Source of the DNA: an uncultured Eubacterium sp.
GTDB lineage: Bacteria > Bacillota > Clostridia > Lachnospirales > Lachnospiraceae
Assembly: GCA_910586045.1 (NCBI GenBank)
Contig: CAJUIH010000002.1
Span: 6,711-70,710 of the forward strand
Reading direction: 5' to 3'
Length of the DNA stretch: 64,000 nucleotides
Shown: in pieces, positions 1 to 64,000 of the stretch
Position numbering within the stretch: position 1 is the first letter of the stretch
Layout: every line of letters begins with the position of its first letter
Translations under genes and position numbers: made by a program
The notes under the pieces: generated by a model
What the model was told of the DNA's origin: nothing
The model's database searches: none
The model's input: only the letters and a program-made list of their open reading frames with translations

Positions 1-28
1 ACACGAAAAAAAGAGGTAACAAGAACAA

Positions 29-1855
29 ATGGTAAACAGATCCAAAAAAAAGCGGCTTTTCCTCCTGCTCCTTTTGTATGCCGCCGTTATTTTTCTTTTC
101 CGCATCTGGTATATCCGTGAAATCAATGTACCGGTCATCCGCAATGACGAATACGGCTACTGGTCCCATGCCGCATGGTTCAGCGGACATGACTGGTCCG
201 ACGTTTTGTCCGCGCATATGAACTGGTATTCTTATGGATACAGCCTGCTTTTAACACCCCTGTTCTGGTTTTCCCACAACCTGCATGTAATGTATAAAGC
301 AGCCATCATAGGCAACGGCATATGCGGTATCCTTTCTTTTTATTTGTGCCTGTCCTGTGCGCGCGCAATCGCTCCCAAAATAAAAACCTGGATCCTCGCC
401 ACAGTTTCCTTTATGGTAATGATGTATTCGTCCTACCTGACGCAGGGCGCGATTGCATGGAGCGAAACATTCCTGTATCTGCTGGTCTGGCTGCTGTTTC
501 GCCTGTTCCTGCATTTTGAGCGGCGCCCGGACACGGGCAGCGCACTGCTGTTAAGCCTGTGCATGGGCGCATGCTATATTACACATAACCGTACGATCGG
601 CATTCTAACCGCCTATCTTATGATCGTACTGTTCCTGCGCCTGACCGATACCATAGGCTGGAAGCTGTTTTTTTCGCTGCTGCTCCCGCTGATTTGTATC
701 TTATTTGTCAATACCGACATCAAAACCTATCTTTGTATGGTAGAAGGGTTTGGACTGAAACCGAAAAACGGGATGGGCGCGCAGAAAGAACACCTGCTGT
801 CCCTTCTGACTCCGGAAGGCTGGCAAAATCTGATCCACGCCCTGGGCGGGCAGTTTTGGGGGCTTATGACATCAACATTCGGCCTGCTGTATTGGGGGCT
901 GGCAGCCTGCGTCTCGCATACGGTACGGGCGCTGCGCACAAAAAAAGCAGACCGGCATACAGCATTTTACCTATTTGTACTGCTTGCTTCCATTGGCACT
1001 TTCCTAATTTCCGCGATCAGCCTGATTGATCCGCCTTCGATTACAAACATGCACGCCGACACAGACCTAAGTTATTTTTTTTACACACGCTACAATGAAT
1101 GCATAATCGGAATTTTGCTGCTGCTCGGCTTTTGGGAACTGTATTCCTGTAAAAAAGACAGAAAATTCCTCCTGTCAACGATCAGCGCCGCTTTGCTGTA
1201 TGCTGCGGCATGCGTGCTTTTGCAAGACAGCCTGCAGCAGGTGACGGATACCTGGCACTACCGCCCGTTTTGCGCGGCAGGCATCGGATTTTACCGTCTG
1301 TTTTCCGAAACATTTTCCATGCGCTGCTGCGTACTGATTGCTGCCGCCGGATTTTTCATTCTGGTACTGCTGCTTACTTTTTATAAAAAACATTTGCAGC
1401 ATCTGCACCTAACCGCCGCCTGCCTGCTGTTAACCGCCGTATTTATCCCAACCGGGCTGTATTCGGCCGAAAGCGGAACCATCCTTTCCCAGCGCGGCAA
1501 AGTATCCTGCGGAAACCTCGCGATGTATGGGCAGCTTAAAAAAGTAGTCGGAAAGCAGGACGTATACTGCACGTTAGACGACACCAAAAACTACCGCATT
1601 GCATACGAACTCCAGGTAAACCTGATCGATACGCATGTATATTCCATTACACTGGAAGACCTGCCGGTTTTAGAAGACAATTACTTTATCTGCTGCAGCA
1701 ACGGGGATCTGGACCATATAGACGGAACGGACTACTATCTGCTGGCGCAGAGCAACGCTTACACGGTCTTGGTCAAAGGAGATGCCCTGGCCAGAGAAAT
1801 CGCACCGCATACAGAACAACAATTGAAAAATCTAAATGACATAAACACTCCCTAA
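29..1855 (+). CDS. polytopic membrane protein, GT-C (ArnT/PMT-like) glycosyltransferase-like
   Basis: 608-aa ORF with many hydrophobic helices. An N-terminal acidic loop motif (RNDEYGYW) resembles GT-C membrane glycosyltransferases. Family call is by eye only. Confidence 0.55.
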   Translation: MVNRSKKKRLFLLLLLYAAVIFLFRIWYIREINVPVIRNDEYGYWSHAAWFSGHDWSDVLSAHMNWYSYGYSLLLTPLFWFSHNLHVMYKAAIIGNGICGILSFYLCLSCARAIAPKIKTWILATVSFMVMMYSSYLTQGAIAWSETFLYLLVWLLFRLFLHFERRPDTGSALLLSLCMGACYITHNRTIGILTAYLMIVLFLRLTDTIGWKLFFSLLLPLICILFVNTDIKTYLCMVEGFGLKPKNGMGAQKEHLLSLLTPEGWQNLIHALGGQFWGLMTSTFGLLYWGLAACVSHTVRALRTKKADRHTAFYLFVLLASIGTFLISAISLIDPPSITNMHADTDLSYFFYTRYNECIIGILLLLGFWELYSCKKDRKFLLSTISAALLYAAACVLLQDSLQQVTDTWHYRPFCAAGIGFYRLFSETFSMRCCVLIAAAGFFILVLLLTFYKKHLQHLHLTAACLLLTAVFIPTGLYSAESGTILSQRGKVSCGNLAMYGQLKKVVGKQDVYCTLDDTKNYRIAYELQVNLIDTHVYSITLEDLPVLEDNYFICCSNGDLDHIDGTDYYLLAQSNAYTVLVKGDALAREIAPHTEQQLKNLNDINTP

Positions 1856-1868
1856 ATACCATCCAAGT

Positions 1869-1905
1869 AAGGTTCTGCCTGCCAGGCAGGACCTTATATT
1901 TATAT
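1869..1905 (+). terminator. putative rho-independent terminator after 29..1855
   Basis: Hairpin aaggttctgcc/ggcaggacctt begins 14 nt after the stop and is followed by the T-rich tatatttatattt. Confidence 0.45.
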
Positions 1906-1959
1906 TTCCCATATTTTTCATATGCGCAGCACAAACCAATCGATTTATAAATCAGAAAA

Positions 1960-2006
1960 CAGAAAAAACAGTGTGATAAAAACATCTGCTGTTTCCTATC
2001 ACACTG
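1960..2006 (-). terminator. terminator downstream of tRNA-Leu
   Basis: Minus-strand hairpin cagtgtgat/atcacactg (1969-1977 with 1998-2006) followed by a U-run (A-run 1962-1968 on the + strand). Confidence 0.5.
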
Positions 2007-2010
2007 TATA

Positions 2011-2094
2011 TGCAGAAGATGGGACTTGAACCCACACGGTATTGCTACCACAGGCACCTGAAGCCTGCGCGTCTGCCTATTCCACCACTTCTGC
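2011..2094 (-). tRNA. tRNA-Leu (anticodon CAG), type II with long variable arm
   Basis: Reverse complement reads GCAGAAG acceptor, GUGGUGGAAUAGGCAGACGCG D-region, anticodon stem CAGGC/GCCUG with loop UUCAGGU, a long variable arm, GGGUUCAAGUCCC T-arm and CUUCUGC-A. The layout is close to E. coli tRNA-Leu(CAG). CCA is not encoded. Confidence 0.9.
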
Positions 2095-2108
2095 TTGGCA
2101 CAATAGAT

Positions 2109-2137
2109 ACTATACACGATAATCCTTTTTTCGTCAA
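2109..2137 (-). promoter_or_regulatory. sigma-70-type promoter for tRNA-Leu
   Basis: On the minus strand, TTGACG (2137-2132), a 17-nt spacer, then TATAGT (2114-2109), about 15 nt upstream of the mature tRNA 5' end. Confidence 0.55.
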
Positions 2138-2479
2138 GTACTTTTTTAAATTTTTTTATTTTTTTTGTTTCTCTCCAATCGAACTTTCAAGAACATTCAG
2201 ACAGCCGCTGATATGCTTACGATTCCGTTGCTGGTAATGTTTTTCTCTTTGTGCTGTAACCCAATCTAAGACATCTATTTTAAGCTTTTTAAACTATGAT
2301 ACATTGCTACTTTTCTGGTTGTTGTATAAAATATTGCAAAAGATAGAAGTGCGCTCCCAAAAATCATATAAATAATACAAAACATGATCCGCTGGCCTGC
2401 GCATAATGTGTAAAATAGCACAAATTCTATCGCCCCTTATTACAAGCATTTATATTATAATAAAACAAGGAGGAACTTT

Positions 2480-2950
2480 ATGCAGAAAACATCGACAAGA
2501 ATCTTGAACACGTTATTTATGAACATTCCTATCACACTGGCGCTATGCTTGTTTGCGCAAATGCTTTCGGTCTGGAAAGGTCAGGCAGAAAGCTTTCGCT
2601 GGTCTGTATTTGGATTAAACTGCGTGGTGGCATATATTTCCGCTACCATCATTGGACTCGGTATTCCAAGTGTGCCGCTTGGCATGGCCTTTGCGCGTAA
2701 ATTCGGTGCAAAAGAGGGCACGCTGCCGTTTGCATTGTTATTAAACCTGGTGGTAAATACGGTATATACCTTATTCCTGAGCATTATTATGACTTTCGTA
2801 AATGTATATCTGCTCGCAGGAGCGCCGCTCCCGGCCGTGTTGTTCGGCGTATTAGAAAATTTCATTCCAATTTGGATTGTATGCTATATCATAAGCTTGA
2901 TCAGCGCGCCTGTCTGCCAGAATCTGGCCATTCGGCTTACCGAATCATAA
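2480..2950 (+). CDS. small integral membrane protein, function unknown
   Basis: AAGGAGG RBS 7 nt upstream of the ATG. 156 aa with about four hydrophobic helices. No recognisable motif. Confidence 0.6.
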   Translation: MQKTSTRILNTLFMNIPITLALCLFAQMLSVWKGQAESFRWSVFGLNCVVAYISATIIGLGIPSVPLGMAFARKFGAKEGTLPFALLLNLVVNTVYTLFLSIIMTFVNVYLLAGAPLPAVLFGVLENFIPIWIVCYIISLISAPVCQNLAIRLTES

Positions 2951-3177
2951 TGCCTTATCACAAAGTTCACATTTTATTTACAATATCCTCATTTCTTTCA
3001 CATAGGGACTTCACAAATTCCCTTTATGATAAGTACAGTTGATAAAACACATCAATCACCAATTAAAAATCATTTTCATATTTTAAACGCCGGCTTTCAC
3101 CATAACCCAAAAGCCGCGTTACCCTGCCAAAACGGCAGGGTTCCTCCCCGCCAATTACTTATTTTCTTTTTCATATA

Positions 3178-3215
3178 AAGCCGGTGTTCCCTAACACCGG
3201 CTTCCCCTTTCTTTT
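3178..3215 (+). terminator. rho-independent terminator-like hairpin
   Basis: 11-bp stem aagccggtgtt/aacaccggctt with loop ccct, followed by cccctttcttttcc. It is the third of three consecutive GC-rich hairpins (3086-3120, 3121-3141, 3178-3203). Confidence 0.55.
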
Positions 3216-3282
3216 CCCAATTTCTTTTCATTCGATAATTCTAAATGAAAAACAATATCGAACCTTATTTCACAAAAATTCA

Positions 3283-3311
3283 TTGACATTTTACATTAAA
3301 TATAATACAAT
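3283..3311 (+). promoter_or_regulatory. candidate promoter of the S8 peptidase gene
   Basis: TTGACA (3283-3288), a 17-nt spacer, then TACAAT (3306-3311), 49 nt upstream of the start codon. Confidence 0.45.
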
Positions 3312-3359
3312 TACTATTGTACATCAATAACTTGATTTTTTAAATAAGGAGGAGAATCG

Positions 3360-5543
3360 ATGAAACTCAAAAAAACACTTGTACTATTCGGTTGTGCAAT
3401 ACTTACGCTTTCAGCAATGAATCTGACTGTCATTTCGAACGCGGCAGAAAAAGATGCATTCGTAAAAGAGTACCTTGTACAAACAGAATCCGACCAGCTT
3501 TACGAAACAATTTCTTTAGAATATGAAGATACTCTAAATGCTCCCCCTAAGGAAGCGCCTTTAAAATTAGAAGAAGAACATATTCTCTTAATGGATTTAA
3601 CCCCCGAGCAGGCATATGCGTTAAATCAGGAAGATGGCGTGACAGCAGAACCAAACGTTATATTAAACGCTGCAGAGTTCACAGAAGTACAGCCGGCAAT
3701 CGAAGACGTAAAATCTCTGGCAGAACAGCAATGGAACCTGTCGGCCGTACAGGCGGAATCCGTAGATGAATCAGCGGCAACGAAAAAAATCAATATTGCC
3801 ATCCTGGATTCCGGCGTAGATTTGCTGGGCGACGTGGAATTTGATTACCAAACCAGCTTAATCCCGGAAGAAAATACAGACGATCAAACCGGACATGGAA
3901 CGATGATCACAAACCTGATCGCCCAAAATCAGAACGGTTTTTGTGAAACCGGCATCATACCGGACAGTTCCCCAATCGGACTGTACAATGTACGGATCCT
4001 GGATGAAAACAACCAGACGCCGTTAAGCCGGGTGATCGAAGGAATACAATGGTGTATAGACCACCACATCGACGTCATAAACATGAGCTTTGGTACAGAA
4101 GAATATTCCGAAATCCTGCACAATGTCATTTCCAAGGCACAGGATGCAGGCATACTGATGGTGGCGTCTGCAGGAAACAGCGGAAGCAATCTCGTCGAAT
4201 ACCCTGCGGGATATTCGGAAGTCATCGGTGTTGGTTCTGTCAATGAAAATCTAACGTACAGCACATTCAGCAATTCCGGAAGCGCCATAGAACTGGTAGC
4301 GCCAGGGGAAAATATCCCGGTTACCTCCTATTGGGGACTGCAGGGCGCAGGCAGCGGGACCAGCTATGCAGCCGCTCATGTAACCGCGATCGCCGCCCTG
4401 CTTTGGTCAGAAAATCCGCAGAGAAACGCGGCAGAGATCCGTACCCTGCTCAATAAAAGCGCATTGGATCTTGGTGAGGATTCCTCTTACGGCAATGGTA
4501 TGGTCAATTACCAATATGCCAGCACGCACACCGAATTAGCAGATCCGGAAAGTATTGTGGATGAGGACTGGGATCGTATGGCAGATCCGCAGACCTATGA
4601 GGTTCCGGATTCCTTAAAGGCAAGCTGGCACTATAACATGCATGCTGCATTAATCCCGTCATCTGTAAGCGGCTTAACCGCACATGAAGTCGATGTCGTC
4701 AAAGCGGCATCACGTTATTCAGACCAATCCGAAACCCTTCAAAATTACGATGTATTGCATGCCAGAGATTATACCAACTATGTCAGCGCGGCAAAATGTA
4801 TGTATGAAGCAGCCTTGGCATGGAACACAAATAAAAATTATGACGATATTTATGCAAAAGCCGATTCCTATTATAGTTCAGATGAAAGTGCGGCTGTAAG
4901 GGCTACTAATATTAGCAACTTAAAAACTGCCATGAAACATGCTGTATATTATAATTTTCAGAATAAAGCCGAATCCGGCAGTGCTGTATCAGCAAACAGA
5001 GGGAGGTTACAGCTTTTGGGACTGGCGATCCATATAGGCGGGGATACTTATGCACATAAATCTATGTGTGATGGCAGTCCAAGTGGTGAATTTGAAATCA
5101 GGAACATATATAATAATTCGAGTAAAGTTCAAGATGCAACAGCAAACGGTGAAGACAGTATAGACGATCTAATAAGAGACATAAAATCAGCGAAAGGAGT
5201 AACCACTGCAGGAATGGGCAACGCAAAATATTTTAGTAATGTCGGTATTTGCAACGAATACTATACCGATTCCATTAACTATATGGCAAAAAGATATTCC
5301 GTTGCAACAAAGGTAGCAACAAATAAATTATTAAATTATTATAGTAATAAAACATATTTCAGGCCATATGCTTTTTGTCCTTACGAAATCAGCACAACAG
5401 CAAATTTCAGAAATAATTACAGTTACAAGACAAGGCATTTAATAAAATTTCTCAATGATGCTGGTTTTAGTATTAATTCTTATCTGAACGGCAAAAACAG
5501 CTATCAAACCAGTGATTGGTATGCACTGTCATTTGATAACTAG
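3360..5543 (+). CDS. secreted S8 (subtilisin-like) serine peptidase with a large C-terminal extension of unknown family
   Basis: AAGGAGG RBS and a signal peptide. Catalytic motifs are ILDSGVD (Asp), HGTMITN (His) and GTSYAAAHV (Ser). About 330 C-terminal residues have no motif I recognise. Confidence 0.9.
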   Translation: MKLKKTLVLFGCAILTLSAMNLTVISNAAEKDAFVKEYLVQTESDQLYETISLEYEDTLNAPPKEAPLKLEEEHILLMDLTPEQAYALNQEDGVTAEPNVILNAAEFTEVQPAIEDVKSLAEQQWNLSAVQAESVDESAATKKINIAILDSGVDLLGDVEFDYQTSLIPEENTDDQTGHGTMITNLIAQNQNGFCETGIIPDSSPIGLYNVRILDENNQTPLSRVIEGIQWCIDHHIDVINMSFGTEEYSEILHNVISKAQDAGILMVASAGNSGSNLVEYPAGYSEVIGVGSVNENLTYSTFSNSGSAIELVAPGENIPVTSYWGLQGAGSGTSYAAAHVTAIAALLWSENPQRNAAEIRTLLNKSALDLGEDSSYGNGMVNYQYASTHTELADPESIVDEDWDRMADPQTYEVPDSLKASWHYNMHAALIPSSVSGLTAHEVDVVKAASRYSDQSETLQNYDVLHARDYTNYVSAAKCMYEAALAWNTNKNYDDIYAKADSYYSSDESAAVRATNISNLKTAMKHAVYYNFQNKAESGSAVSANRGRLQLLGLAIHIGGDTYAHKSMCDGSPSGEFEIRNIYNNSSKVQDATANGEDSIDDLIRDIKSAKGVTTAGMGNAKYFSNVGICNEYYTDSINYMAKRYSVATKVATNKLLNYYSNKTYFRPYAFCPYEISTTANFRNNYSYKTRHLIKFLNDAGFSINSYLNGKNSYQTSDWYALSFDN

Positions 5544-5556
5544 AAAGGAGCGGTAC

Positions 5557-6594
5557 ATGAGCAGTAAAAAAATAGGAAAAACTTTCTGGTCATTCGCGTT
5601 CTGCCTGGCTACTCTGCTGGTTTTCACTGTAACAGCCAACGCTGCGGAAACAGACAGCCAAACCCCGGGGACTTTACGAGCATACATAGAAAACCAGGGG
5701 CTTTTCTATGGGGAATATAAAGACTGCATGTATACCTATACAAACCAAGAGAAAGAAATCAAAATTATAGGGCTAAATAAACATGCAGAAAATATTAAAA
5801 TTCCCAGTATGATTCGCGGTAAAAAAGTCACCACAATCGATCTAGTTCCATATTATGAATATGGTATCTGGGAAGGCACTCTAAAATTAAAAAGCATTAC
5901 TTTCTCCAAATATATTAATAAAATAACCGACAGTTTTTTTATATTTTTCGACAAACCAGAATTAACAGCATACTATGTTTCCTCAGAAAACCAAAAATTT
6001 ATGGCAAAAGACGGGGTTTTATTTTCCAAACACGGCAGGACGCTGATTTCTTTTCCTAGAAATAAGAAAATGAAAACATATCAAATTCCCAGTGGTGTAG
6101 TAAAAATCGGTTCGTTAGCCTTTAAATACTGTAGTAAAATTCAGAATATTGTAATGCCTGATACAGTAACGATCCTAAAATACCGAGCATTCGCCTGTTC
6201 ATCCATCCGCAAAATTAACCTGTCCAAGAATCTGGAAACGATGGAAGGAGCGGCATTTAGTGAAACAGGAATCACCGAAATCACCATTCCTTCTAAACTC
6301 AAAGAAATACCTAACCTTTGCTTTGGTTACTGTAAGAACCTAAAAAAAGTCACCATCCAGCAAGGCGTAAAAAAGATTGTCTATGATTCGTTTGTAGGCT
6401 GTCCGAAGCTAAGAACCATCATCATACCGCCAAGTGTGACCGATTTTGATGAAAGCGCATTTGTGTACATCTCCTCCCATTTCGAAACTGAAACAATCAA
6501 CCTTACCATTTATGCGAAAGAACGCTCGTTTGCCTATAAAGAAGCAGGCAAATGGGGCAAGTATGGTATCAAAGTCAAAAAATGGAATCCTTGA
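5557..6594 (+). CDS. BspA-type leucine-rich-repeat surface protein
   Basis: AAAGGAG RBS 6 nt before ATG 5557; the track ORF starts at an upstream GTG inside the S8 gene. Signal peptide present. Tandem ~23-aa I-x-I-P-x-x-V-x-x-I-x-x-x-A-F units typical of LRR_5/BspA proteins. Confidence 0.8.
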   Translation: MSSKKIGKTFWSFAFCLATLLVFTVTANAAETDSQTPGTLRAYIENQGLFYGEYKDCMYTYTNQEKEIKIIGLNKHAENIKIPSMIRGKKVTTIDLVPYYEYGIWEGTLKLKSITFSKYINKITDSFFIFFDKPELTAYYVSSENQKFMAKDGVLFSKHGRTLISFPRNKKMKTYQIPSGVVKIGSLAFKYCSKIQNIVMPDTVTILKYRAFACSSIRKINLSKNLETMEGAAFSETGITEITIPSKLKEIPNLCFGYCKNLKKVTIQQGVKKIVYDSFVGCPKLRTIIIPPSVTDFDESAFVYISSHFETETINLTIYAKERSFAYKEAGKWGKYGIKVKKWNP

Positions 6595-6605
6595 GTTCTT
6601 TCGAC

Positions 6606-6637
6606 AAAAACCACCGCTTCCCGCGGTGGTTTTTTTA
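6606..6637 (+). terminator. rho-independent terminator of the S8/LRR operon
   Basis: aaaaaccaccgc-ttcc-gcggtggttttttt: a perfect 12-bp stem with a T-run, 12 nt after the stop. Confidence 0.8.
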
Positions 6638-6767
6638 ATCTTCTTATTTTATTTTTTATACCGTCTCCATGTTTCTGCCAAAATGATAAAAAACACGCAT
6701 TTCTCATGAAAATACTTTCTTTCCCTGTGGCAATTTCATTATTTATGTTGTATAATAAAACTATTCT

Positions 6768-6949
6768 ATTAATCGGTTCTCTTTCGTTACTTTTATTGCG
6801 CAGTCAAGCCCTTTGTCAGCTACTTGGACGGTGCGTCCGGAGATGTTGCTGCGCTGTTTAAGGTCATGAATGATATTTCTTAACACAGTTTTCTCACTTT
6901 CGTTTCCTGGGTATATTTTCATCCCAACTGGTATCTGGTCCGCATCAAG
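6768..6949 (-). pseudogene. IS1634/IS4-like DDE transposase fragment (about 60 codons, no start)
   Basis: Minus-strand translation is LDADQIPVGMKIYPGNESEKTVLRNIIHDLKQRSNISGRTVQVADKGLDCAIKVTKENRLI. This matches the conserved FPGN-x-SE ... GR-x-I-x-VADKGL block of IS1634-type transposases. It is bounded by a stop immediately upstream and is not in the ORF track because it lacks a start. Confidence 0.5.
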
Positions 6950-7000
6950 CTAATACCAATAGGCTAAAAGAAGCAATGAGTCCATAAGGACAAAGAACGA

Positions 7001-7036
7001 AATCCCACGACCATATTGCCGTACAGTCGTGGGATT
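7001..7036. terminator. bidirectional terminator-like hairpin 3' of the small toxin-like ORF
   Basis: 11-bp stem aatcccacgac/gtcgtgggatt with a 14-nt loop and T-rich tracts on both strands. Confidence 0.5.
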
Positions 7037-7072
7037 CTTCTTTACTTTTATACCGGCAAAGCATCCAGTAGG

Positions 7073-7180
7073 TTATTTGTTGTTCGATTCATCTTTGCTT
7101 TCTAACCATTTGTTGATGCGGTGGCTAACCACACCAGCCATGACAGCGATAATGATACTAGCAAGAAATGTAACATACAT
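7073..7180 (-). CDS. 35-aa hydrophobic peptide, type I toxin-like (membrane helix plus charged tail)
   Basis: MYVTFLASIIIAVMAGVVSHRINKWLESKDESNNK. GGAGGG RBS 7 nt upstream. Its 5' leader carries a GGAGGG/CCCTCC hairpin (7206-7227) whose CCCTCC could alternatively sequester the RBS. A terminator hairpin follows. Located beside a transposase relic. Confidence 0.5.
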   Translation of the reverse strand: MYVTFLASIIIAVMAGVVSHRINKWLESKDESNNK

Positions 7181-7295
7181 TGTTTCACCCTCCTTTCTTT
7201 CGTCTGGAGGGCTACTTTGAACCCTCCGAAAAATAAGAGGGGTAAAGCCGCCTTTGGCTCTATGGTTTTCCCATATCGACAATATAACCCCGATG

Positions 7296-7327
7296 AGGGC
7301 ATCTGTTGACGCAGATGCCTTTCTTTA
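7296..7327 (+). terminator. plus-strand terminator-like hairpin opposite the toxin leader
   Basis: ggcatctg-ttgacg-cagatgcc followed by tttcttt. No plus-strand gene ends here, so it could terminate an antisense RNA. Confidence 0.4.
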
Positions 7328-7561
7328 GTGTAAAGAATATCACAAACTGCCGGAAAGTTCAAGAGCTTTCTTCTGTTGGGGGATGGTAAACGCAAGCTTT
7401 TATATGCTTTAAGAAAATCTTGAAATAGATAGTCCCTCCTGCCACACATGATTAATTTTATAGCACTTAATCGCAGCTACTTGATTTTATAACGCTCTTT
7501 CATTATACTATAGACAAAGAAATGTACCAAGTGCGGCATTACGATTAAAAAGGAGCAGGAA

Positions 7562-8341
7562 ATGAAACTTTTAGTGTTATATTTTTCTGGAGTAGGTGCA
7601 ACGAAAAAAATAGCGGAACTTATGCAGGATTGTCTATTACACACAAAAAACTGTACCGTAGATTTATATTCTATCGAAAACCTCACAGCCATGAACTTTA
7701 CAACTTATGATGCTTTGATAATTGGCACGCCGGTTTATCATGGCGCCCCATCTAAGATTGTGAAGACCTATTTTCGTTCGTTGCCTCCTTTGCGTAAAAA
7801 GATACCAGCATTTATTTTTAATACAAGAGCTTTGTGCTCATGCAACACCAATAGACTATTAGCAAAACTATTACTAAAGAAAAAGATCATCCCTATAAAA
7901 GATCGGGATTATCGGACTCCAGCAAGTGATGGTGCACTTATTCTTCCATTTATAAAGAGATTTTTTTACTTTGAGAAAAATATTTACACAAAAATCCATT
8001 TAGACTGTATGGATTTTTTGGAGCAAGTACAAACAAAACAGTTGTACGGATATATACCACGATTTCGTTTTAGCAGCGTTATAAATGCCCCTAATATGTT
8101 TATCGGACAAATGATTACCTTCAAGATATTTTTGCATCAGGATAAGTGTCTGAAGTGCGGCCGATGTATTGAAAATTGTCCGCATTATGCTTGGGAAAGA
8201 AGTAAATCGGGCTATCCGTTATTTAACAGCGCAAAATGCGAAAACTGTTACCGCTGTATCCACCACTGCCCAGCAAAGGCATTATCATTAAGCAAGCATT
8301 CAACGCCCACAAAATTGTTATTCTGTTACCGTGAGATGTGA
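7562..8341 (+). CDS. flavodoxin-like / 4Fe-4S dicluster protein (EFR1-type ferredoxin)
   Basis: AAAGGAG RBS. N-terminal MKLLVLYFSGVGATKK flavodoxin-like start. Two CxxCxxCxxxCP motifs (CLKCGRCIENCP, CENCYRCIHHCP). Confidence 0.8.
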   Translation: MKLLVLYFSGVGATKKIAELMQDCLLHTKNCTVDLYSIENLTAMNFTTYDALIIGTPVYHGAPSKIVKTYFRSLPPLRKKIPAFIFNTRALCSCNTNRLLAKLLLKKKIIPIKDRDYRTPASDGALILPFIKRFFYFEKNIYTKIHLDCMDFLEQVQTKQLYGYIPRFRFSSVINAPNMFIGQMITFKIFLHQDKCLKCGRCIENCPHYAWERSKSGYPLFNSAKCENCYRCIHHCPAKALSLSKHSTPTKLLFCYREM

Positions 8342-8379
8342 TTCCCACTTTGCGCATTATGCTGCCCATCATTCTGCTT

Positions 8380-9483
8380 TTACTTATTTTTTCCATCATA
8401 TTTTTCCTGCCCCAGCCGAATATTCATATATTTTGTATAACGTGCAAACGCAGACGGGATCGCATACTTTTCTTCAGCATCCGCTGCCTGTGCAAATACA
8501 AAACCGGATCCGGGCATCTGCGGATCTTCCAATTGCGCCACACGAATCATATACCCGGTCATATGCCACTCAATATGGGAGAATATATGCCCGGCATGTT
8601 CCAATGGTTCGATTTTAATCGGGGTAAGCTCCATCTCTTTTACATAAGCCGTTACTTCATCTCTTGTTTTGTGGCCAGGCAGGTTCGGAAACTCATACAT
8701 ACCTGCTAAAAGCCCTTTGTCCGGGCGGCGGTGGAGCAGGACTCTTTGTCCGTCACGGATTAAAAGGACTGTTTTTTCCTCAATTTTCCTCGGTTTCGGC
8801 TTTCCTTTTACCGGCAGGCGTCCATAGCTTTTTTCCTGATAAGCCCTGCACAACGGCATCCACGGACATTCGCTGCATTTCGGCTCCCCGTTCGGCACGC
8901 AGACCAATGCGCCAAGCTCCATCAGCGCCTGGTTAAAGGCCCCCGCGTGCCCTTTTGGAATGACAGGCAAAAGCAGCCGCTCTGCTTTTGCCTTGACCGA
9001 CTGCTTTTGAATGTCCGAATCATCCGCGGATACCCGCATCAAAATGCGCAGGACATTCCCGTCTACAGCCGGAACCGGGATCCCGTACGCGATGGAAGCG
9101 ACCGCCCCGGCGGTATAATGCCCGATCCCTTTTAATTTTAACAGCTCCTCATAATCCGCCGGAAGCTGCCCGTCATATGATTCCATCATTGTTTGGGCGG
9201 CGGCCTGCATATTACGCACGCGGTTATAGTAGCCAAGCCCCTCCCAAAGCTTTAGTAACTGTTCCTGCCCGCATGCGGCAAGCGCGGAAACGTTTGGCAA
9301 TTCTTTGACAAATCGCTCAAAATACGGCTTGACCGCTTCTACCCTTGTCTGCTGCAGCATAATCTCGGATACCCACACCCGGTACGGCGACGGATCCTCC
9401 CTCCAGGGCAGTACCCTTGCATGGACCGAAAACCATTCCAGCAGTGGTTCGGCCAATTGGCCAAGCGGATACTCTTCCAGCAT
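8380..9483 (-). CDS. mutY: A/G-specific adenine DNA glycosylase
   Basis: HhH-GPD core (LKGIGHYTAGAVASIA), Fe-S cluster loop (CVPNGEPKCSECPWMPLC) and a NUDIX-like C-terminal domain. Confidence 0.9.
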   Translation of the reverse strand: MLEEYPLGQLAEPLLEWFSVHARVLPWREDPSPYRVWVSEIMLQQTRVEAVKPYFERFVKELPNVSALAACGQEQLLKLWEGLGYYNRVRNMQAAAQTMMESYDGQLPADYEELLKLKGIGHYTAGAVASIAYGIPVPAVDGNVLRILMRVSADDSDIQKQSVKAKAERLLLPVIPKGHAGAFNQALMELGALVCVPNGEPKCSECPWMPLCRAYQEKSYGRLPVKGKPKPRKIEEKTVLLIRDGQRVLLHRRPDKGLLAGMYEFPNLPGHKTRDEVTAYVKEMELTPIKIEPLEHAGHIFSHIEWHMTGYMIRVAQLEDPQMPGSGFVFAQAADAEEKYAIPSAFARYTKYMNIRLGQEKYDGKNK

Positions 9484-9510
9484 AACTGCTCCTTTCTTTT
9501 CTATCCGTAC

Positions 9511-11358
9511 CTATTTACGCACCCCTTTTACCCCTTTGGACGACGGCCCGAGCACCCGGACTTGATGATATTCGGATACATATTTTACTACATAATAGTA
9601 AGTAGTCCCTTTTTTTGCCTTTGTATCGCTGTAGCTTTTCTGTGTCATATCCGTAATGACCTTAATGCGTATATAAGAACCGCCTTTTTGTTTCCGGTAA
9701 ATATAGATCCGGTTTGCGTTTGGATACCGATTCCATCGCAGTGTATTGGATTTAGCGTCGCATTTGATCGTAACAGGCGGTTTCTTGGTGCGGACAGCAA
9801 GCATCTTGCGGATCATCGTTTTCGTCTGGTCGCCGACGATTCCGTCCGCGCCGATTCCGCATTTTGTCTGGAAATTTGTAACGATTTTAGTCATCTGCGC
9901 ATTCCAGGTACCATTTACTGTCAGATCTGCCCCGTCCAGAACAAGGAGTGCGGCCTGCAGCCACTGGACATGGAATTTTTGCATATTTTTACCTGCGTAA
10001 AGCGACCCGGACGGCACGGTATAGTCCGCGGGCGAAGTGGAATAGACCGAAATGGATATTGTAAGCTGCGCCGCTTCGTAAGTATCGGTCTTCGCCTGTG
10101 AAGCCGTGATTTTTGCCTCGCCCGGATTCTTGATCGTAACCGTTCCGCTGCTATTTACGCTTGCCGCTGACGGATTGGATGACTGATATGTGATCGGGGA
10201 TTGTGCATGATTGCTCGTTACCCCTAATAAAATGGTGCTGCTGCCCTGATTGACGCCATAGCTTTTTTTCGCTGCCTTTAACGTTGCTTTTTTTAACGGA
10301 ACGACTGGATCGGCCGGATCCTCTGGTTTTTCCGGTTCCTCCGGCTTTACGTCGGGCGGATCCTGCGGCTGCGACGGCAGCCCGTTCCCCGGTGTAACGG
10401 ATTCGTTTTTAAAAACAGCTTTGATCAACGCGGTAATCGTATCCCTTCCCGCATATCCATCCACCTCCAGATTTTTTGCGGCCTGAAATTCGGATACGGC
10501 CGTCTTTGTCTGTGCGTCGTAAACGCCGGAAACCGTAAGCCCCGCTTTCATACATGTATTTAAAGAACGCTGGATCCATGCGGCCCCCGCATCATTTGCC
10601 GTCTCATATGTATAAGGGATATAAGAATCCGAGCCAAGGCAGTAGGCCCATCCAAGTTCTGTCGCGTAAATATACGTGCGAAACCGGCGGCTGTGATAGG
10701 CGCTTTTGCCCATAACCGAATCACAAATCGCCGCCATATGCAGCTCGTTGAGTGTAACAGACGCGTAGCTTCCTACATATCCCGATGCGGACGTAGCAAC
10801 CCGTACTGCCGCTGCCGTACCGCCCTGGTTTGCCAGATCCGCAAAATAGACCAGTGCCGGTTCATTCGTCACCCCAAGTCGCTGCCCCTGTTCAATATAA
10901 TCTGTAATATCCTTTTGCGCCAGCGCATCCTGTTCTGCTTTACTTTCCTTGGTCGCCAGCAGTTTTTTTACCGCCGCTGTCTCGGCCGTCGTCAATTTTC
11001 TAGTCGACCATGCGGCCGAACCGGTAGTCGCCTTGATTTCTGTATACAAGGCCGTTCCCAGCATACTTTTTGCCTGTGTTTCATTTTGTGCCGCAATCGA
11101 ACGAAGCAGGGAAAGCGCACGCGGGCCGTGCCACTGCAGCTTTCCGATCGACACCGCTCCATTGTCATCCGGGTTTACCGAATCATAAATGCCTTCGTTA
11201 TCATACAGGATCTGCGCAGCAGCCATTACAACGGCCGACGGCTGCACCTGCGCTGCCGCGTGCAGTCTGACTGGGTCAGCCGCAAACAGCAGCACTGCCG
11301 CTGCACATACCAGTACAAGGTTCCATAAATTGCATCTGCGTATTAATCTGCGTATCAT
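9511..11358 (-). CDS. secreted multidomain cell-wall protein: lysozyme-like N-domain, two peptidoglycan-binding repeats, an Ig-like domain and an FN3-like domain
   Basis: Signal peptide present. The N-domain has an E...D-x-x-G-x-x-S-I-G-x-x-Q pattern resembling the lysozyme/chitosanase superfamily. Two PG_binding_1-like repeats (…VSGVYDAQTKTAVSEFQ…, …VNGTWNAQMTKIVTNFQ…). Domain calls are by eye. Confidence 0.75.
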   Translation of the reverse strand: MIRRLIRRCNLWNLVLVCAAAVLLFAADPVRLHAAAQVQPSAVVMAAAQILYDNEGIYDSVNPDDNGAVSIGKLQWHGPRALSLLRSIAAQNETQAKSMLGTALYTEIKATTGSAAWSTRKLTTAETAAVKKLLATKESKAEQDALAQKDITDYIEQGQRLGVTNEPALVYFADLANQGGTAAAVRVATSASGYVGSYASVTLNELHMAAICDSVMGKSAYHSRRFRTYIYATELGWAYCLGSDSYIPYTYETANDAGAAWIQRSLNTCMKAGLTVSGVYDAQTKTAVSEFQAAKNLEVDGYAGRDTITALIKAVFKNESVTPGNGLPSQPQDPPDVKPEEPEKPEDPADPVVPLKKATLKAAKKSYGVNQGSSTILLGVTSNHAQSPITYQSSNPSAASVNSSGTVTIKNPGEAKITASQAKTDTYEAAQLTISISVYSTSPADYTVPSGSLYAGKNMQKFHVQWLQAALLVLDGADLTVNGTWNAQMTKIVTNFQTKCGIGADGIVGDQTKTMIRKMLAVRTKKPPVTIKCDAKSNTLRWNRYPNANRIYIYRKQKGGSYIRIKVITDMTQKSYSDTKAKKGTTYYYVVKYVSEYHQVRVLGPSSKGVKGVRK

Positions 11359-11380
11359 CCGTGTTTTTTAAATCCTTTCC

Positions 11381-11474
11381 TATATAAACGGCGTAAAATT
11401 TCAGCACAATATCATTTGTTTCTGGCCCGCCGTTTATCGGGTTTATTGTGCAGTATTCAATCACCGAATATATA
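11381..11474 (-). repeat. 94-nt repeat element, copy 1 (in the 5' leader of the cell-wall protein gene)
   Basis: Near-identical to 24307-24400 and 35954-36047. It ends 22 nt upstream of the start codon at 11358. Confidence 0.85.
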
Positions 11475-11734
11475 AATTTGTAAAATCATGTCTGATATCC
11501 TGCCAAAACAGTATCCTCCATACAGATGAAAACAGCATGAAAGCACTGCCAAAAAAGAGTTTTGTCCAAGATTCAAACACCTAACATATATAAAGTACGC
11601 ACGTATCGCAAAAAATACCGGTATCCTGCTAAATTTTATTGACATACCTTTCACAAAGTAATAAATTATAAGTATGGCAGAAAGCTTTCACTTTCAGCAG
11701 CTACTATCACATATTCATTAGGAGGGTTCGAACA

Positions 11735-12529
11735 ATGAACAATTTAAAACTCGAAGTGGAAAACCAAATCGCGGTTCTTTCCATTACCAGACCGGCGGCA
11801 TTAAATGCTTTAAACAGCGAAACACTCGATGAACTGCATACGGTATTGACCGAAATCGAAGCAAGGGACGACGTAAAAGTTGTAATTTTGACCGGCGGTC
11901 CTGACAAAAAAGGCAATGCTTACAAATCATTCGTTGCCGGCGCGGATATCTCGGAAATGGTAAACCTGTCCGCTGCAGAAGCACGCGCTTTCGGTATGCG
12001 TGCCGCGGCTCCATTCTTTCAATTGATGAACATGCGCCAGGTAACGATTGCCGCAGTTAACGGCTTCGCACTCGGCGGCGGCTGCGAAATCAGCATGGCA
12101 TGTGATATCCGCATTGCGTCCGACAACGCTACTTTCGCACAGCCGGAATGCGGACTCGGCATTATTCCAGGATTCGGCGGTACACAGCGTCTGGCCCGCC
12201 TGGTAGGCATGGGCCGCGCAAAAGAAATGATCTTTACCTGCGACAGCATTAAAGCAGACGAAGCTTACCGGATCGGCCTTGTAAACAAGGTAGTTGCACC
12301 GGAAGAATTAATGCCGACCGCAAAAGCAATGGCGGAAAAGATTATTTCCAAAGGCAGCTATGCGGTATCCATCGCAAAAGCGGCTATTAACAACGGCTAT
12401 GATATGGATATCAAAAACGCGGTTGAAATGGAAGCGAACCTGTTTGGCCTTACCTGCTCTACCCACGACAAAAAAGAAGGCATGACCGCATTCCTGGAAA
12501 AACGCGGCGCAGACCTGACCGATTTCTAA
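11735..12529 (+). CDS. crt: short-chain enoyl-CoA hydratase (crotonase)
   Basis: Crotonase-fold motifs (VVILTG…, FVAGADI, AAVNGFALGGGCE.SMACD). GGAGGG RBS. Confidence 0.9.
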   Translation: MNNLKLEVENQIAVLSITRPAALNALNSETLDELHTVLTEIEARDDVKVVILTGGPDKKGNAYKSFVAGADISEMVNLSAAEARAFGMRAAAPFFQLMNMRQVTIAAVNGFALGGGCEISMACDIRIASDNATFAQPECGLGIIPGFGGTQRLARLVGMGRAKEMIFTCDSIKADEAYRIGLVNKVVAPEELMPTAKAMAEKIISKGSYAVSIAKAAINNGYDMDIKNAVEMEANLFGLTCSTHDKKEGMTAFLEKRGADLTDF

Positions 12530-12748
12530 TCATCCATCCGTTGGTACCTATGCGGCTCACTGATACATAACTTGTATTAGAAAACTGTCCGGCAAGCATT
12601 TGCCAAAGCGAGCGGATGATTTGCCGGCGGTTCTTTCGAAGCGGTATCCCGATATGTCTGCAGCAAAAAAGCGGCATCTTTTTGATACCGCCCGTTTTTT
12701 ATAGCTGTTTTTTCATAGCTGTTCATTGCCTGCACCCCGTGCTTTTCC

Positions 12749-13426
12749 TTACAGTTTCTGCAAAATTTCAAGCGCGTCTTTTTTCAGCACGCACGTCCCA
12801 TGCTCCGCCAGATAAGCGGCCTTATACAGATCCGAAGACGCGTCTTCCATAAATTCCACCGAAGCGCTGATTACCCTGCATATTTCCTTATCGCCCAGCC
12901 CGTTGCGCTCGATCAAAAGATAATAACTGTTCGAACCGTGCCCCTGCAGCCGGAATACGCTGCTTACTACCGGCTCTTCCAGCACAATGGACTTTGCATA
13001 AGTAATAATCTGATCCATTGAATCAAATTTTAATATGTACAGCCGCTGGTCTGCCCCGTCGATCAGCGTATCCGCCTCTTTCCCGGAATCTCCATCCGCC
13101 TCTTCCTCATATTTTTTGCCGAGTCCCGAAAGGCTGTCTACCGCGGATTTTAAATTCTGCAGGATATTTAAAATATTGTGGTCCGGCCGTTCTGAAAATG
13201 TCAGGGCCAAAAGATGCTCCGGCAGTACGGCAACCTGTACGGAGAGCGGGCCGCCTTGTACCTTAAATCCTACTTCCTCTTCTGCCATTGATACGATCTT
13301 TCTCAAAAAATCTTCGGTCTTTCCATCATTCTGCAGAAAATCATCCATCTGCAGGCCATTTTCATTCAATTCCGTTTCCGAAACGATGCAGCGCACCGTA
13401 TCCATGTTGATCCTTTTAAATCTCAT
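12749..13426 (-). CDS. mecA: adaptor protein MecA
   Basis: N-terminus MRFKRINMDTVRCIVSETEL… and the overall layout parallel B. subtilis MecA (MEIERINEHTVKFYMS…). Confidence 0.8.
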   Translation of the reverse strand: MRFKRINMDTVRCIVSETELNENGLQMDDFLQNDGKTEDFLRKIVSMAEEEVGFKVQGGPLSVQVAVLPEHLLALTFSERPDHNILNILQNLKSAVDSLSGLGKKYEEEADGDSGKEADTLIDGADQRLYILKFDSMDQIITYAKSIVLEEPVVSSVFRLQGHGSNSYYLLIERNGLGDKEICRVISASVEFMEDASSDLYKAAYLAEHGTCVLKKDALEILQKL

Positions 13427-13535
13427 CTGCCCTCACCCTATTTTACCCAACATTGCAGCTTAGCCGCTATGCCGATGTTTACACTGCTCATTTTTAAGTT
13501 TTCATTTATAGTATACACCAAGTACCGCGTATTGT

Positions 13536-14351
13536 CTATTGGATTCTGCTGCCATACACAAAAGTACTGAAGTATATGATGGAAGCCAGGATCACAATGA
13601 CAGGACCCGTAGCTACATTTATAAAATAAGAGATGATCAGCCCGAATATTCCGGAAAATATGGAAAAAATGACCGCAAAAAAATGATATTCCCGCAGGTT
13701 TTGTGAAAGATTCCTGCTGGCGGCCGCCGGCAGGATCAAAAGGGCATTGATAATTAAAATACCGACCCATCGAATCGACGCCATGACAATCAGCGCCGTC
13801 AATACCGCAAACAGGTTTTCCATAAACCGCACCGGAATATGCCTGCTTTTTGCCAGCGACCGATGGATGCTGACAGCCTGCAGCCAGTTGAAGCCAAACG
13901 TCCAAAAAAGAAGCGTTACGGCAAAAATCAGCGCCAGATAACCGATCTCCGACTTGGTAATGCTCAGCACATCCCCGACCAGCAGGCCGGAATACTGGCT
14001 GAAATTCCCGCCCTTTGACAGGATCGCCAGGCCGACTGCAATGCTGCAGCTTGAGAATACGGAAATCACGGTATCGTTTGCCGCCGTGCCGGCGCTGCTT
14101 AATTTATTTAACAGCAGCGCAAATACGGCAGCAAACAAAAGCATGGAAAGGCTGGTATCCGAAAGCCCTGCCACTACACCAAGCGCAATGCCCGTCCAGG
14201 CGGAATGTCCCAGGGCATCCGAGAAAAAAGCCATCTTGCGCTCTACAATCATCGTACCCAGCAGGCCGAACAGCGGCGTGATAATCACAATGGCCGCAAA
14301 TGCGTTCCGCATAAATCCAAACTGCGTCCATTCCGTAAAAAAACGTATCAT
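13536..14351 (-). CDS. metal (Zn/Mn-type) ABC transporter permease
   Basis: ABC-3 family permease pattern with 8-9 TM helices. Its start overlaps the upstream ATPase stop (ATGA). Confidence 0.85.
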   Translation of the reverse strand: MIRFFTEWTQFGFMRNAFAAIVIITPLFGLLGTMIVERKMAFFSDALGHSAWTGIALGVVAGLSDTSLSMLLFAAVFALLLNKLSSAGTAANDTVISVFSSCSIAVGLAILSKGGNFSQYSGLLVGDVLSITKSEIGYLALIFAVTLLFWTFGFNWLQAVSIHRSLAKSRHIPVRFMENLFAVLTALIVMASIRWVGILIINALLILPAAASRNLSQNLREYHFFAVIFSIFSGIFGLIISYFINVATGPVIVILASIIYFSTFVYGSRIQ

Positions 14352-15094
14352 GCACGTACCTCCGTTTCTCCAAACACGTCCCGAAATTCCCTGCTGCGGT
14401 ACACCTCCCGCACGGTTCCCTGCCGCAAAACGGTCTGGTCCAGCAGCACAACCCAGTCCGCGTACGCCGCTACATAATCCAGGTCATGGGAAATCAGAAT
14501 AACCGCAAGGTCAAAATTTTTTTTCAAATAATCCATCAGCCTGTAAAACAGCTCCATCCCGTTTTGGTCGATGCCGGAAACTGGCTCATCCAACAGCAGA
14601 AGATTCGGCCCGTCCATGACTGCCAGGGATAACAGCACGCGCTGCAGCTCGCCGCCGGACAAATTACACACCTGTTTGTCAATTAAGCTTTCCGCCTCGA
14701 ATACACGCAGGCTTTCCCGGATCTGTCCATACAGTTTTTTTCTTTTTGTCAAAAATACAGGAAAACGGGACTGGTAACAGGCAATCAGATCATAGACACT
14801 GACCGGGGTGTGCTTTTCTATATTTACAGCCTGCGGCACATAACCGATTTTAAGCTTCTGCATCCTCCCATTTTCGCGGTCTTTAAATTCAATCGAACCC
14901 GTATGCGGCACTTCCCCAAGCATAGCCCTTACCAGCGTGGATTTCCCGGCCCCGTTTTTGCCTATGACAGCGTTGAGTGTTCCGCAATGAATATGAAGGT
15001 TGATATCGGTCAAAATTTCCTGCGTGCCGATCGTAACGCCAAGATGATTGACTTTGATGCAGTGCAGGCCGCACGGGCGGATGATTTTTCTCAT
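14348..15094 (-). CDS. metal ABC transporter ATP-binding protein
   Basis: Walker A GKNGAGKST, signature LSGGELQR, Walker B LLLLDEP. Confidence 0.9.
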   Translation of the reverse strand: MRKIIRPCGLHCIKVNHLGVTIGTQEILTDINLHIHCGTLNAVIGKNGAGKSTLVRAMLGEVPHTGSIEFKDRENGRMQKLKIGYVPQAVNIEKHTPVSVYDLIACYQSRFPVFLTKRKKLYGQIRESLRVFEAESLIDKQVCNLSGGELQRVLLSLAVMDGPNLLLLDEPVSGIDQNGMELFYRLMDYLKKNFDLAVILISHDLDYVAAYADWVVLLDQTVLRQGTVREVYRSREFRDVFGETEVRA

Positions 15095-15107
15095 AACGAA
15101 ACTCCGA

Positions 15108-16028
15108 TCATTTTAGTTTTGCAAATGCTTCCTGCAATACACGGATATTTTCCCGCATCGCACGCACATAGCTGTCCGCGCGTCCGTCCCCCTGCACACA
15201 GGGATCCAGATACACGGCCTGCACATCGGCTTCTTTCTGCACGGTTTCGCACATTTGCTTTCCATACTGTTCTTCTGCCAGAATAAACGGTACCGCCTGC
15301 TCTTTGACCAGGCGTACTACTTGCGCCACTTCCCCAGCGCTGACCTGGCGTTCCTCATCCAAATCCAGGCTGCCTGCTGCCTGCAGGCCGAAATCACGGG
15401 CCAGGTAAGCAAACGCTTCATGGAACAGCACGCTGCGGCGCGGCACGGACTGCGGTATTTGTTCCCGAACCGCCTGCTGTTTCTTTAAAAGCTGTTTTAG
15501 CTGCTGCATATATCGGCCACAGTTTGCCTCATACTCCTTCCGGTGCGCCTCATCCAGCGCGGACAGGCCGTCGGCTATGGTCTGCACCTGCACCATATAA
15601 TCCGGTATGCTCATCCAGGCATGGGCGTTGTCTGCCAGAAGATCGATTTGTTCACTGGCATTGACCACCGTAAGAGACGGATAGCGGCCGGCTACTTCGG
15701 ATAAGAAGTGTTCCATTCCGCCCCCATTGATCAAGAAAACATCGGCGGCGGACAATTTTCGCATATCTTCGGTCGTTAACTGATAATCGTGCAGGCATCC
15801 GGTCTGCGGCTCGCTTAAATTCGCAAGGCTGACCCCGCCGACGTCCCCGATTATATTCTCCGCCGCGATGTAAACCGGATAAAAGGATGTTACGACATGA
15901 AAGCCGCTTTCCGGCTCCGCGCCCCGCTCGAAGCGGACATAGAGTTCTGTCAGCCCGATACCTGCCGCCGCCAGCAGAATGAGCAGTAGGGCGGTAAAGA
16001 CATATTTATTTTTTATCGCCGTTTTCAT
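15108..16028 (-). CDS. metal ABC transporter substrate-binding protein (TroA/ZnuA family)
   Basis: N-terminal anchor helix and a cluster-9 SBP pattern (FHEAFAYLARDFGL). Its start overlaps the engB stop (ATGA). Confidence 0.85.
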   Translation of the reverse strand: MKTAIKNKYVFTALLLILLAAAGIGLTELYVRFERGAEPESGFHVVTSFYPVYIAAENIIGDVGGVSLANLSEPQTGCLHDYQLTTEDMRKLSAADVFLINGGGMEHFLSEVAGRYPSLTVVNASEQIDLLADNAHAWMSIPDYMVQVQTIADGLSALDEAHRKEYEANCGRYMQQLKQLLKKQQAVREQIPQSVPRRSVLFHEAFAYLARDFGLQAAGSLDLDEERQVSAGEVAQVVRLVKEQAVPFILAEEQYGKQMCETVQKEADVQAVYLDPCVQGDGRADSYVRAMRENIRVLQEAFAKLK

Positions 16029-16606
16029 AGCAGCCGGTCCATTGTCTGCCAGATTTCGTCCCGCCCCTGCTTATTTAACGCGGAAAACGGAAGCAGCAGA
16101 TCGGCGTCCTGCATACCCAGGCCGTTTTTGATTTCCGCCAGATGTCCGGGCACCTGCGACTTTTTCAGCTTGTCCAGTTTTGTAGCGATAATAATCGGCC
16201 GGTAACCCTGGTGTACGATCCACTCATACATCATTTTATCGTTCGCGGACGGTTTGTGGCGGATATCCACAAGCAAAAAGACCGCTTTTAACTGCCTGGA
16301 CTTGTGCAGGTAATTTTCGATCATTTTGCCCCATTTCACACGCTCCGCTTCCGGCGCGCGCGCAAATCCATAGCCGGGCAGATCTACTAAATACATCGCG
16401 TCGTTGATATTATAAAAATTGATCGTCTGCGTTTTCCCCGGCTTTTCCGACGTACGCGCGAGTGCTTTCCGGTTCATCAGGGCATTGATCAGCGAGGATT
16501 TGCCCACATTGGATTTCCCCGCAAACGCGATTTCCGGCAGGCGGTTGTCCGGAATTTTGCTCGTAACGCCGCAGACCGTTTCCAAACTTACATTTTTTAT
16601 GACCAT
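16025..16606 (-). CDS. engB: ribosome biogenesis GTPase YsxC/EngB
   Basis: G1 GKSNVGKSS, G3 DLPGYG, G4 TKLDK. AAGGAGG RBS. Confidence 0.9.
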   Translation of the reverse strand: MVIKNVSLETVCGVTSKIPDNRLPEIAFAGKSNVGKSSLINALMNRKALARTSEKPGKTQTINFYNINDAMYLVDLPGYGFARAPEAERVKWGKMIENYLHKSRQLKAVFLLVDIRHKPSANDKMMYEWIVHQGYRPIIIATKLDKLKKSQVPGHLAEIKNGLGMQDADLLLPFSALNKQGRDEIWQTMDRLL

Positions 16607-16658
16607 GGAAGATTCCTCCTTAATACTTCCTACCCCTGCACAGATTTTGCCGCTTCCA

Positions 16659-18983
16659 TCATCGATCCTGTACCAGAGCCGCTTCCAGCACTTCTTTCAT
16701 CTGACCGACGAGCAGAATTTTCATCCCTTTTTTGATTTCATCATCGATTTCAGACAAATCTTTTTCATTTTTCTTTGGCACGCATACCGTCTTAATCCCG
16801 GCATTTTTTGCTGCCAGCAGCTTTTCCTTTAAACCGCCGATCGGAAGCACGCGCCCGCGCAGTGTGATTTCCCCGGTCATAGCTACGTCTGCACGCACCG
16901 GGATTTCCGTCACCGCGGAAAGTATCGCAACCGCCATCGTAATACCGGCAGACGGGCCGTCCTTTGGCGTCGCCCCTTCCGGGATATGGATGTGGATGTC
17001 GTGTTTGGTAAAATAATTTTCCGATATGCGGTATGACCCGCTTAATGCACGCACACAGCTTAACGCAGCCATTGCAGATTCTTTCATCACATCGCCCAGC
17101 TTGCCTGTCAGCTTCATTTCCCCTTTGCCGGGCATGATATTTACTTCCACTTCCAGTGTCACGCCGCCTACGCTTGTCCAGGCCAGCCCGCGTACGATGC
17201 CGACTTCATCCTCTTCCTGCAACTGCTCCGGCATATAGCGCACTATCCCGAGGTATTTTTCCAGATTGCTTCCAGTCACGCGGACACTGCCCTTTTGGTT
17301 TTCATAAATCTCCCTGGCAGCTTTGCGGCAGACCGCGCCGATTTTTCGTTCCAAATTTCGTACGCCTGCTTCTTTTGTATAACCGCTGATCATTTTTGCA
17401 AGCGCTTTATCACTGACTGACAACTGGTCTTTTTTCAGTCCGTTTTTCTTTTTCTGCTTTTCTACGAGGTGTTCTTTTGCGATATGCAGCTTTTCATTTT
17501 CCGTATAACTGGATACCTCAATCAATTCCATACGGTCCAGCAGCGGTCTTGGAATATTCGCCGCATCATTTGCTGTCGCAACAAACATAACTTCCGATAA
17601 ATCTACCGGAATTTCCACATAATGGTCCTGAAAATGGCTGTTTTGCTCGCTGTCCAATACTTCCAGCAGGGCCGAGGACGGATCGCCTTTATAATCGCTC
17701 CCCAGCTTATCAATCTCGTCTAACAGCATGAGCGGATTTTTATATCCGGCGCTTTTTAGCCCGGTTACAATGCGCCCCGGCATCGCGCCCACATAGGTTT
17801 TCCTATGGCCGCGGATTTCCGCCTCGTCACGCACGCCGCCCAAACAGATCCGGACATATTTTTTGTCAAGCGCGGACGCCACTGATTTTGCAATGCTTGT
17901 TTTTCCGGTACCCGGCGGGCCGACTAAACAGATAATCGGGCTGTCTCCTTTTTTCGTCAGGTTGCGCACAGCCAGAAATTCCAGTACGCGTTCTTTTACC
18001 TTTTCCATTCCGTAATGGTCGTCATTTAAAATCCGCTCCGCGTTTTTGAGGTCTTTATTATCCTTGGAGCTTTTATTCCACGGCAATTCCAGCAGCATTT
18101 CGATATATCCGCGCACAACGGCGCTTTCCGACGAACTCGGCGGCAGGTTTTTAAACCGGGAAATTTCTTCCAGCAGGCGGTCTTTGACTTCTTTTTCCGC
18201 TTTCAGCTTATTTGTGCGCGCCGTATATTTTTCAATATCGGAATCCGTATTCGTTTCCCCAAGTTCTTCCCGGATCAGGCGCATCTGCTCCCGCAGGATA
18301 TATTCCCTCTGGTTTTTATCTACCGCGTTTTTCAGCTTTTCCTGAAAATCGATCTTGATCGCAATGACCTCGAGTTCGTTTAACAGGATTTCCATAAATA
18401 CTTCATAACGGTGCGTCAGATTGACCGCGGACAAAACCCGCTGTTTATATTCATAATGCAGCGGCAGGCTGTTCGCGCACAAATCAATCAGTTCATCCAC
18501 CTTTGTGATTTCGTCGATCTGCTTTAAAAATTCCCGTCCGGTACGCTGGCTGTATTTACAGTATTTATGGATGGTTTCTTTCATGCTTTTTAGCATGGCC
18601 TCCAATACCTGCGGCATCACCTCGCCGACTGCCTCTTCATCAAAACAAAAGATTTTCATCTGCAGATAATTCGGATGGTCTGTGATTTCCTGCAGCTCGG
18701 CCCGTTCGATCCCTTCCACAAGCACGCGTACTACATGATTCGGCATTTTAATTAACTGCTTGATCTGCGCGATTACGCCAACCTCATAAAAGTCTTCTTT
18801 CTGCGGTTCTTCCGCTTCTACGTTTTTCACCGTAAGCAGAAAGATTTTTTCATCTTTCACCATAGCTTCTTCCACCGCATGGATGGACTGCGGCTTGCTG
18901 ATATCAAAATGGATGATCATACCCGGAAGAACTACCATGCCGCGGAGCGGGACTGCGGGCATTACTTTTATTATTTCACTCAT
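16659..18983 (-). CDS. lon: ATP-dependent endopeptidase La (Lon)
   Basis: LON N-domain, Walker [10 protein letters not shown], and protease Ser motif [11 protein letters not shown] 18983 is preferred over 18992 because AAAGGA lies 9 nt upstream of it. Confidence 0.95.
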
Positions 18984-19115
18984 AGTATCCATTCCTTTGT
19001 CTTACATTTATTCTAAAATCGTTTTCCGATACAGCAAAAAGAGGAGACCCCTTACAGGCTCTCCTCCCGTTACAGGTCCCTTGGTTGCTGCAACAAAACT
19101 AAAACGCTTTTTTAT

Positions 19116-20378
19116 TTAAGCGCTTTTATATTCAATCAGCGGCTGTCCGCTCTGATTTACTGCGTCTTTTGTGATCGTACATTTACGGATCGTTTCATCC
19201 GATGGAATACGGTACATCAAATCCATAAGCGTGCTTTCCATAATTGCACGCAGCCCTCTGGCCCCTGTTTTGCGTTCCAGTGACTTATCCGCGATCGCTT
19301 CCACTGCATCCTCATGAAATTCCAATTCAATGCCGTCGATCTCAAATAATTTCCGATACTGCTTAATCAGGGAATTTTTCGGCTCGATCAGGATACGCTT
19401 TAACGCTGTTTTATCCAAAGAATCAAGGGATACCATTACCGGCACTCGTCCTACAAACTCCGGAATCAGCCCAAATTTTACCAGATCCTGGGGCATCGTC
19501 TGCTTTAACGCTTCTCCCACGCTTTTTTCTGATATTTCGGAAATCTCCGCGTTAAACCCGATGGATTTTTGATCCATCCTGGTTTCGATAATCTTTTCCA
19601 GCCCGTCAAAAGCACCGCCGCAGATAAACAGGATATTCGTCGTATCAATCTGGATCAGTTCCTGCTGCGGATGTTTCCTGCCGCCCTGCGGCGGTACGGA
19701 CGCGTTCGTCCCTTCGAGGATTTTTAAAAGCGCCTGCTGCACGCCTTCGCCGGATACATCCCTTGTGATCGATACATTTTCCGATTTTTTTGTAATCTTA
19801 TCGATTTCATCAATATAGATAATCCCGCACTGCGCCCGTTCAATATCGTATTCCGCCGCCTGGATCAGCTTGAGCAGTATATTTTCCACATCTTCGCCGA
19901 CATAACCTGCTTCTGTCAATGTCGTTGCATCCGCAATCGCAAACGGAACATTCAAAATCCTGGCCAATGTCTGCGCCAGCAGGGTTTTGCCGGAACCGGT
20001 CGGGCCAAGCATCAATATATTGCTTTTCTGCAGTTCTACGTCATCCATATCCGTTTCGGCCAAAATCCGCTTGTAATGGTTATATACAGACACAGACAGT
20101 ACTTTCTTCGCTTCGTCCTGTCCGATTACATAATCGTCCAGAAAAGACTTGAGCTTTTCCGGTTTCTGCAGATTGATTTCAAACGGCGTATCAATCACAT
20201 CGTCCTGCAGGTCAACCTCTTCGCGGGCAAGTTCTTCATCAATAATCTCCGAGCAGATGTCCACGCATTCATCACAAATAAACGCCCCATTGGGCCCGGC
20301 AATCAGCTTTCGAACCTGCTCCTGCGATTTTCCGCAGAATGAACACCTCACCTTGCTGTCGCTGTTTTTGCCTGCCAT
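19116..20378 (-). CDS. clpX: ATP-dependent Clp protease ATP-binding subunit ClpX
   Basis: N-terminal zinc finger CSFCGK…CDEC, Walker A GPTGSGKT, and IGF-like loop. Confidence 0.95.
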
Positions 20379-20430
20379 TCTTTCACCCCTCTTTAGATAA
20401 AAATAATAACTTTAAAAAACAACACATTTC

Positions 20431-21021
20431 CTACTCACGGCTGCGGTTTGTAACAATGCTGTCGATCAATCCGTAATCCAATGCTTCTTTCGCATCCATA
20501 AAATGATCCCGTTCCGTATCCTGCGCCACAACTTCTACCGGCTTGCCTGTATTTGCCGCCAGCATCTCGTTCAATTTCTTTTTTGTTTTCAAAATATTTT
20601 CCGCCGCAATCTGGATCTCGGTCGCCTGCCCTCTGGCCCCGCCGGACGGCTGATGGATCATAATCTCGGCATTCGGCAGAGCCATACGCTTGCCCTTTGC
20701 GCCGCCAGCCAGCAAAAACGCGCCCATGCTCGCTGCCATTCCGATACAAATGGTAGAAACATCGCATTTAATATACTGCATCGTATCATAAATTGCAAGC
20801 CCTGCCGTTACCACTCCGCCTGGAGAATTAATATAAAGATGGATATCCTTTCCAGGGTCTTCCGATTCCAGGAATAACAACTGTGCAACGACGATGCTGG
20901 CAGACGTTTCGTTTACTTCCTCGCCGAGAAAAATAATCCGGTCTTTTAATAAACGGGAATATATATCATAACTGCGTTCACCCCTGCTCGTCTGTTCTAC
21001 GACATAAGGTATTAAACTCAT
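20431..21021 (-). CDS. clpP: ATP-dependent Clp protease proteolytic subunit
   Basis: Canonical ClpP sequence ([18 protein letters not shown]…[11 protein letters not shown]…IMIHQP). Confidence 0.95.
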
Positions 21022-21066
21022 AAATCATCCTCCATCCAGTTTTTTAGCAATTGTGCGATACGGCTA

Positions 21067-22383
21067 TTACTCTGCGGACTCTTCCGCGGCAGGCGCTTCT
21101 ACTTCCTGTACGCTGGACATAATAATTTCGACCGCTTTTTCTACGGAAAGGTTGCGTTTCATCGCTTCCAGGTCTTCCGTGCTGATATGTTCCTTCATCT
21201 TTTCGCCGGTCATCCCGTAAGCCGCCGCCATCTTGCCGATCTGTTCATCCACTTCTTCTTCCGAAACTTCGATGTGCTCTTGTTTTGCGATCTGTTCCAG
21301 CACAAGGCTGCTCTGGATCCTCTGCACCGCATCCGGCCGTACCTGTTCTTTCATTTTGTCAATCGTAGCGCCGGAAAACTGCATATACTGATCCAGGGTC
21401 AGGCCCTGGCGTGTAATACGTTCGGAAAATTCCTGTACCAGGTTTTCACACTGCAGTTCTATCATCGGTTCCGGAATATCCATCTGCGAACTGTCAATGA
21501 CCTGCTGCACCGCTTCGTCCTCCTGCGCGCGTTTTGCGCTGTCCTGCTTGCGCTTTGTCAACATTTCGCGGATTTCCTGCTTATATTCGTCCACGGTTTC
21601 TTTTTCGGATACCATGGAAACAAACTCATCGTCCAACTGCGGTATTTCTTTTGTTTTTACGGAATGGATCTTTACTTTGAATAATGCCGGTTTTCCAGCC
21701 AGTTCTTTTGCATGGTATTCCTGCGGGAACGTCACGTTGACTTCTACCTCGTCCCCGGCATTATGCCCTACCAACTGGTCTTCAAACGTATCTATAAAAG
21801 AATGGGAGCCGATTTCCAGCGGCTGGTTCTCACCCTTTCCTCCCTCAAACGGTTCTCCGTCCGCAAACCCTTCAAAATCAATGACTGCCGTATCACCCTG
21901 TTCGATTGCCCGGTCCGTCACATCGACCGTACGTGCCTGCATATTTCTGACACGTTCTATTTCCGCGTCGACCTCTTCATCCGTTACGGATACTTCCGCT
22001 TTTGTAACAGTCAGGCCCTTATATTCGCCAAGTACAACGGACGGCTTTACCGCTACCTGCGCCACAAATACAAAGTCTTTGCCCTTTTCAATCTGTGTCA
22101 CTTCAATATCCGGGCGTGACACGATATCCAGCTCGCTTTCATCCATTGCAGCCGGATATTCCACATTAATGATCGTATTTGCCGCATCATCATAAAAAAC
22201 TTCCGGCCCATAAACCTTTTCAATCATCGCCCGCGGTACTTTGCCTTTACGGAATCCTGGAATACGGATTTTGTTTTTCTGCCTATTGTAAGCTTCCTGT
22301 ATCGCCTTTTCAAACTTATCAGCGGAAACCGTAACCGTAAGCTTTGCCATGTTTTTTTCTAATGTTTCGACCTGTACACTCAT
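21067..22383 (-). CDS. tig: trigger factor
   Basis: N-terminal ribosome-binding GFRKGKVP motif, an FKBP-type PPIase middle domain and a C-terminal domain. Confidence 0.95.
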   Translation of the reverse strand: MSVQVETLEKNMAKLTVTVSADKFEKAIQEAYNRQKNKIRIPGFRKGKVPRAMIEKVYGPEVFYDDAANTIINVEYPAAMDESELDIVSRPDIEVTQIEKGKDFVFVAQVAVKPSVVLGEYKGLTVTKAEVSVTDEEVDAEIERVRNMQARTVDVTDRAIEQGDTAVIDFEGFADGEPFEGGKGENQPLEIGSHSFIDTFEDQLVGHNAGDEVEVNVTFPQEYHAKELAGKPALFKVKIHSVKTKEIPQLDDEFVSMVSEKETVDEYKQEIREMLTKRKQDSAKRAQEDEAVQQVIDSSQMDIPEPMIELQCENLVQEFSERITRQGLTLDQYMQFSGATIDKMKEQVRPDAVQRIQSSLVLEQIAKQEHIEVSEEEVDEQIGKMAAAYGMTGEKMKEHISTEDLEAMKRNLSVEKAVEIIMSSVQEVEAPAAEESAE

Positions 22384-22468
22384 TCTTTTATTTCCTCCTT
22401 AAAGCTTGTAAGAAATCCGCGGTGCGGTTTCTTTAGCTGTGATTTCAGCTATTTACAGTCATTTATAG

Positions 22469-22497
22469 ATTATAGCACAGAGTATTTTAAATTACCA
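22469..22497 (-). promoter_or_regulatory. candidate extended -10 promoter of tig
   Basis: On the minus strand, TGGTAA (22497-22492), a 17-nt spacer, then TGcTATAAT (-10 at 22474-22469), about 85 nt upstream of tig. Confidence 0.5.
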
Positions 22498-22563
22498 GTA
22501 TTTTTTTTAGGAATTGGGCGTTGTTTTGGCCTTGGGCGGTTTTTCGTTACGGCTTCGCGCACG

Positions 22564-22796
22564 CCTGGGGAGGGGGCTTTTTCATGCGGCTGTGACTCTC
22601 CGTAAAGCAAGAAGTTCTAAGTTTTCTGCATATTCGATTGTAAAACCGGACGGACCGGGCCTGCACCCGCCTTCCGTGGCGGGCAGGCCCTTTTGGGGAC
22701 ATCCGTGTCCCAAAATCCTGTGTACCGAGCAGAAAACTAAGAACTTCTACGCTTTTCTCCAAAGTCACAGCCGCAGGAAAAAGCCCCCTACCCAGG
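22564..22796 (-). repeat. long-hairpin repeat, subfamily 1, copy A (core inverted relative to copies B and E)
   Basis: The arms are complementary end to end: cctggggagggggcttttt…ttctaagttttctgc pairs with gcagaaaactaagaa…aaaaagccccctacccagg. The core matches copies B and E when reverse-complemented. Confidence 0.85.
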
Positions 22797-22830
22797 CTGA
22801 CAGGAATAAACGATACGTTTTTATTATTTT

Positions 22831-24299
22831 ACACCAGTTTACAACTTTTTACAAAAATAAAAATACAAACCCATCTTTTCATTGTATAATTTAAGCGTCC
22901 AAACAAAAAAATACGAAAGAAGATGAGTTTGTATCTACCGCTTATTATACATGAAAAATTCTGTCCTGGACAGACTGAAAAATTATTTTAATGAATATTT
23001 TTCGGATGCAACGAAACCCACTGCAAGGAATCTGTTCCTTATCGTTGTTTCCATACTGGCGCTGGACATTTTCCGTTCGGTACGCTTCGCCCACAGGCAT
23101 GTGCTTTCAAAAATTTCAGACACATCGCTGAATGCGTATTACTATGCGCTTAAAACTAACAGGCTGGATCATGAATCCTGGAGGGATGTGACATTATCAA
23201 AAGCATTAAAGGCTGTGCCGGAGCAGCTGGCTGCACAGCCCCTGTTCCTTTCCGTTGATGACACGATGGTGGAAAAGGAAGGTAAAAAATTCGAACTCCG
23301 CTCAAAGCTTTTGACCATGCCGCGCATAATGGTTCCAATTACCTGAATGGACACTGTATGGTAAGCATTCTGCTGTCATTCCCGGTCTTGGCGGACAGTT
23401 CCATGCGTTACCTGTCTGTCCCTCTTGGGTACCGGCTCTGGGACAAAAAACAGACAAAGCTGGAAATTGCCGCCGAAATGGTGCGGCATGCTGTGGACAG
23501 CATCGGTTCAGACAGGCAGGTGTTCCTGCTCTGCGACATCTGGTATCCGAAAGGATGTGTTGCAGGCCTTGTGGACGAATATGAAAACCTCGACATCATA
23601 TGCAATGCCAGAATAGATACAGTCATGTATGACTTTCCGCCGGAACGCACAGGGAAACGGGGCCGTCCAAAGAAATACGGTGAACGCCTGTCGCCGGAAG
23701 ATTTCGTGCTTGAATCCCCAAAAACCGGGGACTGAAAGATCGGCGTGCGCCCGATGCTGACCAGGCTCTGGAGCGGGCGTGTGGTCTATGCCGCTGTCAC
23801 GCTCCCGAAAAGCGGGAATGGAAGCCGCAGGCTTTTCTTCTGCACAAAAAATCCGGAAAGCATCATTCTGGACTACAGTAACTGCGAAGACGAAACAATC
23901 CGCGGCTATGGGGAAGAAAATGAAAAATTTCTCCCTGTCGCCTGTTACTCGCCGCGCTGTAACATTGAGGTGTCGTATTATGAAAGCAAGACTTTCTGGT
24001 CACTGGAGGAATACCGTGTACGCAGCCGTGAAAGTATTGAACGCCTGGTAAATTTAGAGTGTATAGCTTACAGTGCCATGACACTGCTCCCATACATTGA
24101 TGAATCCTTTTCGTGCTACAAGTCTTTGGGCGCACAGGAAACTAAGTTTGGCATTGGACAGCAGATTCAGGCAAGTATAATATTCAGCAGTTTCGTAGAA
24201 TCCCTCGAAACTGTAAAAAAAGCGCAGTCATTTATTAAAATATATAGAAGGCTACGTTTTATCAGGGTTCAAAAAAATCCAAAAGTTGTAAACTGGTGT
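22831..24299 (+). mobile_element. decayed IS element (IS4/IS701-like DDE transposase)
   Basis: 19-bp perfect terminal inverted repeats acaccagtttacaactttt (22831-22849 and the reverse complement of 24281-24299). 8-bp direct repeats attatttt at 22823-22830 and 24300-24307. Confidence 0.8.
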
Positions 24300-24320
24300 A
24301 TTATTTTATATATTCGGTGA
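22951..24320 (+). pseudogene. IS transposase gene inactivated by one frameshift and one in-frame stop
   Basis: Three consecutive ORFs (22951-23346, 23358-23735, 23745-24320). The frame shifts around 23300-23315 (…ELRSKL then …FDHAAHNGSNYLNGHCMVS continues in another frame). ORF2 and ORF3 share a frame and are separated by TGA 23733-23735. Confidence 0.8.
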
Positions 24321-24400
24321 TTAAATACTGCACAATAAACCCGATAAACGGCGGGCCAGAAACAAATGATATTGTGCTGAAATTTTACGCCGTTTATATA
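24307..24400 (+). repeat. 94-nt repeat element, copy 2
   Basis: Near-identical to 11381-11474 (reverse complement) and 35954-36047. It starts at the last base of the IS target duplication. Confidence 0.85.
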
Positions 24401-24694
24401 GGTCTATACAGCTTCTACATAAAGTAATGAAAATGCTTTTACATGGGAAATCTTAACCTTTGACTAAATTGCTGAAGCATTATAAAGACTAAACAAACGA
24501 AACAGATCTTTTATTTATTCTCTTTTCATCGATTTTTTGAAAGTTTTTCAACTGGTTTACCAATACTCGTATATTTTGTGTTATCATGTTTTATATGAAT
24601 TTGGTTTCCTTTTATTTGTCCATGTTTATAAATGGAACCGTTCACTTTTCAAAAATTATTAAATTGCAATTAATATTGACAAAGGAGAAAAAAC

Positions 24695-25294
24695 ATGACA
24701 AAAACAGTTTTATTCGTAATTTTACAGCAATATGCAGATTGGGAAGCTGCCTATATTTCATCTGCAATTTCTATGTTAGGACAAGGTAACTATGAGATCA
24801 AAACAGTATCTTTATCCAAAGAATACATACAGTCAATCGGTGGATTCAAGGTGATGCCAGACTATGATATTGCATCTGTTCCAGATGATTATGAGGCTCT
24901 TATTCTAATTGGAGGCATGACGTGGAGAAGCGAAAATACACAGCCAATTAAGGGACTGGTAAAGGATTGTTTTGAAAAAGGGAGATTATTAGGCGGAATA
25001 TGTGACGCTTCTGCATTTTTGGGGACAGTAGGTATACTAAATAATGTAGTTCATACAAGTAATGATTTGAATGATTTAAAGCAATGGGCAGGGGCTAATT
25101 ACACCGGAGAAGCCAATTATATTGCGAAGCAGGCAGTCTGCAATAAAAATGTAATAACAGCGAATGGTACCGCACCTTTAGAATTTGCAAAAGAGATTTT
25201 GCTTGCATTAAATGTGACGGATGAAACAGCAGTCGCTGATTGGTACAACTTCCACAAATTAGGCGTCTATACAGCCCCAATGCCTAAAATGTAA
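24695..25294 (+). CDS. DJ-1/PfpI family (class I glutamine amidotransferase-like) protein
   Basis: AAAGGAG RBS. Nucleophile-elbow motif GGICDASAFLG. The length and pattern match the DJ-1/PfpI fold. Confidence 0.8.
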   Translation: MTKTVLFVILQQYADWEAAYISSAISMLGQGNYEIKTVSLSKEYIQSIGGFKVMPDYDIASVPDDYEALILIGGMTWRSENTQPIKGLVKDCFEKGRLLGGICDASAFLGTVGILNNVVHTSNDLNDLKQWAGANYTGEANYIAKQAVCNKNVITANGTAPLEFAKEILLALNVTDETAVADWYNFHKLGVYTAPMPKM

Positions 25295-25370
25295 ATTCCT
25301 ATTTACAGCGGGGCGCGCCAAGATAAATTATGCTTGTCTATTTTTCCGAACGCACATTGTTTCACTGCCA

Positions 25371-25595
25371 GCCGGAAACGGGGGTCCCTGCGGCTGTGAC
25401 TGCGTAAGAACGTTAGAAGCTCTTAGTATTCTGCTCGTAACCTAGGATTTTCAGGCAAGGATGCCTGAAAAAGGGTCTGTCCGCCACGGACGGCGGATAC
25501 AGACCCGGTCCGTATACAGCCGAAACCAAAATGCAGAATACTTAGAGCTTCTTACGTTCGAAAGCGTCACAGCCGCGGGGACCCCCGTTTCCGGC
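25371..25595 (+). repeat. long-hairpin repeat, subfamily 1, copy B
   Basis: Arms gccggaaacgggggtccctgcggctgtgac… and …gtcacagccgcggggacccccgtttccggc are complementary with one mismatch. It carries the conserved box and apical core. It lies between convergent genes. Confidence 0.85.
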
Positions 25596-25655
25596 GTCCG
25601 CGAAGCCGTACCCTACATTCCCGCTTTCACCGTCCGGGAGGCCGCACCCTATACC

Positions 25656-28766
<3,111 letters not shown>

Positions 28767-29591
28767 CTATGGTTCATTATTTGCATGTAAAACTGCTTCA
28801 TTCATACTCCCGGTCCGGTACCCGTTTAAATCCATCGTCACATATGTAAATCCATACTGCCGCAGACTTTCGGCCACCTGTTCCCGTATTCCGGGTCCTG
28901 CCAGTTTTTTGAAATCCTCCGGCATCACTTCTACGCGCGCCAGACTGCCATGGATGCGTACGCGAAACTGCTGAAATCCCAGCTCATACAGCTTTTGCTC
29001 CGCCTTGTCTACCATGGTTAATTTTTCCTCTGTAATGGTTTCTCCATATACAAAACGGGAAGCAAGACACGCAAACGACTGCTTATCCCAGGTTGCAAGG
29101 CCCATTTGCCTGGAAAGGAGCCGGATTTGCGCCTTGGTCATACCGGATTCGCTAAGCGGGCTTTTGATCCCTAATTCCGCGATCGCCAAACGGCCTGGAC
29201 GGTAATCTTTTTCATCATCCAGATTCGACCCCTCGAGCACGGCATCCATACCTTCTTGTTTTGCAATGTGCAGGATCCGCCCAAACAGTTCCCGCTTACA
29301 TAAATAGCAGCGGTTCGCGGGATTTTGGGCAAACCCCTCGATGCTTAATTCGTCTACCGGTACCAGAATCTGGCGGATGCCGTATTGCCTGCAAAATGCC
29401 GCCGCCTCGTCCGCTTCCCTTTTGGGAAATACGCGGGAGTTTACCGTAACCGCGACAATCCGGTTTTCCAGCGCTTCCTGCGCCGCTTTCAGTAAAAAAG
29501 CGGAATCGACACCGCCGGAAAACGCGACAGCCGCATGGTGGTACTGTTTTAAATGTTGTATAAAAGCTTCCTGTTTTTCCTGTAGTGTCAT
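28767..29591 (-). CDS. larE: LarE-like PP-loop ATP pyrophosphatase / sulfur transferase (three-Cys type)
   Basis: PP-loop AFSGGVDS. Overall collinearity with L. plantarum LarE, including …CLASRFVYG… aligning with …CSVSSRFPYG…. An additional CYLCK pair is present. Confidence 0.75.
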   Translation of the reverse strand: MTLQEKQEAFIQHLKQYHHAAVAFSGGVDSAFLLKAAQEALENRIVAVTVNSRVFPKREADEAAAFCRQYGIRQILVPVDELSIEGFAQNPANRCYLCKRELFGRILHIAKQEGMDAVLEGSNLDDEKDYRPGRLAIAELGIKSPLSESGMTKAQIRLLSRQMGLATWDKQSFACLASRFVYGETITEEKLTMVDKAEQKLYELGFQQFRVRIHGSLARVEVMPEDFKKLAGPGIREQVAESLRQYGFTYVTMDLNGYRTGSMNEAVLHANNEP

Positions 29592-29597
29592 TTCGTC

Positions 29598-30569
29598 TTA
29601 CGGTTCCTTTTTTGCTGTTTTATTTGCATCCGGCAAATCTACGGGCTGTTTTGCGCTGCGGATATACGCGGCCGCGGAAACCGCCGCGTTGGCTCCGTCT
29701 GAGACCGCCGTAATCACCTGGCGCAGCGCCTTGGTACGCACATCCCCCGCGGCGAAAAACCCGGGCGCGGATGTGGACCCCGTTTCATCCGCAATAATAT
29801 AGCCATTTGCGTCCAAATCTACAACCCCTTGCAAATACTGCGTCTGCGGCTGCATACCGACCGCTACAAACGCACCGTCCACGGGAATGGTCCTGCCGTC
29901 CTTTAATTCCAGCGCGGTGACCGTCTGTTCCCCAGAGATTCTGGCCGGTACCGCTTCCGTTATAATTTCCACATTTTCTTTTTCCCGCAACTGCTGCACC
30001 GTCTGCGCAGAACCGCGAAATTCTTTTCTGCGGTGGATCAAATAGACCTTTTCACATAAATCGGACAGATACATGGCGTCCCCCAAAGCCGTATCGCCCC
30101 CGCCGATTACGGCTGTTTCCTTGCCGCGGTAAAACGCGCCGTCGCAGACCGCACAATACGAGACGCCTTTTCCGGTCAGCTCCTGTTCGCCCTCTACTCC
30201 AAGGCGCCGATGCGAGGCCCCCGCACAGTAAATAACCGTTTTAGCCCGGATCGTCCGCCCGTCCGCAACATGTACGGACCAGCCGTCCGCTTCTTTCTCA
30301 AACCCATCCGCCATACCGTCCTGAAACGCTACGCCCATGCCAAGCGCATGCCCGCGGAATGCTTCGCCCAGGTCAAAGCCGTTGATTTCGGGCAGTCCAA
30401 GATAGTTATCCACCTGGTCGCTCTCGGTAATCTGTCCGGTGCCAAGGTATTCTTTTTCCAAAACAAGCGCCTCCAGATTCGCCCTTTTCGCATAAACCGC
30501 CGCGCAAAGCCCCGCAGGCCCGCTTCCAATAATCAGAACGTCCAGGCTTTCCTTTCGATTTTCTTCCAT
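29598..30569 (-). CDS. trxB: thioredoxin-disulfide reductase-like flavoprotein
   Basis: FAD motif IIGSGPAG, redox-active CAVCDG, NADPH motif VIGGGDTA. Confidence 0.85.
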   Translation of the reverse strand: MEENRKESLDVLIIGSGPAGLCAAVYAKRANLEALVLEKEYLGTGQITESDQVDNYLGLPEINGFDLGEAFRGHALGMGVAFQDGMADGFEKEADGWSVHVADGRTIRAKTVIYCAGASHRRLGVEGEQELTGKGVSYCAVCDGAFYRGKETAVIGGGDTALGDAMYLSDLCEKVYLIHRRKEFRGSAQTVQQLREKENVEIITEAVPARISGEQTVTALELKDGRTIPVDGAFVAVGMQPQTQYLQGVVDLDANGYIIADETGSTSAPGFFAAGDVRTKALRQVITAVSDGANAAVSAAAYIRSAKQPVDLPDANKTAKKEP

Positions 30570-30638
30570 TGATTCCCCTTTTTACTCCCTGCTGTCTTGT
30601 AATAACCTATGTGGATATTTTTCCAAAAAGACGGCCTT

Positions 30639-31421
30639 TTATACACTTCCCGGTTTTGTAATAACCGGATGGTCCCCGCAGACTGCGCACTCTGCTGTCC
30701 GTTTCGGCAGGTTTACCGTACGGAAATTCATCGTAAACATATTGCAGGTCAAAAGACGCCCTGTCAGCAGTTCGCCTACGCCGGTCAGATATTTTACAGC
30801 CTCCATCGCCTGTAAACTTCCAATTACCCCGCAGACCATCCCCAGCACGCCCGCCTGTTTTCCGGTCGGCACGGTGCCATCTTTCGGCTGGGTCCTGAAA
30901 ATACAGCGGTAGCACGGTCCCTGGCCCGGCACATAGGTCATAAGCTGTCCCTGAAAACGGATCACCCCCGCATGTACAAACGGCTTCCCCGCAAGGACAC
31001 AGGCGTCATTGATCAAAAACTTCGTCGAAAAATTGTCCGAAGCGTCGATTACGATATCATAATCACTGATTAACTCCATTACATTATCCGCCCCTACCGC
31101 CACCGGATAGGCCCTTACCTGCGTATCCGGATTGATCCAGCGAATGGCTTCCTGCGCAGACTGCACTTTATCTTTTCCAAGATCCCCCATTCCGTGCAGA
31201 ATCTGCCGCTGCAGATTGGACAAATCTACTTTATCCGGGTCTGCGATGCCAATCGTCCCAACGCCGGATCCCGCCAGATACATGGCTGCCGGAGATCCCA
31301 GTCCCCCTGCCCCCACAACCAGTACTTTGGAATGCAGCAGCTTTTCCTGGCCTTGCACATTAATCTCGCCAACCGCGATCTGGCGGACATAACGTTCCTG
31401 TTGTTCCCGTGTTAGTTCCAT
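30639..31421 (-). CDS. HesA/MoeB/ThiF family E1-like adenylyltransferase
   Basis: Rossmann motif VVGAGGLGSP, RQI motif, and two CxxC pairs (CYRC, CAVC). Confidence 0.85.
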   Translation of the reverse strand: MELTREQQERYVRQIAVGEINVQGQEKLLHSKVLVVGAGGLGSPAAMYLAGSGVGTIGIADPDKVDLSNLQRQILHGMGDLGKDKVQSAQEAIRWINPDTQVRAYPVAVGADNVMELISDYDIVIDASDNFSTKFLINDACVLAGKPFVHAGVIRFQGQLMTYVPGQGPCYRCIFRTQPKDGTVPTGKQAGVLGMVCGVIGSLQAMEAVKYLTGVGELLTGRLLTCNMFTMNFRTVNLPKRTAECAVCGDHPVITKPGSV

Positions 31422-31460
31422 ACTAATCCCTCCTGTAATTTTTTAAAACAGTGCTTTCCC

Positions 31461-32918
31461 TCATCCCGCAAGCTGCAGCATATTGATCAGTAAGATCCAT
31501 GTTAATCCATAATATATGATCACTGCAACCAAATCATTCACGGTAGAAATAAGGGGTCCGGACGCTACCGCAGGATCTACTTTCATTTTATGAAAAAACA
31601 TCGGTATTACGGTTCCCATAATACTGGATATGACCATGGCAACCATAAGCGAAATCCCGATGCAGCCGCTGACCGCAAATGAAAATTCCAGAGGCTTTCC
31701 CCTAAGCAGAAAAATATAGATCCCGACAAACAAGGTCGAAATGATTCCAAGCAAGAACCCGTTCATAGCCCCCACCCGCAGTTCTTTGAGCATAAGCTGC
31801 AGCCGCTGTCCGCCTTCTAGGTTTTCATCCATCAAAACACGGATCGTGACCGCAAGCGACTGCGTTCCGACATTTCCAGCCATGCCCAAAATCATAGACT
31901 GAAAACAGACAACGATTGTAAGCTGTGATACAATCTGCTCAAACACGCCTACCACACTGGAGACTAGCAGGCCCAGCACCAACAGCACAACCAGCCACGG
32001 AATACGCTTTTTCATACTCTCAACCAACGGTTCATTCAGATCCTCTTCCGCGGTCAGCCCGGCAAGCTTTGCGTAATCTTCCCCCATTTCTTCATCTACG
32101 ACTTCCACAATATCCTGTGCCGTAATAACGCCGAGTATCTTTTTATCATTATCCAGTACCGGAATCGAATCTTCGGAATAGTCTTTTAAATCTTCGATAC
32201 ATTCATCGATCGTCTCTTTTGCGTATACATAGGGATAAGAAGTCGTAACCAGATCTTCCAGCGCCGTGTATCTGCGCGCGATAATCAGATCTTTTAAATC
32301 GACCGCCCCGTAAAAACCGCCGTTATAATCCGATACATAGATTGTGGATATATTATCATTTTCAGCCGCCTGTGTGATCAATTCTTTCATCGCTTCTGGA
32401 ATCGTCAGGCCGCGCCGGATCAGGATAAAATTGGTCGTCATTTTGCTGCCGATTTCATCATCTTCATACGACTGGATCAGTCCGATGTCATAGCGGGACT
32501 CGGCGTCCATCAGCCGGATAAACTGGTCGGATTTTTCGTCCTCCATTCCATCCAGGATATCGACCGCATCATCCGCATCCATAGATTCCAGAATATCCGC
32601 CGCGTTTTCCATGCCCAGCTCTTCCAGGTAAACACCCGCACCGTCCCCCATATACGTAAAAATTTCGGATACCGTATCATTGGCCAAAAGCTGGTAAAGC
32701 TGGATGTGCTCTTCCTTGGTCAGTTCCCCCCAAACAGACGCAATATCGTTTTCATGGTAGTCTTCCAGCTTTTCACGGATCACCTGCGGCGGACTGCCGC
32801 TTTTTATGATCTCGATTAATTCTTTCTCATAGTCTCTTTTTTCCGGGAAATCCGTCTCTAAAGAATTGCCCATGCTGTTTTCTTCGCTCATCTTGCACCC
32901 CGCTTTCTTTGCGGGCAT
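31461..32918 (-). CDS. mgtE: magnesium transporter MgtE
   Basis: MgtE N-domain, a CBS pair and a C-terminal 5-TM domain (…GNVGTQS…). The start is uncertain; an alternative ATG is at 32891. Confidence 0.9.
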   Translation of the reverse strand: MPAKKAGCKMSEENSMGNSLETDFPEKRDYEKELIEIIKSGSPPQVIREKLEDYHENDIASVWGELTKEEHIQLYQLLANDTVSEIFTYMGDGAGVYLEELGMENAADILESMDADDAVDILDGMEDEKSDQFIRLMDAESRYDIGLIQSYEDDEIGSKMTTNFILIRRGLTIPEAMKELITQAAENDNISTIYVSDYNGGFYGAVDLKDLIIARRYTALEDLVTTSYPYVYAKETIDECIEDLKDYSEDSIPVLDNDKKILGVITAQDIVEVVDEEMGEDYAKLAGLTAEEDLNEPLVESMKKRIPWLVVLLVLGLLVSSVVGVFEQIVSQLTIVVCFQSMILGMAGNVGTQSLAVTIRVLMDENLEGGQRLQLMLKELRVGAMNGFLLGIISTLFVGIYIFLLRGKPLEFSFAVSGCIGISLMVAMVISSIMGTVIPMFFHKMKVDPAVASGPLISTVNDLVAVIIYYGLTWILLINMLQLAG

Positions 32919-32939
32919 ACGGATATCCCCACAATTTTT

Positions 32940-34301
32940 TTATTTTGTTTCTTCCACTCCCTCCTGCCCAAGCAGATGATTCACAAACTGCTGCGCCGTA
33001 CGGCCGGATATGCCCCCATGGCTTAATTCCCATTTATTTGCCTCCCGGCACAGTTCTTCCTCGCTCATACGGATGCCCGAACGCCGTGCCAGTCCGGTTA
33101 CAATCGCAAAATACTCTTTCTGGCTCGGTTTCGAAAAACTGATCGTCACACCGAAACGGTTTACAAGCGAGAGTTTTTCTTCCATCGTATCGGACTGGTG
33201 CATCCCGTCCGACACCTTGATATCACTGCGGTCGCTCCATGTCTCCCGGATAATATGGCGCCGGTTGGAGGTCGCGTAGATCAGGATGTTTTCCGGCTTT
33301 GTTTCCACGCCGCCTTCAATCACCGCTTTTAAAAACTTATACTCGATTTCAAATTCCTCAAAAGACAAGTCGTCCATATAAATAATAAACCGGTAATTAC
33401 GGTTTTTGATCTGCGCTATGACATTGGACAGGTCTTGAAACTGGTGCTTATATATTTCGATCATGCGCAGCCCCTGGTCATAAAACGCATTGACAATGGC
33501 CTTGATACTTGTCGATTTTCCGGTACCGCTGTCGCCAAACAGCAGCACATTGTTTGCTTTGCGCCCTTCTACAAACGCGCGTGTATTGTCTGCCAGCTTT
33601 TTCTTTTGGATCTCATAACCGATCAAATCATCCAGCATCACCTGGTCCATATTATTGATCGGGCAAAATACGATCCGTGAAAGCGTCTGTGCGCCCGGCT
33701 GCGCGGTACCCTTTGTCTGATCCGCCGCGGTGCTGATGCGAAACGCCTTATTCAGCCCAAACATGCCCACGCCGTAATCCCTGTAAAAATCTGTAACGAA
33801 AGTAAAAAACTGTTCCTCGTCCGCCGCGTGTTCCAGCCGTTCACTGAGCGCCTGTACTTTCTCACTGACATTTTTATTGTACATAAGCTCCGGCTTCCCA
33901 ATGGCGCGGTAATCGGAAAGCCTGGTAAAACAATCGATGCCGAGCGTCTGTTCGATCCCGCTGAAATCATAATCAAACAATTGTTTAAACACCCGAAAAT
34001 CATTCTTGGCAAAATAATTGACGCTCCCCTCTTTTGCCCCGACTTTCTCACAGGTAATACTAAACGGATTTTCATTGGTAATCAGCAGAAAGGTAAGATA
34101 ATTATGCCACAGGTTTTTATTAAACCCATAATCCGTAGCCGTAACCAACAGCCTTTTGACCTGCCTGTATACCCGTCTGACCAATTCATCCTTATCCTGT
34201 CTGTCTGCACGCAGGTCCGAACAGATCCTGCACAATTCCATTAAAATAGAATCCTGCGGCAAGTCTCCATACAACAATAATTTTGATACAATATGATCCA
34301 T
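32940..34301 (-). CDS. AAA-type ATP-binding protein (DUF815-like), function unknown
   Basis: Walker [13 protein letters not shown] and Walker [10 protein letters not shown]. It lies 21 nt upstream of mgtE on the same strand. Confidence 0.7.
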
Positions 34302-34507
34302 AAATACCCCCTGCCTTTTGCGGCCCGCTGCGGCAGTCCTGCCAGCAACGTTAGATTTCCTTTATTATACTAAGATAACACAAGCTGGTCCCGCTTTCAA
34401 ACAAAAAAATAAGAAATTAGCCAAACAATAAATAAAAAAAGGCTTTCTGATCTTTCCATCCTTTCAGAAATCAGAAGCCTTTTTTCTAATAATCGAAAAC
34501 GGTACCC

Positions 34508-35347
34508 TTAAACAGCGATAATCACGCCCCCGTTATTTGCATACATACTGCTGACGCCAGCCGTTTCCAAAATCAAAATCTCCTTAAAATGCGCTGCCTG
34601 TTCAATCAGTTCACGTACTTTCTGCGCCCGCTTTGGACAATTGCAATGGGAAATCGCAAGTATTTTCTGCTCGCAGTCCTTTGTCTTGTCTATCACTTCT
34701 TTCACCATCCGCTCCAGCGCCTTATTCATACCCTGTGCCTGCGCCAGTTGGCAGATCTGCCCGTCCGGGGTAGAACCCATAATCGGCTTGATTTTAAGCA
34801 CGCCCGCCACCAAAGCCTTTAAGTTGCTAAGTCTTCCGTTTTTGCGCAGCGTTTCCAGGGTTTCCAGCACAAAAAAAGTCTGCTGCTGTTCAATATACTG
34901 TCCGGTCTGTACAACCGTCTCTTCAAACGTATGGCCCGCCTTTTCCAATTCCTGTATTTTAATGCCGATTAATGTTTCCCCGACCGACGCCGAACAGGAG
35001 TCAAACACATGCACTTTTTTCTGCGGAAAATCCGTCTCAAACATCTGCTTTGCCACCATCGCGCTGTTATAAGAACCGCTCAGCTTTGAAGACAGTGTCA
35101 CCACATAAACGCGTTCGGCATCCGAATCGAATGCTTCGTAGTATTTCTGCGGCGACGGACACGCCGACTTCGGACAGTTCGGGCTTTCTTTTACTTTCTG
35201 CAAAAACTCCAACTGCTGGAAACTCTCGTCATCTACCACATGATAGTCATCCACGTCCAGCTCCAGCGGCACGGATTGAAAATGCCCGTCTTCTTTTAAT
35301 TCCTGCGGCAGTTCCCCGCAACTGTCTACAATAATTTTATAATGCAT
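34508..35347 (-). CDS. DegV family fatty-acid-binding protein
   Basis: Typical DegV start MHYKIIVDSCGELP and overall pattern. AGGAGG RBS. Confidence 0.9.
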   Translation of the reverse strand: MHYKIIVDSCGELPQELKEDGHFQSVPLELDVDDYHVVDDESFQQLEFLQKVKESPNCPKSACPSPQKYYEAFDSDAERVYVVTLSSKLSGSYNSAMVAKQMFETDFPQKKVHVFDSCSASVGETLIGIKIQELEKAGHTFEETVVQTGQYIEQQQTFFVLETLETLRKNGRLSNLKALVAGVLKIKPIMGSTPDGQICQLAQAQGMNKALERMVKEVIDKTKDCEQKILAISHCNCPKRAQKVRELIEQAAHFKEILILETAGVSSMYANNGGVIIAV

Positions 35348-35544
35348 AACTTCCTCCTGTATGGCCCAGCCACCAAATCCTTGCGCCGCAAAAGTTTTTT
35401 ATGCGGCTTAATATGATTTTTATTTTGATTTGATATAGTATTCATTACTACTTGATAATACCATCATTACGGAAGTTTGTAAATACATTTTTTTAAAATG
35501 GAGGGGGATTTTGTGGGGGTGCGCGGGGGAAGTGGGGGAAGTGG

Positions 35545-35771
35545 GGAGAGGCGGTTTACCCGGCCTTACGGCGGCCCTCCAGAACGTTAAGAATCCCTAA
35601 GCATTCTGTTTTTACGCAGCGTAAGGCCCCGGTCGCGGCGCCTAGTCCGCCCTGGCCCCCGCCAGTGGCTAAAGGCGCCGCTTGGCTTCGCCCCTACGTT
35701 ATCGAACAGAATGCTAAGGGATTCTAAACGTTCTTTCAAAGCCGCCGTAAGGCCGGGCAAACCACCTCTCC
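35545..35771 (-). repeat. long-hairpin repeat, subfamily 2, copy C (core inverted relative to copy D)
   Basis: Arms ggagaggcggtttacccggccttacggcgg… and …ccgccgtaaggccgggcaaaccacctctcc. The core matches copy D when reverse-complemented. Confidence 0.85.
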
Positions 35772-35953
35772 AGTCTAGCCTTTCGCATGCGTTACGCCGC
35801 ATTTGCTCACGGATCGTCCTGTTAACCGTTTATTGGTCAATCCACTTTCGTTATCCAGTTTCTGGTATGTATATTACCACTCCTGGATCCAGGATATTTT
35901 TCCAAAGGCCTGCTGTCTATCGAGCTAGCTATTTTTAGCCAGCATTCGATACC

Positions 35954-36047
35954 TATATATTCGGTGATCGAATACTGCACAATAAACCCGATAAACGGCA
36001 GGCCAGAAACAAATGATATTGTGCTGAAATTTTACGCCGTTTATATA
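35954..36047 (+). repeat. 94-nt repeat element, copy 3
   Basis: Near-identical to the two other copies. It lies inside the ORF-free island. Confidence 0.85.
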
Positions 36048-36207
36048 GTACATCGGTCACTAAATAACGCAAAGGTAGGCGCCGGATATTTTTTCGAGCG
36101 TGCATGACAAAAACCGGAGGTGTACCGGGGATCCCTCGGATTTTTGCCATGTACTATCGGAAAAATAGACAAATAAAACTATGAGATATTTATTGGCCGA
36201 TGTACTA
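36046..36207. repeat. 162-bp inverted-repeat unit with a nested hairpin
   Basis: 21-nt arms tagtacatcggtcactaaata (36046-36066) and tatttattggccgatgtacta (36187-36207) match at 19 of 21 positions. An inner imperfect inverted repeat is catgacaaaaaccggagg / ccctcggatttttgccatg. Confidence 0.7.
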
Positions 36208-36209
36208 AT

Positions 36210-36360
36210 GCCCTGTAAAGTCTAAAACTGTTACAAAACAAGGCACTGAAAATGAACTATTCAGCAAAAATTGGCTTAGGATACAGCCTTTTCAACTTTT
36301 TACTGCTATATTACCAAAAACAAATAAAATATTTTATAACAGTTTTAGCCTTTACAGGGC
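36210..36360. repeat. 151-bp MITE-like unit with 23-bp terminal inverted repeats
   Basis: gccctgtaaagtctaaaactgtt (36210-36232) and aacagttttagcctttacagggc (36338-36360) are complementary at 22 of 23 positions. Confidence 0.7.
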
Positions 36361-36452
36361 ACTCGCATACAAACCTGCTCCACGAAACCATGCCAGCCGC
36401 CCGCTGTCACACTATGAATGCCCTACATTTCACGTAAAGCCCGAGAAAACCA

Positions 36453-36688
36453 GCCGGCTGCGGGGCGGGGGACTGGCTTGCGGCGACGTTGGAAGAATGC
36501 TTAGAATCCCTTAGCATTCTGTTCGGTAACGCAGGGGCGAAGCAAAGCGGCGCCTTTAGCTGCTGGCGTAAGCCAGGGCGAACTAGGCGCCGCGTCCGGG
36601 GCATGCCGTTTTGTAAATACAGAATGCTTAGAGATTCTTAGCATTCTGGAGCCGGAGCCGCAAGCCAGTCCCCCGCCCCGCAGCCGGC
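36453..36688 (+). repeat. long-hairpin repeat, subfamily 2, copy D
   Basis: The outer 32 nt, gccggctgcggggcgggggactggcttgcggc, is perfectly complementary to 36657-36688. It carries the shared box cagaatgcttagagattc and the subfamily-2 core. Confidence 0.85.
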
Positions 36689-36720
36689 GTCCCCTCAGCC
36701 GATCAAAACTATGCCAATCC

Positions 36721-37926
36721 CTAAGGAAATATAATCACAAAGATATTAAGCTGCACATCTGTTTTGTAATATACCGTCCCCAGCCCGCCGCAATACTGGC
36801 TGATATGGTAATCCGACAGAAAGTATTCTTTTGCGCGCGTACACAGCTCGCTGTCTGCAAATTTCACGGATACATTTTTTTTGCCCGATGTATAGGCCTT
36901 TTCAAAAATTGCCCCAATCGCCGCGATCGATGTTTCATCAAATGCCGTAAAGTATTTTTTTTCACGCACATAGTAATTGTTTTTTGTCGCTGTACACGCT
37001 GGCAGCGCAAAGCTTACCTGCGGTGTGTGGTCGCGCATCATCTCTTCGGTTGTAATATTTAAATAATCGTACTCTACATATTTTACGTCGTTTTGCTCAT
37101 CGTCATGGTATTTGGAGTTTCCCCAAGTGACGTCTACATAATACCAGTCCCCGTCCAGACAGACCAGATTCCAGGCATGCGGGCCTCCTTTGGCCATCCC
37201 GGTTACGACTACGCAGGGGATGTCCAATCGTTCTAACAGATACTGCATGGCGTTCGCATAGCCCTGGCAGACGGTTTCCTTTCCCAAAAAGACGCTGATG
37301 ATGTTTTGGTTATTTTCTGCCTGTAAGTTATAATCTACCGTTTGAATCAGCCTGCGGTAGATTCCGCGCACTTTTTTATAATCTGACTGGCCTTTTAGCC
37401 CTTTGTAGTATTTTTGCGCCTGTACGTCTATTTGTTTTTGGATCTCGCCGCGTTCTTTTTCATCCATTGTATAGTTCGGCGAAAACGATACCAGTTCCGT
37501 TTCCCCGTTGTGCCGGTATTGGGTGTAGCGAAAGCTTTCTACCCAAAAAAGCCCGCCGTAATCCGCTTTGATACAGTTAAAGATATCTTCCAGGCTCTTT
37601 CCCTGCGCTTTGGAAAGCATGACTTCCTCTTTATGGTTCATGACAGCGTCTAACATCTGGTCGTATATTTTCTGGTCCTGCTGGTCCAGCGATTCATAGG
37701 CGTATTTGCCGCCGGATATGCATTCCGCCTCATAGGGCAGTTCCAATGCGTCCATATGCTGCTTTAGTTCTATATTCTGTTTGACGGTGTTTACTACTTC
37801 TTCCACCGGTTTTATCATACCCGAAAACATTTCAGACAAACCACAGCCCGCAAATGTCCCGGCCAGGGCAAGTGCCAGCATGCCAGCCGCAAGCCGCAGG
37901 CCGCTTTTTTTATGATTCCGCTTCAT
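36721..37926 (-). CDS. transglutaminase-like cysteine protease-fold lipoprotein
   Basis: Lipobox LAGTFAGC. Cys-His-Asp core (CQGYANAMQYLL … HAWNLV … YYVDVTW). ATG 37926 is preferred over the GTG at 37944 on RBS spacing. Confidence 0.8.
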   Translation of the reverse strand: MKRNHKKSGLRLAAGMLALALAGTFAGCGLSEMFSGMIKPVEEVVNTVKQNIELKQHMDALELPYEAECISGGKYAYESLDQQDQKIYDQMLDAVMNHKEEVMLSKAQGKSLEDIFNCIKADYGGLFWVESFRYTQYRHNGETELVSFSPNYTMDEKERGEIQKQIDVQAQKYYKGLKGQSDYKKVRGIYRRLIQTVDYNLQAENNQNIISVFLGKETVCQGYANAMQYLLERLDIPCVVVTGMAKGGPHAWNLVCLDGDWYYVDVTWGNSKYHDDEQNDVKYVEYDYLNITTEEMMRDHTPQVSFALPACTATKNNYYVREKKYFTAFDETSIAAIGAIFEKAYTSGKKNVSVKFADSELCTRAKEYFLSDYHISQYCGGLGTVYYKTDVQLNIFVIIFP

Positions 37927-38162
37927 TTTTTCATTCCTTTCCACAAATCCACCTTGATTGCTGCTGCCTTTTCTATGATAGCCTGCCGAAAGCGGATTTT
38001 CAATTGTTTTATTCTTTTTTATTCTTTTTTAAGATTCCCGGCGGGATTTTTGTCGAATTTGAGACGGTACACAAAATATCCGCTTGTAAAAAACAGACGA
38101 TCCTTTATAATACAAGAGTAAGGAAAAGCTTCCCAAAACTTATGGAGGAGAACTGATTCACT

Positions 38163-38666
38163 ATGAAAGCATTGCAGCTACCAGAAAAAAAAGAATTTAT
38201 GCACCGGCTTTTATGCAGCCCGCTGTTTGATAACTTCCTTTTGTCGGAAGCATCTATCCACGCCGCGGTTACTTATGAGATCGACGGAACGCTGAACCCG
38301 GATTTTTATTCCGCCCAGGAACGGTCTGACCAGCATTTAGACGGCCTGGCGTATATGCCGTACGGACGGCTGCGCCCGGTTTTCTATTCTCTGATCCGAG
38401 GCCGCAATACCCCCTCTTATTTTAAGTTTGTGCTGATGCTGTCGCCGGAAAATCTGCACAATACCATTCAGGCATCCGGCACGTCTGTCACCGTGTCAGA
38501 TATCAGCGCCGTTTTTGTAAATATCCGTTTTCAGAACGGCCAGCTATTGTTAACTACAGGTGTATCGTACCGAAACTTTATCCCGGAAAAAGGTTTTGAA
38601 AGGGAATGGGATCGGTTAACAATGCACTTTCTAAAAAAAAATAACATTATTTTTTCAGAAATTTAG
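38163..38666 (+). CDS. hypothetical cytoplasmic protein
   Basis: GGAGGAG RBS. 167 aa with no motif I can name. Confidence 0.6.
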   Translation: MKALQLPEKKEFMHRLLCSPLFDNFLLSEASIHAAVTYEIDGTLNPDFYSAQERSDQHLDGLAYMPYGRLRPVFYSLIRGRNTPSYFKFVLMLSPENLHNTIQASGTSVTVSDISAVFVNIRFQNGQLLLTTGVSYRNFIPEKGFEREWDRLTMHFLKKNNIIFSEI

Positions 38667-38748
38667 TTGTTTTTACTTTACTTTTCCATTTTCGTATGAT
38701 ATTCTTAGCGTAAGCTGTCAACAGCTAATATGATTTGGAGGTACTGTC

Positions 38749-38952
38749 ATGAATAAGGGTACAGTAAAATGGTTTAACAATCAGAAAGGTTACGGTTTCA
38801 TTACAGATGAAGAGGGCAAGGATGTTTTTGTACATTTCTCTGGATTGAACATGGATGGATTCAAGTCTTTGGAAGAAGGCGCTACGGTGGAATTTGAAGT
38901 AACAGAAGGTGCCAAAGGCCCGCAGGCTACAAATGTAACTGTAATTAAATAG
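38749..38952 (+). CDS. cold-shock protein (CspA family)
   Basis: [18 protein letters not shown]…VFVHFS: RNP1 and RNP2 motifs of cold-shock domain proteins. Confidence 0.95.
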
Positions 38953-39244
38953 TTAAACTAAGATGTGCATTAATCAATACAAAGTTTTTCAAATGTACAT
39001 TATCATCATATAATAGAAAGATTGATCGATTATATACGTCATTGACGAACAAGCATTTGATTATTACACAACAAAAAGAGGCTGTCGCATGAACAAATAC
39101 AGCAATATATAGTAGTTTCAGATTTCGATCTGCTATATTGGGTATGTATTTTGCTTCATGCGGCAGCCCTTTTGTTTTCCATAATAAGGGGCTGCCCCAA
39201 AAACACTTACCATATTTCTGGTTTCCTTACATAGCCCGCATTTG

Positions 39245-40621
39245 TCACCACTGCAGGCGCAGGCCTTTCGGATAGTGATTTTTGAGCACCCCTTGGGATA
39301 CCTTGCCCCAGCCGACCGAACAGCCGTCAATCACCGCAAGCGTCCATCCGTTTTGTCCGCTGCAGCTTATGGATTCCCCATGCAGATAACGCATTGGTTC
39401 CGCAAGCTCTGCCACACGTATCACATCCTTTGGATGCAGCGCCATGGCAAACGCGTGGGACGGCTCCAGGCGGCCTTTTCGGATCCATCCAATCTCAAGC
39501 CCGGCCCGTTCCGTCTTCAGGCCGTCCAGACTGCCCAGGCCGGACGGAAGCAGGCAGATCTGCCCGCCAAAAACAACCAGCTTTCCTGTGCGCAGGTATT
39601 CCTCCATCCGCGCCGCCGTTTCCTCCGACAGCGTTTCCCGGCAAAACGCGGATACTGCCTGCGCATCTTTTTTTGCCAGCGCGGAATGCGTACCCGCGCT
39701 GCCCTTGGACCGTTTTTTTCCGCCCCCGCTCAAAGCACCGAAACCAGCACCGGCTTCCCGCCCCAAAAGCAGCGTATCGTCTTTCTGAAAGCACGCGGCG
39801 AAATGCCCTTCCCCGCGATGCAGATGCGGCCAGACCTGTTCGGTTCGATCCAGGGTAAACTGCGGAAATTCCTGTACAAACCACTCTGCCGTCTCTTCGT
39901 TTTCCTGCGGTGCAAAGGTACAGGTAGAATAAACCAGGCGTCCGCCTGGTTTTAACATCCGCGCTGCCTGCCGTAAAATACCGCGCTGCCTTTCCGCACA
40001 TGACAGCGTCCGCTGCAGGCTCCATTCCCCGCGGGCATTTTCATCTTTTCGAAACATCCCCTCACCGGAACACGGCGCGTCCACTAGGATCCGGTCAAAA
40101 AATTCCATAAACCGGGGGGTCAGCCGTCCTGGCTCTTCCCTTAATACAACCGCGTTTTTTATGCCCATGCGTTCGATATTCCTGGATAATATTTTCGCCC
40201 GCGCGCCGACGATTTCATTGGAAACCAGCAGCCCCGTTCCCTGCAGCCGCGCGGCAATCTGCGTACTTTTCCCGCCCGGAGCGGCGCAAAGGTCCAGCAC
40301 GCGGTCGCCCGCGGCCGGGTCTAGCAGCTCTGCCGCTATCATCGCGCTCGGCTCCTGAATATAATAAGCACCCGCTTCATGCAGCGGCAGCTTGCCGGGC
40401 TGTACGTCAGGCGCATAATAAAACCCCTCTTTTGCCCACGGCACGGTCTGCGTATCAATCCCCGCAGCAAAAAGCAGTCCCTTTAGCCTGTCCGGTTTTA
40501 TTTTAAGCAGGTTGCAGCGCAGGCCATAAACGCGTTCTTTTTCATAGCAGGCCAAAAAGTCTTCCCCGGCTTCGCCTAGCTGGCGCCGGATGCGTTCCTT
40601 AAAATCCCACGGAAGATCCAT
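39245..40621 (-). CDS. RsmB/RsmF (NOL1/NOP2/Sun) family RNA m5C methyltransferase
   Basis: SAM motif DLCAAPGGKS and catalytic DAPCSGEG/TCT motifs. Start set at ATG 40621, which has a GGAGG RBS and avoids overlap with the upstream gene. Confidence 0.85.
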   Translation of the reverse strand: MDLPWDFKERIRRQLGEAGEDFLACYEKERVYGLRCNLLKIKPDRLKGLLFAAGIDTQTVPWAKEGFYYAPDVQPGKLPLHEAGAYYIQEPSAMIAAELLDPAAGDRVLDLCAAPGGKSTQIAARLQGTGLLVSNEIVGARAKILSRNIERMGIKNAVVLREEPGRLTPRFMEFFDRILVDAPCSGEGMFRKDENARGEWSLQRTLSCAERQRGILRQAARMLKPGGRLVYSTCTFAPQENEETAEWFVQEFPQFTLDRTEQVWPHLHRGEGHFAACFQKDDTLLLGREAGAGFGALSGGGKKRSKGSAGTHSALAKKDAQAVSAFCRETLSEETAARMEEYLRTGKLVVFGGQICLLPSGLGSLDGLKTERAGLEIGWIRKGRLEPSHAFAMALHPKDVIRVAELAEPMRYLHGESISCSGQNGWTLAVIDGCSVGWGKVSQGVLKNHYPKGLRLQW

Positions 40622-40661
40622 GCCCTCCCCCCCCCTTTCTATCCGGTTTTCCGGCACCCGG

Positions 40662-41621
40662 TCAGCCGTCGTTTTCATATACTTTCCGTATTAAGTGGTC
40701 CAGCTCGATCCACGCTTCCGTATCTTCAAACTCCCTGAGCTTTTCGGCAACCGTACGGTAGTACCAATGGTGCATCTCTTTTCTTTTTTCATTAAAGCGA
40801 AGCCAGAAATCTTCCTTATGCTTGCGGCTTCCCTGATAAGTCGCACGCATATTGGACAGCTTATCCGCCAGCGCAATCATTTTCTCTTCCTTTGTTTTTT
40901 GATCCAGACTGTCGATAAACTCCTGTTTGCGGATTTTCCATGTATCCGACGCATTCTGCCCTTTCCGTTTGTTCTCGCTGTTGGACTGTACAAGCCGCGC
41001 GATCCGGCTGCCAAACGCCGCTTCGATATCCCCGGCGCCGTATGGCGTATCCTCGATAATGTCATGAAACAGGGCCGCGATCATGATATCCTGATCCCTG
41101 GTCAACGTCATTGCAATCAGCGCGGTTTCAATCGGGTGGACGATATAGGGAACTGTGGATCCTTTTCGAACCTGGCCCTTATGCGCCCGCATCGCAAATT
41201 CCAGCGCCCGCTCAAAGTTGTCTTTCCGTTCCTTTCGTTCCATCCGGCGTTTGTCGGTACCTCCCGTATCGGCTGCCAGCGCGCATGCCTGTGCAAATGC
41301 CTGTTTCACGTCGTCTTGATCGTCTTTTAGCAGCACATAAGGCGTATGCTCCAAAAGGTCTGCAAAAATCGATCCTTTGGGCTGGTCCAGCAGCATTCCA
41401 AGCAATTTTTGGCCTACAATAATAAAAGCATCCACAAGCGACTGCGTGTCTTCGCAGCATGCGCCGCCTGCCCGCCTGGTACATAAATCACGGCTTTCGA
41501 TTCCCGGAAAAAACAATAAATTGACGTCCCACCGTTCTTTTGAAAGCCTGCACAAACTATTCATTACATGCACGGAGTCATCCGCATACGCGCTTCCCAT
41601 CAATACCCCTATTGTGATCAT
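40662..41621 (-). CDS. HD-domain protein of the RelA/SpoT hydrolase type with an unassigned ~135-aa N-terminal domain
   Basis: HKGQVRKGSTVPYIVHPIETA … AALFHDIIEDT is the (p)ppGpp-hydrolase-type HD signature. No synthetase domain is present. Confidence 0.75.
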   Translation of the reverse strand: MITIGVLMGSAYADDSVHVMNSLCRLSKERWDVNLLFFPGIESRDLCTRRAGGACCEDTQSLVDAFIIVGQKLLGMLLDQPKGSIFADLLEHTPYVLLKDDQDDVKQAFAQACALAADTGGTDKRRMERKERKDNFERALEFAMRAHKGQVRKGSTVPYIVHPIETALIAMTLTRDQDIMIAALFHDIIEDTPYGAGDIEAAFGSRIARLVQSNSENKRKGQNASDTWKIRKQEFIDSLDQKTKEEKMIALADKLSNMRATYQGSRKHKEDFWLRFNEKRKEMHHWYYRTVAEKLREFEDTEAWIELDHLIRKVYENDG

Positions 41622-41658
41622 GCCGTCCTCCTCTTATACAGCCGGTGCGCCTGCCCTG

Positions 41659-42573
41659 TCATGCCTGCTGCTGCGCCGCTTCAAACAGTTCCATCACGCG
41701 GTTCATGACATTCCCTTCCGACGGCGCATCCTCGAGCTTTTCCCATGTATTGTCTTCTTTCACCGATATCAGTTGAAACAGCTTTTCCTCCGGCTCGGCG
41801 CTTTTTTCCACTATATAACAGCCGATCCGTCCTGTCTGCGGATTCCATAGGATATACAGTTCCCTGCAGTTTGTCCGGTATAAAAACTCAGCCGGCAGCA
41901 TCACCTGGACCAGATGCAGATCCTCCCTGACATTTAATTCCATAATTTCGAACTGATCTTTGGTAAACGGAAAGACTTTCTCCTGCCCTACCTGTTCATA
42001 CGGAACTTTATACAGCCCGCATAATGTTTCCGCGGACAGATTTTGTATAAAATCCATTTTTTCCTCGTATAATTTTTGAGGAATCAGATGAAATTCCGCA
42101 TTATGCCTCATGACCATACGGAAATCATCCGTTTTGACCTGGTACGCTTTCGGCGGATTTTCCCTGATCTTTGCATCCACCTCACGGGTCAGCTCCAGCA
42201 TCTGCGTTTTCAAAATCAGATTATCCGCATACGGATTCAATGCAATCCCCTGCACCAGCGTAGGATGGTCCAAAAGCATGGACGCACACTGCCTGTACGG
42301 CAGTTTCAGCATTCCCTGGTATTTTTCGTTTTGCGGGAATTTTTTAATCGAAGTATACGCGGGCATGTACAGATCGCCTGCCTGGTTTTTGATTACATAT
42401 GGCTGAAATCCGCCCTTTTTTGGATTTGACATTGCCGGAACGAATAATTTCGTATCTTTTAAAACCATCACAAGCTGCATCAGCTTATCTTTGTCCGGTT
42501 CTTTCCCATATACCTGCATGACTTCTTCCAGCTTTGCGTTATCAATATCCGTCATTTTTATGTTCGCTGCCAT
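41659..42573 (-). CDS. SseB-like family protein
   Basis: The N-terminal …LKDTKLFVPA…GDLYMPAYTS… pattern resembles the SseB domain. Weak call, by eye. Confidence 0.5.
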   Translation of the reverse strand: MAANIKMTDIDNAKLEEVMQVYGKEPDKDKLMQLVMVLKDTKLFVPAMSNPKKGGFQPYVIKNQAGDLYMPAYTSIKKFPQNEKYQGMLKLPYRQCASMLLDHPTLVQGIALNPYADNLILKTQMLELTREVDAKIRENPPKAYQVKTDDFRMVMRHNAEFHLIPQKLYEEKMDFIQNLSAETLCGLYKVPYEQVGQEKVFPFTKDQFEIMELNVREDLHLVQVMLPAEFLYRTNCRELYILWNPQTGRIGCYIVEKSAEPEEKLFQLISVKEDNTWEKLEDAPSEGNVMNRVMELFEAAQQQA

Positions 42574-42754
42574 TTTCTGTTCGATTCTCCTGTATTTTCT
42601 ATGATTCCTATCATGTCCAAACCTATTTTATCGCATTCCTATGCGTTTTTCCAGATATTTTTCCGAAAATTTATCCAGATATTGTCTTTTCCTTTTAATA
42701 CGTTTATAATAGTAACGGATGTTTTGTAAAGAAAAATGAAGGGAGTAAATCAGA

Positions 42755-43261
42755 ATGCATGCATTTCAACCTTATCCGATTGATCTGATCGAATTTGACC
42801 CATTTACAAAAATAGGAAAAGAGTGGATGCTGATCACAGCCAAACACGGTGACAAAATCAATGCCATGACAGCCAGTTGGGGCGGTGTCGGCGTTCTCTG
42901 GGGTAAAAATACCGCGTTTATCTTTGTAAGGGAAAGCCGTTATACAAAAGAACTCATAGATCAGAGTGATTATTTTTCTCTTACTTTTTTTGACCACAGC
43001 TACAAATCCGCGCTCAAATATTTCGGCATTGTTTCCGGAAGAAAAGAAAATAAGTTTGAAGTATCTAAGATGACGGTAAATTACCAAGACGATATTCCGT
43101 TTATAGACGAAGGTAATTTTGTAATCTGCTGCCGGAAAATGTCGGCTACGCCAATCCTGCCGGAGCATTTCCTTGATCCTGAAATCGAAAAGCAATGGTA
43201 CCAGGATGGGGATCTGCACACCATGTATGTAGGAGAAATTTTACAAATCCTAGCCCGTTAA
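42755..43261 (+). CDS. flavin reductase-like (FMN-binding split-barrel) protein
   Basis: …INAMTASWGGVGVLWGKNTAFIFVRESRYT… is typical of the flavin reductase domain family. Confidence 0.75.
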   Translation: MHAFQPYPIDLIEFDPFTKIGKEWMLITAKHGDKINAMTASWGGVGVLWGKNTAFIFVRESRYTKELIDQSDYFSLTFFDHSYKSALKYFGIVSGRKENKFEVSKMTVNYQDDIPFIDEGNFVICCRKMSATPILPEHFLDPEIEKQWYQDGDLHTMYVGEILQILAR

Positions 43262-43272
43262 AAACAAGGCAG

Positions 43273-43305
43273 GCGCAGCAGGCTGATTCGCTTTGCCTGC
43301 TGCGC
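43273..43305. terminator. bidirectional terminator between convergent genes
   Basis: 11-bp GC-rich stem gcgcagcaggc/gcctgctgcgc with an 11-nt loop. T-rich flank on the minus strand. Confidence 0.5.
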
Positions 43306-43319
43306 TTCTACAAACTTTC

Positions 43320-45857
43320 CTATGTTCTGCTGCCCTTTCCAATCAGTTTACTAAGCCCCAAAAACAAAATCTGTGACACAGCCAGAAATACTAACAGTAT
43401 CCCGATACATTTTCCCGACAGGCTGCTCATCGCGAATAGTTGGTTTAAAAATACCCCGCCAGCCGCCAGCCCGCATAGATTCAGCGCTAAAATCGCGCAT
43501 TTGACCCCGTTAAGCGGCCGGCTGATGCGAATCAGGAAGCTGAACCCCACTGCCGCGAGCAAAAGCGCACAAGCAGTAGCAATTTCCCGTTCCGGAATGA
43601 AACTGCGCGTAGCGAAAATAACAAACGCAGCAACGGTCAGAAAATTTGCAAGCCCTGCGGGGAGTGCCGTTGTCAGGACATTTTGGATAAAGTTGCCGCG
43701 GATCCGGTTTTTATTCGGCTCCAACGCCAGCAAAAATCCCGGTACTCCAATCGTAAACATCCCGACCAGTGAAATCTGTGCCGGTTCCAGCGGATACGTA
43801 AACGCAAACAAAGCGGCAAACAGGGCCATCAGAAGCGAAAAAATGTTTTTGACCAAAAACAGGCTTGCCGACCGTTCGATGTTGTTTACTACACGACGCC
43901 CTTCCAGCACGACATGGGGCATATGCGCGAAATCGGAATCCAATAAGACAACCTGTGCGGCCTGCGCTGCCGCTTCACTGCCGGAAGCCATGGCTACGCT
44001 GCAGTCCGCGTCTTTCATAGCCAGGATATCGTTGACCCCGTCTCCGGTCATTGCGGCTGTATGACCGGCTTTTTGCAGCGCTTTGACAAGCTGCCGCTTC
44101 TGTTTTGGCGATACACGGCCAAATACGGTATACCGTTCGGCCGCTTCTTCCAATTCCTGCTGCGTTTTCAACGTCCCCGCGTCAATATAGCGCTCCGCCT
44201 GTAAAATCCCTGCCTGTTTTGCCACTTCCGATACGGTCTGCGGATGATCGCCGGAGATGACTTTTACCGTTACCCCCTGCTCTACAAAATAGGAAAATGT
44301 TTCTTTCGCGTTTTTTCGGATCGGATTTTCCAATCGTATAAAACAAAGCGGGATTACGGTTTCTTCTTCTGTCTGCTTAGCGAACGCCAGCACACGGCAG
44401 CCTTTTTTTACATAAGGCTGGATCTTAGGCTGAACCGACGCAAACGCATCCCCCATTACAAATTCCGGCGCACCCAAACGATACACCGCGTCCGCAAACG
44501 TTACCATACTGTATTTTTTTTCGGAAGAAAACGGCACCGCGGACAGCACGGCCCGTTCTTTCGCCGCACCCCTCTTTGCACTTACTGCCTGTAGCGGCGC
44601 ATAAGCGCGGATTGCCTGCATCGTGGCGTTATTGTCAGGCACAGCCCTGCTGTAATCCGCCAAAAGCTGTTCCAATTCCTGCCTGTCCTGGCCTGTGCCT
44701 GCGGGTATCAGCTCTTTTACCCGCATATCCGGCTCTGTAATCGTTCCGGTTTTGTCTACGCACAGGACATCGACCCGGGCCAGCGTCTCAATGCTTTTCA
44801 TATCATGCAAAAGCACTTTCTTTTGTGCCAGCCGTACCGTACTTAGGGCAAGCGCGGCCGTCATAAGCAGATACAGCCCTTCCGGAATCATGCCGATCAC
44901 CGCGGCTACCATAGAAACAATGCTTTTTTGAAAGGTTTCCCCGTTGCTGAAATAAGCCTGTGCAAATAAAACCGCCGCAGCCGGAATAATCAGGATACCG
45001 ACCCATTTTACAAGCTGGTTGACGGAACGAATCATTTTAGACTGCTCGCCGCTGCCCATCGCTTTCGCTTCCGCCGTTAGTTTGGAAATATAAGAATCCT
45101 TTCCGACCCGTTCCAGCTTTGCGTAACACTGCCCGCTTACGACGAAGCTGCCCGACAGCAGGCGGCTTCCGACTTCCTTTTGCACCTCGTCCGCTTCCCC
45201 GGTAAGCAGCGATTCATTGACCGCTGCACTCCCGTATACTACGACTGCATCCGCGCAAATCTGATTTCCGGCTGACAGGCAGACCACATCATCCTTTACC
45301 AGTTCCTCAGACGGAATCCTGCTTTGTACCTGGTTGCGCACGACAACGGACTGCGGCGCATGGAGCATGTTCATCCTATCCAGTGTCCGCTTGGCGCGCA
45401 GCTCCTGAATCATGCCGATCACAGCGTTACCGACAACAATCGGAAGAAACGATAAGTTCCGGTAAGATTCCGCCATACATAACAGCACGGACAATACCAA
45501 AAAGATAAAATTAAAGTACGTAAAGATGTTGCTTTTTAGTATCTGCGGCACTGTTTTTCCAGTCGTAATATCCGTATGGTTTGTAAGTCCCTGCTTTGTA
45601 CGCTCTGCCACCTCCTGCGAGGTCAGGCCCATCACGGGTACTGCCTGTAAGCCCAGCCTATTGGCAGACTGATTTTCCCCGGCCAAACTGTCCGGGCGGC
45701 CCGCCTGTGCCCGCGGCCCAAACCTTTCTGTTTTTAGCAGTGCCAGGCCTTTTTTTGTTTGCACCATACCGGCTTTTTTTTCTTCCGTCCCGGACACGGA
45801 ATGTCCTGCCTTTCCTGTCCGGATTCTTCCATATGTCATATTGTCTGTTATGTCCAT
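43320..45857 (-). CDS. cation-translocating P-type ATPase (HAD-IC family)
   Basis: Phosphorylation motif CVDKTGTIT, hinge MTGDGVNDILAMKDAD, TGEA-like LTGEAD, and about 10 TM helices. Confidence 0.9.
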   Translation of the reverse strand: MDITDNMTYGRIRTGKAGHSVSGTEEKKAGMVQTKKGLALLKTERFGPRAQAGRPDSLAGENQSANRLGLQAVPVMGLTSQEVAERTKQGLTNHTDITTGKTVPQILKSNIFTYFNFIFLVLSVLLCMAESYRNLSFLPIVVGNAVIGMIQELRAKRTLDRMNMLHAPQSVVVRNQVQSRIPSEELVKDDVVCLSAGNQICADAVVVYGSAAVNESLLTGEADEVQKEVGSRLLSGSFVVSGQCYAKLERVGKDSYISKLTAEAKAMGSGEQSKMIRSVNQLVKWVGILIIPAAAVLFAQAYFSNGETFQKSIVSMVAAVIGMIPEGLYLLMTAALALSTVRLAQKKVLLHDMKSIETLARVDVLCVDKTGTITEPDMRVKELIPAGTGQDRQELEQLLADYSRAVPDNNATMQAIRAYAPLQAVSAKRGAAKERAVLSAVPFSSEKKYSMVTFADAVYRLGAPEFVMGDAFASVQPKIQPYVKKGCRVLAFAKQTEEETVIPLCFIRLENPIRKNAKETFSYFVEQGVTVKVISGDHPQTVSEVAKQAGILQAERYIDAGTLKTQQELEEAAERYTVFGRVSPKQKRQLVKALQKAGHTAAMTGDGVNDILAMKDADCSVAMASGSEAAAQAAQVVLLDSDFAHMPHVVLEGRRVVNNIERSASLFLVKNIFSLLMALFAALFAFTYPLEPAQISLVGMFTIGVPGFLLALEPNKNRIRGNFIQNVLTTALPAGLANFLTVAAFVIFATRSFIPEREIATACALLLAAVGFSFLIRISRPLNGVKCAILALNLCGLAAGGVFLNQLFAMSSLSGKCIGILLVFLAVSQILFLGLSKLIGKGSRT

Positions 45858-46048
45858 CCTACATCCCTGCCTTTATCTGATTAAATCGTCAGCCCCGATC
45901 CTGCCATGGTTTTCGGATACCTCCTAGAACTTATTATATCACAGAATCTCCTGCCATATTTAAACAGACCGTGTAGATTTCACTTAGATTTTATTAAGAA
46001 AATAATAAGATATGCAGACGATACGATGAACTTGCGTGATCTTTTTGG

Positions 46049-46933
46049 TTATACACTGCTCTGCCCGCCGCTAAAGCGTTTGCGCACATAATTGCCGATA
46101 TTTGTCATACATATAAGCGTAATCGTCAAAAACGCTCCCGGAACCAAGATAATCCACCAGGCGTTTGTCAGAAAGGCCTTTTGGGCCAGGGACAGCATAC
46201 TGCCCCATGAAACGACTTCTACCGGAAGCCCGATCCCCATAAAACTCAGTGTTGATTCCGCTGCTATGGCGTTTCGGATATTCATAACCGCCATAAACAA
46301 GATGGACGGTACAACATGCGGCATAAGGTGGGTGCGCAGAATATAAAAAAATCCGCCGCCCATACATTTTGCCGCAAGGATATATTCGCTGTGACAGATC
46401 TGGCGCACCTGCGTCCGAATGATTTTGGCCATACCCATCCAGCTAGTCATTCCAAGCACAGCGGAAATACGCCAGGCATCCGCACCGCCCAAACCCGCCA
46501 GCAGAAATAAAACGGCTAACAGGTTTGGCACGCTTAACAAAATCTCCGTCAAACGCATCAGCAGCGCATCCGCCAAATCCGGCGCACAGCCGCTCGCCGC
46601 CCCGACGACGATCGCAATACACACGGAAAGCAGTGACGCCGACAGCCCAATCCCCAATGAGATCCTGCCGCCATACCAGACCATGGAGAAAATATCCCGG
46701 CCCATCGGATCCGTCCCAAATAAAAATTCCCCGTCGGGCGGGACACTGTAATGCCGCAAATCCATGTACATCGGATCTTTTGTCATTACGAGCCTGCAGG
46801 CCAGACATCCGGTGATCAATACCGCAAGCACGAACATCGAAAGCAGCGGCATGCCCTTATACCATTTTTGCTTTTTGCGCGGCACGTCCTGTACCGGACT
46901 GCGGATGCAGGCTATGTAAAATTTATCGTTCAT
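46049..46933 (-). CDS. peptide/nickel ABC transporter permease (DppC/OppC type)
   Basis: BPD transport-system inner-membrane signature. ATG 46933 has a GAGGG RBS. Confidence 0.85.
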   Translation of the reverse strand: MNDKFYIACIRSPVQDVPRKKQKWYKGMPLLSMFVLAVLITGCLACRLVMTKDPMYMDLRHYSVPPDGEFLFGTDPMGRDIFSMVWYGGRISLGIGLSASLLSVCIAIVVGAASGCAPDLADALLMRLTEILLSVPNLLAVLFLLAGLGGADAWRISAVLGMTSWMGMAKIIRTQVRQICHSEYILAAKCMGGGFFYILRTHLMPHVVPSILFMAVMNIRNAIAAESTLSFMGIGLPVEVVSWGSMLSLAQKAFLTNAWWIILVPGAFLTITLICMTNIGNYVRKRFSGGQSSV

Positions 46934-46956
46934 ACGCAACCCTCAAATCAAACTGC

Positions 46957-47943
46957 CTATCCTTTTCGAAGTTTTATGCGCGGATCGATCTTCTCGTTGA
47001 TGATTTGTGCCGCTATGCTGCACAGGATCACCAGTCCGCCGGACAATAGGCTTAACAGCATAAGCAGGTTATAATCCTGATACCTCGCGCTCTCATAGGA
47101 AAGCGTCCCAAGCCCTGGGTAGGAAAAAACGGTTTCTATAATATAAGTCCCGCCCAGGATATGCGGGACGGATACTGCCATAATGCTCAGATAGGACGGT
47201 ATGATACCGCGCAGGCAATGACGGAACATCACCTGTCGTTTCGTAAGCCCTTTGGATTTCGCAAACAACATATAATCCGCCCGCGCTTCTTCCAGCAGCA
47301 TATTGCGGATCATATAGGCGTAATACCAAAGGTGTTCTAATACGGCCACCGCCAGCGGCAGGATCAAATGCCGGATCCGGTCTAAAAGATCGTCTTCCCT
47401 GCCTACGGTATAAGCGCCGCTGCTCGGCAGCCATTTCAAATTGACCGCAAACAGTAAAATCAGCACCAAAGCCAGCCAAAATTCCGGAATGCAGCTTAAC
47501 ACCGTACCTGCTTTGCACAAAACGCGGTCCGCCAGGCTGTCTTCTTTCCAGGCACAGCACATCCCCAAAAGCAGGGCCAGACCGAAAATCAGCGCAAAAC
47601 CGGTACCGCCCAAAAGAAAAGTCGCGCCTGCGCGCTGCGAAATCACCTGCAGCGCATCCATTTTATATTTATAGGAAATACCGAAATCTCCATGTACGGC
47701 ACGCTCCAGCCAGAGGACATACTGCACCGCGACCGGCTTTTGCAGGCCCAGCCGCTCCTGCGCCTGCTGGCGTTGTCGCGGTTTCATTTTTTCGACCCGG
47801 TCCCCGTAATACGATACAAGTGGATCGCCGGGCGCCAGCCTGGAAATAGCAAAAACCACAATGGAAAGCAGCAGCATACTGCAGCAAAACAAAGCGATTT
47901 TTTTTACAACATATACCATCAGATTTACGGGTGCCGCCCGCAT
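46957..47943 (-). CDS. peptide/nickel ABC transporter permease (DppB/OppB type)
   Basis: Typical start …VVKKIALF…LAPGDP. Start is either ATG 47943 (1 nt after the upstream stop) or ATG 47919; the 390-aa track ORF is over-extended. Confidence 0.85.
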   Translation of the reverse strand: MRAAPVNLMVYVVKKIALFCCSMLLLSIVVFAISRLAPGDPLVSYYGDRVEKMKPRQRQQAQERLGLQKPVAVQYVLWLERAVHGDFGISYKYKMDALQVISQRAGATFLLGGTGFALIFGLALLLGMCCAWKEDSLADRVLCKAGTVLSCIPEFWLALVLILLFAVNLKWLPSSGAYTVGREDDLLDRIRHLILPLAVAVLEHLWYYAYMIRNMLLEEARADYMLFAKSKGLTKRQVMFRHCLRGIIPSYLSIMAVSVPHILGGTYIIETVFSYPGLGTLSYESARYQDYNLLMLLSLLSGGLVILCSIAAQIINEKIDPRIKLRKG

Positions 47944-47944
47944 T

Positions 47945-49891
47945 TTATGTCGGTCCATGGCAAGATCCCTTTCCGCTGGCGCAGTTTGTCGACTCCATCC
48001 ATTTCCCGTCAGGATAAGATCGATCGTCCAGCCTGTATGCCATCGGCGGCACTGCCCGTTTCTTTCGTGGATCCAGCAATGGAACCGCCGCCAATAAAGC
48101 TTTTGTATATGAATGCCGCGGATGGGCAAACAATTCTTCCGTCGGCGCGCATTCCACTAGTTTTCCCTGGTACATAACGCCGATACGGTCACACAGATAC
48201 GCGACCATAGCCAGATCATGCGCAATAAACAAAAACGAGAACCCATGCTCTTTCTGAAGATGCCGGAACAGGTTTACAATCTGCGCCTGCACCGATACGT
48301 CCAGGGATGCGATCGGTTCATCGGCCACAAGCAGCTCCGGCTCCATTACCAGCGCCCTTGCAACCGCCACACGCTGACGCTGGCCGCCGGACAATTCGGA
48401 TGGATATTTGTCCAAATCCGCTGCATCCAGACCGACATACCGCATCTGAAATTCTGCTTCCGCACGGTACGAGCCGCGCGCCGTCGTCCGATGTTGGATT
48501 TTTAACGGCTCACAAATTAAGTCGCACACTTTCATCCGCTGGTTTAGGCTCGACGCGGAATCCTGAAAAATAATCTGGCGCGCCGTCTGCAGCATGCGCT
48601 TGTTTTTGCGGAAAATACGCCGGTCGCATACATTCAGGCCTTTGTAGTAAATACTGCCGCCTGTCGGCCGGCAAATATTCATAATACAGCGGGCGACCGT
48701 TGATTTCCCGCAGCCGGATTCTCCGACCAGGCCGAAAATCTCCCCCTTATAAATCTGAAACGATACGTCGTCCACAGCATACACGGCATGTTTTGGGGAC
48801 CATGCATACCGGTGCGTTACATGCCGCACATCCAGCAGGATTTCTGTGCCTGCTTTTGTGCCTGGATCTGTAATTGCGGCCGGTTCGGTCTGTCGGTACG
48901 CCGGAACCGTTATGTCCGCTGCCCGCGCATCCAGCAGCCAGGTCGCGGCGGCATGTGTATCTGTAATACGAAACATCGGCGGTTCTTTTTCATAGTCCAC
49001 CGCAAGCGCATACGGATTACGGCAGGCAAACGCGTCTCCTTTCGGCGGATGAAGCAGCGACGGCGGCATACCGGGTATCGTTTTTAACGGCTCCCCTGAC
49101 TTGGCAAAGGACGGGAGCGCCTGTAAAAGCCCCTGCGTATAAGGATGCCTTGGATCATAAAAAATTTCTTCCGCCGTCCCGGTTTCTATGATTTTTCCGG
49201 CATACATAACCGCGATACGGTCCGCGGCCCCCGCGGCGGCACCCAGGTCGTGCGTTACCAAAACGACAGCCATCCCCCGGCTCTTTCCCACGTCCCGCAG
49301 CAGCCCTAAGATCTGTGCTTCCAGCAGCACATCGAGCGCGGTCGTCGGTTCATCCGCAAGCAAAACCGCGGGTTCCGCCGCCAGTGCTGCCGCAAGCACG
49401 CAGCGCTGGCGCATACCGCCGGACAAATGATGCGGATAACGTCCGACATATGCTTCCGGTTCCCGGATTCCGACCAGGCGCATCAGTTCCAGTACCCGCT
49501 TTCGCAGCCGGGTTTTAGATATTCCAGGCTGATGTATGCTGACGGCTTCGCCAATCTGGACGCCGATTGGCAGCGCCGGATGCAAAGACGTCATCGGGTC
49601 CTGAAATACCATAGAACATAGGGATCCGCGCAGCCTGCACATCTCCCGTTCCCGCAAACCGGTAAGATCCGTGCCGTTTACCGCGATCCTGCCGGACTTG
49701 ATCCTTGCATAGGACGGCAGCAGCTTTAGGATGCTTTTTAACAACACGCTTTTGCCGCAGCCGGACTCCCCTACAATCGCAAGCACTTCGCCTGGCCGCA
49801 CGCAAAAGCTGACGCCGCGTACTGCCTGCACTTCCCCCTGCATCGTATCCAAACTGACCGCTAAATCATGTACTTCTAATAATCCGGACAT
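47945..49891 (-). CDS. fused double ABC ATP-binding protein (DppD-DppF type)
   Basis: Two complete cassettes (GESGCGKS twice, LSGGMRQR and LSGGQRQR). AAGGAG RBS before ATG 49891. Confidence 0.9.
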   Translation of the reverse strand: MSGLLEVHDLAVSLDTMQGEVQAVRGVSFCVRPGEVLAIVGESGCGKSVLLKSILKLLPSYARIKSGRIAVNGTDLTGLREREMCRLRGSLCSMVFQDPMTSLHPALPIGVQIGEAVSIHQPGISKTRLRKRVLELMRLVGIREPEAYVGRYPHHLSGGMRQRCVLAAALAAEPAVLLADEPTTALDVLLEAQILGLLRDVGKSRGMAVVLVTHDLGAAAGAADRIAVMYAGKIIETGTAEEIFYDPRHPYTQGLLQALPSFAKSGEPLKTIPGMPPSLLHPPKGDAFACRNPYALAVDYEKEPPMFRITDTHAAATWLLDARAADITVPAYRQTEPAAITDPGTKAGTEILLDVRHVTHRYAWSPKHAVYAVDDVSFQIYKGEIFGLVGESGCGKSTVARCIMNICRPTGGSIYYKGLNVCDRRIFRKNKRMLQTARQIIFQDSASSLNQRMKVCDLICEPLKIQHRTTARGSYRAEAEFQMRYVGLDAADLDKYPSELSGGQRQRVAVARALVMEPELLVADEPIASLDVSVQAQIVNLFRHLQKEHGFSFLFIAHDLAMVAYLCDRIGVMYQGKLVECAPTEELFAHPRHSYTKALLAAVPLLDPRKKRAVPPMAYRLDDRSYPDGKWMESTNCASGKGSCHGPT

Positions 49892-49905
49892 TTTATCCCG
49901 ACTCC

Positions 49906-51444
49906 TTATTCCGAAAATGTCCATTCCGCGACATTCCAAAAGATCCCAACCCCATGGTGCCCCATAACCGTATCCGCACAAATTCCCTGCAGGGCGGCAT
50001 CCGCAACGTAATCGGCATCTACATAACAGATCAGGGCAAATGCCGGATCCTTTGCCAGTTCGATCTGAAACTGGGCGTAGGCTTTGGCACGGACATTCGG
50101 ATCGTCAGACTGGCGCGCTTTTGTCAGGTACCGGTCTACCTGCGGGTTGGAATAGCTGCTGTAATTTGCACCTTTGTTGGTGCCGAATACCTTATATGTA
50201 TGGTCGTCCGCATCAAACGGGCTTCCCCATCCGATCAGGTAGGCCATCTGTCCGGCCCAGTCCGGCTGCACGGGAATCTCGACCGTACAGTCAATGCCGA
50301 CTTCTTTGAGCTGCTGCGCCGCAGCCTGCGCAAGATCCACACGCACCTGGTCCCCCGCGCCGACACTCAGCACAAACCCGACCGTCTGCCCGTCGCGTTC
50401 ATAAAAACCATTGCTGCCCATGGTACAGCCCGCCGCTTCCAATACCTGTTTTGCTTTTTTCGGATTATAATCATAATGTTCTGCTTTTTCATAATAATAA
50501 GGATTTCTCTGCAGCGGGCTGTAAGCGGCAGCGCCCCGTCCCAGCAAAACCGCGTCCACAATCGCCTCTCTGTCAATGGCGTAGCAGACCGCCGGGATCA
50601 GATCCCGGTTCTTCTTCCAGTACGGATTGGCAAAATTAAATAAAATCCCCCGGTAATCCGATGTTTTCATCGTAAAACACTGGTATCCTCCGCGTCCCGC
50701 AAACGTCTGCGCGTCTTTCGGCGCCAGCAGCGCCAAATCCAGTTCACCGGATTCCATTTGCAGCGCTTTTGCGTGGTCGTCTGTTACAATTTTAAAAACA
50801 ATCTGGTCAATCTCTGGTTCCCCTTTAAAATACCGTTTATTTTTGACAAGCGTAATCGACTGGCCCGCATCCCACTGTTTTATTTGATACGGCCCTGTTC
50901 CAACCGGATTGCGGAAAAACGCGGATTCCTGCATATCCTCTCCCGCCAGAAGATGCTCCGGCAAAACCGCCATCGTCATATAATCCAAAAATGCCGCATT
51001 CGGCGCCGCCAGCCGAAACGAAATCGAGGCATCGTCAATAACGGTAATTTCCTGCACATCTTCAAAATTCGGCGCATTTTCCGATCCGTTTTCCGGATCC
51101 ATAATCGCTTCTATTGTAAACTTCACATCGTCAGCCGTAAACTTTTCCCCGTCATGCCAGAAAACATCCCTGGCAAGATCAAACGTGTAGGTACATGTCC
51201 CGGCATCAAACTCCCAACGCTCCGCCAGGCCCGGGACGACTTCATTTTTTCCGTTATGCGCGGTCAGGCCGTTAAATAACAAAAGATTAATTTCCCCATG
51301 TTCATCCATCGCCGGATTGATTCTGGTATAATCGCCGCTGCCGTATACAAGCGTCTGCGGCTGCCCGCCGTCCTGGGTACTGCCGCACGCAGACAAAGAA
51401 ATGGCCATGGCAAAGGCCAGCAAAACCGCAACGTACTTTTTCAT
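49906..51444 (-). CDS. family-5 ABC substrate-binding lipoprotein (peptide/nickel)
   Basis: Lipobox LSACGS and an SBP_bac_5-like pattern. Confidence 0.9.
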   Translation of the reverse strand: MKKYVAVLLAFAMAISLSACGSTQDGGQPQTLVYGSGDYTRINPAMDEHGEINLLLFNGLTAHNGKNEVVPGLAERWEFDAGTCTYTFDLARDVFWHDGEKFTADDVKFTIEAIMDPENGSENAPNFEDVQEITVIDDASISFRLAAPNAAFLDYMTMAVLPEHLLAGEDMQESAFFRNPVGTGPYQIKQWDAGQSITLVKNKRYFKGEPEIDQIVFKIVTDDHAKALQMESGELDLALLAPKDAQTFAGRGGYQCFTMKTSDYRGILFNFANPYWKKNRDLIPAVCYAIDREAIVDAVLLGRGAAAYSPLQRNPYYYEKAEHYDYNPKKAKQVLEAAGCTMGSNGFYERDGQTVGFVLSVGAGDQVRVDLAQAAAQQLKEVGIDCTVEIPVQPDWAGQMAYLIGWGSPFDADDHTYKVFGTNKGANYSSYSNPQVDRYLTKARQSDDPNVRAKAYAQFQIELAKDPAFALICYVDADYVADAALQGICADTVMGHHGVGIFWNVAEWTFSE

Positions 51445-51648
51445 TTTCCTTTTACACCCCTTTCGGCTTTCGATTGCCGTTTTCTTTTTTCATTTTCGCA
51501 TGCCGCAATTTTCCGTGCAAGCCTCCCTGGGGGTTATTTTTATTTTTGCCATGTTTCAATTCGGCAGGTATGGCGTTTCTTTCCATCATAACTGATTCCG
51601 ACAAGCAGTGTTGAAACAAAATCATCGGTGTATTGGTATCTAAATAAT

Positions 51649-53016
51649 TCATCGCTCCCCCTCTTTCTCCCGTTCCATCCGCCGAAACATCCGAACCAAT
51701 ACGATCACCGCCGCAAAAGCAAGAATAAACTCCGCCGTAAACTGCGCATAGGCCAGCCCATACAACGGAAACAGCCAATTCAAAACAAACAGCGCCGGAA
51801 TTTCCAATACGACTTTGCGCAAAAACGCAAAAATCAAAGAAAACAGCCCTTTCCCGCATGCCTGGTATGTGGTAACACCCAAAAAGTCAATGCATAAAAA
51901 CGGAAGCGAAATACACATACCGTGCAAAAACCGGGCGCCATAGGCAATAATCTCCTCTTTCGCAATAAAAGCGCCCATCAGCCCTTCCGCAAACACATAA
52001 AAAAGCACGGCTACCGCCGCTAGAAAAGAAACCGACAGCTTGGCTGTAAACAGCAGCGACTTTTTGGCGCGTCCATAATCCCTGCTCCCAAAATTGTAGC
52101 TGATTAACGGCATCACCCCCTGCGCGGAACCAAGCGCAATCTGCATCGGTACCATGTTGACCTTATAAGCAATCCCCATCGCGGCAACCGCGTCAGAACC
52201 AAAGGCGGAAGTAAAATTGTTCAAAACCGTCATTCCGGTTACATTCAAAAGGTTCTGCACAGAAGCCGGAATCCCGACCGCACAGATCCCTAAAACAATA
52301 TCTTTGCGTGGTTTTGCAAGCCCCGGATTCATACAGACATAGGAACTGCCCTTTCGAACAAAAAGCAGGACAAAGAAATACACACATGCCATGCAGTTGG
52401 AAACAAATGTCGCCAGCCCTGCGCCTGCCGCCCCCATATGAAAATACAAAACAAACACCGGATCCAGCGCAATATTCAAAATACATCCCGACATCGTACC
52501 GATGCTCGCATGCATCGACGACCCTTCGGTCCGCACCAGATATGCCATCACTACATTTAATATAGAAGGAACCGCACCAAGCGTCACCGTCCAAAACAAA
52601 TAGTCGGCAGTCGCCGCCCGGTTCTCCGGTACTGCGCCTAAAACAGTTAAAAGCGGTGATTTGCAGACGGTAAAAAAAACGGAAAACAAGAAACCGCTGA
52701 TGATACAGGCCCATAGTCCAAATGCCGAACAGCGTTTTACCGTCGGAATGTCTTTTCGTCCAAGCGCACGCCCCATCATACTCGACGTACCCACGCCAAA
52801 CAGATTATTTACCGCATTAAACGCCAGCAGCACAGGCGAAGCCAGCGTAACGGCCGCATTTTGAATCGGATCATTTAACATACCTACAAACCAAGTATCC
52901 GCAAGGCTGTAGATCACCATAACCAGACTGCTAAGTACGGTCGGAAGCGCCAGCGTAGCAACTGCTTTCGGTATCGGCGCTGTTTCAAATAAAGTCGTTT
53001 TCTGTGTCTGCTCCAT
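51649..53016 (-). CDS. MATE family efflux transporter
   Basis: 12-TM pattern with a MATE N-terminus (…PIPKAVATLALPTVLSSLV…). ATG 53016 is preferred over the upstream track start. Confidence 0.9.
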   Translation of the reverse strand: MEQTQKTTLFETAPIPKAVATLALPTVLSSLVMVIYSLADTWFVGMLNDPIQNAAVTLASPVLLAFNAVNNLFGVGTSSMMGRALGRKDIPTVKRCSAFGLWACIISGFLFSVFFTVCKSPLLTVLGAVPENRAATADYLFWTVTLGAVPSILNVVMAYLVRTEGSSMHASIGTMSGCILNIALDPVFVLYFHMGAAGAGLATFVSNCMACVYFFVLLFVRKGSSYVCMNPGLAKPRKDIVLGICAVGIPASVQNLLNVTGMTVLNNFTSAFGSDAVAAMGIAYKVNMVPMQIALGSAQGVMPLISYNFGSRDYGRAKKSLLFTAKLSVSFLAAVAVLFYVFAEGLMGAFIAKEEIIAYGARFLHGMCISLPFLCIDFLGVTTYQACGKGLFSLIFAFLRKVVLEIPALFVLNWLFPLYGLAYAQFTAEFILAFAAVIVLVRMFRRMEREKEGER

Positions 53017-53152
53017 TTTCCCTGTCCTTTCTGTGCGTCTCGTATGTACCATTTCCTGAATTGTAACTCTCATTATAAGACAGGGGATATGGAAAAGCAA
53101 GAAAAAATACGGCCTATGGCCGTATTGTACTGTTTAGATCAGTGGCTGCGGC

Positions 53153-53397
53153 GACGCCGGATGGAGAAAAATTTCCCTTTCTGGTATGATTCTGAAAAAA
53201 AGCTGGAAGTTCTTAGTTTTCTGCTCTATGCACAGGATTTTCGGGCACGGATGCCCGAAAAAGGAAGCTGCTGCGCCATGGACGGCGCATCAGCTTCCGG
53301 TCCGTCCATTACCGCAAATGATCGGGCAGAAAACTTAGAACTTCCAGCTTTTCTTCAGCGGAATACCAGAAAGGGAAATTTTTCTCCATCCGGCGTC
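53153..53397 (+). repeat. long-hairpin repeat, subfamily 1, copy E
   Basis: The outer 35 bp are perfectly complementary (gacgccggatggagaaaaatttccctttctggtat / ataccagaaagggaaatttttctccatccggcgtc). The box and core are shared with copies A and B. Confidence 0.85.
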
Positions 53398-53485
53398 CGG
53401 ACATGTCATAACGTAAATTGCGGAATGCTTAGGGGATTCTTGGTTCCGGAGAGCCTCTGTTCGCAATGCAACTGTACGACACTTC

Positions 53486-54685
53486 TTACCGCTCTACCGA
53501 AAACTCGATGCGGGCAATGGTTTTGCCATCCACGTTTTTATTCGTCACTTCCAGTACATAATCCTCCTCTCCGGTATCGATCAGTGCAATGGACTGCACA
53601 TGGCTTCCATCCTTTTGGATGTCATCATAACTGCCCACCCACTGCAGCATATTGCCGTTTTTGTCTTTGATTAAGATATCCGGATCGTTGTATTTGTCAT
53701 TATATGGCTCTTGGGTAAAATTCGGCTCTTCCAAAACCAGATTCAGCGTTGCCTTTGCCTTTGTTACACTGGCTAATTTGACGCCGTTATCTTCTTGATT
53801 GATTGTTTGTGTATGGTTTCCAGACGTTTCCACTTTGACCGGAATAGACAGCTTCCATTCCCCGCTTGCCGGTTCGGTATACACATATTCCCCGTCTTCC
53901 CTGTGATTGTCGAAATCAACGCCTACCAATTGCTCGATCGTAATTGCAATTGGAACGATTTCTCCGTCCTGATAGGTTTTTGGCTTCGTTTGTCCGTAAA
54001 AGCAGTAATTCTGTACGGAAATAAAAGTCCCGTCTTTTTGCCTGCGGAAAACAAACAGACCCATCCCGTCATCCTGCCCCGCGATTTTCACATTGCAGTG
54101 CGGACGGTCTTTGATCACGTCGGTCATAATCGCATCGATCCCGTCCGCGGTCAATTCCGGATTTTCCGTCTCCAAAACAAGCGTATAATACAGCATATAA
54201 CCGTCACAATAGACATCCGATGCCCGCATCGTCACACCGGCGTCTTTTGCTGTAAGCTTCTGCTTCCCCGCTTCCTTGCCTCCCTCTTTTTGCACCTCTT
54301 TTCCGGTATCCTCGGTTAACTGGGTGGACTGTTTTCCGATTTTGGTATAAAGCTCCTGTTCCTCTTTTTCATATTTGCTTCCTTCGCTGCCTGCAATCAG
54401 TTTTTGAAATGTGCTGCTTAACAGCCCTTTTGCGTCGGTCTGGCTGCTGACAACCAGCGATACAGCCGCGCATGCCGCCGCTGCCGCAACGGCTGCCCGT
54501 ATGCCTTTGCGTGTTTTCCTTGTTTTTGCATGTTCCTGTTCCCTCTTGTTCCCGTTCAATTTTCTTACCTCCTGTAACAGCCTTTTTTCTATTTGACGTG
54601 CTTCATCGGAGGATAACATCAGATTATCATATTCGCTGAAATCTGTTTTTACATCATTCAATAAGTCATAAATTTTTTCTTCCAT
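53486..54685 (-). CDS. putative anti-sigma factor-like membrane protein (DUF4179-like)
   Basis: Immediately downstream of the sigma factor gene. It has a short cytoplasmic N-domain, one TM helix (AAVAAAAACAAVSLVV) and a large extracytoplasmic domain. Confidence 0.6.
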   Translation of the reverse strand: MEEKIYDLLNDVKTDFSEYDNLMLSSDEARQIEKRLLQEVRKLNGNKREQEHAKTRKTRKGIRAAVAAAAACAAVSLVVSSQTDAKGLLSSTFQKLIAGSEGSKYEKEEQELYTKIGKQSTQLTEDTGKEVQKEGGKEAGKQKLTAKDAGVTMRASDVYCDGYMLYYTLVLETENPELTADGIDAIMTDVIKDRPHCNVKIAGQDDGMGLFVFRRQKDGTFISVQNYCFYGQTKPKTYQDGEIVPIAITIEQLVGVDFDNHREDGEYVYTEPASGEWKLSIPVKVETSGNHTQTINQEDNGVKLASVTKAKATLNLVLEEPNFTQEPYNDKYNDPDILIKDKNGNMLQWVGSYDDIQKDGSHVQSIALIDTGEEDYVLEVTNKNVDGKTIARIEFSVER

Positions 54686-54729
54686 ACCTATGCCGTCCTT
54701 TCTGCTGTCCGGATCATGTTTTCCTGTGA

Positions 54730-55305
54730 TTAGAAGCGTATATTTTGCACGGTCTGCGCTGGTTCTTCCTGTATGAAATGTTTGCGGATCCGGCGCCTGC
54801 CGCGGGATACATGGTTGTAGATGGCCGATTTTTTCATACCCGTTTCCATGCTGACCTCTTCCACTGACATTTCTTCTACATATAATTTCCAGAACAGGCC
54901 GCGGTCTTTTTCATCCAGACATGTCAGCATCCGTTCCATTTCACTTGATATTTCCCGGTCGATCAATTGTTCCAGTGCGGCGTCTTCTTCTGCAAACGCC
55001 GCCTCTTCCAGGCTTACCTGACGGAGTTCTTTTTGATATTCCCTAAGATAATCCACCGCCCGATACCGCGCGACAGCCGCCGCCCAGTTTTTAAATGTAC
55101 TGCGCGAAGCGTCAAAGGATGCGATATGCTGCCAAATGCTAAGCAGCACATCATTGAAACATTCGTCGACCCGGCCCGGTATTTGATATAAATGCTTGCG
55201 GATAATCGACCGCAGCAGCCCGCCGTATAGTTCTATGACATATCGCAATGCGTCCTCATTTTGCAATTGTAATTGCTGAATATAGTTGTGTTCTCCTATT
55301 TTCAT
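54730..55305 (-). CDS. sigma-70 family (ECF-like) RNA polymerase sigma factor
   Basis: Region 2 (…DECFNDVLLSIWQHI…) and a region 4 HTH (…MSVEEVSMETGMKKSAIYNHVSRGRRRI…). Start set at ATG 55305. Confidence 0.85.
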   Translation of the reverse strand: MKIGEHNYIQQLQLQNEDALRYVIELYGGLLRSIIRKHLYQIPGRVDECFNDVLLSIWQHIASFDASRSTFKNWAAAVARYRAVDYLREYQKELRQVSLEEAAFAEEDAALEQLIDREISSEMERMLTCLDEKDRGLFWKLYVEEMSVEEVSMETGMKKSAIYNHVSRGRRRIRKHFIQEEPAQTVQNIRF

Positions 55306-55595
55306 AGTTATCCTGCCTCTTTCAGGAACCCGCGCGTTTTTTGAATGCATCCGTTGGATCCTGAACCTGTTTTTTCGTAGCTACACTTATTAATACGGAT
55401 GGGCGGCAGGATTTCTATCCGTTTTTTGATTTTTTGTACACTTTACTATCGTTTATTTATTTCATTGACAAAATACCTATATTTTACATTCTATCAAAAA
55501 AGTGATATGATTTATATAGTCAATCGTGGGAGGAGGGATCGATCAAATTAATTTCAGATTGCCGTATCAGGGAATGTCAACCCAAGGAGGAACCA

Positions 55596-56222
55596 ATGCG
55601 AAAAAAAATCATAATCGGATTTCTGCTTTTTTCGATCATAACTGCCGGATGTGGAAACGCGGAGAATAAACCGCAGAAAGAGCATGCCCAAACAGGCACC
55701 AAACTTCAGGAAAACAGTACAAACGTACAGTCGGAATCTGAAAAGCCTCAAATAGAAAAAGAAGATACAACGACAGAAGCAGAAACCAAACACAAGCAAA
55801 AACACGAAGATCGTATAAAATCAGAAACAGGTTTTCCAGCGCATTATAAACAGCAATCAGAATCCGGAAAAGTAACATTTGATTGTGTGATTGAACTCCC
55901 GGATTCTTTTTCGAAAAATAATGTCCGCAAACTTGCCGTCTCCGATCAGTGCCAAGGGGATGAGAAACGTATTATGGCAAAATATGTGGACGGAAAAGAA
56001 ATTTCCGAGGAACATCCAAGCCCGGGTGGAGATGGGATTCCAGACTCTATTTATTATGCGATGGCAGACGGGGGAGGCGTAAGCGTGGGAAACGGCTTTA
56101 GCTACAGCAGCGGATATTCAAAATATTATAGTTATGCAGGGGTATCAAATTCAGAGAACCAGGATGCATACAATTCCAAAAAAGTTTCCTTTGCAACGCC
56201 GGAGGATGCAATAGCGGGGTGA
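55596..56222 (+). CDS. lipoprotein, function unknown
   Basis: AAGGAGG RBS, lipobox ITAGCG, and a low-complexity E/K/T-rich linker. Confidence 0.6.
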   Translation: MRKKIIIGFLLFSIITAGCGNAENKPQKEHAQTGTKLQENSTNVQSESEKPQIEKEDTTTEAETKHKQKHEDRIKSETGFPAHYKQQSESGKVTFDCVIELPDSFSKNNVRKLAVSDQCQGDEKRIMAKYVDGKEISEEHPSPGGDGIPDSIYYAMADGGGVSVGNGFSYSSGYSKYYSYAGVSNSENQDAYNSKKVSFATPEDAIAG

Positions 56223-56803
56223 AAAAGGAAATGGCGGATATTGGGTTTTCCGCGTTTGAATTTCAGTTTCAGGTATATCCACTGCACCATCAAATTTTAA
56301 AAAAAATGGAGGAACGATCAATCAAGGAAGGGTCGTTAAAAGAAGACAAAAAGAAATATGCATGGACAGAAGCGGATGATGCATATATGGTTTATGCATT
56401 CCAGCAAAATGACCATATTCCTATTCTTCATCAATGGATGAGTATCTTTCGGATTATGGCTTACGATACAGTCGATAACGCACCGGTGACAGCCGTTTAT
56501 TCTTCCAGAGGAATCGAAAGCCTGCGCGTTAGCCCTGTGTATGATTTTAAAGAGACGCAAAAGAAAGTTGAATTAAAGGAATTTGCGGATATTGCAGAAA
56601 TTGTGGAAGAAAAGTTTGAGAACATTTTGAATGATGCCAGTTATGTTGTGGACCGGGCAAAGCTATTTCAAATGGTACACAGAAATGAAAAACAGGAGTA
56701 TCTGGTAGAACCAGCCTGGTATTTTGAGATTATCGAAGATGGGAACAGCAGGTCCGTTACCTTGATCAATGCCGTCACAGGGAAAGAAACATTATTGCAG
56801 TAA
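56219..56803 (+). CDS. hypothetical protein (GTGA overlap with the upstream lipoprotein gene)
   Basis: 194-aa ORF. The start could be GTG 56219 or ATG 56231. It may be the displaced C-terminal part of the upstream gene. Confidence 0.5.
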   Translation: MKKEMADIGFSAFEFQFQVYPLHHQILKKMEERSIKEGSLKEDKKKYAWTEADDAYMVYAFQQNDHIPILHQWMSIFRIMAYDTVDNAPVTAVYSSRGIESLRVSPVYDFKETQKKVELKEFADIAEIVEEKFENILNDASYVVDRAKLFQMVHRNEKQEYLVEPAWYFEIIEDGNSRSVTLINAVTGKETLLQ

Positions 56804-56868
56804 TCCGCAGATCGGCAGAACCGGAAAAATGGCTTTGTTAAAATCATTCATTAGGAACAGGGGATGTG

Positions 56869-57006
56869 ATGAAAAATCATTATTTTTTGACGGATATCAG
56901 GCGTTTATTAACAAACAGCGGCTTTTATGCCGCTATTCTCGGCGTGGCAGCCTCCATGTTTTTTTCATTAGAAAAACTCACTAAATTTCTGATTATCTTT
57001 TCATAA
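56869..57006 (+). pseudogene. 5' stub of a membrane-protein gene truncated by ICE insertion
   Basis: ATG 56869 is preceded by an AGGAACAGGGGA purine-rich stretch. MKNHYFLTDIRRLLTNSGFYAAILGVAASMFFSLE then reads into ICE-end sequence and stops after 10 more codons. Confidence 0.45.
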
Positions 57007-57141
57007 GCTGGTAAATGTCGGTATAGCCTGTATTTTAGGGCTTTATCGGCATTTTCCTTTGGGAAGATACTCTGCATAAGCTGGCATTTACCAGCATGAA
57101 AATGCAACCAAAAGTAGTAAATGAGTAGTACAATCACCGAT

Positions 57142-58338
57142 TTAAGAAGCAAGAGCCAGTCTTTCAAGTTCTGCTTTTGCTGAATTGAAAGTACCGTGTG
57201 CGTAGCACCCTAATGTCATGGTGATGTTTGAATGTCCCATGATGTATTGCAGGGTGTTCGGGTTCATTCCTTTGTTTGCCATGTTCGTGCAGTAGGTATG
57301 TCTGAATGAGTGCGGTGTGATGTTTGGTAGCTGGTCTTTATGTGTCTTGTTGTATTTCTTCACAAGCCCACGCATCATACTTTCGTAGTTGCCAGCCACT
57401 TTAGGGAAACCCTTTTGGTTTAGGAACAGGAAATTGCTGTAACCATTGATAACGATAGGCTCTGCCTTTCCTCTGTTCTGTAACACTCGCTTAAAGGCTT
57501 GATAGGCTCTTTCTGTCATTGGAAGCTGGCGTTCTCCTTTTTTGGTCTTAGGTGTTTCAATGTAGTAGCCGATTTCAGTATCTTTCAATAGCTGGTGGTC
57601 TACATTGATGATACGGTTCGCCATATCTATATGGACTGTCAGACCGCAAAATTCAGAGATACGAAGCCCCGTTTCCAGAAGAATAACCACTTCATCATAA
57701 TACTTGCTGTACGTCTTGTCCTGTTCCATAAAGGCAAGCAATTTTTCTTCCTGCTCTGGCGTGAGAATGACTTTAGGCTCTGAATTATCTTCCAGAACGT
57801 CGCTCAATTTGAAGCTGAAAGGATTCTTTCTGATACAGTCGTCCTCAATCGCCATATAGAATGACGCTTTCAGAGAACGCTTGTAGTTGCTAATCGTCTT
57901 GTAGGAAAAGCCATTCTCATACATTCGCATAGCCCATTCCTTACCGTCCGATAGCTTTACCGTATCAATGCTCCTTGCACCCAGAGGGTCGTTTTCCAGA
58001 ATTTTCATAAGATAATGGCGACCTTTTTCTGTGTTGCGTTTCACATTCTTTCTCTGGCTGTTCTTCTTTGCGTAAAGCTGGCAGACTGTCATTTTCCCGC
58101 CTATGGTGTTAATACCGTCGTCGAGGTCTTTCTTAATCTTTTTCTGCTTTTCCCTCAATGACAAATCTTCACGTTTCCCAGCGGGTGTCTTGTCTGTCGG
58201 AACAAGTTTCCAAGCATAGACAAACTGTGGTTGCCCGTACATATCGGTATATTTGTAAACGTATCTTCCGTCTTTTCTCTGGCTCTCTCCAAGTCGTAAA
58301 TTGCGTCCCTTGCTGTCTTTTCTCTTTACATTAGACAT
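57142..58338 (-). CDS. int: tyrosine recombinase, Tn916-type integrase
   Basis: N-terminal arm-binding domain (…RKDGRYVYKYTDMYGQP…) and catalytic R…HxxR…Y (…HSFRHTYCT…LGCYAH). Confidence 0.95.
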   Translation of the reverse strand: MSNVKRKDSKGRNLRLGESQRKDGRYVYKYTDMYGQPQFVYAWKLVPTDKTPAGKREDLSLREKQKKIKKDLDDGINTIGGKMTVCQLYAKKNSQRKNVKRNTEKGRHYLMKILENDPLGARSIDTVKLSDGKEWAMRMYENGFSYKTISNYKRSLKASFYMAIEDDCIRKNPFSFKLSDVLEDNSEPKVILTPEQEEKLLAFMEQDKTYSKYYDEVVILLETGLRISEFCGLTVHIDMANRIINVDHQLLKDTEIGYYIETPKTKKGERQLPMTERAYQAFKRVLQNRGKAEPIVINGYSNFLFLNQKGFPKVAGNYESMMRGLVKKYNKTHKDQLPNITPHSFRHTYCTNMANKGMNPNTLQYIMGHSNITMTLGCYAHGTFNSAKAELERLALAS

Positions 58339-58417
58339 AGTGCGAAGCTCCTTTCCGTCAAGGAATGAGCCGTTGATACGCTATACTTTATTATACCATA
58401 TCTACGGCTCGCTGACA

Positions 58418-58624
58418 TTAGATTTCGTCCAATGTATCAATGATTTTTTCAAACTGTTTTCGCTTAATCTGCACACGGTTTCCGTTCACAATCACCCAGC
58501 CAGCGTCGAGGTTTTCCTCTGCCAGTTTACGCAATTTCTTTTCCCCGATACGGAAGTATTTTGACGCTTCCTCAATCGTCAGCGTGTACTTCTCCCAGAT
58601 AGGCACATCAGTATTGTTTGTCAT
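58418..58624 (-). CDS. xis: excisionase, Tn916 Xis type
   Basis: …[32 protein letters not shown]…[22 protein letters not shown] is nearly collinear with Tn916 Xis. Confidence 0.9.
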
Positions 58625-59030
58625 ATATAAGCACCCCCTTTACTGTGTGTCTTTTGGAAGCAGACAGACGGCTCTGGAAAAGCTCCGCTGGTATCTCAAC
58701 CAATCTCATTCCTATGAGCAAAACCACCTTTGGGACGTATCATTATCCTGTGAATACAGGTCGTGGCAAAGCGACTTTTCCAACGGTCGCTCTCGGATCA
58801 CTGCATGGGTCGCTCGCTCTCTTTTGGAAAGGTCATGGCGTACAGTCTCCGTGGCTCGCTGTATCACAAACGTATCTGTCTGCTTTATTCACTTGTCAAA
58901 GAACAACGGCTGTTTATACGCCTGTCAAAGCCCATATAAATACAAAGATATATAGACTTTGAAAGATGTATAAATCCCAGAGAGGACGCAGGAAAGGGGG
59001 TAATGCGTCACTCTGTAATGGGACGTTGGT

Positions 59031-59279
59031 TTATGCTACTTTGAAATTAAGCACCTGCTCAATCAGCTTTGCTTCCAGACGGCTACGCATATCCTCGTCA
59101 ACGGTGGTATGAGGATTGCCGTATTCGTCAATGCTTGTTCGCATGGACAAGCGGGCAATATAAGGCTCGTAATGGGACAACACAACATTCATAGCCAGAA
59201 TATCGCCCTGCGAAGCTGAAACGATAACAGGGTAAGGCAGTAAGCCGTTGCCTTTATGTACCGCTTTATTCTTCTTCAT
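59031..59279 (-). CDS. Tn916 ORF8-like helix-turn-helix protein
   Basis: Position and pattern (…YEPYIARLS…VDEDMRSRLEAKLIE…). ATG 59279 overlaps the end of the orf7-like gene, as in Tn916. Confidence 0.7.
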   Translation of the reverse strand: MKKNKAVHKGNGLLPYPVIVSASQGDILAMNVVLSHYEPYIARLSMRTSIDEYGNPHTTVDEDMRSRLEAKLIEQVLNFKVA

Positions 59280-59694
59280 GCTGTTTTTCCTCCATTCTTT
59301 TTCTGACTTTTTCAAATCCTCTTTGACGCTTATAGTTCACTGTACGGCGTACAATTTTCAGCAGGTCGGCAATCTCGCCGTCATTGAAGCCTAAACCGTA
59401 GAGCAACAAGATAAAGCGTTCTTCCTCAGAAAGTTCCTGCAATGCTTCACTCAACAGCTCATTCTTGATTTTCACGTCGTAGCACATGACTTTGTAAAGG
59501 TCATAGTCCGTGGAATAATCATCATAAGTGGCAAGCTCCGCAAGCTGTTCTGGCGTGAGTTCTGAAAAGGAAACCTGTACGTCATTCAAATGCTGGTAAT
59601 GCTTCTGAATGTTGATAGCTTCATTCTTCAAAATCTTCTTGCAGTAACAGTCAAAGACTTTCTGGACATCTTCTGGAGAAGTGGGTCTGTTCAT
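59266..59694 (-). CDS. Tn916 ORF7-like sigma-70 region-4 protein
   Basis: AGGAGG RBS before ATG 59694. C-terminal region-4 HTH (…LSEEERFILLLYGLGFNDGEIADLLKIVRRTVNYKRQR…). Confidence 0.75.
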   Translation of the reverse strand: MNRPTSPEDVQKVFDCYCKKILKNEAINIQKHYQHLNDVQVSFSELTPEQLAELATYDDYSTDYDLYKVMCYDVKIKNELLSEALQELSEEERFILLLYGLGFNDGEIADLLKIVRRTVNYKRQRGFEKVRKRMEEKQHEEE

Positions 59695-60133
59695 GTTTTC
59701 ACCTCCTTTCATTTTTCAAAAGGTGGTGATTGTAACCGCTCCTTCCCCATTTCCGTCATTAATACAAATGAGAGGGTACGAGCTGGCAAAGTTTGAAAAA
59801 GAAATCCAGAAAAAGCAAAAAAGCCCAAGAAGTTGTGATAACCTCGTTGAGCTTTAGTGAATATAATCGACAGATAGTGAGGAAATTCTACACGGAAATA
59901 GCTGTAAACTCCCTTAACATGGATTAAAATTTTTTTGATGATTTTCTTTTATGCACTCCTGCCATTCACAATCCTCCCGTGAAGAAACCGCCTTGCCAGA
60001 ATAAGGCAAATTTCAACAAGATAAGCATAAAAGATAAATCCGTCCTAATTCCGTCCAAATCCCTGTTTTTTGGCAGGAACGAAAAAAGGCTATCACACCC
60101 AGCAGAAATGCCGTGGTTGCGATAACCTGTGTA

Positions 60134-60499
60134 TCAGATAATCTTTGTATTTTCTTTGATAAGCTGGCGTATCTCGTCCCGCTTTGCTGGCGGTGCTTGA
60201 CTGATGAAGTCCTCTATCCATTCGTCAATCTGTTCATAGACATTTTCATCTTTAAAATATTCTGGATAGTCTTTCAAAATATCAAACTCCCTGTCTGTGC
60301 GTTCCGCTTCCTTGCAAGCCAGCTCTAAATGCTCACTAATCAATTCCTGTGTGCAGGAAGAATAGCCAAGAGCGGTTGTGATATAAGTGATACGCTCAAA
60401 ATCAGCCTGTGTCATAGCTTCCTTGCCTGTAAGCAGGTCATAGTCACGTTGTCCGCACAGTGACAGAAACACTTTCTTTTGCTTCTCCGCTTGAACCAT
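60134..60499 (-). CDS. ICE-borne hypothetical protein
   Basis: About 121 aa and acidic. TAGGAG RBS 8 nt before ATG 60499. No motif recognised. Confidence 0.55.
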   Translation of the reverse strand: MVQAEKQKKVFLSLCGQRDYDLLTGKEAMTQADFERITYITTALGYSSCTQELISEHLELACKEAERTDREFDILKDYPEYFKDENVYEQIDEWIEDFISQAPPAKRDEIRQLIKENTKII

Positions 60500-60518
60500 A
60501 ATAGCCACTCCTAAGTCT

Positions 60519-60743
60519 TTAAAATTTTAGCTGTCTGCTGGCAGTACAGATAAATTCCTCTGGGGTAGGGGTACGGTTGCCAAACATACGCTTAAACTCT
60601 GCCTGCTGGTCTGGGTCGTCACTGTCCATTACCGCTATGATTTTATCCTGTATCTGCTCACGGACTTCTGAAACAGAAAGCCCGTACAGACGAGCCATTT
60701 CTTTAATCATTTTCTTGCTGTCCCTTTTACTGAATTTCATCAT
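60519..60743 (-). CDS. ICE-borne small hypothetical protein
   Basis: 74 aa with an AGAGG RBS. No secure family call. Confidence 0.55.
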   Translation of the reverse strand: MMKFSKRDSKKMIKEMARLYGLSVSEVREQIQDKIIAVMDSDDPDQQAEFKRMFGNRTPTPEEFICTASRQLKF

Positions 60744-60894
60744 ACAGTCAGAACACCTCTTTTCTTAAAATTGATGATATATACCAAAAAAATTCGCCAA
60801 AAATATAGTACATAAATGTTTCATCTATACAAGCTATTATATTACACTCTGTGAATAGTTACAATAATGAAAAGCAAGAAAGGAGAGGAAAACT

Positions 60895-61257
60895 GTGGAA
60901 ATAGACTATAAAGCAATCGGACAGCGTATCAAGATAGCACGAATTAAGAAAGGCATAACACAGGAAGCCGTCGCAGACCTTATAGATATTACCCCAGCTC
61001 ACATGAGTAACGTGGAAACAGGGAAAACGAAAGTCAGCCTGCCTACGCTGATTGAGATTGCCAATGCTCTTTCCGTATCAGTTGATGTTCTCCTATGTGA
61101 TAATGTACTTGCTTCACAGAATATTTTCAAGGGAGAAGCAAAAGAGATTTTTGATGATTGCGACGAATACGAAACCCGATTTTTAGTTGACCTGCTGAAA
61201 TGTGCAAAATCAGCCATGCGTAGGGACAAAGAAGTAAGAAATCAGTTCAATAGATAA
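60895..61257 (+). CDS. XRE-family helix-turn-helix regulator (Tn916 ORF9-like)
   Basis: GTG start after AAAGGAGAGG. HTH_3 motif (IGQRIKIARIKKGITQEAVADLIDITPAHMSNVETGK). Oriented opposite to the int/xis module. Confidence 0.85.
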   Translation: MEIDYKAIGQRIKIARIKKGITQEAVADLIDITPAHMSNVETGKTKVSLPTLIEIANALSVSVDVLLCDNVLASQNIFKGEAKEIFDDCDEYETRFLVDLLKCAKSAMRRDKEVRNQFNR

Positions 61258-61305
61258 AACCGTAGCGTGCAGATCACAATGGATTGTGAAATACAGCTAC
61301 GGTTT
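61257..61305. terminator. bidirectional terminator between convergent ICE genes
   Basis: aaaaccgtagc … gctacggtttt, a 10-bp stem with an inner hairpin cacaat/attgtg. A/T runs on both sides. Confidence 0.55.
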
Positions 61306-61712
61306 TTCTTCTCCGCTGAATTTATATCCCACGCCCCAGACAGTGATGATATATCGTGGATTGTCTGGGTGTGGTTCGATTTTCAGTCTTAGCTTTCTGA
61401 TGAACGAGGAAAGATTGCTTGCGTCTGGTGCATTGTCATATCCCCATACTTTTTCGTAAATTTGTTCTTTGGTAAACACCTGTCCTTTGTGACTGGAAAG
61501 GAAATATAACAGGTCAAATTCTTTAGCGGTAAGGTGTATCTTATTTCCGCTGGTATCAGTAACAGTACGAGTAAAATAATCTACATCTAAACCGCTACAT
61601 TTCTTGCTCAGAGAAACAGGTGTAGTACATAAAGTATCTGACAGCCATTCCACTAACTGATTAAAAAGATGTTCTTCTTTATTCGTAAATTTTGCAATTA
61701 ATATTTTCCCAT
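61297..61712 (-). pseudogene. degenerate OmpR/PhoB-type response regulator (receiver domain missing, 5' frameshift)
   Basis: Intact winged-helix output domain (LTAKEFDLLYFL…VWGVGYKF). An AAAGGTGA RBS plus ATG 61712 followed by GKILIAKF is only reachable through a 1-nt shift in an A-run. Only about 45 residues precede the DNA-binding domain. Confidence 0.6.
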
Positions 61713-61753
61713 AGTATCACCTTTTCTTTTAATTTTCCTTGTAAATAGTTTGA

Positions 61754-64000
61754 TTACATTTCATCTTGCCGTAATAATTCTATTATGCTTTCATTTTTCG
61801 TTTTTCTCAAAATCAATAATGTTGATACAACACAAACCATAATAATGATTAAAAACAAAATTATATTGTTTGCTATCGGAAACGAAAATGGGATTCCATA
61901 TGTATTAAAATTCTCAAATATAAAATAACTTACAGGAACTCCTAATATGATTGCGGCAACAATAGATAGAATCGCATAACATAAACTTTCAGAAGCAACC
62001 ATCTTTTTTATTTGCTGTCTGGTCATACCGATACTTTCTAAAATGGCAAATTCTTTTGAGCGGTTTTGTATGCTTGCAGACATCATATTCAAATAATTGG
62101 AAATCGCAAGCAACATAACAATTATTCCTACACTTCCTCCTAACACAGTAATCTGATTCTCTGAGTTTTTCATTTCTGAATATCTATTCAATTTTGAATC
62201 AACAGATAAGACTTGACTATCTTTTATCAAATTCATTATTAAATCTTCTGTATTTTTAGAAAATGCTTCTTCGTAATCAATTTTAATCATTTCAATCAAT
62301 GGCTGTTGTACTATTTTCTCGAAATAATCATCACTGACAATCAAATCTGGACTATAACCGGCAGCATAATAAACTGGATTATCTATCAAGGCTCCTATCT
62401 CAACAGTTCCTTCTTTACTTGAATTGTCAGCATTTGATATAGAGAAGTTGACTTTTTTCCCGACTATACCGTTATCTTCTTCAATAAATATGCTAGAAGC
62501 AAAGGCTATTTCTCCATTATCAAAAGCTTCTTTATCAAGTGGAGTCTCTAACGTTTGATTTAACCGTTCAAATTCTAAATCATCAATTCCTACAATTCTG
62601 CAACTAAACATATTGTTGTTATAATCCGCCTGTTGCTTATACATATTTATGTCTTTATCATAATCACCAGGAGTATATCTGGATTGATACAACTCTTTAT
62701 AATATTCTCCATACACCTTTTCCTGATATGGCACAGTTGCCGTTGCAGATTCCAGAACTCTAACGTCTTTTACACCATTTACATTCTTTATGCTTTCAAT
62801 TAAGTCATCTGTAATAACCTGTTCTTCATCATCAGAGAGTAAAGTTTGGTTTAATATTCTCAAATCATAGTCATAGGAATGATTTAATATATTGGTTGCA
62901 TTATTGACCTGAATTATAACATTCATAATAAGAAATAATGACAGAGCCAAGCTCAGTGAACACATGATAATTCCAAACTGTTTCTTATCACGGAACAGAT
63001 TTATCCTTACCATTGAGCGTATATCGCCGCCATTTCTAATTTTATTTTTCATATTTGAAGACGAAGCCCCAATGTATCTTAAGGCTTCAATAGGAGAGCA
63101 ATTCATAGCTATTTTTGCAGGTTTCTGACTGCTGATTACTGTTGTCGCAAAAGAAAACACAGCAGCTATGATAAATACCCACACCGATACTGCTTCAACA
63201 TCATTTGGCATAATTGATGGATTAAGGGCGTGTAATAACTGTGGTATTACAATCTTTCCTACTACAGCAGAACAAATCAATCCTAAAGGGATTCCAATTA
63301 CTGTATTCCACAATACCTGCTTATTTATCATTCTTCTAATCTGAATAGAAGTAGTACCGATTGTTTTAAGTTGTCCATAATAACGTATATCTTTATTAAC
63401 AGAAATATACAACGTATTATAAATAAACAGACATCCACTCATAAAAATAAGTAACAGTAATACGCATAGTCCGATAATTGTTTTACAGAAATTTGAAATC
63501 GTATCATAATCCGCTTCAATAATCTGATTCCCTGATATGTTAATCTGGTTCTGCATTTCTGTAATATCACGCTCGGAGTAAAGAGGATTTTTAAGAGAGA
63601 TTTTTAATTCTCCTTGCGTCAAATCTGTTTGTAAAACTCCTGTTGCTCGATAAAAGTCCTCTGAAACATACCCTTTATCTGTTCCTGAATAATCTAGGAA
63701 CCAGCCACTCAATATAAACGTTTTTGTTATATCTCCGTAATTACTATTTTCTGCTAAAGTTTGATACAACAAAGGCAGTTCCATGCCTACATTAGGATTT
63801 TTAATCCCCATAGAATTCAAAGCACTCTTAGAAAGCATAATTTCATTTTCTTTTTGTGGGTATTCGCCTTTATAATAATCCAAAGCGGGAATTGTCTGTT
63901 TTTCCCAGCAAGTATTGTCTAGCCAAAATAATCTTATTTTATCTAATTCTTTATCTTCATATTTAGACAAAACTGCACATTTTACGCTAAGTCCTGCATA
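61754..64000 (-). CDS. BceB-type FtsX-domain ABC permease (5' end beyond the window)
   Basis: The reading frame stays open to the window edge. It shows extracellular domain, FtsX 4-TM, large loop, then FtsX 4-TM, the architecture typical of peptide-antibiotic-sensing/resistance permeases. Confidence 0.85.
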   Translation of the reverse strand, partial: YAGLSVKCAVLSKYEDKELDKIRLFWLDNTCWEKQTIPALDYYKGEYPQKENEIMLSKSALNSMGIKNPNVGMELPLLYQTLAENSNYGDITKTFILSGWFLDYSGTDKGYVSEDFYRATGVLQTDLTQGELKISLKNPLYSERDITEMQNQINISGNQIIEADYDTISNFCKTIIGLCVLLLLIFMSGCLFIYNTLYISVNKDIRYYGQLKTIGTTSIQIRRMINKQVLWNTVIGIPLGLICSAVVGKIVIPQLLHALNPSIMPNDVEAVSVWVFIIAAVFSFATTVISSQKPAKIAMNCSPIEALRYIGASSSNMKNKIRNGGDIRSMVRINLFRDKKQFGIIMCSLSLALSLFLIMNVIIQVNNATNILNHSYDYDLRILNQTLLSDDEEQVITDDLIESIKNVNGVKDVRVLESATATVPYQEKVYGEYYKELYQSRYTPGDYDKDINMYKQQADYNNNMFSCRIVGIDDLEFERLNQTLETPLDKEAFDNGEIAFASSIFIEEDNGIVGKKVNFSISNADNSSKEGTVEIGALIDNPVYYAAGYSPDLIVSDDYFEKIVQQPLIEMIKIDYEEAFSKNTEDLIMNLIKDSQVLSVDSKLNRYSEMKNSENQITVLGGSVGIIVMLLAISNYLNMMSASIQNRSKEFAILESIGMTRQQIKKMVASESLCYAILSIVAAIILGVPVSYFIFENFNTYGIPFSFPIANNIILFLIIIMVCVVSTLLILRKTKNESIIELLRQDEM

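Follow-up and report, generated by a model that had tools for sequence, protein, structure and literature searches.

Three long intergenic hairpins in a Eubacterium contig are members of the TwoAYGGAY RNA family

Three long hairpins in the window, the 64-kb stretch of an uncultured Eubacterium sp. contig (CAJUIH010000002.1) analysed here, are members of TwoAYGGAY, a catalogued RNA family. An Rfam scan of the window returned three matches to RF01731, all full-length (model positions 1–168 of 168), with E-values of 3e-21 to 4e-18 and scores of 107–121 bits against a curated gathering threshold of 43 bits: copy 3 at 53191–53359 (+; 120.8 bits), copy 2 at 25401–25566 (+; 120.2 bits) and copy 1 at 22597–22762 (-; 107.1 bits). 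A sequence-only reading of the same DNA had not recognised the hairpins as a described family and had let that point turn on an Rfam search, Clostridiales-1 included. The search found RF01731 and no Clostridiales-1 match, and the Rfam scans matched no family other than RF01731 for any core type; against three full-length matches to a family published in 2010, the claim of novelty fails. TwoAYGGAY was described from human-gut metagenomes, Clostridiales and gamma-proteobacteria and rated a probable RNA that is not cis-regulatory, and its very large P1 closing stem was already mentioned in the supplement (Weinberg et al. 2010, Genome Biol 11:R31). It was proposed in 2014, as a proposal only, to be a CsrA-binding decoy RNA (PMC4333381), and a 2025 preprint terms the motif 'relatively unexplored'. 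We read the three elements, with moderate confidence, as genes or modules of a TwoAYGGAY RNA. The window holds three such units of ~240 nt each; the positions first given for the hairpins were right, although the units actually reach slightly further, to conserved termini:

22480–22557, minus strand: 3' tail of copy 1, GCGAAGCCGTAACGAAAAACCGCCC..., then an A-run
22558–22800, minus strand: full unit of copy 1 (RF01731 match; inverted repeat I3; minimum free energy -149.6 kcal/mol, fold z = -11.6)
25368–25599, plus strand: full unit of copy 2, with 5' terminus CCAGCCGG, long P1 arms, box, three-way TwoAYGGAY core and 3' terminus CCGGCGTCC (RF01731 match; inverted repeats I4 and I8; terminus motif; minimum free energy -156.6 kcal/mol, fold z = -15.0)
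25600–25680, plus strand: 3' tail of copy 2, the GCGAAGCC motif followed by a C-rich, G-poor stretch
53152–53398, plus strand: full unit of copy 3 (RF01731 match; inverted repeat I1 with 77-nt arms; minimum free energy -168.9 kcal/mol, fold z = -16.8)

As in RF01731, two hairpins with A-N-GGA-Y loops sit on a three-way junction above a very long P1, with tandem G·A pairs in the stem, gut Clostridia as hosts and a setting that is not cis-regulatory. The H1 loops read AAGGAU, ACGGAU and ACGGAU and the H2 loops ACGGAC, ACGGAA and AUGGAC; A stands in place of Y in H1 of copy 2 and in H2 of copy 1, and GGA is invariant. P1 spans the termini to the junction with ~60 pairs, most of them covarying. 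Relatives were found in Eubacterium and Lachnospiraceae MAGs, within the host range given for RF01731 (Clostridiales, human gut and gamma-proteobacteria); the window's sister strains are metagenome and MAG assemblies, and sporulation genes lie near. None of the differences from RF01731 is essential. The window units are ~35 nt longer per side than the 168-position Rfam model, out to the conserved termini and to a 3' tail that is polar. In copies 1 and 2, Watson–Crick pairs (GUGAC/GUCAC) stand in place of one tandem G·A.

Each unit is built from two parts: the termini, box and stem form a carrier, or chassis, that is distinct from the apical module. Relatives were pooled from a reference-genome scan and a chassis-only metagenome scan, which gave 88 units in 78 loci plus the window. 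The unit boundaries are common to all lineages, CAGCYGG on the 5' side and CCRGCGTCC on the 3' side, preceded by an A-rich leader (...GTAAAgcc...GAAAAC) and followed by the motif GNGMRGCCAYC. The window contains CCGGCGTCC exactly three times, always at the 3' end of a unit. The initial description of the hairpins as the reverse of a MITE, with termini that are not conserved, was thus overstated. The shared box is borne out: AGAAGYTCTTAGTWTTCTGC matches six times at <=3 mismatches, once per arm per unit, against 0.01 expected, and it holds a central U·U mismatch inside a 5-bp CUUAG/CUUAG palindrome. The repeat search recovered the unit arms independently (I1, I3, I4 and I8). Self-complementarity of the distal arms likewise stands, but the arms of copies 1 and 2 are in part related, since both carry CCTGCGGCTGTGAC.

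Sequence composition differs between the two sides of the unit. In each of the 48 non-redundant contexts, C outnumbers G over the 80 nt past the 3' terminus (C 33%, G 12%, median C/G 2.6), a rut-like C-rich tail common to all of them; the 80 nt upstream of the unit are near parity (C 22%, G 18%). In copy 2 the tail runs into the stop of the convergent lacZ at 25656. Rho-utilisation regions typically show this C-rich, G-poor polarity, and the polar tail favours reading of the unit on the Rfam sense strand. Two further observations concern this part of the unit. The 3' tail (CCRGCGTCC plus 15–35 nt) is present as two or three tandem copies in loci L005, L051, L075, L046 and L011, and at window positions 35500–35544 a 9-nt tail repeat, CCCCACTTC, differs in copy number among strains.

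All three units fold end to end into a long hairpin (z = -11.6 to -16.8), as first described, and none of 200 dinucleotide shuffles per unit folds as well. The apical core is present in each, with H1 and H2 stems that differ between copies yet remain paired, and the irregularity at one position of H2 proved to be a 2-nt bulge or mismatch. Stem covariation was assessed in an alignment of 13 independent TwoAYGGAY-type units, drawn from the window, from metagenomes and from three MAGs. Of the 83 pairs that RNAalifold predicts, 53 are kept through two-sided changes, and the stem extends to an invariant GC...GC at the termini. Loops and junction read CA-N-GGAU/C in 13 of 13 units. The pseudoknot suggested between the H2 loop and the GTCCGT that follows H2 is possible but unsupported: pairing can form in 93.6% of cells, but it shows no compensatory change and is matched by 500 of 500 shuffles. 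The UCC of GTCCGT is also complementary to the invariant 5'-junction AGGA or to the H1 loop.

The step from compensatory variation to selection on structure needs a caveat, even though the covariation itself is confirmed, as palindrome correction would yield the same pattern in the arms. Identity between lineages is 41% in the distal arms, 82% in the box and 76% in the core, and within a unit 26–29 of 29 distal-arm positions are Watson–Crick, with ~1% G·U. Since arms only 41% identical are nonetheless near-perfectly Watson–Crick, arm covariation alone is no proof of selection on an RNA fold. Quasi-palindrome (template-switch) correction of DNA is an established mutational mechanism. Acting at the DNA level, it would be expected to yield this arm pattern without selection on an RNA fold, and it is probably what largely keeps the distal arms complementary.

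Base-pair statistics point both ways, and the original framing of the hairpins as either a structured RNA or a hairpin-forming DNA element was a fair one. In a direct comparison of the arms across 33 lineages, used because counts from minimum-free-energy folds of both strands were uninformative, G·U (51) and A·C (38) revealed no wobble bias. This, together with distal arms that contain almost no G·U, counts against the RNA reading, and much of the covariation could have arisen at the DNA level. Strain SNPs in the stems are too few to decide, two giving G·U on the sense strand and one giving C·A. Purine–purine mismatches, by comparison, recur at fixed positions on one strand (A·G 122, G·G 22 and A·A 19 versus C·T 40 and C·C 2 in the 33 lineages), an example being the tandem G·A formed by 5'-GUGAC facing 5'-GGAAC. 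The fixed G·A and U·U mismatches have persisted in spite of the homogenising tendency, and with the invariant loops and the polar tail they point to a single-strand function, most simply that of an RNA. The conserved 5' leader yielded no sigma-70 or sigma-28 promoter with consistent spacing or conservation across lineages. Promoter-like sites exceed expectation in one place only, a spacer between units of the MAG CANDMI01 (3 versus 0.2 expected, on both strands), where one of them would start transcription 1–3 nt ahead of the 5' terminus of a unit.

All three copies are intergenic, as first noted, and their flanking genes are mutually unrelated. Copy 1 lies ~180 nt upstream of the trigger factor gene (tig), on the strand of that gene, with clpP also adjoining. 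Copy 2 lies between a DJ-1/PfpI gene and the convergent lacZ, directly 3' of DJ-1 and on the same strand. Copy 3 lies between the start of MatE and the stop of a DUF4179 anti-sigma gene, part of an anti-sigma/ECF-sigma pair, and is antisense to both. Orientation to the flanking genes is random overall, with 27 opposite and 21 same upstream, and 41 opposite and 35 same downstream. Random orientation and unrelated neighbours imply that the units are neither 5' UTR nor 3' UTR elements and are not cis-regulatory. Genes within 4 kb of the 88 units include no recurrent protein family; the top clusters are spurious ORFs running through the units themselves. Three other features of the window were recorded. 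Just upstream of copy 3, at 53106–53126, a 9-bp G+C-rich hairpin is followed by minus-strand T-runs; it lies between copy 3 and the start region of MatE and is probably a terminator-like site for both directions. A Tn916-type integrase (398 aa) and Xis at ~57100–58700 lie ~4 kb from copy 3 and adjoin the ECF sigma/anti-sigma pair. A long-arm tRNA gene of 84 nt occupies 2011–2094 on the minus strand (Rfam tRNA, 48.1 bits).

Copy number reaches dozens of units in some gut Clostridia genomes, and the window alone holds five chassis units in 64 kb. Reference-genome loci gave at least 25 TwoAYGGAY matches, nearly all of them in a single Eubacterium MAG and many of them at the ends of contigs, and one metagenome contains 26 near-identical copies in which conservation extends from about -30 to +20 around the hairpin. 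The Psychromonas seed members of RF01731 are also multicopy and lie in repeated flanks. In the MAG CANDMI01, two TwoAYGGAY units stand head to head around a ~215-nt spacer (L016:6005-6780; also L012, L001, L019, L003 and L018). These pairs sit in a ~1-kb composite bounded by its own terminal inverted repeats (TGCCGGATAACGCTCTATTATTGATGATTTACAC), and it is this composite, carrying the units as cargo, that is amplified. Head-to-head (-,+) pairs occur in at least four lineages, including window 35545/36450, metagenome L042 and L051/L094. Units were absent from the viral contigs and plasmids searched.

The main rival to the RNA reading, a single-stranded DNA hairpin in a REPIN- or MITE-like element, draws on several of these features and is in our estimate rather doubtful. 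It takes the unit as mainly a non-autonomous mobile DNA element, with a hairpin that a transposase or HUH-type enzyme would recognise in trans, the apical core being a protein-recognition structure in DNA, not RNA. High copy number with bursts of near-identical copies, the conserved termini CAGCYGG and CCRGCGTCC, the tandemly duplicated 3' tails and the recurrent head-to-head pairs would all suit such an element, as would arms that are almost purely Watson–Crick despite 41% identity between lineages, with no wobble bias. Like REP/REPIN, ERIC and MITE sequences, the units are non-coding, intergenic, multicopy hairpins with complementary arms, inverted doublets and lineage-specific bursts of amplification. 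Unlike them, they are most conserved in an apical, asymmetric part and have a polar 3' tail. The units also differ from REP/REPIN and MITE sequences in having no RAYT or transposase recurrently associated within 4 kb, no target-site duplication and no insertion polymorphism between strains. A DNA site that is double-stranded or symmetric would not readily account for the fixed purine–purine mismatches or for the polar C-rich tail. Against this rival also stand the absence of any recurrent transposase or other protein family near the units, the composite amplified in CANDMI01 with its own terminal inverted repeats, and the absence of units from viral contigs and plasmids.

Mobility was further assessed by comparing same-species assemblies at the three loci (21–22 contigs per locus). 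Among the matches listed per site, the units occupy identical positions in 7–8 strain loci, and no clean empty site was seen among these at any of the three. Insertion or excision polymorphism between strains was not found, and the only two differences were a deletion and a rearrangement. L027 and L030 have lost the stretch between the interior of copy 1 and a point ~170 nt upstream of the DJ-1 start codon, and of copy 1 only the tig-proximal outer arm remains; in L035, the 5' half of copy 3 has been exchanged for other sequence by a rearrangement, and synteny past copy 3 differs as well. Breakpoints inside the unit could be taken as a trace of mobility, but in both cases their position within the hairpin fits palindrome fragility and not excision. 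No direct repeat flanks the units, which have an A-rich leader on the 5' side versus GCGAAGCC and a C-rich tail on the 3' side; of the termini, only GCYGG/CCRGC are complementary. Derivation of the arms from flanking target DNA is excluded, the conserved termini lying outside the arms.

As a positive control, an unrelated MITE of ~92–98 nt in the same repeat-rich intergenic region is cleanly absent in L097, with a TA duplication. Its copies in the window are 97–99% identical:

11379–11476, reverse: small MITE-like repeat
24305–24402: small MITE-like repeat
35954–36048: small MITE-like repeat

The repeat is probably an active or recently active MITE that is unrelated to the hairpin units. Lying beside two of them, it was considered as a part of the element and rejected on the strength of its separate absence in L097. 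The transposase beside copy 1 was likewise rejected as a partner of the units. It is part of an independent IS at 22830–24300, whose terminal inverted repeats are perfect over 20 bp (TTACACCAGTTTACAACTTT), and is split into three ORFs with a weak DDE_5 match; in L027 and L030 the IS is gone, within the deletion that also takes most of copy 1.

Two other readings are unlikely. The units might be large terminators or mRNA-stabilising 3' hairpins of the REP or ERIC kind with no function of their own, a very improbable account to which the stability and intergenic position of the hairpins, and the place of copy 2 just after DJ-1 on the same strand, lend some colour. However, the sense strand has no T-run after the stem and orientation to the upstream genes is random, both of which speak against an intrinsic terminator; copy 3 runs antisense to the genes on either side, copy 1 precedes a gene, and the apical loops and junction are conserved across phyla. 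Least probable of all is that the variable arms serve as programmable guide- or spacer-like sequences that target foreign or host nucleic acids after duplex processing: arms do differ wholly between copies while box and termini are conserved, but they have no exact match in viral contigs, match only other units within the window, are both locked in perfect duplex and have no associated effector gene.

The chassis also carries other apical cores. Two units in the window belong to this group:

35545–35778, minus strand: alternative-core unit, head-to-head (-,+) partner of 36450–36692 and 85% identical to it over 175 nt
36450–36692, plus strand: alternative-core unit with the same chassis (CCAGCCGG ... 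CCGGCGTCC, box AGAATCCCTTAGCATTCTG) and another apical core

Most units found by the chassis-only metagenome scan lack the TwoAYGGAY core. Among metagenome units on this chassis, the commonest core of all is an alternative one, in which a small GGC-GNA-GCC hairpin precedes a stem with an invariant UUUAGC...GCGAAYU internal loop; a hybrid and two sub-variants were distinguished. This core covaries too, one pair, for example, being G–C in 11 sequences and A–U in 7. It matched no Rfam family, even at E-values up to 1. Between the two alternative-core units of the window lie two more long imperfect hairpins, at 36046–36207 and 36209–36361, with arms 83% and 93% complementary; neither has an Rfam match beyond chance.

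These findings suggest, tentatively, that gut Clostridia contain a broader, undescribed class of modular long-hairpin cassettes, with TwoAYGGAY as just one of its apical modules. Such a cassette might comprise the 5' leader, CAGCYGG, a variable, self-correcting stem, the CUUAG box with its U·U mismatch, the tandem G·A, CCRGCGTCC, GCGAAGCC and the C-rich tail. It is conceivable, at a similarly low level of confidence, that the chassis spreads in genomes without a linked protein gene, carrying interchangeable structured RNA cores.

On the RNA reading that we prefer, transcription of the unit in the Rfam sense direction would give a highly stable RNA of ~230 nt, predicted to form a long P1 topped by a three-way junction. 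The two hairpins of the junction would display CA-N-GGA-YG loops, with a third GGA at the junction itself. This apex may bind and titrate a dimeric protein that recognises GGA loops, with CsrA as the leading candidate. P1, with its fixed tandem G·A and U·U mismatches, could serve as a stalk that stabilises the RNA or helps its processing, and Rho-type termination could take place in the C-rich, G-poor tail. As DNA, the unit is a dispersed non-coding repeat, amplified in some genomes and able to carry other apical modules; it presumably spreads within genomes.

CsrA specifically, as the protein partner, is a tentative suggestion made by analogy. Like the CsrB/RsmZ sRNAs, TwoAYGGAY presents GGA motifs in hairpin loops in a CA-N-GGAUG context, and Rfam lists the family in clan CL00106, which we take to be the Csr/Rsm clan. 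The two GGA sites of TwoAYGGAY lie ~30 nt apart, a spacing that suits one CsrA dimer. Two loop GGAs and one junction GGA, in CA-N-GGA context, are invariant in the 13 aligned units. The resemblance has its limits: TwoAYGGAY carries only 2–3 sites per RNA, enclosed in a stem of ~75–110 bp, whereas CsrB carries many more, and dozens of gene copies per genome are unusual for a Csr-type decoy. Neither CsrA nor FliW was found in the 860 kb searched, which consists of genome fragments only. The CA-N-GGA loop context matches the CsrA site noted in PMC4333381. The alternative cores have no GGA loops, which means that the chassis itself is not a CsrA device.

The hairpins of the window thus amount to a rediscovery of a catalogued RNA family and add no new kind of element. 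TwoAYGGAY has been an orphan family for more than 15 years, and the modest value of the window lies there. Together with its relatives, it offers handles for experiments in the exact unit boundaries and in a polar, rut-like tail that predicts the transcribed strand; the fixed non-canonical pairs mark likely protein contacts, and the sister module without GGA loops on the same chassis is a natural control for a CsrA-binding test. A general caution also follows, in that covariation in long, near-perfect hairpins is not by itself proof of selection on an RNA fold. If the cassette reading is true, small RNA genes would have in the chassis a non-autonomous vehicle of a new kind, spread perhaps through ssDNA or RNA.

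Follow-up and report, generated by a model that had tools for sequence, protein, structure and literature searches.

The window analysed here is a 64,000-nt stretch of contig CAJUIH010000002.1 from an uncultured Eubacterium sp., and between its transglutaminase-like gene and degV lies a long spacer in which the initial annotation had recognised two inverted hairpin elements, C and D. What kind of DNA is this island: the remains of a gene, a local duplication, a pair of RNA genes, or a mobile unit? We found C and D, their opposite orientation and the ORF-free spacer all present as described. In our reading, C and D are probably the two arms of one composite, non-autonomous, non-coding foldback-type mobile repeat that folds single-stranded, and it is rather likely that this composite was inserted between the two genes.

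Arm C occupies positions 35545..35771 with its sense strand on the minus strand, and arm D occupies 36453..36688 with its sense strand on the plus strand, as delimited by their inverted repeats, folds and model scores. Positions 35577-35751 and 36477-36651 are reverse complements of each other (85% over 175 nt). The hairpin of C has a Y-type outer stem and is built from the arms 35545-35575/35741-35771 (94%) and 35581-35610/35705-35734 (93%); that of D has an X-like outer stem and pairs 36453-36522 with 36619-36688 (70 nt, 86%). The single-strand fold energies are -150 kcal/mol for C and -160.5 kcal/mol for D (z = -14.7 and -12.2, respectively), and none of 200 shuffles equalled either. Model R1 scores C at 157.9 bits on the minus strand versus 56.9 on the plus, and D at 155 bits on the plus strand versus 58.2 on the minus.

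Arms of the family run, in sense direction, through a 5' leader, a variable self-complementary outer stem, P1, an asymmetric apex, a 3' tail and a trailer; the leader, the sequence of P1 and the apex are conserved. In C, the 5' and 3' arms of the P1 box lie at 35705..35734 and 35581..35610 on the minus strand, enclosing the apical core at 35611..35704 (minus), which comprises a GCGAAGC mini-hairpin, a helix of GCGGCGCC and GGCGCCGC, and the stem CTGGC-GGGG-GCCAG. The corresponding P1 arms of D lie at 36494..36523 (5') and 36621..36650 (3') on the plus strand, around the core at 36524..36620 (plus). The hairpins themselves stand as first described, but each unit continues beyond them, with the leader on the 5' side and the tail and C-rich trailer on the 3' side. 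Set against the family leaders, that of C is of the Y type (35772..35803, minus; reverse complement GCGGCGTAACGCATGCGAAAGGCTAGACT). The X-type leader of D (36393..36452, plus; ..CAGCCGCCCGCTGTC..TTTCACGTAAAGCCCGAGAAAACCA) is kept in the leaders of copies from other species, such as L048. Family tails read GGCGTCCG..GCC and are followed by the C-rich trailer; across the family, C makes up 34% and G 9.5% of the 40 nt that follow the tail. The 3' tail of D (36683..36705, plus) is CCGGCGTCCCCTCAGCCGATC, against the family consensus CCGGCGTCCGnGnnGCCA; it was compared at the junction with the empty site and ends ~16 nt from the transglutaminase stop codon. The 3' trailer of C (35484..35544), C-rich on the minus strand, is missing at the empty site and contains a 9-nt tandem repeat at 35525-35546, of which one assembly (L003) has one 9-nt unit fewer.

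The whole island, consisting of the C arm, the centre and the D arm, spans 35484..36720 (unstranded) and is an insertion relative to both close and distant relatives. Its centre contains an independent 92-nt MITE at 35954..36045 (plus), with the TIR TATAWWCGGYG and TA flanks; this is the repeat initially given as 94 nt. Three copies are present in the window, the others at 11380-11474 and 24307-24401, and the copy in the island centre is missing in L003. The two inverted-repeat units annotated beside it were also found, both unstranded: one of 162 nt (36046..36207; TIR TAGTACATCGG..., with a partial match in L074) and one of 153 nt (36209..36361; 30-nt TIRs). Each is probably another MITE. The island centre matches no centre of another pair among the matches listed; those centres consist of leader reiterations or unrelated cargo.

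Comparison with relatives reveals the entire island as a single insertion/deletion difference. In L215-L217, whose DegV is 96% identical, 32 nt separate the transglutaminase stop codon from TTTACAAACTTCCG, versus 1237 nt in the window. L124 and L125 have a 149-nt spacer at the locus and no island; relatives at 77% and 72% lack the island. No target-site duplication is visible at the sole filled/empty comparison, where the flanks are diverged. In seven assemblies the island is collinear, and none of them has 35772-36452 inverted. As for the idea that the pair serves as a recombination substrate, the only recombination seen is a 127-nt deletion of the D apical core and one box, bounded by 12-nt direct repeats, in two strains (L005 and L007). 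A seeming variant spacer in L008 was rejected as a poly-C assembly artefact.

The elements that the initial annotation called subfamily 1 are copies of TwoAYGGAY (Rfam RF01731). This motif was reported by Weinberg et al. 2010, whose supplement calls its P1 'very large' (PMC2864571), and it is rated a probable RNA by the Rfam curators. Three copies are present in the window. Two of them form a second minus/plus pair, with the left arm at 22597..22762 (minus, 107.1 bits) and the right arm at 25401..25566 (plus, 120.2 bits), and their tails are inverted repeats of each other. The third, at 53191..53359 (plus, 120.8 bits), is a solo flanked on either side by the tail sequence (symmetric 'type B'). 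C and D match no Rfam family, RF01731 falling below its gathering threshold (43 bits), and a scan of 35300-36760 gave no C/D match even at E<=10; a lone relative, L057, passes the RF01731 threshold at 50.3 bits via P1. The common scaffold that had been claimed for the two subfamilies is borne out by the alignment of P1 and by a two-arm pattern that finds exactly five elements in the window (C, D and the three TwoAYGGAY copies) versus 0 expected; the CAGAATGCTTAGRGATTC box has 6 matches there versus 0.07 expected.

The two types can be aligned over their full length, with common junction sequences and two apical hairpins, and the model of each weakly detects the other. In both, the closing P1 helix carries CTTAG...CTTAG boxes and an identical fixed mismatch, the junctions read ..AACCAGG.. 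(5') and ..CCGKYCCG.. (3'), and a two-hairpin apex is combined with a long outer stem; in the window, the leader and tail flanks and the pair or solo arrangements match as well. Mixed pairs occur: in L090, the minus-strand arm is of the C/D type and the plus-strand arm is a TwoAYGGAY copy. The differences lie in the apex. The AYGGAY loops are missing from the C and D cores, where hairpin 1 is a GCGNAGC mini-hairpin and hairpin 2, a long helix with bulges (GCGGCRCC/GGYGCCGC), carries CTGGC-loop-GCCAG on top. The inner loops on this kept CTGGC-NNNN-GCCAG stem are GTAA in D and GGGG in C, as annotated; the proposal of alternative modular cores needs revision, since the types align full length. 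Judged from their sequences, TwoAYGGAY and the C/D type are diverged homologues, or sister types. The papers found on the two gave no account of a paired, mobile unit and nothing on function.

C and D belong to a large, uncatalogued family found in mouse-gut-type Eubacterium/Lachnospiraceae genomes. A scan of species-representative genomes returned at least 99 matches, and ~94 among the matches listed have the C/D core; these amount to more than 90 copies in about a dozen Eubacterium/Lachnospiraceae MAGs, one of which holds at least 45 among the matches listed, many at contig ends. In metagenomes, 84 of 88 matches come from one assembly, where the C/D core occurs ~80 times. The family rather than local-duplication status put forward at the outset is therefore upheld by these genomic and metagenomic copies. 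On viral contigs, the core pattern had 0 matches and the 14 matches to a single-box pattern were rejected as chance, all lying inside phage genes; a BLAST search with arm D against plasmids and phages gave no match. Truncated 5' ends and reiterated tails are found next to copies.

The structure is conserved across the family. Pairing holds in 98.1% of the cells, with 16 pairs changed on both sides (compensatory); 0 of 500 shuffles reach this level, and slid controls are 33-45% paired. Under model R1, the sense strand scores 130-194 bits versus 45-73 for the antisense. In the P1 helix, two T.T (U.U) mismatches are fixed at a distance of 11 nt, and the helix shows a wobble bias (G.T 39 vs A.C 8) that derives mostly from one column. 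In the outer stem, G.T and A.C mismatches are about equal (82 vs 66, p = 0.22), without significant wobble bias, as would be expected of a palindrome that was born perfect and then decayed rather than of a selected RNA helix.

The arrangement of the copies follows a clear rule. Among the matches listed, neighbours within 3 kb are 'minus,plus' in 36 cases versus 1 'plus,minus' and 2 'plus,plus', and the metagenome matches add eleven further 'minus,plus' pairs. The leaders (5' ends) face the centre of the pair and the tails point outward. An asymmetric leader is present in 51 of 54 paired arms and in 19 unpaired copies, and the form with the tail on both sides occurs only in solos, all among the matches listed. 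In the copy-rich genome, each typed pair combines one X and one Y outer stem, and the window does likewise (D = X, C = Y); universal X/Y heterotypy was rejected, as 5 YY pairs and 1 XX pair exist. The earlier suggestion that the inverted pair is a composite unit agrees with this orientation rule (36 vs 3 among the matches listed) and with the island being one insertion/deletion difference.

In the composite mobile repeat that we favour, the outward tails and adjoining hairpins would be the ends that a recombinase or transposase, encoded at another place and acting in trans, recognises, and the DNA bracketed by two outward tails would travel along. Such movement of the intervening DNA would explain why centres contain leader reiterations, other MITEs, an IS and small host genes. 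Solos with the tail on both sides may have arisen by recombination between arms. For recognition, P1 and the apical domain would have to fold in one particular single strand, either ssDNA or RNA, and this need would keep the pairing and mismatches of P1 and apex in place. No transposase or recombinase is linked to the copies within up to 8 kb of the 99 matches listed; the ORFs that recur beside them encode ABC transporters, histidine kinases, MCPs and response regulators. A 302-aa ORF with a PDDEXK_2 fragment inside the L085 pair was rejected as the linked enzyme because it occurs there only, among the matches listed, and an IS701-family IS at 22830-24300 was rejected as the autonomous partner because its TIRs, 20 bp long, bear no relation to the ends of the hairpins. 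As the centres differ between copies, which sits awkwardly with this reading, copying of the composite as a unit would require fast turnover of the centre. Also weighing against the composite are the negative results for a linked enzyme in these loci, for plasmids, phages and viral contigs, and for a target-site duplication at the one filled/empty site, together with the 19 unpaired copies with an asymmetric leader and the YY and XX pairs.

Several known systems resemble the C/D units in part. Like MITEs and other non-autonomous transposons, they are short, non-coding and multi-copy, have terminal inverted repeats (the outward tails and arms, also in the second pair) and show insertion polymorphism, with an empty site in L215-L217 and L124/L125. 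Among composite transposons made of MITE pairs, and foldback-type elements whose inverted ends are long and structured, the nearest models are integron mobilisation units, MITE-flanked integrons and Tn10/Tn5-type composites. C and D similarly are two non-coding inverted end-copies with functional ends outward that bracket arbitrary DNA, with high copy number, presence/absence polymorphism and small elements nested in the centre. However, neither a matching autonomous IS (99 matches listed) nor a target duplication (one filled/empty site) was found for C/D, each 'end' is a ~230-nt hairpin whose asymmetric apex is conserved and whose functional strand is defined, and several genomes have two distinct arm types. 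REPIN/REP-RAYT, pneumococcal BOX, Neisseria Correia and enterobacterial ERIC elements are intergenic, multi-copy, modular hairpins thought to fold in RNA or ssDNA. The C/D family is also intergenic, hairpin-forming and modular, with internal insertion/deletion variants, but it has no sequence relation to these elements, is much longer, has a strongly conserved structured apex and pairs obligatorily head to head. Its P1 arms, compared with the REP doublet, are weak palindromes in inverted orientation, and no RAYT-like/Y1 transposase gene is among the recurrent neighbours within up to 8 kb of the 99 matches listed. In IS200/IS605-derived PATEs, the hairpins act on one strand and there is no TIR, whereas the C/D sense strands lie on opposite DNA strands. 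Invertons differ in that both orientations are found; here, seven assemblies are collinear and only ~1/75 cores is flipped among the matches listed.

For decay of a coding sequence, or a one-off local inverted duplication, nothing speaks beyond the short ORFs of the spacer (61-75 aa at the longest, all spanning palindromes). This reading is refuted for practical purposes: none of the ORFs matches Pfam at E<=0.1, the spacer of relatives is 149-168 nt long with no gene in it, and the island is built of repeats that occur elsewhere. A possible, though unlikely, alternative is that the arms are TwoAYGGAY-like structured sRNA genes, transcribed divergently from the centre of the pair and multiplied by duplication, with the leader as promoter or regulatory sites and the C-rich, G-poor trailer as an anti-Shine-Dalgarno seed or Rho entry site. 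Strong purifying selection, with compensatory changes, acts on P1 and the apex, the apex being conserved far beyond what a transposon spacer needs, which counts against a mobile repeat; apex conservation and P1 wobble bias fit an RNA function equally well. The functional strand is clear. A U.G pair is kept in 85 of 95 copies, a column of P1 reads CG 45, UG 30, UA 19 and CA 1, and both sense strands point outward from a common centre. The leader kept across species, the trailer composition and the probable-RNA rating of TwoAYGGAY also speak for it. Yet 45-80 copies in a genome, with assemblies breaking at copies, some copies truncated and ends reiterated, are the mark of repeats rather than of sRNA genes, and presence or absence differs among near-identical lineages. 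We found no sigma-70-type promoter in leaders and no intrinsic terminator after tails; TTGGAA-17-TAGYAT in the 5' P1 arm (in C, within 35705..35734, a weak TTGAAA-17-TAGCAT match) was rejected as a promoter, being weak and not kept in the window's TwoAYGGAY copies. The outer stem without wobble bias and an inconsistent orientation to neighbouring genes (62 opposite, 45 same) also weigh against sRNA genes.

That orientation count bears equally on host transcription insulators or mRNA-end stabilisers, a role proposed for REP, ERIC and BOX, with spread being secondary. Between the 3' side of an element and a gene end there are usually 36-300 nt, the tail of D stopping ~16 nt from the transglutaminase stop codon, and the very stable hairpins with a trailer C-rich like a Rho entry site would suit such a role; but neither C nor D has a U-tract after its GC-rich hairpin, as an intrinsic terminator would, close relatives lack the island at this locus, and the asymmetric apex conservation and the pair rule are left unexplained, so we consider this role improbable. 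Even a little less credible is a switch instead of a transposon, in which a site-specific recombinase would use the P1 arms as core sites (two inverted half-sites of 11 bp round a 5-6 bp centre, e.g. AGAATGCTTAG-AATCC-CTTAGCATTCT) and the apex would be an excisable or invertible segment. Each P1 arm is an imperfect palindrome, making the arms both inverted and direct repeats, the two deletion strains have lost precisely the apex and one box (127 nt), and in L073 the core is flipped against leader and tail. The 12-nt direct repeat at the deletion junction, however, means that replication slippage across the hairpin suffices without an enzyme; among the matches listed, flipped copies are ~1/75 and no recombinase gene is nearby; and the box palindrome is weak in the family consensus (8/11), with no promoter-like sequence in the core.

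TwoAYGGAY, an orphan 'probable RNA' ever since 2010, now has a biology that can be tested. New here are a much more abundant sister type, the arrangement of both types in outward-facing pairs with leaders and tails, and the presence or absence of an entire pair between near-identical lineages. The question becomes one of a mobile composite element versus an sRNA gene pair, and culturable relatives exist, e.g. in the Eubacterium plexicaudatum clade. MAG assemblies break at C/D-type repeats, which also bracket small host genes, and a few copies may carry a TwoAYGGAY 'cis-regulatory RNA' annotation, one sister-type copy passing the Rfam threshold; all this bears on how RNA-family counts in gut metagenomes are read. 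More speculatively, and with little confidence, TwoAYGGAY and the C/D type might be the nucleic-acid part of an undescribed mobilisation system, in which an enzyme acting in trans would read the single-stranded hairpin through P1, whose two fixed T.T/U.U mismatches lie a helical turn from each other, and through the GNA-triloop mini-hairpins, and would move the DNA between outward arms. If true, this would be the first function for an orphan Rfam motif and a new kind of bacterial composite element.

Two arms, C (35545-35771, sense strand minus) and D (36453-36688, sense strand plus), lie in the degV-transglutaminase spacer, and the long inverted hairpin pair that the initial annotation had described here was borne out, the arms being reverse complements with 85% identity over 175 nt. 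Each arm is one long imperfect hairpin, with single-strand folding energies of -150 kcal/mol (z -14.7) for C and -160.5 kcal/mol (z -12.2) for D. The flanking box that the arms were thought to share with a "subfamily 1" of related hairpins is indeed common to both, with six matches in the window vs 0.07 expected. The two-arm pattern CTTAGYWTTCTG-N85-115-CAGAAWRCTTAG recovers exactly five elements in the window, where none is expected, and since CTTAG appears in the two arms on the same strand, it also assigns each element an orientation. The spacer, already suspected to be without a credible ORF, contains ORFs of 61-75 aa only, which extend over the palindromes and for which Pfam gave no match.

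We aligned 95 copies of the C/D type (copies within one genome being non-independent events) and tested a four-helix structure, comprising the conserved closing helix with the box (P1), a GGC-GNA-GCC mini-hairpin, the helix GCGGCRCC/GGYGCCGC, and the apical stem GCU.CUGGC/GCCAG.GGC; RNAalifold was also run on the family alignment. The covariation analysis proposed for this type gave a clear result: 98.1% of the cells are paired and both partners have changed in 16 pairs, values reached by 0 of 500 shuffles, and slid controls are 33-45% paired. With the covariance model, one strand scores 130-194 bits and the other 45-73 bits. Two T.T (U.U) mismatches in P1, TTTAG/CTTAA and CTTAG/CTTAG, are invariant and lie 11 nt from each other, and one P1 column reads CG in 45 copies, UG in 30, UA in 19, and CA in 1. 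The variable outer stem shows no wobble bias (82 G.T vs 66 A.C, p = 0.22), and its GC-to-AT decay is greater in the 5' arm (105) than in the 3' arm (43). In our reading, the outer stem is a palindrome at the level of DNA, and the constraint on the single-stranded form falls on P1 together with the apical domain.

"Subfamily 1" corresponds to the TwoAYGGAY motif (Rfam RF01731), which matches at 22597-22762 (-), 25401-25566 (+), and 53191-53359 (+) with 107-121 bits. No Rfam family matches C or D, even at E<=10. In the Rfam orientation, C (as reverse complement), D, and TwoAYGGAY have in common the P1 box, a two-hairpin apex, and the junctions 5' AAC..AGG and 3' CCGG..CCG, but the apical hairpins themselves differ. 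As published, TwoAYGGAY is described only by its AYGGAY loops and by a P1 that is often very large (Weinberg et al. 2010, PMC2864571); no function was given in that description, and none was added by the later papers found. TwoAYGGAY copies score 50-70 bits with the C/D covariance model, and in the reverse direction RF01731 barely exceeds its threshold on one C/D-type copy (in locus L057). Given this cross-detection, the two types are diverged homologues; C and D stand outside TwoAYGGAY by its defining loops and Rfam score, yet are its sister.

Comparison of 99 copies with flanks revealed a conserved 5' leader, ..TTTCAYGTAAARC.T..GAAAACC-AGCCGG, and a conserved 3' tail, CCGGCGTCCG.G..GCCA, followed by a trailer with 34% C and 9.5% G over the 40 nt past the tail. 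Tandem reiterations of partial 5' ends occur in the pair centres, and reiterated tails lie outside the copies; a few solo copies, named type B, carry tail sequence at both sides. Neighbors closer than 3 kb are arranged "minus then plus", with the 5' leaders facing each other, in 36 cases, as opposed to one "plus, minus" and two "plus, plus", and metagenome loci added 11 further "minus then plus" pairs. The asymmetric leader is present in 51 of the 54 paired arms, and type B is restricted to solos. The window follows this rule, with the C/D pair, the TwoAYGGAY pair at 22597-22762 and 25401-25566, and the type-B solo at 53191-53359. In the copy-rich genome, each typed pair combines one X-type and one Y-type outer stem, and in the window D is X-like and C is Y-like; YY pairs exist in other genomes, and this heterotypy is thus not found everywhere. 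An isolated box fragment at 53420-53450 (GCGGAATGCTTAGGGGATTCTTGG), ~60 nt downstream of the solo, may be a remnant of another arm.

The pair centres span ~220 nt to 2.65 kb between core matches, and none is conserved; they hold leader reiterations or cargo, such as an HTH gene (L066), a GNAT gene (L093), an SDR gene (L047), and, in L085, an ORF adjoining a PDDEXK_2 fragment. The L085 centre (4458-6243) contains a 302-aa ORF with no family match and an 80-aa PDDEXK_2 ('PD-(D/E)XK nuclease family transposase') fragment (25 bits, below the cut-off), neither of which was found in any other locus. The TwoAYGGAY pair of the window, whose copies lie 2.65 kb apart with 3' tails (GGCGTSCGCGAAGCCGTA) that are mutual inverted repeats, encloses an IS701-family IS, a MITE (small non-coding element), and a DJ-1/PfpI gene (24695-25294). 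This IS (22830-24300, 1471 bp) has perfect 20-bp TIRs (TACACCAGTTTACAACTTTT) and apparently a 10-bp direct repeat, TATTATTTTA, on either side; the transposase is split over three ORFs, at 22951-23346, 23358-23735, and 23745-24320, with DDE_5 fragments and an NCBIfam IS701 match. Elsewhere, genes with both AAA-ATPase_like and PDDEXK_9 domains recur near elements (L050 774-2474, L079 3667-5235, L094 3781-4392; also L097, L100, and L201), adjoining the arm 3' tail in the same orientation in three loci, a placement that may be coincidental for a gene family with many copies. A RAGATH-18 RNA (RF03064, 66 bits) lies at 4837-4909 in L080, ~400 nt from a C/D-type arm.

The two-arm pattern was scanned against one genome per species. 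Among the matches listed, which give a lower bound for the taxonomic range, at least 94 or so elements have the C/D core, about a dozen are TwoAYGGAY, and a few have other cores (L054, L096, and L120); their hosts are about a dozen MAGs labeled "uncultured Eubacterium sp.", Eubacteriaceae, or Lachnospiraceae. In the most copy-rich MAG, at least 45 copies were counted, and many of them sit at the ends of contigs. A search of a metagenome collection with a core-specific pattern gave 88 stretches, 84 of them from a single assembly, and with these counts C and D belong to a family rather than to a local duplication. No element was found in the viral contigs, phages, and plasmids searched. The DegV of the window carries the name Eubacterium sp. 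and shares 72% identity with the DegV of E. plexicaudatum ASF492.

Relatives keep the gene order CSD, DUF5721, transglutaminase-like gene, DegV, DUF815, MgtE, and ThiF. L215-L217 have a DegV of 96% identity, and their transglutaminase stop codon lies only 32 nt from the degV promoter block TTTACAAACTTCCG; the same interval in the window measures 1237 nt (35484-36720), which makes the island an insertion. In relatives at 77% identity, the spacer is 149 nt long. The sole filled/empty site pair shows no readable target duplication. Two other species carry different, unrelated inverted-repeat insertions in the same spacer (L122 4332-5000; L126 4678-5000, e.g., GTAAATTCAGCC...GGCTGAATTCAG), and small elements have thus landed repeatedly at this intergenic site.

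Inversion of 35772-36452 between strains, which had been envisaged, did not appear, seven assemblies of the species being collinear. The apex and one box of D, 127 nt in all, have been lost from L005 and L007 by a deletion between 12-nt direct repeats, TCTAAGCATTCT. The two G.U wobbles of the C outer stem are Watson-Crick pairs in some of the other strains, the first in L001, L002, L003, L005, L006, and L007, and the second in L001, L002, L003, L004, L005, and L007. A run of ~70 C that replaces the island at a metagenome contig start (L008, 50-120) was rejected as an assembly artefact at the C-rich trailer.

The island centre is a nest of small elements. A TA-flanked MITE of 92-95 nt with ends TATAWWCGGYG occurs three times in the 64 kb with 97-100% identity, at 11380-11474 (-), 24307-24401 (+), and 35954-36048 (+), the island copy spanning 35954-36045 (92 nt). 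The family was recently active, since L003 lacks this 92-nt copy; one 9-nt trailer repeat is also missing there. Two adjacent palindromic units of 162 nt (36046-36207, with a partial match in L074) and 153 nt (36209-36361), each single-copy in the window with 29-30 nt TIRs, are probably further MITE families. Minus these units, the centre measures ~270 nt, typical of other pairs.

The main rival reading is a divergent pair of sRNA genes. In its favour are the strong conservation of the asymmetric apex, a defined strand, and a trailer rich in C; however, the copy number, the truncated copies, and the insertion polymorphism speak against it, and no promoter or terminator signals were found at the arms. 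Other readings, namely a recombination switch, a role as host insulator, and decayed coding sequence, are either less likely or excluded. C and D resemble MITEs in size, copy number, inverted ends, and insertion polymorphism, and behave like MITE pairs, composite transposons, and REPIN-, BOX-, and Correia-type repeats. A hitherto undescribed hairpin-recognising mobilisation system seems improbable to us.

The reading that best fits the data is that of a composite, non-autonomous, foldback-type mobile repeat. In 99 loci with up to 8 kb around each match, no copy has a linked transposase or recombinase gene, and we infer the enzyme-dependent steps. In such a repeat, the functional ends would be the outward tails with their hairpins, the DNA between the two tails would travel along, and type-B solos would come from recombination between arms; recognition would depend on folding within one single strand, which would be why P1 and the apex are kept.
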